NCBI GenBank assembly: GCA_000146045.2
Contig: BK006943.2
Span: 320,001-384,000 of the forward strand
Reading direction: 5' to 3'
Length of the DNA stretch: 64,000 nt
Source: TPA_inf: Saccharomyces
Lineage: Eukaryota
Shown: piece by piece, positions 1 through 64,000 of the stretch
Numbering within the stretch: position 1 is the first letter of the stretch
Layout: each line of letters starts with the position of its first letter
The notes under the pieces: generated by a model
Database searches by the model: none
What the model was told of the DNA's origin: nothing
The model's input: only the letters and a program-made list of their open reading frames with translations
Program-made: the position numbers and the translations under genes

Positions 1-15
1 TCTATACTCCAAAGT

Positions 16-2157
16 ATGTCCCAATCTAGTAGGTTAAGTGCACTTCCTATTTTCCAAGCATCGCTTTCGGCAAGCCAATCTCCACGTTACATTTTTAGTT
101 CTCAGAATGGCACAAGGATTGTTTTCATTCAAGATAACATAATAAGGTGGTACAATGTACTCACTGATTCACTTTACCACAGTTTGAACTTTAGTCGTCA
201 TCTCGTCTTGGATGATACCTTCCATGTAATATCTAGTACGTCTGGTGACCTACTCTGTCTTTTCAATGACAACGAGATTTTTGTAATGGAAGTTCCTTGG
301 GGCTATTCCAACGTTGAAGACGTTTCCATTCAAGATGCATTCCAAATTTTCCACTATTCAATTGATGAAGAAGAAGTTGGTCCGAAATCGTCCATTAAGA
401 AAGTTTTGTTTCATCCAAAGAGTTATCGTGATTCTTGTATAGTGGTTTTGAAAGAGGATGACACTATCACGATGTTTGACATCCTTAATTCGCAAGAAAA
501 GCCTATCGTTTTGAACAAACCGAACAACTCCTTTGGTTTAGATGCACGTGTTAACGACATCACAGATTTAGAATTCAGTAAGGACGGATTGACGTTATAT
601 TGTCTAAACACCACAGAAGGCGGTGATATCTTTGCATTTTATCCATTTTTACCGTCAGTATTACTGTTAAATGAGAAAGATCTCAACTTGATCCTAAACA
701 AATCTTTAGTAATGTACGAGTCCCTGGATTCTACAACAGATGTTATAGTTAAAAGGAATGTTATTAAGCAGTTACAGTTTGTGTCAAAACTGCATGAAAA
801 TTGGAATTCAAGATTTGGCAAAGTCGACATACAAAAGGAATATCGTTTAGCCAAGGTTCAAGGACCATTCACGATAAACCCCTTTCCCGGCGAGCTGTAT
901 GACTATACTGCTACAAATATTGCAACCATACTAATTGATAATGGGCAAAATGAAATTGTTTGTGTCAGTTTTGATGATGGGTCTTTAATCTTACTCTTCA
1001 AAGATTTGGAAATGTCAATGTCGTGGGATGTTGACAATTACGTGTATAATAATTCTTTGGTTCTAATTGAACGAGTCAAACTACAAAGAGAAATTAAGTC
1101 TCTAATAACGTTACCTGAACAGTTGGGAAAACTTTATGTCATTTCCGATAATATTATACAACAAGTAAATTTTATGAGCTGGGCTTCTACATTGAGTAAA
1201 TGTATCAACGAATCGGATTTGAATCCACTTGCAGGATTGAAATTTGAAAGTAAACTTGAGGATATTGCCACCATAGAAAGAATTCCAAACCTAGCGTATA
1301 TCAACTGGAATGACCAATCTAATTTAGCCTTGATGTCGAATAAAACATTGACTTTTCAAAATATTTCAAGCGATATGAAACCGCAAAGCACCGCAGCTGA
1401 AACAAGTATCAGTACAGAAAAAAGTGACACGGTAGGAGATGGTTTTAAAATGAGTTTCACACAGCCCATAAATGAGATTCTTATTTTGAACGATAATTTT
1501 CAAAAAGCCTGTATTAGTCCATGTGAACGAATTATCCCATCAGCAGACCGCCAGATACCTTTAAAAAACGAAGCTAGTGAAAATCAGTTGGAAATTTTCA
1601 CGGATATTTCCAAAGAATTTTTGCAAAGAATTGTTAAAGCTCAAACTTTGGGTGTTTCTATCCACAATAGAATTCATGAGCAACAGTTCGAATTGACGCG
1701 CCAACTACAATCGACATGCAAAATAATTTCAAAGGATGATGATTTAAGGAGAAAATTCGAAGCACAAAATAAGAAATGGGATGCACAACTAAGCAGACAG
1801 TCAGAATTAATGGAGAGATTTAGTAAATTGAGCAAGAAGCTATCTCAAATCGCCGAATCCAATAAATTTAAAGAAAAGAAAATAAGCCATGGTGAGATGA
1901 AATGGTTCAAAGAGATACGAAACCAAATATTGCAATTCAACAGCTTTGTTCACTCTCAAAAATCCCTTCAACAAGATTTATCGTACTTGAAGAGTGAACT
2001 AACTCGTATCGAGGCAGAAACTATCAAAGTCGATAAAAAGAGCCAAAACGAATGGGATGAGCTACGCAAAATGCTTGAAATAGATTCAAAGATAATTAAA
2101 GAATGCAATGAAGAATTGTTACAAGTTTCTCAGGAATTTACTACTAAAACTCAATGA
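16..2157 (+). CDS. NUP82: Nucleoporin Nup82 (713 aa). N-terminal beta-propeller-like region and C-terminal coiled coil.
   Basis: ATG at 16 and an uninterrupted 713-aa ORF. Length and position upstream of BNA3 match YJL061W. C-terminal heptad-rich K/E/L segment. Confidence 0.8.
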   Translation: MSQSSRLSALPIFQASLSASQSPRYIFSSQNGTRIVFIQDNIIRWYNVLTDSLYHSLNFSRHLVLDDTFHVISSTSGDLLCLFNDNEIFVMEVPWGYSNVEDVSIQDAFQIFHYSIDEEEVGPKSSIKKVLFHPKSYRDSCIVVLKEDDTITMFDILNSQEKPIVLNKPNNSFGLDARVNDITDLEFSKDGLTLYCLNTTEGGDIFAFYPFLPSVLLLNEKDLNLILNKSLVMYESLDSTTDVIVKRNVIKQLQFVSKLHENWNSRFGKVDIQKEYRLAKVQGPFTINPFPGELYDYTATNIATILIDNGQNEIVCVSFDDGSLILLFKDLEMSMSWDVDNYVYNNSLVLIERVKLQREIKSLITLPEQLGKLYVISDNIIQQVNFMSWASTLSKCINESDLNPLAGLKFESKLEDIATIERIPNLAYINWNDQSNLALMSNKTLTFQNISSDMKPQSTAAETSISTEKSDTVGDGFKMSFTQPINEILILNDNFQKACISPCERIIPSADRQIPLKNEASENQLEIFTDISKEFLQRIVKAQTLGVSIHNRIHEQQFELTRQLQSTCKIISKDDDLRRKFEAQNKKWDAQLSRQSELMERFSKLSKKLSQIAESNKFKEKKISHGEMKWFKEIRNQILQFNSFVHSQKSLQQDLSYLKSELTRIEAETIKVDKKSQNEWDELRKMLEIDSKIIKECNEELLQVSQEFTTKTQ

Positions 2158-3385
2158 GTAAGCGACTTGCATAGTCTGCTATCATATATGTACGCTAAGA
2201 AACAACTGGGCAATGGTATAATATCATGTAGCAAGAGGACATTATATATGAATTGGTCAATATATAAAGCCTTCTGTGCACCAAATCGTTAGGATGATTT
2301 TTCAGTATGCTGTATCATTGTATCGTATATTCATTCGTATCTCTTTTACCTCACTAACCGCTGCCAAAATTTACATGTATACAAAATAAAAGTCTTTTTT
2401 ATGACCTTATTTGGTGAGTAATGCTACTTTTGTAAAGAGTGATGGAAACTATTATTCCAAAGGGTTAGAAGAAGGTGAGGAATACGTTCATATCACCGCT
2501 ACAGATCGTGTCTCTCGGTTATGAGTAATCAAACCCTCTGCAAGCAACACAGTTACTTTTTTTCGGTTTTTTCTTTTCGTGTGAATTTTTATCCAGTGAG
2601 TTTCCTTGTTCACTTTCGAGAATGGAAGGCTGATTTCGAATTTTTATATTCAACAACTGTATTTGTATTAGGCTTTGCAATAGTAGATGAAAAGTGCAGA
2701 AGACGAATCTGCTACCCTCACAATACAAAGAAAAACAAAATCGTCATTTTAATATAGGAAGACACCGCTCAGGTAATTCAATATTGAATCTGGTTGCACT
2801 TTTCTTACGATGTAAATACCCACAAACTTCTTGTACGGTGAGCGTCTGACAACGAAATCAATTTACGGAGCAAGGATTTTGACAGTAGAGCAGATTGTTT
2901 TGAGTAGGATTTAGGAATCAAGACCTCCATCTTTGTCGCATTATTCCTAAATGTAACGTAACTCGTTTGATAAGAGAATGTCTAATCGAAGAGAGTTAAT
3001 AACTTAATAAGCTCTTTAAAAGAACGATGGCATTTATCGTCTCCTATGCCAAGATAATTACTGGCTCAAAATTGTTCAGCGTTCATAAAACTTTGATATC
3101 ACTTTCTGGCGCACAAGCTAACCTTTATGTAGTTCTTACGTAGATTCTTTTTAGCAAGTGCCTGGTAGTGGTTATTACATAAATGTATCTTTTCATTTGA
3201 TAACAATTTCTTCAGTAGCATGTCGTGTCTAGCACGTGACGTAGAACTGTGGCTTTTTTGTTGTCATTATGACAATCAAGATACCAAAATTCAGTCATGT
3301 TTAAAAGGGGAAGGTACGATAGAGATATATATAAAGTGTTCAATTTACTATAATTGCGTATAGAATCCATTGTTACTTGCTCTCA

Positions 3386-4720
3386 ATGAAACAACGATTC
3401 ATTCGTCAATTTACGAACCTAATGTCTACTTCGAGACCGAAAGTTGTTGCCAACAAATATTTCACTTCTAACACTGCCAAAGATGTTTGGTCGCTAACCA
3501 ATGAAGCCGCTGCAAAAGCTGCCAATAACTCCAAAAACCAAGGCCGTGAACTTATTAATTTAGGCCAAGGCTTTTTTTCATATTCCCCTCCTCAATTCGC
3601 CATTAAGGAGGCTCAGAAAGCCCTAGACATTCCAATGGTCAATCAATATTCTCCAACTAGAGGTCGACCTTCATTAATTAATTCCTTGATTAAGTTGTAT
3701 TCTCCTATTTATAACACAGAATTGAAAGCGGAAAATGTTACCGTAACAACAGGTGCCAATGAAGGTATACTTTCTTGCTTGATGGGGCTTTTGAACGCTG
3801 GCGACGAGGTTATTGTTTTTGAACCTTTCTTTGACCAATATATTCCAAATATCGAACTTTGCGGTGGTAAAGTTGTTTACGTCCCCATAAATCCTCCAAA
3901 GGAATTGGATCAAAGGAATACTAGAGGTGAAGAATGGACCATTGACTTTGAGCAGTTCGAAAAAGCGATTACATCCAAGACAAAAGCTGTCATTATCAAT
4001 ACCCCTCACAACCCAATTGGTAAAGTTTTCACGCGCGAGGAATTAACCACTTTAGGTAACATTTGCGTCAAGCACAACGTTGTGATTATATCTGATGAAG
4101 TCTATGAACACCTTTACTTCACTGATTCTTTCACTAGAATTGCCACACTCTCTCCAGAAATTGGGCAACTAACCTTAACGGTCGGTTCTGCCGGTAAATC
4201 GTTTGCTGCTACTGGTTGGAGAATTGGTTGGGTCTTATCCTTGAACGCAGAGTTGTTAAGTTATGCAGCTAAGGCACATACAAGAATTTGTTTTGCATCT
4301 CCATCCCCTCTACAGGAAGCTTGTGCAAACTCTATTAACGACGCTTTAAAAATTGGGTATTTTGAAAAAATGAGACAGGAATATATCAACAAATTCAAAA
4401 TTTTCACATCGATCTTTGATGAATTGGGACTACCATATACAGCTCCAGAGGGTACATATTTTGTCCTCGTTGATTTCTCTAAAGTGAAAATTCCCGAGGA
4501 CTATCCCTACCCAGAGGAGATCCTGAATAAGGGAAAAGATTTTCGCATTTCTCACTGGTTGATCAATGAATTAGGTGTGGTTGCCATTCCACCAACTGAA
4601 TTCTATATCAAAGAGCACGAAAAGGCTGCTGAGAATTTGTTAAGGTTTGCAGTTTGTAAAGATGATGCTTATCTAGAAAATGCCGTAGAGAGATTAAAAC
4701 TACTCAAGGACTACTTATAA
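3386..4720 (+). CDS. BNA3: Kynurenine aminotransferase, a class I PLP-dependent aminotransferase (444 aa)
   Basis: The ORF-track start at 3377 is TTG; the first in-frame ATG is at 3386 (MKQRFIRQF...). An aminotransferase lysine motif GSAGKSFAATGWRIG is present. A TATA-like TATATATAAA lies about 50 bp upstream. Confidence 0.8.
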   Translation: MKQRFIRQFTNLMSTSRPKVVANKYFTSNTAKDVWSLTNEAAAKAANNSKNQGRELINLGQGFFSYSPPQFAIKEAQKALDIPMVNQYSPTRGRPSLINSLIKLYSPIYNTELKAENVTVTTGANEGILSCLMGLLNAGDEVIVFEPFFDQYIPNIELCGGKVVYVPINPPKELDQRNTRGEEWTIDFEQFEKAITSKTKAVIINTPHNPIGKVFTREELTTLGNICVKHNVVIISDEVYEHLYFTDSFTRIATLSPEIGQLTLTVGSAGKSFAATGWRIGWVLSLNAELLSYAAKAHTRICFASPSPLQEACANSINDALKIGYFEKMRQEYINKFKIFTSIFDELGLPYTAPEGTYFVLVDFSKVKIPEDYPYPEEILNKGKDFRISHWLINELGVVAIPPTEFYIKEHEKAAENLLRFAVCKDDAYLENAVERLKLLKDYL

Positions 4721-4963
4721 GATAAATTTTTTTTTATACTCCTTTTTCTCAATATATAGATTTTATAAAGCATGTATATTTTTATGCAGAAGTGGTAAAT
4801 ATAAACATCAATATTCCAGAATAATTCCATATTTTCTTCGCGTACTACAAGAAAAAGTGAACCCTTAATGAAAAATAGACAATATGAACATTTAGTAATG
4901 TTTTGAACAGTGTATTTATAGAGTACTTAAACACATATGAAGATATAGCGCAAGTAAATATAA

Positions 4964-6190
4964 ATGAGTGACAAATCTCATCAGATATATTGCTACTTTT
5001 GGCTCTTTGGTTTGATCAATAATGTACTTTATGTGGTAATACTTTCAGCAGCTGTTGATATCGTGGGTCCTACCTTGCCTAAATCTCTAGTATTGCTAGC
5101 AGATATATTCCCATCACTCGCCATTAAATTGTGTTCCCCATTCTTTATTGATAGAATCAAGTACAGCTATAGAATATGGTCTTTGATCACGATGAGTTGC
5201 TTAGGAATGTTCTTAGTTTCTTTTAAAAACTTGTTTGTTTGTCTTTTAGGAATATCTTTCGCATCTATATCTTCCGGATTTGGAGAAGTGACATTCCTAC
5301 AGCTAACACACTATTACAAACAAATTTCTTTGAATGGATGGTCGTCAGGTACTGGTGGTGCAGGAATCATTGGCGGAGCATCTTATATGTTCTTAACTTC
5401 AATCTTTAAAGTTCCAGTGAAGCTAACTTTACTAGTATTTAGTCTCCTTCCATTTGCATTTTTGTTTTATTTTAAATTAGAATCCAATGATACCAACCTG
5501 ACTTACCAAAGTCTTCAACAAATTGACGAAGCAGAGGATGACCAGTTGGTGCCCTTTCCTGTCGCCTTTACACATACCAACGCTTCGCAATCCCTGTATT
5601 CTACAAGACAGCACATTTTGCAAACGGTCAAGAGACTTCGAAGATTGGTTTTTCCATACATGGTTCCATTGACCACCGTCTACTTATTCGAATATTTAAT
5701 AAACCAAGCGGTAGCTCCGACCCTATTATTTCCGATTAATGGTGATGAAAGAAGTAAATCGATGCCATTTTTCTTCCATAAATACAGAGATATATACGTA
5801 ACCTATGGAACGCTCTACCAATTAGGTGTCTTTATATCAAGATCCTTTGGACATCTTATGAGAATGAGGAGTTTATACATCTTAGCGTTTTTACAAGGTG
5901 TGAATTTGTGCATAACGGTACTGCAATCATGGTTTTATGTCACACATTCGCCCTGGGCGGTGATGATATTAATATTCTATGAGGGTTTTCTTGGTGGTGC
6001 GTCATATGTTAACACATTCTTAAATATTCTCGAACAAGAGGATCCTGATGAAACAGAGTTCGCCATGGGTGCTGTGTCCATCGCTGATTCCTTTGGCGTT
6101 TTTTTGGCTGCGTTACTTGGTTTGGGGCTAGAACCCAAACTTTGTAGGCATCAAATTGCCGATGACAGACCTTGGTGTAGGATGGAATAA
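4964..6190 (+). CDS. YHC3: Battenin/CLN3 homolog, a polytopic vacuolar membrane protein (408 aa)
   Basis: ATG at 4964. Multi-TM hydrophobic profile. Length and synteny match YJL059W. Confidence 0.75.
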   Translation: MSDKSHQIYCYFWLFGLINNVLYVVILSAAVDIVGPTLPKSLVLLADIFPSLAIKLCSPFFIDRIKYSYRIWSLITMSCLGMFLVSFKNLFVCLLGISFASISSGFGEVTFLQLTHYYKQISLNGWSSGTGGAGIIGGASYMFLTSIFKVPVKLTLLVFSLLPFAFLFYFKLESNDTNLTYQSLQQIDEAEDDQLVPFPVAFTHTNASQSLYSTRQHILQTVKRLRRLVFPYMVPLTTVYLFEYLINQAVAPTLLFPINGDERSKSMPFFFHKYRDIYVTYGTLYQLGVFISRSFGHLMRMRSLYILAFLQGVNLCITVLQSWFYVTHSPWAVMILIFYEGFLGGASYVNTFLNILEQEDPDETEFAMGAVSIADSFGVFLAALLGLGLEPKLCRHQIADDRPWCRME

Positions 6191-6241
6191 AGTTTTGTTG
6201 TGATATTAAATAGGAGATTGAAATAAAGTGTTAGATGCTTT

Positions 6242-7873
6242 CTATATACTCATTCTAATGCCTGCTAATAACTCTTCGATAATTCGTTGATTTCTATCAT
6301 TACTTTGAATGGTACTCAATATGCCAAAACACTGCAGTAATGTCAATTTATCTGTTTCTGTGACATTACTTTCTTCTTCTTGATTGAAAATGTAAAGTTG
6401 AAAACTTTTGCTGATACCATCGTTACTATTTACGAAGTTTTCATAACAAGGTAAGACTATTGAATCTCTAAAGCACATAAGCAAAAGAAACCCAATAGAA
6501 TAATTACCATTAATGTGAGTCCGACTTTCATTGCCTGACTTTAAAACCGTAGAATTACCATCTTCTCTGATACTCTGATCCAACGGTAATAACACAGCGG
6601 CTAAATCATAATATACCTCTTGATAAAATATCCGCCATATAACGCCTAATCTTTTCAATGCGTTATTTATTGTGTCTTCATTAGAATAGTTAAAAACAAT
6701 TTGGTTTTCTAAATTGTATAGGGAACTAACCAAAAATTCTTTCAAATCGCTGATAATTCTATTCATGCCGCTATGTGTGACTCTTGGATCTGTTTTTAAA
6801 ATGCAATAGAATTCTAAAACTTCGTTAAAATTTTCTATTTTGGCCCTGAGTTTCCATATTCTTTGAGTTCTGAATAATTCTGCTACGTTACTACAAAATA
6901 TATTCCAAATATTATTTGTTAGGGTTGTCAGTTCTTGGGAGTTGAAGTGTTTATAGTTAGCTTCCAGAGATGGTAAATTTCTTAAAAGGTCGTGTAACAT
7001 TGAGACCGGATTCGGTGAGGCAGGATCAGTTCCAGAAAGCGGATCCTCAACGATTGTGTTGGGATTGACACCAGATGGATTAACATTCAATGAGTACACA
7101 GAAGTTCCTGAGTCCACAAGTTGCCCCGCATTAGTATGAATAAATTGTGACGGAGATTTATGTCTTCCGTAAGAGGAATGCAGAAATTTACTCAAGGAAT
7201 TTGGAATTGCAGGCTCGATAGCATCTTGACCAATGTGCCTGTGGCTTTTATTTTGGAAAAAGTTCTTAATCACGTTTCGAAATGAATGTGAACTATTATG
7301 TAAGGTGCTTGAATCTGTCAAAAAGGAGGCAGGATCCGATGAAATGGTCGTATGTGCTCTGTTTCTCCTATTAAAAAAGCCAGAAGCCTTTCCTTTCATA
7401 TACCTGCCGGAGGGCGTGGAGTGTAAACTTTTCTGAGTAATGGATATTGCATCAGAAGATAACTTTTTAGATAGATTGTTCGAGCACTCCACCGTGTCAA
7501 CGCTATGAGATTCCCCTATCTGAGAAGAACCAGATTTAGATGTTGCAGCTGAGGCATTGTCATTGCTCCTCAAGGAATGATTTGAGGCCACACTGACCTT
7601 CGATCGAGGATGATCTACTGTATGGAATATGGATTGGAAGCCAACGTTAGAAACACTAGGGCTAATGGGGTTCCTCGAGCCCTTCAAATTCTTGATGGAA
7701 TAAACGTCATCATTTGATGTGTCTACAAGAGTTTGCCGGCTAATCTCGCTTGTAGTCTGAAAATTTTTTACTGGGGCTGTGGCTAATTGCACATTAAGGT
7801 ATTGTTCGCTATTGACAGGGCGTTGTGTCGTAGTAGATGTTCTTTCTCGAAGGAGTATATCTTCTGCTGTCAT
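6242..7873 (-). CDS. BIT61: TORC2 subunit Bit61 (543 aa), Ser/Asn-rich
   Basis: CAT (ATG on the minus strand) at 7871-7873. 543-aa ORF. Synteny places it as YJL058C. Confidence 0.7.
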   Translation of the reverse strand: MTAEDILLRERTSTTTQRPVNSEQYLNVQLATAPVKNFQTTSEISRQTLVDTSNDDVYSIKNLKGSRNPISPSVSNVGFQSIFHTVDHPRSKVSVASNHSLRSNDNASAATSKSGSSQIGESHSVDTVECSNNLSKKLSSDAISITQKSLHSTPSGRYMKGKASGFFNRRNRAHTTISSDPASFLTDSSTLHNSSHSFRNVIKNFFQNKSHRHIGQDAIEPAIPNSLSKFLHSSYGRHKSPSQFIHTNAGQLVDSGTSVYSLNVNPSGVNPNTIVEDPLSGTDPASPNPVSMLHDLLRNLPSLEANYKHFNSQELTTLTNNIWNIFCSNVAELFRTQRIWKLRAKIENFNEVLEFYCILKTDPRVTHSGMNRIISDLKEFLVSSLYNLENQIVFNYSNEDTINNALKRLGVIWRIFYQEVYYDLAAVLLPLDQSIREDGNSTVLKSGNESRTHINGNYSIGFLLLMCFRDSIVLPCYENFVNSNDGISKSFQLYIFNQEEESNVTETDKLTLLQCFGILSTIQSNDRNQRIIEELLAGIRMSI

Positions 7874-8117
7874 AATGAAAGAACTTTATTTCTACAGAGG
7901 TCAATTGGCGTTTCTGTCACCTAGATCTTTTCATTTGGTTATTCCCTCTATAAATTTACTCATCGGTCAATTTTTCTAACATTATGCACCTTTGTCACCG
8001 GCCCTTAGAAGAGGTGAAGATGATTCGTGAACATTGGTGATAAGCGAGAATATTTTCTATAAATTTGTAAAGTAAAAATAAATTACGTGCTATTTAGTTT
8101 GCAATGTGTACTTATTG

Positions 8118-10121
8118 TTAGTATATGTATTTTTTGCATGCGGCGATGAAGGCCAGTAAAACCAACGCTCTTGCATGCTTACCTCTTTCATCAGCTGGTG
8201 ATTTAAAAACCATTCCCAACAATATCAGTGACATATAAGAGAGCCACGACCCCGTTTTGGTACACTTAAATATGATTATCGTTAATATCATAGAAACTAG
8301 TTTGTAACAAACCTGGATTGTTCTATTTAAAGCAGAATACTTTTGGAGGTTTTGGGTTGATACGGTGCTCAAATTTTCCTCTGGTGCTGGTAATGATAAA
8401 GTAACGTTGTCTCCGTCAATATAATCATCAGTAAAACTGTTGGTATTCTCATTCACTTCCGAGATTGTACTGAAGTTCAAAGTGCTATCCACATTTTCTT
8501 TCCAGAATTTTTTGCCGGGTTTGGAATTTATTAGCATTTCATCTAACGTCTCCTCCACTGTCTTCGCTGTGGGTCTAGCATCATTATTTGGTTGTAAAAG
8601 AGCGTCCATTAGGTGAAATATTCTACGGTCTATTGGTTTCAATTTCATCGCTTGATGCTTTTCAATCATACCTTCAGTGTCGAACCTAAAATTTTTGATG
8701 CGTACCTTCAAATCAACTATATCCAACTGTGGTTCAAAGGGCAATTCACCGAAGACAATAAAATAGCAAATCATTCCTAGAGAATACATATCGGAAGCAA
8801 AGGTGTATTCATTGTATGTGTGACTCGATCTTGAAGGCAACGTAGAAGAAGAAACTGGTCTCCCCTGGATAATAAGGTCTGGTGCTGTAAACTCTAATGT
8901 TCCTGTGCAACCAGTACCCAATCTGGACTCTCCTTCCAACTGACTTTCCCCCAAATCGCCAATAACAATTGATGGGAAAAACTCATCTGAATTGTGTTCC
9001 CTGTCGTATACGTTGTCATTCTCATTGTCACTTTTAAATGGAGTCAATAATAAACAGTTGGATGGTTTCAAGTCCCTATGTATTAGGCCAATACTGTGCA
9101 GTTCGTGTAAACCTCTTGCAATATCCCTTATAATGGATACGAGCTGTTCCGTAGATAGGCCAACTTCTCCTGATTTACCGTGATTTTTCTTGCGAGTTCT
9201 AAATTTTTTTTTCCTCTCTTCAGGTGATTCGGTATCTGAGAACCTATTGAACACTTTTCTTAGAATACAGTCTTCTAAATTGCCGCCACTGCAATACTGT
9301 TGTAAAATGAAAATACAAGGAACTTCTTCTTGTGAATCCGATTGGCTCCCATCAATGGATCTGACAAATCCAACCGAAGAATCCATTTCGAGCCACACAT
9401 GATTATACGTAATCAAATTGGCACTTTTGTGAGTTAGCGAACTCAACGCTTTCACTTCCCGTATGCACTTATTAAACCATTCCATATCATTTCCAATAGG
9501 TATTTTTTTTAGTGCAAAAACACCTAATTCAGTATTACCAATTGTGTGTACAACTTTGTAAACAGAACCTCTTGCACCATTTCCCAGCAAAGACAATATT
9601 TTGAAAAATTTACGAAAGTATCCGGGGATAAACAAATCATCTGGAATAAAGTATTTGTTTTTGCTGAACTGTCCCTGCTTATTGTTACTATCGTTTTGTA
9701 GGGCGTAGTGCCGATGATTTCTTTCCAATGACTGAAAATATCTTCTTGAAAAGCTTGAATTGGCAAATTCAAATCCAAGTGGCACAGTGTTCTCTGGAAT
9801 ACTGAGCCTACTGCTTTCTGATTCTACTCCAGCAGAGGCTCGACGATGAAGTTGTCTTCTGTTTATAATATCAGGGTTAATTTCCGTACCACATTGCGGG
9901 CACACATAGGAAGCAATAGGGCTTTTGTATTGATGAATCCCTGAAGGAAAGTCCAGTGCTGATAAAGATGCAGTCTGGTCTTCATTTAGTTCAGAGTCAT
10001 TATTACTGTTGTCCTGTTGGAAAAATGATAAAGTTCCTGAGGTTGGATTAACAACCACCACTGATTTAGAATTAGGATCATCTAAAATCAGCGAACCTTC
10101 TTCATATGGTACTAAACTCAT
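8118..10121 (-). CDS. IKS1: Ser/Thr protein kinase Iks1 (667 aa)
   Basis: Kinase catalytic-loop motif HRDLKPSN, and GxGxxG-like [12 protein letters not shown] with VAIK-like FALKKI. Start codon at 10119-10121 (minus strand). Confidence 0.75.
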
Positions 10122-10430
10122 TTCTAAGTTCTACTTATGCTATCCCTCAAACTATATATCTAATAGTGTTTCTTCGGTTACCTAGTTGTCACTCATAGGA
10201 TCTATATATACAATGTCCTTCCCCCCCACCCCCTTTTCTGAAACGTATACAAAAAATAAAGCTTGAAATACGTTATTACGTAAAAAAAGTGTACTGTAAA
10301 AGCTTACAAAAAAGAGTTTGCGAAAAATTATAAATAAAAAGTAGTCTAGGTAAAATATGAAATGTTTCTAATTATGCATTTATGTGATCCTGAAAACCGC
10401 CCTTCTTACGTTGGACCATGATGATCACAT

Positions 10431-22521: not shown

Positions 22522-25500
22522 ATGGATTCTACTGATCTGTTCGATGTTTTCGAGGAAACACCTGTTGAGCTTCCTACAGATAGTAATGGAGAAAAAAATG
22601 CTGATACAAACGTAGGAGATACTCCAGATCATACCCAGGATAAGAAGCATGGCCTTGAAGAAGAAAAAGAAGAGCATGAGGAAAACAACAGTGAAAATAA
22701 AAAAATCAAATCCAATAAGAGCAAAACGGAAGATAAAAACAAAAAAGTTGTAGTACCAGTGTTGGCAGATTCGTTCGAACAAGAAGCCTCTAGAGAAGTG
22801 GATGCATCGAAAGGACTGACAAATTCAGAAACCTTACAAGTTGAGCAAGACGGTAAAGTCAGATTATCGCATCAGGTCCGCCACCAGGTTGCACTACCAC
22901 CGAACTATGATTATACGCCTATCGCTGAGCATAAGAGGGTAAATGAGGCTCGTACATATCCATTCACATTAGACCCTTTCCAGGACACTGCAATCTCATG
23001 TATAGATAGAGGCGAATCTGTGTTGGTTTCTGCGCACACATCGGCTGGTAAAACAGTTGTGGCTGAATATGCCATCGCACAATCTTTAAAAAATAAGCAA
23101 AGAGTCATTTATACCTCTCCAATTAAGGCTCTATCAAACCAAAAATACAGAGAACTTTTAGCAGAATTTGGAGATGTCGGTTTGATGACTGGTGATATCA
23201 CGATCAATCCGGATGCAGGCTGTTTGGTCATGACCACTGAGATTTTGAGAAGTATGTTATATAGAGGCAGTGAAGTTATGAGAGAAGTTGCCTGGGTCAT
23301 CTTTGATGAAGTGCATTACATGAGGGATAAAGAAAGAGGTGTTGTGTGGGAAGAAACGATTATTTTACTGCCAGATAAGGTCCGTTACGTGTTTTTATCG
23401 GCCACCATTCCAAATGCAATGGAGTTTGCTGAATGGATATGCAAAATTCATTCTCAGCCATGTCATATTGTCTACACAAATTTCCGTCCAACTCCTTTAC
23501 AACATTACCTGTTTCCAGCCCATGGAGATGGTATTTATCTGGTGGTTGACGAAAAAAGTACCTTCAGAGAGGAAAATTTCCAAAAAGCAATGGCGTCCAT
23601 AAGTAACCAGATAGGTGATGATCCAAATTCCACTGATTCAAGAGGTAAAAAGGGTCAAACCTATAAAGGTGGCTCCGCTAAGGGTGACGCAAAAGGTGAC
23701 ATTTATAAGATAGTGAAAATGATTTGGAAGAAAAAGTACAATCCAGTGATTGTATTTTCGTTCAGTAAACGTGATTGTGAAGAATTAGCATTGAAGATGT
23801 CTAAATTAGATTTTAATTCTGATGATGAAAAGGAGGCTTTGACGAAGATTTTTAACAATGCCATTGCACTATTACCAGAGACAGACAGAGAGCTACCCCA
23901 AATTAAACACATTTTACCATTATTAAGAAGAGGTATCGGTATTCATCATTCCGGTTTACTGCCCATTTTGAAGGAAGTCATTGAAATTCTGTTTCAAGAG
24001 GGATTTTTGAAGGTGTTGTTTGCAACAGAAACATTTTCGATTGGATTAAACATGCCTGCTAAAACTGTTGTCTTTACATCGGTCAGAAAGTGGGATGGTC
24101 AACAATTCCGCTGGGTTTCAGGTGGAGAATATATACAAATGTCTGGTCGTGCAGGTCGTCGTGGTTTAGATGATCGTGGTATTGTTATTATGATGATTGA
24201 TGAAAAAATGGAACCTCAAGTTGCTAAAGGAATGGTTAAGGGCCAAGCAGATAGGCTAGACTCGGCTTTTCACTTAGGATATAATATGATTTTGAACTTA
24301 ATGAGAGTTGAAGGTATCTCTCCGGAGTTTATGTTGGAGCATTCTTTCTTCCAATTTCAAAACGTTATTTCAGTACCAGTTATGGAAAAGAAACTTGCTG
24401 AACTGAAAAAAGACTTTGATGGCATCGAAGTCGAAGATGAAGAAAATGTTAAAGAATACCATGAGATTGAGCAGGCTATCAAAGGTTACCGTGAAGATGT
24501 TCGTCAAGTTGTCACCCATCCGGCAAACGCCTTAAGTTTCCTACAACCAGGCAGATTAGTTGAAATCTCTGTCAATGGTAAGGATAACTATGGCTGGGGT
24601 GCTGTTGTCGATTTTGCTAAAAGAATTAACAAACGCAACCCAAGTGCTGTCTATACAGACCATGAATCCTATATTGTCAATGTGGTCGTCAATACCATGT
24701 ATATAGACTCTCCAGTCAACTTGTTGAAACCTTTCAACCCTACCTTACCAGAAGGGATTCGCCCAGCGGAAGAAGGTGAAAAAAGCATATGTGCTGTTAT
24801 TCCCATAACTTTGGATTCAATCAAGTCGATTGGTAATTTGAGACTATATATGCCCAAAGATATTAGAGCCAGCGGTCAAAAAGAAACTGTTGGGAAGTCT
24901 TTAAGGGAGGTTAATCGGAGGTTCCCGGATGGTATTCCCGTGCTGGATCCTGTTAAAAACATGAAGATCGAAGATGAGGACTTTTTAAAGCTAATGAAGA
25001 AGATTGACGTTTTAAACACAAAGTTATCCTCCAATCCCTTAACCAATTCCATGAGACTAGAAGAACTATATGGTAAATATAGTAGAAAACACGATTTACA
25101 TGAAGATATGAAACAATTGAAACGCAAAATTTCAGAATCACAAGCCGTAATCCAACTGGACGATCTTCGTCGCCGTAAAAGAGTTTTGCGCCGTTTAGGA
25201 TTTTGTACTCCTAATGACATTATTGAACTGAAAGGTAGAGTTGCATGTGAAATATCTAGTGGTGATGAACTGTTACTAACAGAATTGATCTTCAATGGTA
25301 ATTTCAATGAGTTGAAACCGGAACAAGCAGCAGCATTATTATCATGCTTTGCATTCCAAGAACGCTGTAAAGAAGCGCCTAGATTGAAACCAGAGCTTGC
25401 CGAACCTTTGAAGGCTATGAGAGAAATTGCAGCAAAGATCGCTAAGATAATGAAGGATTCTAAAATTGAAGTTGTAGAAAAGGACTACGTTGAAAGCTTC

Positions 25501-25743
25501 AGACATGAACTAATGGAAGTTGTTTACGAATGGTGTAGAGGAGCTACTTTTACGCAAATCTGTAAAATGACCGACGTTTACGAAGGTTCGTTGATCAGAA
25601 TGTTCAAGAGATTAGAGGAATTGGTGAAGGAGCTGGTAGACGTCGCCAATACCATTGGTAACTCTTCACTTAAGGAGAAGATGGAAGCTGTCTTGAAATT
25701 AATTCATAGAGATATCGTATCTGCTGGTTCTTTGTATTTATAG
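22522..25743 (+). CDS. MTR4: Nuclear exosome cofactor, the DExH-box RNA helicase Mtr4 (1073 aa)
   Basis: Walker A motif AHTSAGKT and DEVH box (IFDEVHYM), SAT (LSATIPN) and helicase C motifs. 1073 aa. Confidence 0.9.
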
Positions 25744-25972
25744 TTAATCACACACAATTATGTATTTTTATTGGTATATATAATAAACAAATAGATTTCA
25801 TCAACATTTATTATATAATAACATTTTTGTTTGGGCAAGCACACTATTGATACACCCATACAACTCAATGAAGTGCAGCGTTAGTAGAGACAATAAGAGG
25901 AGTTTTAAATTCTTAAACTATATCTGGCAAAACACCACCAAAGCCAGCCAAATAGTATCTCACTGTATCTGA

Positions 25973-27325
25973 ATGAAAGTAGATTTACCAGAATCCAGAC
26001 TACCATCTTTATATAGAGATTTTAGGCCATTGAAAGATTTAAATCCCGATGGGTACGAAGCAAACATCAGTACATGGAGGGATTTCTTCTTGCAACAATA
26101 CATCAGCAACTCCAACAGAATCATATTTACTATAGGGACAAGGACTTTGCAAGAATTAACTCATGAAGTTTATGGCGTACCGAAAAGCATTGATATAGCA
26201 ATTGACGTTCTTGTTAATGAAGGAAATTTGATACCTATGGAATTATTCAATCTTGGTGGAATGTACACTGACAACAGTAGAAAAGGATTTTGGAAGTGGG
26301 TTAGAAGTTGGAAGGAGTCTACAAACATGTATAAAAGCCGGAAGGATGAAACAAATTTCTACTTGAGAGAAGACAAATTTATTATCAAAGCAAATTTGGA
26401 AAAAGAGTATCAAAGGTTTCATGAATTACTCAAAAGAAGTGTTTTTATGGAGGCTTCATCTATTACAGATTTAGTATTCACAAGGAATGAATTTGTGACC
26501 ACAGAAAGTTTGCAGTCGTTCTTTTCAACCTATGATGAAGAAACGAAAAACGTGTTCCTGCACTTTATAGAGAATTATAAGCACATAATAGTTTCAAAAG
26601 ACAATGTTATCAAAGTCATTGCCGCTGAAGTAGAAGACATTACTAGCAGGTTCTCCAAAGGCATCACAGAAAATGACCTTCGAATTGCTAGTGTTAAAGT
26701 GGGTATTATAAACATCAACAAACAAATTACAAGGCTAAGAAAAGAAATTAATGAATCTAACATTAAACTGAGAGGACCAGAGTTTAATGAGCTGCCGAAG
26801 AGAATAAGGATTGAATATAAACAGGCGAGATTACTATCTGAAAAACATCTTTCTAGGTTACTAAAGTTTCAAAATAACCTCGCTCAAGTAAGAACTCAAA
26901 TAGACACCAGTGCTACTAATGCGGTTTTAATTCAAACTTTAAGTGAATCCAACGAAGTAATTAAGTCAATTAATGGATATATTGGTTCTACCGAAAAAGT
27001 AGAAGACTTACTAGATGAGATTAAAGAGGGTCATGACCGTACCGAAGAGGTCAATGATTTATTAGCTCATTATAATAAAGGTCAAGACGAAGAAGCAGAA
27101 GAAGAAATTGAAAGAGAATTAGAACAATTAGAACTTGATGAAAAGAATAATAATAAGGAAGAAAATAAGAACCAGGATTTGCACGAGCCAAAAGAAAGCA
27201 GTAGCGAGGATCTATTAAAGAGATTGAATAATCTGAAGATAAATACAAATGAAGGACCTGTGCAAGATAATGAAAACCACGATAATGAGATAAGAAAAAT
27301 CATGATGGAAGAACAACCACGTTGA
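25973..27325 (+). CDS. CHM7: ESCRT-III-like (Snf7 family) protein Chm7 (450 aa), acidic C-terminus
   Basis: ATG at 25973. Coiled-coil Snf7-like core followed by an E/D-rich tail. Synteny places it as YJL049W. Confidence 0.7.
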   Translation: MKVDLPESRLPSLYRDFRPLKDLNPDGYEANISTWRDFFLQQYISNSNRIIFTIGTRTLQELTHEVYGVPKSIDIAIDVLVNEGNLIPMELFNLGGMYTDNSRKGFWKWVRSWKESTNMYKSRKDETNFYLREDKFIIKANLEKEYQRFHELLKRSVFMEASSITDLVFTRNEFVTTESLQSFFSTYDEETKNVFLHFIENYKHIIVSKDNVIKVIAAEVEDITSRFSKGITENDLRIASVKVGIININKQITRLRKEINESNIKLRGPEFNELPKRIRIEYKQARLLSEKHLSRLLKFQNNLAQVRTQIDTSATNAVLIQTLSESNEVIKSINGYIGSTEKVEDLLDEIKEGHDRTEEVNDLLAHYNKGQDEEAEEEIERELEQLELDEKNNNKEENKNQDLHEPKESSSEDLLKRLNNLKINTNEGPVQDNENHDNEIRKIMMEEQPR

Positions 27326-27446
27326 CGAACTGAGTGACTAATAAATAAATATATATGTATAAATAAAAAATAAATATGAATATTTTAATAGACGGAAGAA
27401 AGAAAATATGTGTGAATAACCAAATAGGAAATAAACAAAAGCACAT

Positions 27447-28637
27447 TTAATTGTTGCCGTTATTATTAGAGTAACCTAATGTACGAACTTTGGTATTAGA
27501 TGCAGAATTATTGGAAGACAAGTTTAGTTCAGACACGTTTTGTCGCAATTGAGAAGTACCATTAGAAGGATACATCCTTGGGGTAGTATATGCTGAAGGA
27601 GTCATTGAATCACCACCACCTCCTCCTCCCCCGTCCGACACCATGTCTAAGCTAGATAATTTTTGTAAAGAGTAGTTGGCGCTGTTTGACACATTTGTGC
27701 CCAACCTCTGGTAACCAAGACGGGAGGAGGAAGCATCTACTTCCGGTTCTTTCGCCCAAAAAGATGTCAAACCTGAGTAAACCTTGTGTAGAAGAGAAGA
27801 TTGTTCCATGTAGTCGAATGTTTTGTTATTGGCTTCCAGCGGTTCTAAGATGAGAGTCGATCTGGGCAACAGATCCAACTCTTGCAAACTTTTGAGTTCG
27901 TCATTTCGCGTAAGAGTCACTCTTGGTATATTTCTGTGGAAAAGGTAAGGTGTTCCATCATCGTAGCAATTATAGTCTAACCACATCCTTACTTTGTGTA
28001 ATTTTGTTTGAGGAGGGAAAGTATTAGAGATTGTGTAACCATTGGGCAGTTTCAATTGTAGAGTACAGTAGTTCTGGGCGAGAAACCCCTTTTGACTCTT
28101 GTAACTAACATTATCAGTAACTGTCAACTGCTTCCACTTCTGTGGCTTTCTTTGCGGGTCATTAGTATTTTGAAAAACATACTTCCTCTCCAACTTGTCG
28201 TTCTGAATCATTCTTTTGACTCTTTGATATTCTTCATTGCTCTTGGAAAATAACTTCCTCTTTGTTACTTGACCCTTAAAGACTGATTGTAACCCATTGA
28301 TAAAGGTTTCCCAAGGATCCTGCTCACGAGAAAGGCTATTACCTTGGATAGAACATTCGAGTAGACCGTTCTGTAATATGTTAATGCTTGGCGCCGATGA
28401 GGAGGGGAAAATGCTCTTGAAAAGCAAGCACTCTTTAGTACCATTTACTAACCTTACCCACAGTATGTTTTCGCGCTCCTCGTCACTAAGATTTCCTGGT
28501 TTGAACCACTGATGAAGCCAAGAATTGTCCCCGGCTGCTGAACTAATGTAAACGACGATAACCTGCTCACTAGTATGAGAGTAATCATGAACAACTCGAT
28601 CATGAAAGAGGCTGTCTATACCTGACATCTCGTACAT
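27447..28637 (-). CDS. UBX6: UBX domain protein Ubx6 (396 aa)
   Basis: Start codon at 28635-28637 (minus strand). 396 aa. C-terminal UBX-like region. Synteny places it as YJL048C. Confidence 0.7.
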
Positions 28638-29579
28638 TTCTGTTATTCAATACCTGTAATTCACTTCCTTTGAGGGTCAAAAATGTCCCCTGTAAGCAAG
28701 TGTATAAGTATATAATTATATATATGTGCATATATATGTCCCTATACAACTACTAACGAATCTTAAAAGTTGACTATTCATGTGGAAAAAGTCCCTCTTC
28801 TAGGGTTGACGCGCTAGAGGTAAATCCATTAAGGTTCCTCCTGGCTTCGTTAACTCCGAAAAGAATAGCATGTGCAAGATGAGTTACCGAAAGAAGCAAT
28901 AAAGAAAGCACGAGTACATGTAGAACAGGGGCACAGATAATACCAGACAGATGAGCCCACTTTTAAGAGTTTCAAAACTTCCACGAATGCACAGGGAGAA
29001 TAAAGTACGCGCTGGGTCCGTTACGATTCGTGCTGCAAGAGGTTTAAAATCGCTCCACAATGGTCTCGCCCCTCGGCCCTTCTCCAATTACAAGCATATT
29101 ACTAATACAGTTTTCGTTTCTTTTGTAATGTTCAGATAGGAGCGAAAGACTAATTTCGATGGAAATTTTTATCTTCATTTCGATAGTATGTTCAATCAGT
29201 TGAACTATGCATCTTTGGTTATCATCATTAACAAATTGAAACGAAAAGCTATCCTGCCAAGAAGGCCGGATAGAGAGATTGAAAAAGATATATAAAGTGT
29301 CCTTGTCACACTCATACAACACCTGTTGTATGTCAGGCATACGGCAAATTGACTACAGTTTGCATTTGCACTAATGTCGTTTGCAGTGTAACTGTTGTAT
29401 TGAACGTGGACAAGGACAAGAAAGATAGTTTTTATCTCTTGATGTTTTTTTATATGGAGGAGAAAGCGACGAAGTCGAAAAAAACGAAAGGAAATAAAAT
29501 GCTGTCGGAAAAAAAGTTAGGGCTGGTACGGATTATAAACTATCTCAGTAGTTAGGTAATATATAAGATGGCACCAGTC

Positions 29580-32108
29580 TTAGTACTTGTAAGTTGCTGT
29601 TGATTCGTCCCTAGTTATGAATTTGTCTCGTAACAACTTGGCCAAGGCGTCTTTGAACTCACCAACACTAAAGCCTTTTATCTGCTGCTTTACCGTTTCA
29701 AATAAATGGTCGTAGTCTAGCCCATTCCTCTCGCTCTTAACGGATCTAGTTATGCATGCCTTTAGTAATTCTTGGGTCCATTGGGAATTACTTCCTTCGT
29801 GGTGTGCAGAACTGGTTCTTTCACCGCCTGTGTTGCTACTTTGGAGAGACGCGGTTCTCGGTAGAACCACACGTAGTTTCCCATTTTTCACTTTTTTCAT
29901 ATCAGGTTTGAAGCTCTCGTTGATACTGTATGTGTTGTCAATATCTCTTGTCAGAATTTTATAATTGCAGAAGGATTTTAAGACTAGCGCTAAGTCTTTG
30001 TACGCCAGTTTCGTTTGCTCTGATATAACTTGCAAGGTCAAATGATCGCTTTCGTTGAATAAAGTCAGCACACATGTTTGGAAAAGGGTCAATTCAAATA
30101 TTAGGTTAGTTCCATCCTGTATGATATAAGGCGACTCCACTTCGCAGTGGTGCAAGTTCCACATCGGATATAGCTCTTTTTTGGAAGCATCTGAATCTTC
30201 CACTTTATTCTGCTCGTGATAATTACGGAGAAATTGGTTCCACGTATCATCCATCTCTTGAGGTAGGACAAAATTTTTCTTTACTTCGTTGGATTGCTGA
30301 AAAACTTTGGGAATTCTTTCTCTATCAAAGATAAGTGGGAAAAATGACTTGCTGTTGTTTTCATTGTATGTCTTCCCGAACTTCACAGCAGCCTCGATAT
30401 TCTCATAAAACGACAAGAACGATGCATATTTGATTCTCAGATCTGCCATAACCTCTACCGGCTGAAAGAATTGCGATAAATAGGGTTGATATTGATCTCG
30501 GTATCGCATTTCATCCTCTTGTGAGACATTTGTTATGATTCTTTGTTTGAAAAGTTCCATGAGGCTGTCTTTGTAAACAGGTAATATATCCTTAATAAAT
30601 GAGGAATTTTGATCACTTTGTAAGATCGTCTTTCTGAAAATTGATCTTTCGAAAAAATTAGGAAATGTGGGAAGGTTAACGAACTTCAGTCTCAATATAG
30701 GAAGATTTTCGTTGAGATACTTTATTTTCATATCTCTGGGTAGGTCTTTTTTAGTTGTTTTTATCTTTCTGACGATGATGAATAAATGTGACTCAAAATA
30801 TTTGACATACTGTTCTATGGCTTTGCTGGTACTTCCAAGTAAATTACATAAATGGTACTCGATGGAATCGGAGTATATTTTGAGGTGATCTACATTAGCT
30901 AGCTGAACTACCTCATCAAATAGCCTTTCAGTATCATGATTGGATCCATATGCTGCCTTTAACTTTTCTGAAACGGCATCATCACAGAATTCCTTGAATT
31001 TTGACAGCATATTTTTTGCTTCAAAAGCATTTCTAAACATCAATAAGCTAAAGTGTGTCTCAGTTTTGAAATATCTCTCTTTTTCTTCATCATAAGTGTC
31101 CTTCCCAATTTCTATGTATTCGCTAATAGACTTCTTGTTCAACAGTAGATGGCTTATAAATAGGTCATTTGCATCGCTGACCCATTCAGGGGAAAATAAA
31201 GATGCTAATAATGCATTCCTCGTCAATAGTACCTTAAAATTCTTGAAAGTTTCCAGCCTCGGCCTTAAATTTGATTCCTCACAGTAATATTGTCTGAGAG
31301 TTTTCATATAAAAATCTTTGGGGCTCAAGCCCTCTATACTAAAATTGCAGTTAGACATTATACGGAGCATAGGAACTTCCTTCTCTAACATTGTATTCGT
31401 TATTGGAAACATATGAATATAGTGATGAATAGTAGCGCTTACAAGGGTGGAAAATTCCCTTCCAAAATGTGACTTCATACATTCGAAAAGTTTGGAATCA
31501 TAATACTGAAATATCGTTAAGGTCTCAAATCCTAGTTCTTTTCTTATCATGGGATAATTTACCGGCACATACGATATAATAGGACCAACGGCACCCATTA
31601 CGTACTGAAATAGCTTGTAAAAAGAGGTCCAATTTTTGGGTATAATTTCATAAGAATAGTCGCATCTGGTCAAAAAGCTAAGGACGTGCGCGTCAATTAT
31701 TAACTTTGCCAATTCATCACAAAATTCTTGAAAACTCAGCACAATTTGGTGTTGATGTAGCAGCTGAAACTTCTTTTGCTTTTCGTCATTCCCATTAAAT
31801 TCTGAGTTGTAAGGAATGTATGATTTCCTTTGCGTTAATTCACGGCAATTGTTCAACATCTTAGGCATTAGCTTTCTAAATTTAGCGGCCTTTTCTTTAT
31901 TACACTCCAATTCTTTCACGTCAGTTTCAGTTATAGTTTCAGCTAAAGTAAGGTGAAAAAACTCGTGCAGCTCAGCAATCATCGTTCGATACCTGGGATT
32001 TCGCTCATCGTTAAATTTATTGTATAGTCCTAAAGCGTTGCTTGCACTCGTCTCTCTGCTTATAGACTCGTGGAATCCTTCTCTCTTGGAAACGCTCTCA
32101 TTTATCAT
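29580..32108 (-). CDS. RTT101: Cullin Rtt101 (842 aa)
   Basis: Start codon at 32106-32108 (minus strand). 842 aa. Cullin-homology C-terminal region. Synteny places it as YJL047C. Confidence 0.75.
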   Translation of the reverse strand: MINESVSKREGFHESISRETSASNALGLYNKFNDERNPRYRTMIAELHEFFHLTLAETITETDVKELECNKEKAAKFRKLMPKMLNNCRELTQRKSYIPYNSEFNGNDEKQKKFQLLHQHQIVLSFQEFCDELAKLIIDAHVLSFLTRCDYSYEIIPKNWTSFYKLFQYVMGAVGPIISYVPVNYPMIRKELGFETLTIFQYYDSKLFECMKSHFGREFSTLVSATIHHYIHMFPITNTMLEKEVPMLRIMSNCNFSIEGLSPKDFYMKTLRQYYCEESNLRPRLETFKNFKVLLTRNALLASLFSPEWVSDANDLFISHLLLNKKSISEYIEIGKDTYDEEKERYFKTETHFSLLMFRNAFEAKNMLSKFKEFCDDAVSEKLKAAYGSNHDTERLFDEVVQLANVDHLKIYSDSIEYHLCNLLGSTSKAIEQYVKYFESHLFIIVRKIKTTKKDLPRDMKIKYLNENLPILRLKFVNLPTFPNFFERSIFRKTILQSDQNSSFIKDILPVYKDSLMELFKQRIITNVSQEDEMRYRDQYQPYLSQFFQPVEVMADLRIKYASFLSFYENIEAAVKFGKTYNENNSKSFFPLIFDRERIPKVFQQSNEVKKNFVLPQEMDDTWNQFLRNYHEQNKVEDSDASKKELYPMWNLHHCEVESPYIIQDGTNLIFELTLFQTCVLTLFNESDHLTLQVISEQTKLAYKDLALVLKSFCNYKILTRDIDNTYSINESFKPDMKKVKNGKLRVVLPRTASLQSSNTGGERTSSAHHEGSNSQWTQELLKACITRSVKSERNGLDYDHLFETVKQQIKGFSVGEFKDALAKLLRDKFITRDESTATYKY

Positions 32109-32385
32109 TGTTCCTGTGAACCCGTACGAGAATTTATACCAGTAAAAAAGATTGGTGGGTTTAATATCTTGAGGATTCCTTCAAAGTAGTCTTTTAGTGC
32201 AAAGATATCGATGATCTTCATTCGCATTGTTCATATTCATCATTACGCAAAGGATAGCTATGCGTTCCGCTTCGTCATACTTAATCAGGAATATTGAACA
32301 TCCAAAAATCTCCGAGCTCACGTATGTAGAATTTTTGATGAATACAAAAGAAGAAAACACTAGACTTTTCTTTGATGTTTACATT

Positions 32386-33615
32386 ATGTCTATGATGCTA
32401 AGTAATTGGGCACTCTCCCCTCGATATGTGGGACAGCGAAACCTCATACATTGCACCACTTTATTTCACACACTTACACGATGGGCAAAAGACGCAGACG
32501 ATAAATATCATGATATAAACTCAATGTATGAAAACATGTTTACACCTTCAAATGATAACGTTTCAATTTTGCAGGATGAAGGTAAATCTGATTATGATAC
32601 GACGAAGGCCAGCTCTATGGAAGAAGATATCAGTGCTTTTAATAAAGACTTGTACAATTTCTATAATATTGGATATGCCAAACAGATCATGTCTGCTTCA
32701 CAATTGGAAAATATAGTAAAGGCAAAGGGCAGATTTGTTATACAAAGTTTATCCACCAGTCCTTATTATAATTTGGCCCTTGAAAACTATGTTTTCAAGA
32801 ATACACCAAGAGCCAAAAGAGGTCCCGATAATTGCAGACTGTTATTTTACATCAATGATAGGTGCGCCGTTATAGGCAAAAACCAAAATCTGTGGCAGGA
32901 AGTAGATCTTGCTAAGCTGAAGAGTAAGAATTTCGAACTACTTAGAAGATTTTCTGGAGGTGGCACTGTACTGCATGATTTGGGCAATGTTAATTATTCA
33001 TATTTAACATCAAGGGAGAAATTCGAAACAAAGTTTTTCAACAAAATGATAATTAAGTGGTTAAATTCATTGAATCCCGAACTAAGACTAGATTTGAATG
33101 AGAGAGGAGATATTATTCAGGACGGGTTTAAAATTAGTGGCAGTGCTTATAAAATTGCCGGTGGCAAAGCATACCATCATGCAACGATGTTGCTTAATGC
33201 GGATTTAGAACAGTTTAGCGGCTTATTAGAACCCTCACTACCGAACAATATGGAATGGGAGTCAAGTGGAGTTCATAGTGTAAAATCAAAAATCAAAAAT
33301 GTTGGTATAATTACTCCTAATCAGTTCATTGCAGTGGTATCCGAGCGTTTTCAGAAAACATTCAAAGTTGACGGCGAAATACCTATATATTACTGTGACG
33401 AGTTTAAATCTATAAACGATGAGATTAAAGATGCTATGAACACCTTACAGAGCGAACAATGGAAATATTTCTCGGGGCCTAAATTTTCAGTGAAGATTAA
33501 AGATAAAGGCTTAACAATTAAAGTCGAAAAGGGCATGATTTATGATTGTGATAGAAATGATTTAATCGGCTTGGAATTCAAAGGATTTTTGGAGAATATT
33601 GACAGTTACACATAA
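32386..33615 (+). CDS. AIM22: Mitochondrial lipoate-protein ligase (LplA family), Aim22/Lip3
   Basis: LplA-like catalytic core (RFSGGGTVLHDLGN...KISGSAYK with the lipoyl-AMP binding lysine). The ORF-track start at 32227 is TTG. In-frame ATGs lie at 32260 (MRSASSYLIRN..., presequence-like) and at 32386 (MSMMLSNW...). I chose 32386 to match the remembered 409-aa product; 32260 is equally possible from sequence alone. Confidence 0.6.
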   Translation: MSMMLSNWALSPRYVGQRNLIHCTTLFHTLTRWAKDADDKYHDINSMYENMFTPSNDNVSILQDEGKSDYDTTKASSMEEDISAFNKDLYNFYNIGYAKQIMSASQLENIVKAKGRFVIQSLSTSPYYNLALENYVFKNTPRAKRGPDNCRLLFYINDRCAVIGKNQNLWQEVDLAKLKSKNFELLRRFSGGGTVLHDLGNVNYSYLTSREKFETKFFNKMIIKWLNSLNPELRLDLNERGDIIQDGFKISGSAYKIAGGKAYHHATMLLNADLEQFSGLLEPSLPNNMEWESSGVHSVKSKIKNVGIITPNQFIAVVSERFQKTFKVDGEIPIYYCDEFKSINDEIKDAMNTLQSEQWKYFSGPKFSVKIKDKGLTIKVEKGMIYDCDRNDLIGLEFKGFLENIDSYT

Positions 33616-34243
33616 CGTTGATGAATATTTCAATTCACTTGTAAATAACGTAGGTAAATATCAAAATTAAAGTCTTTCACCGGAAACTGATTCAGCATAT
33701 TTCAGCAGACGCGTCCTAGATTCACAGCAAACTTCAATATAAGCGATACATTAGGAGTGTTCGTACTTTAGATCTATAAGAACTATATTTTGTTACGATT
33801 CAGCCGTCTCTAAATGTGAACTAAATATTTATACTGTTATTTGAGAAACCGACAGATAGTACTTAATTTTATCGATCATCTAAGAATAGCATCGGTATTG
33901 TGGTGACATTTATTGAATTTCTTCCGCTCCAGAATAAAGTTCCTTTTCACTTCAAAAAACTGCCACCAGTAAAGTTGCACCAGTGGTTTTTGAGCATTTT
34001 TTGTCAATGTCGCTTAACCGTTCTTGAACTGTATCCTCTTGACGTCGATAAAATCATTTGTAAAAACCAGGCCAAATCATCATTGAATAATTTACACTGT
34101 GTCTTCAATGTCGCCATTTGGACCAATAATTATCAAACTGTTCACAATTCACTCAAAGTCCTTTCAGCAACATTCTTATGAAACAATACTTTCTTTGAAT
34201 TTGTATGATGAAACAAAATTTTTTGGTTATTAATCATTTATCA

Positions 34244-34331
34244 CTCTCGGTAGCCAAGTTGGTTTAAGGCGCAAGACTGTAATTTACCACTACGAAATCT
34301 TGAGATCGGGCGTTCGACTCGCCCCCGGGAG
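34244..34331 (+). tRNA. tY(GUA): tRNA-Tyr(GUA) with a 14-nt intron at about 34282-34295
   Basis: CTCTCGGTAGCCAAGTT...GACTGTAA[tttaccactacgaa]ATCTTGAGATCGGGCGTTCGACTCGCCCCCGGGAGA. Canonical yeast tRNA-Tyr with an intron 3' of the anticodon. A T-run terminator follows. Confidence 0.9.
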
Positions 34332-34524
34332 ATTTTTTTAATGTGCTCTAAATAGAATGTGGATGAAATTTCTCTTGGCCGCCGTACCCTTCTTCATAAT
34401 TAATAATTTCTTTCCATTTTGCAGGATTATATCTGATCAATAAGTGATTGTAAAGATTTTGTTTGTGAGAAATATGTGAATTTTTAATTTTGGTTATAAC
34501 TTAATAATTGTTGGAATTCCATTT

Positions 34525-35213
34525 TTGATAAAGATGAAAATTGGTGAATTTTGAGATAATTGTTGGGATTCCATTGTTGATAAAGGCTATAATATTAGGT
34601 ATACAGAATATACTAGAAGTTCTCCTCGAGGATCTAGGAATCCTCATAATGGAACCTATATTTCTATATACTAATATTCCGTTTTATTCCTTATTCCGTT
34701 TTATATGTTTCATTATCCTATTACATTATCAATCCTTGCACTTCAGCTTCCTCTAACTTCGATGACAGCTTCTCATAACTTATGCCATCATCTTAGCACC
34801 ATATATGATAATATATTGGTAGTATGACTACTAGTTGATAGACTGAAGAGAATGTGGATTTTGATGTAATTGTTGGGATTCCATTTTTAATAAGGCAATA
34901 ATATTAGGTATGTAGATATACTAGAAGTTCTCCTCGAGGATTTAGGAATCCATAAAAGGGAATCTGCAATTCTATACAATTCTATAAATATTATTATCAT
35001 CATTTTATATGTTAATATTCATTGATCCTATTACATTATCAATCCTTGCGTTTCAGCTTCCACTAATTTAGATGACTATTTCTCATCATTTGCGTCATCT
35101 TCTAACACCGTATATGATAATATACTAGCAACGTAAATACTAGTTAGTAGATGATAGTTGATTTTTATTCCAACATAGACGATAGTTGATTTTTATTCCA
35201 ACAGTGTTGACAT
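34525..35213 (-). mobile_element. Solo Ty1/Ty2-type delta LTR (about 340 bp) interrupted by a nested LTR insertion. Its two parts are 34525-34843 and 35191-35213.
   Basis: Reverse-complement delta sequence (TGA[A]AATTGGTGAATTTTGAGATAATTGTTGGGATTCCATTGTTGATAAAGGCTATAATATTAGGTATACAGAATATACTAGAAG...), resuming after the insertion as GATAGTTGATTTTTATTCCAACA. Confidence 0.8.
34844..35185 (-). mobile_element. Solo Ty LTR (342 bp, delta/tau-like, TG...CA termini) inserted inside the delta at 34525-35213. A 5-bp target-site duplication TAGAC flanks it (34839-34843 and 35186-35190).
   Basis: The element begins TGAAGAGAATGTGGATTTTGATGTAATTGTTGGGATTCCATTTTTAATAAGG and ends ...GATAGTTGATTTTTATTCCAACA, with identical TAGAC on both sides. 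Removing it restores a contiguous delta. Confidence 0.75.
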
Positions 35214-35214
35214 A

Positions 35215-35366
35215 TAAATACTAGTCAACTAAATGGTAATTGGTTATTATTCCTCAACATTCTGCTACCAAACGCAAATGTAGTAGGAGAGTTTAGATTT
35301 TCAACGTTGGTTTGCGAGATTGGTGAAATCAAAGCATAGTTTACCTTTAATCCCAATCTTCCAACA
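35215..35366. repeat. About 150-bp LTR-like remnant with TGTTG...CCAACA termini directly upstream of tRNA-Arg (possible sigma/Ty3-type or other LTR fragment)
   Basis: It starts TGTTGACATATAAATAC and ends ATCTTCCAACA 7 bp before the tRNA-Arg 5' end. A homologous ~60-bp flank sits upstream of the second tRNA-Arg copy. The family is not determined. Confidence 0.3.
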
Positions 35367-35373
35367 AACAGTA

Positions 35374-35446
35374 GCTCGCGTGGCGTAATGGCAACGCGTC
35401 TGACTTCTAATCAGAAGATTATGGGTTCGACCCCCATCGTGAGTGC
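35374..35446 (+). tRNA. tR(UCU): tRNA-Arg(UCU), the first gene of a dicistronic Arg-Asp unit
   Basis: GCTCGCGTGGCGTAATGGCAACGCGTCTGACTTCTAATCAGAAGATTATGGGTTCGACCCCCATCGTGAGTG. The anticodon loop CTTCTAA gives UCU. Confidence 0.9.
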
Positions 35447-35456
35447 TTTGTTTCTT

Positions 35457-35528
35457 CCGTGATAGTTTAATGGTCAGAATGGGCGCTTGTCGCGTGCCAG
35501 ATCGGGGTTCAATTCCCCGTCGCGGAGA
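35457..35528 (+). tRNA. tD(GUC): tRNA-Asp(GUC), the second gene of the dicistronic unit, 10-bp spacer CTTTGTTTCT
   Basis: TCCGTGATAGTTTAATGGTCAGAATGGGCGCTTGTCGCGTGCCAGATCGGGGTTCAATTCCCCGTCGCGGAG followed by a T-run terminator. Confidence 0.9.
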
Positions 35529-36023
35529 TTTTTTTTGAAGCTGTTGTAGTTACTACTTTAAGATCCAGATTGATACAGTACGTATGTGAGGCAACAGATA
35601 CTTGCAATATAACAAGTTTTGTGAAGAGATAGTGTGAATACCTATGGTTCCACGCAAGAAATCATCTATTTGAATTTTCGGCTTCTATAAGAATGACAAA
35701 ACTCATAGGAAGCTGCAATGCATTAATTTTCCGTAAGCTTTATTAACCCGTTAGCCGCTCAAGTCGCTTTTCTCAGGTCGCGCTCCTCTTCTCCGGACTT
35801 ATGTGGCTCCCTTTAGAATATAAGGGTCTTCCCTTTAACGGAACAGTAAGGTTCCACAAGGTGGCAAAAAAGGCAATCCAACCGACACTTCGGCAAATTT
35901 CTTTCACTCTAGTCAGAGCTAAGTTCTTATATATACTTTCTAAATAATTATCTGCTAAAATAAGAAAAGAAGGAGCCTAAATACGTATATCTATATACAT
36001 GTATACACGTGAGCTAATAAATT

Positions 36024-37928
36024 ATGTTATCTTTGAAAAAAGGAATAACAAAATCATACATCTTGCAAAGAACTTTCACTTCTTCCTCTGTTGTTCGTCA
36101 AATTGGGGAAGTGAAATCTGAATCGAAACCGCCGGCCAAATATCATATTATCGACCATGAATATGATTGTGTGGTGGTAGGCGCTGGCGGTGCAGGTTTA
36201 AGAGCAGCTTTCGGTTTGGCTGAAGCTGGATACAAGACTGCTTGTTTATCCAAGTTGTTTCCAACAAGGTCACATACTGTGGCTGCTCAGGGTGGAATTA
36301 ATGCTGCGCTGGGAAATATGCATCCAGATGATTGGAAATCGCACATGTACGACACTGTCAAGGGTTCTGACTGGCTCGGAGACCAAGATGCAATCCATTA
36401 CATGACAAGAGAAGCACCTAAGTCTGTCATTGAACTAGAACATTACGGTATGCCCTTTTCGAGGACTGAAGATGGAAGGATTTACCAGAGAGCATTTGGG
36501 GGACAATCCAAAGATTTTGGTAAAGGTGGACAGGCCTATAGGACTTGTGCGGTGGCAGATAGAACAGGTCACGCAATGCTTCATACATTGTATGGACAAG
36601 CGCTGAAAAATAATACACACTTCTTTATTGAATACTTTGCAATGGATTTGTTGACCCATAATGGCGAGGTTGTGGGTGTCATTGCCTATAATCAGGAGGA
36701 CGGTACAATTCACAGATTCAGAGCACATAAGACCGTCATCGCGACAGGCGGATACGGTAGAGCTTACTTCTCTTGCACTTCTGCTCACACTTGTACAGGT
36801 GACGGTAATGCTATGGTTTCTCGCGCTGGATTTCCACTAGAGGATTTAGAATTTGTTCAATTTCATCCGTCAGGAATTTATGGGTCTGGCTGCCTAATCA
36901 CTGAAGGTGCCCGTGGTGAGGGTGGATTTTTATTGAATTCTGAAGGAGAAAGGTTTATGGAACGCTATGCTCCTACTGCCAAGGACTTGGCAAGCAGGGA
37001 TGTTGTTTCCAGAGCAATCACCATGGAAATCAGGGCTGGCAGAGGTGTCGGGAAAAACAAGGATCATATCCTTTTACAATTAAGCCATCTACCACCTGAG
37101 GTACTAAAGGAAAGGCTACCGGGAATATCTGAAACAGCTGCTGTCTTTGCGGGTGTCGATGTCACCCAGGAGCCAATTCCTGTCTTGCCAACTGTCCATT
37201 ATAATATGGGAGGCATTCCCACAAAATGGACTGGTGAAGCATTGACCATTGACGAGGAAACTGGAGAGGATAAGGTCATCCCAGGATTGATGGCGTGTGG
37301 TGAAGCTGCTTGCGTATCGGTTCATGGAGCGAACAGATTAGGCGCTAACTCACTACTGGATTTAGTCGTTTTCGGTCGCGCCGTTGCAAATACCATTGCT
37401 GACACATTACAGCCTGGCTTGCCTCATAAGCCATTGGCTTCAAACATCGGGCACGAGTCAATTGCTAATTTGGATAAAGTAAGAAATGCTCGCGGCTCAC
37501 TGAAAACCTCTCAAATCAGGTTGAACATGCAAAGGACAATGCAAAAAGATGTTTCTGTTTTCAGGACGCAAGACACTCTAGATGAAGGTGTTAGAAATAT
37601 TACTGAAGTGGACAAGACATTTGAGGATGTGCACGTTTCTGATAAGTCAATGATCTGGAATTCTGATCTCGTAGAAACTCTGGAATTGCAAAATTTACTT
37701 ACTTGTGCCACACAAACGGCTGTTTCTGCTTCCAAAAGAAAGGAGTCTCGTGGTGCTCATGCGAGAGAGGACTATGCAAAAAGAGATGATGTGAATTGGA
37801 GAAAGCACACATTATCATGGCAAAAGGGGACATCAACACCTGTAAAAATCAAGTACAGGAATGTAATCGCACATACTTTAGATGAGAATGAATGCGCCCC
37901 AGTCCCTCCAGCTGTCAGATCCTATTAA
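36024..37928 (+). CDS. YJL045W: Succinate dehydrogenase flavoprotein subunit paralog (SDH1 paralog, 634 aa)
   Basis: FAD-binding GxGxxG ([13 protein letters not shown]). The covalent-FAD histidine context [15 protein letters not shown] and the fumarate reductase/SDH C-terminal domain. N-terminal mitochondrial presequence [18 protein letters not shown]. Confidence 0.85.
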
Positions 37929-38299
37929 TTCTTATTTATTTATTTATTTATTTTGGAGGGCAAACTTATTTATTGATCTGGCAAAAATGATCTTTCCCTT
38001 TTTTCTTATTTTTCTCTCTATCTCTCTCATTGATTCTTGGTCAATAGTACTCGTTTACTGTCAACTTACACCTTATCTATTATGCTATATAATTTTATGC
38101 AAGACATTGAAGTACAATATACGTCGAGCTGCAATATGCAAAAATATCAGAGGGAAACCAGCTCATTAGGAAATATGACATGTGGGCTATCTGTTTGTTG
38201 GTGGTAGCTGGGTTTTTTTTTTTTTTTTTTTGATTTTGTCGTGCGGGTGTGCAGGCTGGGATTTCAAACAAATAACAACGAGTAATTGACAAGAAAAAC

Positions 38300-39676
38300 T
38301 TATTGGCTTATTTTCTTTTTGTTCTTCAAAATTGTTTGCCTTACCCTCTCCCTCAGTTTGTTTTCGAGTGATTGTCTATTAGGATCAATAGTCAACTTTG
38401 CTGTTTCCATACTTAAAACATCACTAGTCTTTATGCCGAACTTCGCATTTATAAAAGTGTCGCAAATCAATCTCATATCGTCGTAATTTTTTCCATACCA
38501 CAATTCACATAAATTTCCAGTGACCTTACACAGGTCTAAAAACTTTTCATCATCTTTACTGGCATCTTCCTTTTCAAAAATTTTCTTGAAATGCAAAATC
38601 AATTCAACAAATTCATCGTTATTATTCGTATGTTCATAGTCACCTTGGCTCACTAGTTCGTGAAGCTCATCGTAAATGGATAACAAAAGGGTGATGATAG
38701 TGCATGCAATGAAAATATCCAAGGGATAATTGAACGTCAGGACGTGGTCCCAAACGATTAGCACATATTTTAAGGGTAATTCTCTTAAAAATAACAACCT
38801 TGTCCATCGGATGAGCCAGATTAGGTTGGAGTGAATCAGATGGTCTACGTTTTTTTTCTTCCCGCTGCCCGTTTTTGGTGGTTGGTAAAAAACCTTTGAA
38901 AACAAGTCTGGCAAACAAATCCTAAAGATTTTCGTGAATACTCTCTTATCCCAGTTAATCAAATTTTCTTCGTTATAAAAAATCGGTTCGATTTGGTTCA
39001 TTAGCTTGTTAAAGATAATCAGAACGTTTTGCAAATCGGTATTATCGAGATCTGTACCGTGATATAATTGCAGATAAATGACGCTTAATATTTCGTGGAA
39101 CCCTTGTTTATACTGTAGGTGTTCGCTTTGATGTATAAGCAGGTAATTGTACAAAAGTTGTCTCATTTGAGCATGAACCTTGGGTTCCTGAAATATATCG
39201 TCAAGCATTATCCTTGAGAGGTCCAAATCTATAATTTCCAGAGTTTCCCTCAGTGTCAACGGCTTTTCATCACTTCCCTTGGACAAAGAACCTTTAGTTT
39301 TGTCATTGTCATCAGACAAGGGATGTTTTTCAACAGCCTCGACGGGAGTCAGCCTCCTGATTCCCACTGAGGAGGAAACGTTCGAGTGCAAGACCCTTTT
39401 AGGTACATTTGCATTATGATTTTCGTCATAGTTGTCGCCATCTGCCAGCATAGGCACTGGCACCAAGCCGAACTGGTTAAGGTCCAAACCTTTAAAGTTA
39501 TCAGTTAACAAGCAGTTGTTGTTTTCATCACACAGAAGCAAAGCTTTCCAGAGCCAGCCTCTACTATTTTCTTTAAAGATAGAGTCATGGTAGAGTTCAC
39601 CTTTCCAAATTCCCTTCTGCACCAGTTGGTCTCTTGTCTCGTAGTGGTCAATCGCCCATTGTAAGACATCCTTCAT
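38300..39676 (-). CDS. GYP6: TBC-domain GTPase-activating protein for Ypt6 (458 aa)
   Basis: The ORF-track start at 39706 is GTG. The in-frame ATG is at 39674-39676 (minus strand; [13 protein letters not shown]...), giving 458 aa. Synteny places it as YJL044C. Confidence 0.7.
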
Positions 39677-40129
39677 GGTTGCATAAGCGAAAAAATACAA
39701 ACGCACGACAGCTAACCCTCTCTATGTATGCCAATTCTCTTGACAACTCTCCCCCATTGTTCTGAAAAAGGTAATGAAATTAAACGCTGCTGTACCGATT
39801 ATGGAAAACTCAATGGAAAAATTGAAAAAAAAAAAAAAAGGAACTAGTAATGCCGTAGGAGAAGCGGGTAACATAATATCCGGTTTTCCTTTACGACCGC
39901 TTACAGGCCTAAACCAGCGCACCATCCAGTTACAATAACACTTGGAGCATGCGTACACGTGTGCGTATTCTACGGCTGGCATGGGCAAAATAAGACGTGG
40001 AATTTTTCTGTGGTCAGAACTTTGCGTCAGTAAATAATTCAAGAAAAAATAATAATTATGTCGAAAAAAAAATAGAAAAAAAAGAAAAAAAGAATACTAA
40101 AAGGTGAGTGTTCAGGAAAACCGCAAGCC

Positions 40130-40903
40130 ATGTTTGTTGATTATTCCGGACTGGAGCGTTACACGGATATAAATGCATCTTTTGGTAAGTTGGTCAACAC
40201 TTACTGCTGTTTTCAGCGCTGTGAAGCCATCAGCGAACAATTGGAGATTCTGAAAAGTCTAGTACCAAAGTGCCACGACATTGTGGCACTTACTGACGAA
40301 GACTTTGCTAGTGGCCGTACTGCCGGACTGACGCAGAAATTGTTTGCTATGGCGATGACCCTACACCAGATCACCGACTGTATCGACCTCCTGCAGAAAT
40401 GCAACACCATAATACCCATCGAGATCGCCAACCCGGCTAGCTTTGAAAGCGGCGCCGCGACGGCGCCGCTACGTCAAAGCTATGCTAGGCTCTTGGATGA
40501 CTGGTCCCACTACATGGGCCCATCAACGGTAAAACACACAGGCTGTACCAACCGACCCAAGTGGAGATTTCCCTGGCAACAGTCACGGACTATCATCATC
40601 CCCATGCTGTTTATTGGCGAAACTGCAATGAGCACCAGGGACCTAAGGTCTGTGCTGCATGATTGTGAGATCAGGCACGCGAGCGAAATGCCGCTGCAGC
40701 TACTTTGGACGTCGTCACCGGAGTTGGTGTACGCCACACCGCATGTTGACGACTACGACATTTGGTCGCGCTACGGGTCTGATTACAACATGCAGATAGA
40801 GGACGAAGACGAAGCATCAAAAGGGCGACAGCGCAAGTGTGTGGTGCAGTTGGAGGCACTGTTGGGTGCGCTACCTACTACGGACCCGTTGTTCCAATGG
40901 TAG
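40130..40903 (+). CDS. YJL043W: Protein of unknown function YJL043W (257 aa) with unusually GC-rich coding sequence
   Basis: ATG at 40130. 257-aa ORF. Its position between GYP6 and MHP1 matches YJL043W. Confidence 0.6.
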   Translation: MFVDYSGLERYTDINASFGKLVNTYCCFQRCEAISEQLEILKSLVPKCHDIVALTDEDFASGRTAGLTQKLFAMAMTLHQITDCIDLLQKCNTIIPIEIANPASFESGAATAPLRQSYARLLDDWSHYMGPSTVKHTGCTNRPKWRFPWQQSRTIIIPMLFIGETAMSTRDLRSVLHDCEIRHASEMPLQLLWTSSPELVYATPHVDDYDIWSRYGSDYNMQIEDEDEASKGRQRKCVVQLEALLGALPTTDPLFQW

Positions 40904-41248
40904 CCCGGGCCTTTTTTTTTTTCATCAGCTTCTCTTTTAGGCCGTCGGCCCCGTTCGATGTTCACCCGTCCTGGACAGCTTGCTCTCCCCCCTTCCTCGT
41001 GCTGCGCGACTGTTTACGTTATTGGCTTATTGTATTGTTTTCGCATCTAGAACGTTCAGGTTCAATTTACGCAACGGTGTTTCACTCGAAGCATCTGGCT
41101 GTACAAGCAAATGCTGCGTTCTCATTCTCCTTTATATAACAAGCTTCTGCCTTAAAGCGTTCATATGTACATACATATACACCACTCAGGCACTCGCATA
41201 ATCGCACTTAAATACGCAAAATATACAAGATAGCCCTACAACTGCTCC

Positions 41249-44200
41249 ATGGACTCCAAGGACACGCAAAAGTTGCTTAAGGAGCACCGAATCCCCTGCA
41301 TCGACGTTGGATGGTTGGTCAGGCCCAGTGCCTCCACCAGCAAGAGCTCCAGACCAGGGAAATCCGAGTCCAAGGCCAACAGTGTGGCTCCTGACATCCA
41401 GATGGACACTGCTCGCCCGCCCGTTTTCGAAACGTCTGTAGACTCTTCCAGCAGCATTCTTTCTTCAAACGATAAGGGACGCCGTCACTCCGTAGCTGCG
41501 AGCTTGCTAATGGATAATCAGCGTGCTAACGCTGGGTCTACATCCGTTCCCACAAACATTCCTCCCCCTAGGGGTAGGTCGAAGTCAGTGGTGGAGACTA
41601 ACCTGTCTAACGTTGAGGCTGACTCCGGACATCATCACCACCACCGCCACCACCATCACACGGAAGATGCTCCTGCACCTAAGAAGGTCGGATTCTTTAA
41701 GAGTCTGTTTGGCCATAGGAAGAAGGATCAGGAACAACAGGAGAAGGAACGAGAAAGGAAAGAGCGCTCACCCTCTCCGACTCACGTGGACCGTGGCGCG
41801 GCCATAAGAAGAGAAAGAACGGCTACCATATCTGCGGAATCACCACCGCCTTTGCAGTACAATGCTCCACCCTCTTATAACGATACTGTGGTACCGTTAA
41901 CAAGATCCAAGACGGAATCAGAAGTGTATTACGAAAATCATCCGCAAAGCTACTACCATGGCCGTATGCGCACATACCACTCACCAGAAGAGGGTAAAGT
42001 CGACGGAACTTCCCCCGCAGACGATCATAACTATGGCGGCTCTCGACCTGATCCTAGATTAATGGATTTCTTGCGCTACTACAAATCTAAGGATTACAAA
42101 TTAGCCGCCTTCAAAGAAGGGAACTTTATTAAGTCATCTGCGTCTCCCACAACCAAGAAAAATAGACGCGCTTCGTTCTCATTACATAACGACAAACCAC
42201 AACCTGCCAAATCACTTGCTCACCAGAAATTTGACGCTAAGGGAAGACCCATTCCGCCGCATCCCGACGCACCCAAATTGCCTTCCGCCTTCAGGAAGAA
42301 GCATCCAAGCAACGCATCGATAGTAGACACAGTGGATTCCAATTCGGACGTTTCCTCGTCAGCGCAGAATAATAATCAGACACCTTCTTCTCATAAATTC
42401 GGCGCCTTTTTAAGGAAAGTTACCTCTTATGGGAACAACAACAACAACAGCACCAATGCCTCCTCCCTTTCTGCAAACGTCAATAATCCAGACACCTCAT
42501 CGACGTCCCTATGGTCTTCTAGTTCAATGGAGTTCGACCCTTCAAAGATAACCACCGTCCCCGGCCTCGAGAATATACGGCCCTTGAAACACGTCTCCTT
42601 TGCTACGAACACCTATTTCAACGATCCTCCACAACAAATATGCAGTAAAAACCCTCGTAAAGGTGAAGTGGAAGTGAAGCCTAATGGATCTGTTGTCATT
42701 CATAGGTTGACTCCGCAAGAACGCAAAAAAATCATGGAATCGACTAGTTTGGGTGTTGTCGTTGGGGGGACCGGGCAATTAAAACTATTAAATCCCGAGG
42801 AAGACGACGCAAATGCCAAGAGTAAAGAGGAGATGGCCCCTCAAAAGCAGAACGAAGTGGAGGCACACGACGAGGAGGATAACAATTCTCAAAGGAGAAA
42901 CATCGTTATGGCCGCTGCAGAAGCTGCTGCAGAGGCCAGAGCCAAAGAGGCACCTAACGAATTGAAACGTATCGTGACCAACAATGAAGAAGAAGTCACT
43001 GTCAGTAAGACCGCCAGCCATTTGACCATCGATAAGCCAATGATTTCAAGAAGGGGTGCTTCCACATCCTCTTTGGCCTCCATGGTGTCCAGTGATACCA
43101 ACGGTACGAACGCAGATGATGAAGGAGAAATTCTTCCCCCACCTTCTTTGAAGATACCTCACGACATTGTGTATACCCGTTGTTGTCACTTGCGAGAAAT
43201 TCTGCCCATACCAGCCACATTGAAGCAATTGAAAAAGGGCTCGACGGACCCTATCCCCATCTTACAGTTACGTAACCCAAGACCTTCTATGGTGGAAATT
43301 TGGTCGTTCAGCGATTTCTTGAGCATTGCTCCCGTTTTATGTCTTTCGTTGGACGGTGTACAATTAACCGTGCAAATGCTTAGAATAATTTTGAGTTCGC
43401 TGGTTTACAAACAGCATTTCCAAAAACTTTCTCTAAGAAACACCCCCTTGGATGAAGAAGGATGGAAAGTTCTGTGTTATTTTGTCTCCAAGGCCAAGTC
43501 TCTGCACTCTATTGATTTGACAATGGTCCCTTCCATCAAGACAAATGTACAAAAGCCTTCTAAATCTTCTTTGAAGTCAAAAATTCTGAGAATGCAATGC
43601 AACTTGGAAAATAGATCCGACATGAACTGGGACCTTTTGACAGCTTCTATTGCCCTCATGGGCGGTTTGGAGGAAATTGTCATTTCCGGGGCCAAGATGA
43701 ATTCTGCACAATTCAAAAACTTCATCCTCGTTGCTTGTATAGCAACCGAGAGATTGGGCCTCGCGTATAATGGATTATCTAAGAGCCAATGTGATGATTT
43801 GGCCAAGTGGATGGTTCAATCAAAAGTGACAGGTCTAGACGTTGGTTTTAACGATTTGAATGGCAAACTTTCCTCTTTCACCGATGCTGTTTTAGGCAAA
43901 ATACAAAAAGCTAACGAGAAAAACGTCTTCAAATTTTTATCTCTAAATGGGACAAATTTGAGAGTGAACGAACACGACACTTTTGAGAATAACGAGGTCT
44001 TAAAACTGATAAGCGTTTTATGTTATTTGGAAAATTTAAAATTCTTGGATATATCGAACAATCCTGCCATCTTCCCCCACTGTGTTCCGACGCTGATTGA
44101 TTTTTTACCTGTTTTTGTTAATCTTGTCCGTCTGCATATCGACTACAATAATTTAAGTTCCACGAGTGTAGTGATGCTGGCCGAAATATTACCCATGTGT

Positions 44201-45445
44201 TCAAGATTGAATTATTTTTCCATGTTAGGAACGGAATTGGATTTGGCATCGTCTAAAGCTCTAGCAGAGGCGGTGAGGAAAAGTTCATCTTTGATGACTT
44301 TGGACGTGGACTATGTGTATATGCCAGAGAACATTAAGGAAAAAATTTCATTATATGCTTTAAGAAATATTCAAGGGGAGTTGAAAAGGGTTAATAGTGA
44401 CGATAAAGATATCAAAGATAGCCAATTTTCAAGCCTACAGGACCAACTATCACTTTTATTAACTGAAAAAGCGGATAATTCCGAACATTACAACAAAATG
44501 GTTGAGAATTTCATGGCCAAAATCGCGTTGGCACGTATCAAGATTAGTAAAGTGGTTCATGATCTTTTTGATTTAAAACTGAATGGACAATTAAATTTGG
44601 AAGGTAAGGAAGCTTTGATTAGATTATGCTTCATAGAGGCAAGTTTGGAAAGAGGCTGTGACCTGCTGAAACAAAGACATAACAACACTTTGAAATCACC
44701 AGAGGCCGTCTCAAAAAGTCGGAAAGGGGGAAATCAAGCACAACCCAATTCCGAAAGCTGTCAAAGAATGTTACTAAGCTCATCTATATTACAAAATTCA
44801 GATCATATTGCGCTTATGCCATTCGGTAGTGCAATAGTCGAAAAGTCAAGCCCAGATGCAGAAGATGCCGTCGAATTCAGAGAAGGTGACGACTCCAACG
44901 TAAATCACGAAGACGTACCAGCAAATGATCAACAATTTCGAGATGAAGTTGATATCAAAAACAAATACTCTATCATTAAAAGAGAACTAGAACACGAAAA
45001 GCTTGTCGGTGGTGGCGATTTGCCAGTGGACAAAGAAATCTTAAATCGTGCCGCACAATCCTTAGATAGTGACCAGATAAAGGAATTTCTGTTGAAGAAT
45101 GACGTCTCTACTATCCTTGGCGTCATTGATGAACTGCATAGCCAAGGGTACCACTTGCATCATATTTTCAAAAAACAGGGAAACCAAGAAGAGACCGCGT
45201 TCAGAACAAAGGATGAACAACAGTCCTCCCAATCCAATGATTCAAGTGCTAATGCGTCCCCTACCACTGATCCGATATCCACAGGCTCCAATACTTCTAG
45301 AACGAACGATAATGCTCATATTCCTCCGACCGATGCGCCTGGATTTGATAAATTTATGAACAATGCAGAGGAAAATGCCATTGACGCTGCTTATGATGAT
45401 GTGCTAGACAAAATCCAGGATGCGCGGAACAGTAGTACTAAATAA
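41249..45445 (+). CDS. MHP1: Microtubule-associated protein Mhp1 (1398 aa)
   Basis: ATG at 41249. 1398 aa. Ser/Pro/basic-rich N-terminal half with an HHHHHRHHHH tract. Synteny places it as YJL042W. Confidence 0.8.
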   Translation: MDSKDTQKLLKEHRIPCIDVGWLVRPSASTSKSSRPGKSESKANSVAPDIQMDTARPPVFETSVDSSSSILSSNDKGRRHSVAASLLMDNQRANAGSTSVPTNIPPPRGRSKSVVETNLSNVEADSGHHHHHRHHHHTEDAPAPKKVGFFKSLFGHRKKDQEQQEKERERKERSPSPTHVDRGAAIRRERTATISAESPPPLQYNAPPSYNDTVVPLTRSKTESEVYYENHPQSYYHGRMRTYHSPEEGKVDGTSPADDHNYGGSRPDPRLMDFLRYYKSKDYKLAAFKEGNFIKSSASPTTKKNRRASFSLHNDKPQPAKSLAHQKFDAKGRPIPPHPDAPKLPSAFRKKHPSNASIVDTVDSNSDVSSSAQNNNQTPSSHKFGAFLRKVTSYGNNNNNSTNASSLSANVNNPDTSSTSLWSSSSMEFDPSKITTVPGLENIRPLKHVSFATNTYFNDPPQQICSKNPRKGEVEVKPNGSVVIHRLTPQERKKIMESTSLGVVVGGTGQLKLLNPEEDDANAKSKEEMAPQKQNEVEAHDEEDNNSQRRNIVMAAAEAAAEARAKEAPNELKRIVTNNEEEVTVSKTASHLTIDKPMISRRGASTSSLASMVSSDTNGTNADDEGEILPPPSLKIPHDIVYTRCCHLREILPIPATLKQLKKGSTDPIPILQLRNPRPSMVEIWSFSDFLSIAPVLCLSLDGVQLTVQMLRIILSSLVYKQHFQKLSLRNTPLDEEGWKVLCYFVSKAKSLHSIDLTMVPSIKTNVQKPSKSSLKSKILRMQCNLENRSDMNWDLLTASIALMGGLEEIVISGAKMNSAQFKNFILVACIATERLGLAYNGLSKSQCDDLAKWMVQSKVTGLDVGFNDLNGKLSSFTDAVLGKIQKANEKNVFKFLSLNGTNLRVNEHDTFENNEVLKLISVLCYLENLKFLDISNNPAIFPHCVPTLIDFLPVFVNLVRLHIDYNNLSSTSVVMLAEILPMCSRLNYFSMLGTELDLASSKALAEAVRKSSSLMTLDVDYVYMPENIKEKISLYALRNIQGELKRVNSDDKDIKDSQFSSLQDQLSLLLTEKADNSEHYNKMVENFMAKIALARIKISKVVHDLFDLKLNGQLNLEGKEALIRLCFIEASLERGCDLLKQRHNNTLKSPEAVSKSRKGGNQAQPNSESCQRMLLSSSILQNSDHIALMPFGSAIVEKSSPDAEDAVEFREGDDSNVNHEDVPANDQQFRDEVDIKNKYSIIKRELEHEKLVGGGDLPVDKEILNRAAQSLDSDQIKEFLLKNDVSTILGVIDELHSQGYHLHHIFKKQGNQEETAFRTKDEQQSSQSNDSSANASPTTDPISTGSNTSRTNDNAHIPPTDAPGFDKFMNNAEENAIDAAYDDVLDKIQDARNSSTK

Positions 45446-45783
45446 TAAGGGATTTCTCTTAATTTTTTAATCTCTTTTTTGTATTGGGTTTCGAAAATAT
45501 AATAAGGAGCCCTCAGACATTTACGTATCCTTTCATGTATGATTATTTTAAGTATTTTGTATTTTTTATTATTATTAATGTAAGCATAATGCTTTTGTAG
45601 AACTTGAGACAACCCGGACGGGTCCGATGAGTTTTTTTCTTCAAACTTTTATAGAAAATAATAAATGGTGTTAGCACCACTCAGATGTGATATTTGACGT
45701 GTCGATTGTGATACCTGAAGACGCTATTGGAGAGCCATTGCAACGCACAGTCCAACAGTAATAAGCTCTGATCGTTTTGAAAA

Positions 45784-48373
<2,590 letters not shown>

Positions 48374-48747
48374 TCTAAAAGAAAAAATTCCCTCTATTCT
48401 ACACTTATTTGACATAGGATGTGCTATATTAAATAATTATATATAGGTATCAAAATGTACGCGATGGTTCAGAACCTGCAATTAATTTAACACCTCAATC
48501 ATACTTGTTTTTTTCCTTTTTCAAGAAGTTTTTGTAATGTGTCGTGCCGATCTGTAAACGACCTGGATTTTTATTTCATTAGACAGTAAATACGCACCAA
48601 ATCAGAACCAAAGAAAGGCTTCTGTAGTGTATGAAACTAAAAGCCACTTTTTGTGATAGTTTCTTCTTAGTACTTAGTACACAACCAAATATTTTGCAAA
48701 ATGAAATCGATTCCTAAAAGTAATTCTTAAAAGTGATAATGAATGAC

Positions 48748-51700
48748 TTAATCGTTATTTTGATATCCTGTTAATGTGCATAACATCACAATTAGCTTCA
48801 CCATTTCGTTTAAACTTTGGTTATTAGGATCCGACGAATTTTTCTTATCTTCTTTTTCCCTCAAAAGATCTCTTTTGAATATTCCGATCACTAGCCTCTT
48901 ATACGTATTCAGTAAACCCTTTACCGTTTGAACAACAGCTTTGTTTGAGCTCCCCATGCTCACTAAAACAGCTGATATCAATTGGAATATAGGAACGATT
49001 AACTCAAACAAGGAAACACCATTAGCATCTTTGTCAACTAGTAGCGGATTATCCAAGGTGACGTTAACCTTTAAGAATTTGGAATTCTGAACGTAGACTT
49101 CGTCAAACATAAGGTCTAGACCCAAATCAGGATCAACTTTTAAAAATGACAATTCCGCGATTATTCGGAATAGATTATTTTCAATTAAAGCGCTAGCTCC
49201 ACCTCTAGTTTCGGCAACACGTATTAAAAAGAATACAGTGGCTTTAAAAGCTGTCAATTCATATAACAAATCATCAATGTTTATGTGCTCTGTAGTAGAA
49301 TTTAACAAAGCATCTGTATTTTTCAGCGAACGTATTATTAAGAGCAGTCTTGTAGTTTTCATCAGTGAATCCAATATAAAATTCTCTTTACTTCTATTAG
49401 CCAGTTGAATAAGTGAATCCAATAGTAATATACCTGTAACCCTACTAGTTCCCTCGCCATAAACAACATCGTTCCATATGATCTCTACCAATTTTTTACT
49501 TCCTAGTCTCAAATCCTGCAGAACCTTTTCGGACCCTACTTGGTCGCTTAGAACTCTACTCAAATAATGGTTTGCTAATATATAGAAATCGGACCTTAAT
49601 GCCACAGAGGAGAGTGGGGAGTTTATACCCTGAATACATGTCTTGAACAACTGATATAGCCTGCCGTCTACCGTGCCTTTGTCGGTAATCAACTTACGAT
49701 CGCGGTTATATATATCAAATAGGAAAACGGCGAGAGAAACCAATTCTTCTGAAAAAGTTATATTAAACTCAATATAATCACTAATCTTCGGAATAATTGT
49801 ACCAAAAACCTCCAGAATAAAGTTTGATCTTGTTGATGGTTCCAATTTTCCATCAGTAACAATGATTTGCACCAACTGTACCCAAGAGTGCAGCACAGAT
49901 AGGTTCAACTCCAATGCTTTGTTTCTTGATATAATATTCGTGAAATGGCTTTTTGCTTTTATACACTCGACATCTGCATCCTTCAAAAATTGTTCTTTTG
50001 ACACAGTGAGACTGAAGGAATTAGAATGTAAGCTTTCAGCACGGACTCTTTTAATCAGGCGCATAAGGTTTTCCATTTTGTGAAAGTCATAGATATTGCC
50101 GGAGCAATACTTGTTAAGAGTGACTTGTTCCAAATTTAAAGGAACATTGGTGAAAATTGATAACGTCTCTTTTGGTTCGCAGATATTGCCATAGTTTAAT
50201 GGATCCAAGAAAGAAAACAACCTTACCGAATACATTGTATTTGATATCAAGTAATTCACATATGTTAAAACCTCTGATTTCGTGCCCGAAAATGAAATTT
50301 TATGAATGAACAGACCCAAATATTGTGTCCAATAATTCCTGTAGGCTAAGAATGACAGAAATGCACCAACGGATTCGCTCTCGATGAAGTTCTTACATTT
50401 TTCCTCTGTAGAATTGTCAAAAGGAGAGCCGTTCCATGTCGTGAACCTTGTCACTTGTGGATCGAGGATCATTATTCTCTCAAAAAAGTTTTCTTTGATT
50501 AGGTATGAATATAGTAGACCAGATGTTAACGGATTACGACATAGTTTGAGAATAATTTCCAGTGCTGCTGTAGCCAATCTCATAGGTGCATAATCGATAT
50601 TGTCCTTAGTAATGCTGTTCAATGAAGCTTCCAACACGCTTATGAGGGAATCAAGTAATGAGGTTCCGGAAGATATAAATGTTGCTAGGTTAGGTCCCAG
50701 GGATATAACGTTTGAGACCTGGAAACCTAATAACAGATGAGAAATAGTCATCGTTCGACTATAATTAGAAAGATTTGATGTTAAGAAATCTAATAGTTCT
50801 AACTTCAAAGCAAGGACACCAGCGTCGGTTATTGAGCTTTCCAATTGTGTAATAAATGCATCCTTTATTCTGGCTGATTCATCTACGGAATCGAATATTG
50901 TTAACAACTTATTTCTCTTAGACAAAGACGCAACGGAGCCATTAGAGCGTTCTGAAAGTTTCGCCAAAATACGCAGTGAATTTGTGGCTAAAATTTGATC
51001 ATCGACCCCGACGTATAAACCCAAGTGTGCAACAAGTGGAATATTGAAAAAAATTGCATCGTAAAATGAACGTAATCCGTGAAGAGAATAATTCTTTGGC
51101 AAGAAATAATCCGTCTTGCCATGCTTCTTAACAATTGGAAATAATTCTTCCACGTATGTCTCCTGATAATCCAATACTTTATTGATAATTTTCACAGCTA
51201 ACTGCAACAATTCAGCCTGATTTTTGCCACCTTCTAACTCTATGGACAATTGATCAACACCAACATCAACTACATTAAATATACTTTTGTAAATCTTTTC
51301 CGTGAAAATATAGTTGAATATGGGGATAGCTGGGCATTCTTGAACGTAATTGAAGAAATTTTCGCAATCCACCAAAGCATCCAAATTCGCAGCTGCAGGA
51401 ATAGAATTTAAAATTACACTGTAATCAAAAGAGCATAAGCCCGTATAGATAATTTTCAAAATAGGAAGCTGGACGGCTCTTTTATTTCTGATATCAACAA
51501 TTTGATCCACGTGCGCTAAAATGTCGTTGAAAATGTAGTCAAAATATGGCCATATACCTACCTTCCTATATCCCTGACCTAATCTTGTTGGAAATGCCAA
51601 TTTGCCAAAAACCATGTATTCACTATTATTTTCACGAGAATGAATAGAAATCAGATTATGGAAGAGTTGTAAAAACCCCAAAACGTCAGAGTATTTTGTT

Positions 51701-53799
51701 AACACGTTTGTAAAAGCATTTCTATAAGATTCGGATGAATAATTCAGCGATGAATCCTTGAAAATTAGAGAGTCTAGAAAAGACCAAAATTTTGTTCTAG
51801 AAGATTCAAGTTTTGGAACCAAGTTACTTATAACCTTGAAAGCAGCGCCTACGAGAGGTGTATTTATCTTGGTGAATTCGAATAGGACATCTGAGAAAAC
51901 TTTCGATAGCGAGCTTTTTACATCCTCGTCAACCTGGTATGTAACTGATCCAACTAAAGTTAATAAAGAAGACAGAAATATTACAGCTTCTTCATTTAAG
52001 CCTTCTTCTAAGGCTACCGCAGTCGAATCGATATCGTTATGAGTTGACTCACTAAACTGCTGCCTCTTATGGAGGCTCGAGTTAAAATTGCTTATTTTCT
52101 TAGTGTAGTCACTGAGACACTGTGCAATGTTTTTCCATGAAATCGAGCTGTTTTCGCCAAAATAGTGATAGACATTCAGGGCATTTTCAGGACCAAAGGA
52201 CAAGCTAGAAACCATCAAATAGAAACAAGACCTCATCAAGTTGTCGTTGCATCTCGAACACCACTCAATAAAACCATAAGCGTTTGATTCCTTATCAGAC
52301 CAGAAAGTACATGAATATTCGGGCCTTGATGCATAGAAAAAATATATTGACAGAAAAAATCTTTCTAAGTCAGCCTTTAGTGAGATGTCATCCAAAGTTA
52401 AGTCTTCACCGGACAACAAAGAGTCTTCCTCAGCATCCTTAATCTTTGTAAGCAAAAAGGCACAATCTGTAATAATAGTTTGAAGCACATCATCAAAGGA
52501 TGAGAGGAAAAATTCTTGGGTCTGATCGGATAAAACTATAGTAGTGTAAGAATATTCGTTGACGTTATTGGGCATACTATTTAGTCGAGCGGTACCCGTG
52601 GTTGACATCATCCCAGGATAAGACGGATTCCATAAGCCGCGTCCGCTCATATTATCAGTTGCGGATGCTGGGTTGTAGGTAGAATTCGTCGTTTGACTGA
52701 AAATTTTTTCATCATCAAGTAACTGTTTAGGAATTAGCCTTGGAATATGCCTTTCTAACAGGGACCTTATATCGTAGAAAAGTTCCATACTCTTGTCTTG
52801 TTCCACGATAGATGTATCTGCGGCAAATATTAAAATTTGTTCAATAGCGCCTAGTTCGACGGCAGAAGTCATTGGCTCATCAACATCAGTTTTGAAATCC
52901 ATCGTGTCAGCCCTTCTTTTAGGGTCTTCTTTACACCACCCAATGAAGTAAGCAAAAAAAATGAAAATAAGAGCTACTTTGACCGGTTTGGTATATATGG
53001 AGTCGTCCTTTAAGTCTTTCATAAACTGAGAATGTAATAATTTGACATCTGCATCGGGCAAAACTCTTAAAGATGCGAAAAGGTGGAAAAATGCAGGAGT
53101 ATAATATATTATAAAAAAATCATTGGAATCCAATTCTGACACATGATGAAGTAAGGACAGTATAAAATCCTTATTTTTCATGATGGCTCCTTTATCCACT
53201 AAACCATATAAAATTTGACTCAGAATATCATATTCTCTCAGTAAGAAGTCTCTCCTAAACTTGATATTTTGTTGGAATAAAGCATTATAGTTTTCTAGTA
53301 TCTGAGCCTTATTGATTTGTTGTTTAATCTCAGATAATTGAGTATGAATGAACTTAAAGGCTGAGAGGATATTAGAAACTAAAGCTCCATTCTTTATAAG
53401 CTCTTGGTATAACTCAGTATCTTCGTGGAAACAGTTGACTATAAAAGAAACAATTTGCAGGATATATTGCCTTCTCAAAAAGTATTGTACTTTGCCATTA
53501 TTAGCGGTGGTATCACCAGAAAGTATAAGTTCACATGCAACAATTTCATCCAAGTTTAATTCATCGGACAAAGAAATAGCTTCGAAAATAAACTCCTGAT
53601 TGACCTTAAAAGTAGAGCCATCGGATAGTTCAATTTCACCTTTTTCTAATTGTGATCGGCTAGCATTGTTTTTTAGTTTGTCTGTGTTTAAGTTCAAATT
53701 TTGTAAGTCAGGAAGTACCTCTTTGAACAGATCAAAATCGAACTCACCACTCTCAATAGAGCGATACAATGTTTGGAAAGGAATTGCAGACCATTTCAT
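48748..53799 (-). CDS. NUP192: Nuclear pore inner-ring scaffold nucleoporin Nup192 (1683 aa)
   Basis: Start codon at 53797-53799 (minus strand). Uninterrupted 1683-aa alpha-solenoid-like ORF. Synteny places it as YJL039C. Confidence 0.85.
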
Positions 53800-54422
53800 T
53801 TTTTCTTATCTGCGGAACAAATCTTTTCAACTAGGTTAGATGCCAAGTGATATAAGTTATATATATTTCGTGCTTAGGAGGCGTGTTGTTAATTGGCGTA
53901 CCCTGAGGAAATAATTTATTAAGTATAGTGTAAACTAAGTGGCTAAGAAAGGTATTGGTAAACTAGTTGAAAGGCAATGGGCGCATTTACTAAATACTAC
54001 ATCACACTTACAAACTAACCTTGTTATTTTCCAGCAGAAAATTTATTTTCATCAAAAGACGAAAACGGAATCATACTACCCGGCCCGAGAAGGACTTTGA
54101 TGAAGACCGTAGTTAGAATGGGCTCACTAGACTCGTGAGCCGTTTCAGTTTAATTATTATTATATATGTATACCAGTGCTTTACCCAAAAGAGAATATTT
54201 ACGTGAAATACTACGCTCTTGCTGGGACCTTAACGTGTATATACTATCATAAACTGAGACTCTTCGTAAATTGCCCCTTAACAACACGGTGCTGTGAATG
54301 CTATCACTTGATTATACGCCAATAAACTTCATATTCTTTGAAGAGCCGCTGCTATTGCATTTAATGCTAAGGAAGGTTAACAAAGCATTAATGAAGAATA
54401 ACTACAGGAGTAGCCAAAAAAA

Positions 54423-54494
54423 TCTCCGCGACGGGGAATTGAACCCCGATCTGGCACGCGACAAGCGCCCATTCTGACCATTAAACTATCACGG
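54423..54494 (-). tRNA. tD(GUC): tRNA-Asp(GUC), second copy (minus strand), in a dicistronic unit with tRNA-Arg
   Basis: Reverse complement identical to the Asp gene at 35457-35528. Confidence 0.9.
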
Positions 54495-54504
54495 AAGAAA
54501 CAAA

Positions 54505-54577
54505 GCACTCACGATGGGGGTCGAACCCATAATCTTCTGATTAGAAGTCAGACGCGTTGCCATTACGCCACGCGAGC
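54505..54577 (-). tRNA. tR(UCU): tRNA-Arg(UCU), second copy (minus strand), with the same 10-bp spacer to tRNA-Asp
   Basis: Reverse complement identical to 35374-35446. The spacer AGAAACAAAG is the reverse complement of CTTTGTTTCT. Confidence 0.9.
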
Positions 54578-54849
54578 TACTATTTGTTGAAGGTTTTACT
54601 ACTTTATTATAGTAAAACCTAATTACGCTTTCAATTACTACAATTTTCGGATTTTCACGGCTGGTGAAATAATGCAGCCTGTATTGCATAAAATGGCCGC
54701 ACTTATGAGAACTGATACAAGTTGTTTACCGTTGGGGCACCAAGGTGTTATTAGTCAGAAATAAATGTAAATTTCTTATACTGCAAAGCAGAGGTACATA
54801 TAACACACATCGATTGGTTCATCTTGGCTACGACTAATATTTTTGGGAT

Positions 54850-54918
54850 GCAGGTGAATAATTAGATAATTGTTGTAATTCCATTGTTATTAAAGGCTAT
54901 AATATTAAAGGTTATTTG
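54850..54918 (-). repeat. Degenerate delta (Ty1/2 LTR) fragment about 270 bp upstream of the minus-strand tRNA-Arg
   Basis: GGTGAATAATTAGATAATTGTTGTAATTCCATTGTTATTAAAGGCTATAATATTAAAGGTTAT matches the delta terminus (reverse complement) with mismatches. Confidence 0.5.
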
Positions 54919-55114
54919 GGTCTTTCTCTCTCTCGGCTTTATTTTATTTATAGTTTCTATCTTTCAGCTTTCAAAAAATAATATATATGGCGCTTCATGA
55001 AAAGAGAGCTAGCTACAGAAATATAAACAGTCATGGATGAATAGGCGGCGGCAGCTATGCCGGTGCATGCGCACAGTATAATGGACTTAAACTGCCTTAG
55101 TACAACTGTTCAAG

Positions 55115-55774
55115 TTATTGAATAGCATTATATATTAGTGCCAACCAAAATATGAAACCGATGCTTCCAACTGTCACCCCAAGAAGACACGCAAAAGGTG
55201 CTACTGCACATAAATCGGCCACTCCTTGAGCTAGACCCAATTCTAACAGACTTACAGTTAGGATTCTCTTTATTCTGTCTAGTCGTTTCTTTTTTTCCCT
55301 CGCTTCTTTTTCTTTTTCGTCTTCTCTACCACCATTTATAGTAATTCGATTCTGTTCTCTACTGAGGTTTTCTAAAGCATTAACTACCTTGCCCCTGGAG
55401 ACTTCTTTAAACTTTTTGATATATTCAAATGGTGAAACATTCAAAGCCGCATCTAGTGCCTTTTCCACCTTTTCATATTCTATTTCGAGCGACTCTCTCT
55501 CATTATTATCCAAACTTTTCACTTTATAATTTAGCACCGCTTCTAAGCCCTTCAAAATAAAAGTATGCTGCTCATATTTTGCACTAATGTTTTGAATTTG
55601 TCCCTCGATAATAGGCACCTTCTCTGCTGTCAATGTTTCGTATGTTCCATTGTTGTCCAGATTTCTCAATGATGTGATTAACCTATCGCCCGCATCGCTG
55701 AACTGTTGTATTGTGTTAGTTCCTGCAATCACAACAATGGTGAAATAAAAATATATGAAAAGCTGGAACCTCAT
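55115..55774 (-). CDS. LOH1: Small secretory-pathway or spore-wall-related protein Loh1 (219 aa). Signal peptide and C-terminal TM helix. Paralog of IRC18.
   Basis: Start codon at 55772-55774 (minus strand). Shares the SFILKGL, SPFEYIKKFK, GLAQGVxDLC and WLxxIY blocks with the adjacent IRC18. Confidence 0.75.
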   Translation of the reverse strand: MRFQLFIYFYFTIVVIAGTNTIQQFSDAGDRLITSLRNLDNNGTYETLTAEKVPIIEGQIQNISAKYEQHTFILKGLEAVLNYKVKSLDNNERESLEIEYEKVEKALDAALNVSPFEYIKKFKEVSRGKVVNALENLSREQNRITINGGREDEKEKEAREKKKRLDRIKRILTVSLLELGLAQGVADLCAVAPFACLLGVTVGSIGFIFWLALIYNAIQ

Positions 55775-56661
55775 TTGAATTAGTTTACTTCACTAGGCTC
55801 TTTTATCTTCACTTATTGTTTTGTGGTGTCTATTTTTTTTACTGACAGTTTACACTTTTATAGTCTTTAAAAAAGCAAAAAAAATAATTCTTTTATTTTT
55901 ATCCCAAGATAATAAATATTTATGTATTGGATAGTAGTATAATTGAGTATAAAAATTATTTTTGTAGTACTTTTTCAAACTAATCTCTGCAAGACATATC
56001 TTCCATATTTTCACAATTATTTAAGCCGATTGCAACAACATTCACCATAGGTGCCTTTTCTGCGGCAATGCGTAGCCCTATAATTAGCTGCTTGAATGAG
56101 AAAACCACAAAAAGGGGGATTGAATACATAGCATAGCTTACACTGTATCTTAGTAATTTTTTTCCCTTCTACTTTGTTTTTCGCAGGGCCTTTGCCTTTG
56201 GAAAAGGGTACACGAGTCTTAAGAGAAATGAAAAAAAATGACACTAAATCGGTGATAATAATTTGTCGTTGTGACCACAAAAAAGAATTCATAAAAAAAA
56301 AAACTTGATCATTGGCGCCACAACCTAGTCATATTTGAAATCATTTTTTTCCTTTATTTTTTACCACAGGGTGCGTTTAGAAGAGACACAAAATCACTCT
56401 AGGGTTTTCTATCGAACATAAAGTAAATCATTTTTATATTCCAAAATTGCTCGAAGTAAATCTCTTGTTTTCCTCCCAAATGAAGATCAATATTAAACCT
56501 TTCTGAAAATCTTTTTTAATACAGATTACATTATAGAGTTGTATACTCTTCGATCATTTAACTTCTCTTTTATGGGTCATATATCTCTAATTGTCTCTAC
56601 AGTACTTTTTTTGCTTTTCCAATAAAAATCATAATCACAGCCATAGTCACAAAACTATAAG

Positions 56662-57336
56662 ATGAAAGTACAAATGATAGAAAGGATTTTTCTGATCCAG
56701 TTGTGTTTGCTTACCGTTGTATTAGCAAGTAGTAGAGCAGTGGTTGAATTCGAAAGTACCGGAACCAAACTGGTCAACTCATTAAGGGTCTTGGCTGCTT
56801 ACTCGCAGAGTTCTGTCTGTGTTGATGAAAAAATATCTGGAATCGAGAGACAAATAGAGGAAGTTAAAGATATGTATGGTAACCACTCTTTTATTCTAAA
56901 GGGTTTAAATGGTATATTGAATAACAAGGTGAATATGCTAACAAGGGAAATCCAAATGGAAACTGTTGGCAATAACACATTTGAAACAGAAACAGGGAAG
57001 CTAACTAAGGGCCTAAACCGAGCAGTAAATATATCTCCGTTCAAGTACATAAAAAAATTCAAGACCGTTTCAACAAAGAAATTTGAAAGCCTCTTGAATA
57101 AGTATGATCTGGTTGCCAAGAAGGGCGGGGAATTGACAGAGGAACAAAAGAAAAAGAAGGAGGTGCTCTCACGGATCAGTAGAGTAGTCGCTGCAACAAC
57201 GATAGAGGCTGGTCTGGCACAAGGTGTGGTTGATTTATGTATAACAGTGACAACTAGTCTATGCTTAGTCTCGGCCAGCATTGGAGGCGTCGGATTTCTT
57301 ATTTGGCTCACCATTATATACCAAGCTCTGACTTAG
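56662..57336 (+). CDS. IRC18: Irc18 (224 aa), paralog of LOH1. Signal peptide and C-terminal TM helix.
   Basis: ATG at 56662. Homology blocks shared with LOH1. Divergent orientation about 890 bp away. Confidence 0.75.
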
Positions 57337-57611
57337 GAAAATGTTGCCGATTTTGTTTTTGCCACTCCTGTACATTGTTTAATCTCAGATCGTTGTATAT
57401 ATATACATATATATAGTGTTTTAACGACATTCTTATATTTGCATTTCTGCTTCTTATTACACCTAACTATTCTGTAACTGCCATGGGTAAGCATTTTTGA
57501 AGTATTAATTAACAATTAAACTTTCAAACATACCCACCCTTTCGTTGGAATAAAAATCAATTAACACCCACTGACTAGTAAATATTACTAGAATAACTGA
57601 TGATTATGCCA

Positions 57612-57745
57612 ATTTTCTGACAGTTGTTGGGTTTCCATTGTTGACGAAGGTCCTATTATTAGATATACGGAACATACTAGATCTCTCGAGCCTATCGGAA
57701 CCTACTAAGCGGAATCGGCAATATACATGTTATTCATTTTTTTCG
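57612..57745 (-). repeat. Diverged delta-like LTR remnant about 620 bp upstream of tRNA-Val
   Basis: GTTGTTGGGTTTCCATTGTTGACGAAGGTCCTATTATTAGATATACGGAACATACTAGATCTCTCGAGCCTATCGGAACC aligns to the delta reverse complement (GTTGGGATTCCATTGTTGATAAAGGCTATAATATTAGGTATACAGAATATACTAGAAGTTCTCCTCGAGGATATAGGAATCC). Confidence 0.45.
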
Positions 57746-58359
57746 TTTTTCGTTTTACATTATTAATTTTACGTCTCAACTTGGTTCAATTTCAGAGACA
57801 GCATCTCATCACATCTATCATCTTTTTGTACCACATAAGGTAATATACACGTAATAATAGGCAATAGATGTGTGCGAATGAACTTCCAATATAATCCATT
57901 TAGTAGTGCCTTTTGTTACTAATATTCGTCAGTTTCTCAAGCTGACACTTGATTTATTCTAAACAAATTTCAATCTTGGACAATTAGTTGACATAAACTA
58001 CGTTACTAATTTTTGTTGTATTAAGGGCTTAAATAATACCGGATGTCTTGGCAATTCTATCGTTAGGAGAGTAATAGTTGTCAGACTTATTGTCGGCTTG
58101 TTCGCACATCGTTACTTATCCTATATTATACATAAGATCTGGTGAAGCGAGGAGTCCCATGTCTAAACCGATTGCTCAGGTATTTACAGGTTTAACTGCT
58201 TCATTTAAGCAAGCAATTATTGAATTATATACTCAATCTTGTCTCTCCCGTTACTATTATTTCATTCGCGTTTTATACATCTTTATTATTATAAGTTTGA
58301 TACGGTAACTTTACAATCGATTAATTTCTGCTGAAAGCCCAAGCTTTCATAAATTAATA

Positions 58360-58433
58360 GGTTTCGTGGTCTAGTCGGTTATGGCATCTGCTTAACACGC
58401 AGAACGTCCCCAGTTCGATCCTGGGCGAAATCA
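58360..58433 (+). tRNA. tV(AAC): tRNA-Val(AAC)
   Basis: GGTTTCGTGGTCTAGTCGGTTATGGCATCTGCTTAACACGCAGAACGTCCCCAGTTCGATCCTGGGCGAAATCA followed by a T-run. Confidence 0.9.
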
Positions 58434-58824
58434 ATTTTTTGTTTTTTTAATTCACAAGAATAACCTGGTATTGTTATAAGCAAGCCACCCTTTGCGTACG
58501 ATCAAACACCCTATAAAATCTATATGCAATACTGAGATATTGTATTTTTTCTCCTTTAATTGTTTATAGTTCAGAATAACAGTTCAAAAATCTATGCCGC
58601 GCTCACAGGGTCCTGCCGGGTATTCGCCCTCCAGCTTGAAAGGGGTGGCAATGCCCAAGAGCGATGTATAGTTTAGTATCAAGGAATTGAGAGAGGTATT
58701 ACACCAAGGATTTCCGTGAACGAAGTGACGACGCAAGATTAACAGATTAAATTCTGGTAGTAGGCTAAGCCGTTATTAAACTTTATTTACGGTATACCAC
58801 AATACTGCTCTTTTTGTTGAGGAT

Positions 58825-60096
58825 ATGACAGACAAAGGCAAGAACGATTTAACAAGCAAAGCTAAGGACAAAGCCAGAGGCAACCCCGAGAAGCCACCAT
58901 ATTGGTTTGAAATCATTGTTTCTGATCCACAAAAAAGAACTGGTGACCCAGGCTCTTCATCTGGCTACGTGAGTTATCAGATATCAACAAAGACTAACAA
59001 CACGTCATTTTATGATAATCGTGGCGATCCAGAATCTATTATAGTTGTACATAGAAGATACAGTGACCTATTGCTCCTGCATGATATTTTACTCAACAGG
59101 TTCCCCACCTGCATCATCCCGCCATTACCTGATAAGAAAGTTTTTCAATACATAGCAGGCGATAGGTTTAGCCAAAGATTTACACAAAAGAGATGTCATA
59201 GTTTGCAAAATTTCCTAAGAAGGGTCTCTTTGCATCCCGATCTTTCTCAATCAAAAGTCTTCAAAACTTTTTTGGTGAGTAAAGATTGGGAATCTCACCG
59301 CAAAGTCCTCCAGGATAGCTTGCAACCAAATAAAGATGAAGTTACTGATGCTTTTATGAATGCCTTCAAAACAGTTCACAAGCAAAACGAAGAATTCACT
59401 GAGATAAGGGAGAAAAGTGATAAACTAGATCGGACTGTGACAAAGATAGATAAACTTTTTCATAAGGTTGTGAAAAAAAATGATTCGATGTCTGAAGACT
59501 ATACAAAGTTGGGCAGTAATTTACAGGAATTACAAGAATTGGTCACAGGCGAAAACGAGGAACTTGCTGCGAAGTTGAAGATTTTTAATGAAGGTGTAAC
59601 ACAGCTGTCATATGGCTTGCAAGATCTTACAAAGTATCTGGATTACGAATATATTGTTGATTTGAAGGATCTTGAACACTACATTGATAGTATGCGACAG
59701 CTGATCAAATTGAAAGACCAGAAACAGATAGACTACGAAGAACTAAGTGATTATTTAACCAGGTCAATCAAAGAAAAAAATAACTTGATTTCTGGATACG
59801 GAGGTAGTAATTTCTTTGCCAATAAATTGGAAGAACTAGCGGGAATAAATCAGGAGGCTTCACGTAGAGAAAAAATCAATAAACTAGAAGGCAAAATAAC
59901 GTCATTAACAGGTGAATTAGAAAACGCTAAAAAGGTGGCGGATGGATTCGAACAGGAATGCTTGAAGGAAATAGACCATTTCGAAAGTGTAAAAACGGCT
60001 GAAATCAAGAAATCTCTGGGCTCACTAGCGGACCATCATATCGAATTCTACGAAAGGATACTTGAAGCATGGGAAAAAGTAGACGATAGTCTATAG
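58825..60096 (+). CDS. SNX4: Sorting nexin Snx4 (423 aa), PX domain plus a C-terminal BAR-like coiled coil
   Basis: ATG at 58825. PX-domain phosphoinositide-binding core (RRYSDLLLLHDIL...PPLP). 423 aa. Confidence 0.75.
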   Translation: MTDKGKNDLTSKAKDKARGNPEKPPYWFEIIVSDPQKRTGDPGSSSGYVSYQISTKTNNTSFYDNRGDPESIIVVHRRYSDLLLLHDILLNRFPTCIIPPLPDKKVFQYIAGDRFSQRFTQKRCHSLQNFLRRVSLHPDLSQSKVFKTFLVSKDWESHRKVLQDSLQPNKDEVTDAFMNAFKTVHKQNEEFTEIREKSDKLDRTVTKIDKLFHKVVKKNDSMSEDYTKLGSNLQELQELVTGENEELAAKLKIFNEGVTQLSYGLQDLTKYLDYEYIVDLKDLEHYIDSMRQLIKLKDQKQIDYEELSDYLTRSIKEKNNLISGYGGSNFFANKLEELAGINQEASRREKINKLEGKITSLTGELENAKKVADGFEQECLKEIDHFESVKTAEIKKSLGSLADHHIEFYERILEAWEKVDDSL

Positions 60097-60248
60097 TGGT
60101 GCTCTTAATGTTTTCCCATTACTACTGATAATACCTTGGGCACTACGATTATCTGATCACATTTAACAGAGAAATTTAAAAAAAGAAAAATATCTATATA
60201 AAAATATGTAAATGTTGCTATTATTTTATGATGTTCTGATTTTTTTCG

Positions 60249-61013
<765 letters not shown>

Positions 61014-61121
61014 CTAGTTTTTACCGCAGCCACCAGCCGCTTCTCGAGCAAAGTGTAGATCCCATTAGGACTCATCATTCATCTAATTTTGCTATGTTAG
61101 CTGCAACTTTCTATTTTAATA

Positions 61122-61139
61122 GAACCTTCTGGAAATTTC
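61122..61139. promoter_or_regulatory. KAR2: Heat shock element (four alternating nGAAn units) in the KAR2 promoter
   Basis: GAAccTTCtgGAAatTTC. Confidence 0.8.
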
Positions 61140-61157
61140 ACCCGGCGCGGCACCCGA

Positions 61158-61179
61158 GGAACTGGACAGCGTGTCGAAA
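61158..61179 (+). promoter_or_regulatory. KAR2: Unfolded protein response element (UPRE-1, Hac1 binding site; core CAGCGTG 61167-61173) of KAR2, preceded by a GC-rich box 61141-61157
   Basis: GGAACTGGACAGCGTGTCGAAA is an exact match to the classic 22-bp KAR2 UPRE. Confidence 0.9.
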
Positions 61180-61191
61180 AAGTTGCTTTTT

Positions 61192-61199
61192 TATATAAA
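61192..61199 (+). promoter_or_regulatory. KAR2: TATA box of KAR2 (TATATAAA)
   Basis: About 130 bp upstream of the ATG at 61327. Confidence 0.7.
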
Positions 61200-61326
61200 G
61201 GACACGAAAAGGGTTCTCTGGAAGATATAAATATGGCTATGTAATTCTAAAGATTAACGTGTTACTGTTTTACTTTTTTAAAGTCCCCAAGAGTAGTCTC
61301 AAGGGAAAAAGCGTATCAAACATACC

Positions 61327-63375
61327 ATGTTTTTCAACAGACTAAGCGCTGGCAAGCTGCTGGTACCACTCTCCGTGGTCCTGTACGCCCTTTTCGTGGT
61401 AATATTACCTTTACAGAATTCTTTCCACTCCTCCAATGTTTTAGTTAGAGGTGCCGATGATGTAGAAAACTACGGAACTGTTATCGGTATTGACTTAGGT
61501 ACTACTTATTCCTGTGTTGCTGTGATGAAAAATGGTAAGACTGAAATTCTTGCTAATGAGCAAGGTAACAGAATCACCCCATCTTACGTGGCATTCACCG
61601 ATGATGAAAGATTGATTGGTGATGCTGCAAAGAACCAAGTTGCTGCCAATCCTCAAAACACCATCTTCGACATTAAGAGATTGATCGGTTTGAAATATAA
61701 CGACAGATCTGTTCAGAAGGATATCAAGCACTTGCCATTTAATGTGGTTAATAAAGATGGGAAGCCCGCTGTAGAAGTAAGTGTCAAAGGAGAAAAGAAG
61801 GTTTTTACTCCAGAAGAAATTTCTGGTATGATCTTGGGTAAGATGAAACAAATTGCCGAAGATTATTTAGGCACTAAGGTTACCCATGCTGTCGTTACTG
61901 TTCCTGCTTATTTCAATGACGCGCAAAGACAAGCCACCAAGGATGCTGGTACCATCGCTGGTTTGAACGTTTTGAGAATTGTTAATGAACCAACCGCAGC
62001 CGCCATTGCCTACGGTTTGGATAAATCTGATAAGGAACATCAAATTATTGTTTATGATTTGGGTGGTGGTACTTTCGATGTCTCTCTATTGTCTATTGAA
62101 AACGGTGTTTTCGAAGTCCAAGCCACTTCTGGTGATACTCATTTAGGTGGTGAAGATTTTGACTATAAGATCGTTCGTCAATTGATAAAAGCTTTCAAGA
62201 AGAAGCATGGTATTGATGTGTCTGACAACAACAAGGCCCTAGCTAAATTGAAGAGAGAAGCTGAAAAGGCTAAACGTGCCTTGTCCAGCCAAATGTCCAC
62301 CCGTATTGAAATTGACTCCTTCGTTGATGGTATCGACTTAAGTGAAACCTTGACCAGAGCTAAGTTTGAGGAATTAAACCTAGATCTATTCAAGAAGACC
62401 TTGAAGCCTGTCGAGAAGGTTTTGCAAGATTCTGGTTTGGAAAAGAAGGATGTTGATGATATCGTTTTGGTTGGTGGTTCTACTAGAATTCCAAAGGTCC
62501 AACAATTGTTAGAATCATACTTTGATGGTAAGAAGGCCTCCAAGGGTATTAACCCAGATGAAGCTGTTGCATACGGTGCAGCCGTTCAAGCTGGTGTCTT
62601 ATCCGGTGAAGAAGGTGTCGAAGATATTGTTTTATTGGATGTCAACGCTTTGACTCTTGGTATTGAAACCACTGGTGGTGTCATGACTCCATTAATTAAG
62701 AGAAATACTGCTATTCCTACAAAGAAATCCCAAATTTTCTCTACTGCCGTTGACAACCAACCAACCGTTATGATCAAGGTATACGAGGGTGAAAGAGCCA
62801 TGTCTAAGGACAACAATCTATTAGGTAAGTTTGAATTAACCGGCATTCCACCAGCACCAAGAGGTGTACCTCAAATTGAAGTCACATTTGCACTTGACGC
62901 TAATGGTATTCTGAAGGTGTCTGCCACAGATAAGGGAACTGGTAAATCCGAATCTATCACCATCACTAACGATAAAGGTAGATTAACCCAAGAAGAGATT
63001 GATAGAATGGTTGAAGAGGCTGAAAAATTCGCTTCTGAAGACGCTTCTATCAAGGCCAAGGTTGAATCTAGAAACAAATTAGAAAACTACGCTCACTCTT
63101 TGAAAAACCAAGTTAATGGTGACCTAGGTGAAAAATTGGAAGAAGAAGACAAGGAAACCTTATTAGATGCTGCTAACGATGTTTTAGAATGGTTAGATGA
63201 TAACTTTGAAACCGCCATTGCTGAAGACTTTGATGAAAAGTTCGAATCTTTGTCCAAGGTCGCTTATCCAATTACTTCTAAGTTGTACGGAGGTGCTGAT
63301 GGTTCTGGTGCCGCTGATTATGACGACGAAGATGAAGATGACGATGGTGATTATTTCGAACACGACGAATTGTAG
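61327..63375 (+). CDS. KAR2: ER lumenal Hsp70 chaperone BiP/Kar2 (682 aa) with an N-terminal signal sequence and a C-terminal HDEL
   Basis: Hsp70 signatures [18 protein letters not shown] and [14 protein letters not shown]. The protein ends ...DYFEHDEL. Confidence 0.95.
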
Positions 63376-63836
63376 ATAAAATAGTTAAAAATTTTTGCTG
63401 CTGGAAGCTTCAAGGTTGTTAATTTATTGACTTGCATAGAATATCTACATTTCTTCTAAAAATACATGCATAGCTAATTCAAACTTCGAGCTTCATACAA
63501 TTTTCGAGGAGATTATACTGAGTATATACGTAAATATATGCATTATATGTTATAAAATTAGAAAGATATAGAAATTTCATTGAAGAGTATAGAGACTGGG
63601 GTTAAGGTACTCAGTAACAGTGTCATCAATATGCTAATTTTGCGTATTACTTAGCTCTATTGCGCAAATGCAATTTTTTCTTACCCTGATAATGCTTTAT
63701 TTCCCGTTCCGAAAATTTTTCACTGAAAAAAAAGTGCTTAAGCTCATCTCATCTCATCTCATCCCATCACTATTGAAATATTTTGCTAAAACATTATAAC
63801 AGAGAGAGTTGAAAGGCTCGAGAACCTAATACTGAA

Positions 63837-64000
63837 ATGGCCAAAAAAAATAGATTGAACACAACTCAAAGAAAGACTTTACGTCAAAAGGAAGATGAGT
63901 ACATCGAAAACTTGAAAACCAAAATTGATGAGTATGACCCTAAGATAACCAAGGCCAAGTTTTTCAAAGATCTCCCCATTAGCGATCCCACATTAAAAGG
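63837..64000 (+). CDS. HCA4: 5' end (partial; runs off the window) of the DEAD-box helicase Hca4/Dbp4
   Basis: ATG at 63837. [35 protein letters not shown]... matches the expected next gene YJL033W. Confidence 0.6.

Follow-up and report, generated by a model that had tools for sequence, protein, structure and literature searches.

A Ty2 Solo LTR Nested within an Old Solo LTR of the Ty1 Type Upstream of a tRNA-Arg(UCU) Gene of Saccharomyces cerevisiae

Introduction

Upstream of a tandem pair of tRNA genes on chromosome X of Saccharomyces cerevisiae S288C two solo LTRs of the same orientation are found in direct contact with each other. The question raised by this locus is whether they are independent neighbours or whether a younger Ty element has been inserted into the remnant of an older one, and, if the latter is true, from which families the two come, by which route the arrangement was formed, and how often such a remnant is hit. 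The window, i.e. the whole stretch of DNA that was analysed, has a length of 64,000 nucleotides and contains genes in the order cullin, lipoate ligase, flavoprotein paralogue, RabGAP, and MHP1-like protein. By this gene order and by its coordinates it appears to correspond to about chrX:320001-384000 of S288C. Neither the elements nor the kind of event is new: that Ty elements are targeted to Pol III genes and later undergo LTR-LTR recombination is textbook knowledge. A sequence-only reading of the locus had suggested a nested LTR-in-LTR insertion with a 5-bp target-site duplication at a tRNA-proximal hotspot. This interpretation is supported by the analysis described here and can be made more specific: the guest is a Ty2 LTR, the host a Ty1 LTR, and the targeting gene tRNA-Arg.

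Structure of the Nested LTRs

The features of the locus are compiled in Table 1. All structural elements that had been described from the letters are present; the coordinates on the right-hand side had been given 10 too high and some boundaries had been drawn wrongly.

Table 1: Features of the nested LTR locus and of the neighbouring tRNA genes in positions of the window.
Feature	Positions	Strand	Remarks
tRNA-Tyr(GUA), 14-nt intron	34244..34332	+	ARAGORN with introns allowed; missed in bacterial mode
Older delta fragment	34466..34534	-	U5 end of Ty1-type LTR, ~14-bp internal insertion; abuts outer LTR
Outer solo LTR, main piece (YJLCdelta4, old Ty1 type)	34535..34843	-	LTR positions 24-332
Left TAGAC copy	34839..34843	.	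GTCTA, positions 24-28 of outer Ty1 LTR
Inner solo LTR, Ty2 family (YJLCdelta5)	34844..35175	-	Complete, 332 bp, TG...CA ends
Right TAGAC copy	35176..35180	.	Letters read at these positions
Outer Ty1 LTR, 23-bp remnant	35181..35203	-	GATAGTTGATTTTTATTCCAACA; LTR positions 1-23
Probable older delta fragment	35204..35258	-	U3 start, ...TATTCCTCAACA; directly right of outer LTR
tRNA-Arg(UCU), first of Arg-Asp tandem pair	35374..35446	+	ARAGORN; Rfam RF00005, 67.5 bits
tRNA-Asp(GUC), second of pair	35455..35528	+	ARAGORN, Rfam

For the inner LTR the claimed start and the TG...CA termini were found as described; its end had been placed at 35185, which would have made it 342 bp long. In a direct reading of 33800-36000, with positions checked by a script, it was seen as TGAAGAGAATG...TTTTTATTCCAACA. 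Its plus-strand letters are TGAAGAG...TTCCAACA, which is TGTTGG...TCTTCA in the orientation of the LTR. The left copy of the pentamer TAGAC stands exactly where it had been placed. A right copy does exist as well, not at 35186-35190 as had been claimed, where the letters read TTGAT, and the short remnant of the outer LTR beyond it does not lie at 35191-35213.

The left end of the outer LTR had been set at 34525. With a boundary at 34525 or 34526 the LTR would be 341 bp long, and 9 bp of it would have no counterpart in the Ty1 reference. A start at 34535 (TGAAAATTGG...) fits best: it yields 332 bp, with TGAAAA... corresponding to ...TTTTCA, and an alignment with the Ty1 reference from end to end. 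The main piece finishes with ...CTAGTTGATAGAC at its right end, and when it is joined to the 23-bp remnant (34535-34843 plus 35181-35203) a complete 332-bp LTR is obtained.

The pentamer was then traced to its origin. In the Ty1 LTR reference GTCTA, the reverse complement of TAGAC, occurs once, at positions 24-28, and it belongs to neither end of the Ty2 LTR; the left TAGAC is hence host sequence and the right one an extra copy. At the local base composition a chance match of five nucleotides has a p of about 0.0016. The pair is a target-site duplication beyond chance, for which the empty-site alleles described below are more decisive than the p value. On either side the inner LTR borders on TAGAC and outer-LTR sequence, forming the junctions GTTGATAGAC/TGAAGAGAATGTGG and TTATTCCAACA/TAGACGATAGTTG, and neither TGGTAGCGCC nor GGGTGGTA (primer-binding site, polypurine tract), as would be expected of internal Ty sequence, adjoins either end. 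The host LTR thus consists of two collinear parts which rejoin after removal of the guest and one copy of the duplication. The nesting of the Ty2 LTR within the Ty1 LTR is real.

Family Assignment

As the window contains neither a full-length Ty element nor a full-length reference LTR, outside references were used, and the TY1-, TY2-, and TY4-LTR sequences of File S1 from Carr, Bensasson and Bergman 2012 (PMC3511429) were taken for global alignment. The inner LTR was 99.4% identical to TY2-LTR (330/332, no gaps), 82.6% to TY1-LTR, and 56.8% to TY4-LTR. The rebuilt outer LTR aligned to TY1-LTR from the first to the last base, spanning TGTTGG to TCA with 91.7% identity (311/339), a divergence typical of inactive copies; its identities to TY2-LTR and TY4-LTR were 78.7% and 58.8%. 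The alignment therefore separates the two into deltas of different families. In Carr et al. 2012 the inner LTR is placed in the Ty2 active clade and the outer one is labelled 'Inactive' (PMC3511429). A 1-bp deletion relative to Ty1 is cited there from Kim et al. 1998 as diagnostic for Ty2; the family calls made here rest on overall identity and on the published clade call.

Further evidence was sought from sequences in which an LTR is attached to a coding region. A contig with a Ty2-type gag (L011) carries at its 5' side 124 bp which are 96.8% identical to the R-U5 part of the inner LTR and 86% identical to the outer one. This gag falls in a protein cluster (P0017) with members named YLR410W-A-like, YOR192C-A-like, and YOR343W-B-like, a cluster which was reached by a protein search with a Ty2 gag and in which no source name says 'Ty2' outright. 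The systematic names YLR410W-A, YOR192C-A, and YOR343W-B are those of Ty2 elements. The contigs encoding members of this cluster are short metagenome assemblies, in which the 5' LTR is represented by its last 124-150 bp only, and a protein search with the Ty1 gag returned no Ty2 gag. The counterpart for Ty1 is the element found in strain assembly L009 (see below), the gag of which is 99% identical to 'Transposon Ty1-OR Gag' and the 5' LTR of which is 97.9% identical to TY1-LTR. The inner LTR thus combines identity to the Ty2 reference, TG...CA termini, a length of about 332 bp, and a U5 which in a related sequence is continuous with a Ty2-type gag. On the basis of the alignments with the reference LTRs and of these gag and LTR comparisons, the outer element is best classified as an old Ty1-type delta and the inner one as a young Ty2 delta. 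Ty2 entered S. cerevisiae recently.

Alleles in Other Strains

With the aid of an adjacent protein of 634 amino acids, an FAD-binding succinate-dehydrogenase-type flavoprotein encoded at 36024-37928, the locus with its flanks was located in 12 different S. cerevisiae assemblies. Five of the 12 (L001/L014, L004/L017, L005/L018, L008/L022, and L023) have an empty site. In these the Ty1 LTR is uninterrupted and contains a single TAGAC, reading ...CTAGTTGATAGACGATAGTTGATTTTTATTCCAACA, and the distance from tRNA-Tyr to tRNA-Arg is 793 bp compared to 1130 bp in the window, the difference of 337 bp being equal to 332+5. It had been predicted that excision of the insert and one TAGAC restores a delta terminus, and it is exactly this sequence, in accordance with the Ty1 alignment, which is found in the five strains. 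The presence of the predicted empty site in five assemblies settles the nesting. One further assembly (L007/L021) has a spacer identical to that of the window.

The remaining assemblies showed that the same host LTR has been hit at other positions too. Plus-orientation Ty2-type LTRs were found in it with the duplication AAATC (L002 and L019) and with the duplication GAACC (L003). A minus-orientation LTR with the duplication ATTCC lies just 4 bp from the host end (L006/L020, 2842-3175). Over positions 1-322 this LTR shares 95.7% identity with TY2-LTR, but its U5 end (TGAAAAATTGGTGGATTTTGATC..., CCATTGTTGAT) is Ty1-like, and it looks like a Ty1/Ty2 hybrid; hybrid Ty1/2 LTRs are mentioned by Carr et al. 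2012 (PMC3511429). In L009 (GCA_030035915.1) this host LTR contains a full-length Ty1 at a distance of 1 bp from the site in the window, with a right junction of ...CCAACA followed by AGACG; the duplication AGACG is tentative in this case, being read at the right junction only. L010 has a compound allele, in which a Ty4 LTR 100% identical to the reference (2633-3003, GTTAC duplication) is contained in an older tau-like LTR (together 2496-3169) which itself sits in the Ty1 host LTR with a GATTT duplication, resulting in a three-level nest. The L010 allele has in addition another delta with a junction to AGACG and a loss of 110 bp of the host LTR. The insertion of an LTR into an LTR with a 5-bp duplication, as it had been read from the letters, is thus borne out by the reference alignments, the single pentamer in the Ty1 reference, five empty alleles, and at least four further independent insertions.

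Two different LTRs, in L009 (3150-3160) and L010 (2484-2500), share the same right junction, ...CCAACA followed by AGACGATAG, which is 1 bp from the TAGAC site of the window. They are 97.9% (L009) and 84.7% (L010) identical to TY1-LTR. The common junction came about either because the same nucleotide was hit twice independently or because one element was replaced by another.

Two of the strains with an empty allele, L004/L017 (GCA_029990965.1, 2468-8381) and L001/L014 (GCA_949124225.1, about 2766-8558), have about 6 kb of extra DNA, located in both between the lipoate-ligase gene and tRNA-Tyr. In L017 this DNA is bounded by two Ty1 LTRs (2468-2799 and 8050-8381), each 96.5% identical to the reference, which indicates a full-length Ty1 upstream of tRNA-Tyr. 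In L014 one Ty2-like LTR (94.4%) was detected at 2766-3107.

Mechanism of Formation

The arrangement is best explained by the integration of a Ty2 element into a resident Ty1 solo LTR with duplication of TAGAC, followed by recombination within the element to a solo LTR, a reading to which a probability of about 0.93 is assigned. The starting point was an old Ty1-type solo LTR upstream of the tRNA-Arg(UCU)-tRNA-Asp(GUC) pair. This LTR, between its positions 23 and 29, received a Ty2 which has the same minus orientation, and the usual staggered 5-bp cut of the integrase led to the duplication of TAGAC; these first steps are directly visible in the sequences. Homologous recombination between the two LTRs of the Ty2 would then have removed the internal region and one LTR, leaving the complete 332-bp solo LTR flanked by the duplication. 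As to the choice of the site, Ty1-, Ty2-, and Ty4-type integrases are directed to nucleosomal DNA in the zone of about 1 kb upstream of Pol III genes, due to which old LTRs located in this zone are hit repeatedly. The split host LTR, the LTR families, the duplication, the empty allele, and the repeated independent hits are all observed in the sequences; that the insert was once full-length and collapsed by recombination within the element is what we infer from them, and the mechanism of targeting is presumed from the literature to apply to this locus.

The step from a full-length Ty2 to a solo LTR has to be inferred since a full-length Ty2 at TAGAC is present in 0/12 assemblies, a sample too small to be evidence against the recombination pathway. 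The same observation would favour an arrival of the Ty2 LTR as a solo LTR from the beginning, e.g. as aberrant LTR-only cDNA, such that a full-length Ty2 never existed at this site, and the intact duplication would be compatible with either route. Recombination within the element is, however, how solo LTRs that keep their duplication are known to form. Moreover, full-length elements do land in this LTR, as is seen from the full-length Ty1 of L009, whose site differs by 1 bp, and a direct arrival as solo LTR is therefore considered improbable.

A second possibility would be that some other Ty1 LTR already had a Ty2 at the same pentamer and that the nested arrangement was copied from there by ectopic gene conversion or recombination. 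In its favour, a Ty2 LTR follows ...GTTGATA[N]AC of a Ty1 LTR at a different locus, chrIV_st39+_TY2 (W303 row). The insert on chromosome IV has the opposite relative orientation, however (TGTTGG after the pentamer), and the sequence of the outer LTR on both sides of the insert in the window agrees with the locus's own empty alleles, with no conversion tract visible. An origin by conversion is thus very improbable, and integration followed by recombination within the Ty2 element is the explanation retained.

History of the Outer LTR

For the outer LTR no target-site duplication was found at either candidate boundary, the flanks AAAGA and GTGTT being equal at 0/5 positions. Because of this a simple scheme of insertion followed by internal recombination does not explain the outer LTR, which has a more complex history. 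The view that there had been successive Ty integrations each followed by LTR-LTR recombination holds cleanly for the inner LTR with its intact duplication only. The membership of the outer LTR in its family is unaffected by the missing duplication; its flanks are no longer those of one simple insertion. Its solo state was probably reached by recombination between different elements or by a deletion.

On both sides the outer LTR is bordered by still older material. A third delta fragment had been recognised upstream at 34486-34524; it is real and longer than described (Table 1). It aligns locally to TY1-LTR 287-316 with a score reached by 0/1000 shuffles, its first 16 nucleotides, TGAGAAATATGTGAAT, are the reverse complement of the terminal 16-mer of TY1-LTR, BLAST gave 93% over 30 bp, and it is present in all strains examined. 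The probable fragment on the right aligns locally to TY2-LTR 5-42 (0/1000 shuffles), the match to TY1-LTR being weaker (66/1000). Both fragments have minus orientation and are placed as the ends of an older delta would be, and they may be the two ends of one such delta. Two Ty1 elements may plausibly have inserted at different points of this older delta and recombined with each other, which would have deleted the middle and left one LTR with unmatched flanks. The loss of host LTR seen in L010 is comparable to such a deletion.

tRNA Genes and Recurrent Targeting

The tRNA-proximal hotspot which had been postulated is confirmed by the recurrent insertions into the same LTR, and the target can be narrowed down to tRNA-Arg(UCU). 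The outer LTR lies about 170-171 bp upstream of this gene and the Ty2 insertion site 196 bp upstream; tRNA-Arg(UCU), found 171-198 bp downstream of the site, is the relevant Pol III target. The tRNA-Tyr gene on the other side is not a likely target since the insertions are located on its 3' side.

In the coordinates of the empty allele the insertion sites are 177, 184, 195, 196, 382, and 396 bp upstream of tRNA-Arg. They form two clusters, from -177 to -196 and from -382 to -396, about 200 bp apart. Across the 12 assemblies this single 332-bp LTR, which lies less than 1 kb upstream of a tRNA gene, shows at least five different junctions or duplications, and the locus is a recurrent Pol III-upstream hotspot with repeated independent hits. 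For Ty1 two hotspots per nucleosome near the H2A/H2B interface have been described (PMC3545840), and upstream of tRNA genes an equal dyad pattern is displayed by Ty2 and Ty4 insertions of natural origin (PMC10347736). By analogy, the two clusters at this locus may correspond to nucleosome surfaces. As in the Ty1 hotspots of Baller et al. 2012 and Mularoni et al. 2012 (in PMC3545840) and in the natural Ty1, Ty2, and Ty4 insertions of PMC10347736, the hits lie less than 1 kb upstream, in both orientations, recurrently, and in short zones. Those studies pooled many loci, whereas here natural alleles at a single locus are compared.

The target pentamer was encountered again on another chromosome. 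In the W303 row of File S7 of Carr et al. (PMC3511429) the element chrIV_st39+_TY2 is listed with a Ty2 LTR after ...CACTAGTTGATA[N]AC of a Ty1 LTR, which is the same delta pentamer as the target in the window, the insert being oppositely oriented. The match may be a coincidence or may mark a preferred spot in deltas.

The tRNA-Arg and tRNA-Asp genes are 8-10 nt apart (tttgtttctt; 35447-35454). A spacing as short as this agrees with the Arg-Asp tRNA pair of yeast, which is known to be co-transcribed. The tRNA-Arg(UCU)-tRNA-Asp(GUC) pair occurs twice in the window, at 35374-35528 and at 54423-54577, inverted and about 19 kb apart, with identical Rfam scores. LTR remnants lie upstream of the second pair too (196-330 bp), one of Ty4 (about 54773-54840) and one of Ty1 (about 54854-54907), according to Carr et al. 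File S3 and BLAST. A further cluster of Ty1 LTR fragments (57544-58284, with BLAST matches at 57544-57681) lies upstream of tRNA-Val(AAC) (58360-58433), annotated as Ty1 fragments at sacCer2 377539-377590, 377600-377854, and 378009-378279 (PMC3511429). In a BLAST of both LTRs against the rest of the window short fragments only were found, at 54853-54907 and 57544-57681. Comparison of the region with a plasmid collection yielded no match; for DNA of a yeast chromosome this result carries no information.

Comparison with the Published Annotation

The two LTRs of S288C chromosome X are the same DNA as two entries in Carr et al. (PMC3511429), whose sacCer2 coordinates in File S2/S3 correspond to window+320000-5. 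The element chrX_st124-_TY1 = YJLCdelta4 (sacCer2 354539-354838) is given there as solo, of an inactive clade, and present in 20/23 scored strains, and chrX_st125-_TY2 = YJLCdelta5 (sacCer2 354839-355170) as solo, of an active clade, polymorphic, and present in 3/16 scored strains (PMC3511429). Orientation, the length of 332 bp, families, and polymorphism all agree with the results reported here; the strain comparison for the nested element, with empty sites in 5/12 assemblies and one allele identical to the window, likewise confirms that it is polymorphic. The three strains in which YJLCdelta5 was scored as present are S288c, DBVPG6044, and Y55 (PMC3511429). As the host LTR was scored as absent in DBVPG6044 and Y55, the calls for these two strains may reflect other alleles rather than this insertion.

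The tables of Carr et al. describe two abutting solo LTRs with a truncated YJLCdelta4; the 23-bp remnant, the TAGAC duplication, and the nesting are absent, and neither 34466-34534 nor 35204-35258 is annotated (PMC3511429). That the nesting is unrecorded can be seen from the plain 'REannotate_LTR' label of both entries, where other loci bear '1-nested', and from the end of the annotation at sacCer2 355170. The 23-bp piece is below the detection limit of RepeatMasker/REannotate. Two independent adjacent solo LTRs without nesting, with a Ty1 LTR shortened by about 28 bp at its U3 end, would be in line with these plain entries, which in the GFF of Carr et al. 2012 abut at sacCer2 354838/354839 with no nested flag, but such an explanation can hardly be upheld, as the Ty1 LTR continues with its missing 23 bp directly beyond the Ty2 LTR after the second TAGAC, the two pieces join to an end-to-end Ty1 LTR, and this LTR is uninterrupted in five strains, the empty alleles and the collinear remnant together refuting it. 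The nested structure itself has parallels: in Fig. 1 of Carr et al. a full-length Ty2 interrupts a Ty1 fragment, and this case, as well as the loci entered as '1-nested' in File S3, likewise represents a younger Ty in an older tRNA-upstream LTR with collinear host pieces. Compared with these, the guest is already a solo LTR in the present case and one of the host pieces is just 23 bp long.

Conclusions

For the annotation of the S. cerevisiae genome the analysis yields a correction: instead of being truncated, YJLCdelta4 is interrupted by YJLCdelta5, and the 23-bp remnant, the TAGAC duplication, and the flanking older deltas have to be added. Beyond such bookkeeping the significance is small, since the LTRs and their families had been catalogued and nested tRNA-upstream Ty insertions are textbook knowledge in yeast. 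One might go further and speculate that integrase targeting has been recorded naturally and at high resolution in this Ty1 remnant of 332 bp, with at least five independent hits by Ty1, Ty2, and Ty4, two zones, a shared junction to AGACG, and the pentamer match on chromosome IV, and that these hint at a preference for sequence or structure inside deltas beyond Pol III and nucleosome targeting, an idea which is rather unlikely to hold and is put forward as a tentative one. What the locus does offer is a clean picture, from natural strains and at a single locus, of how often one tRNA-upstream remnant is hit again.
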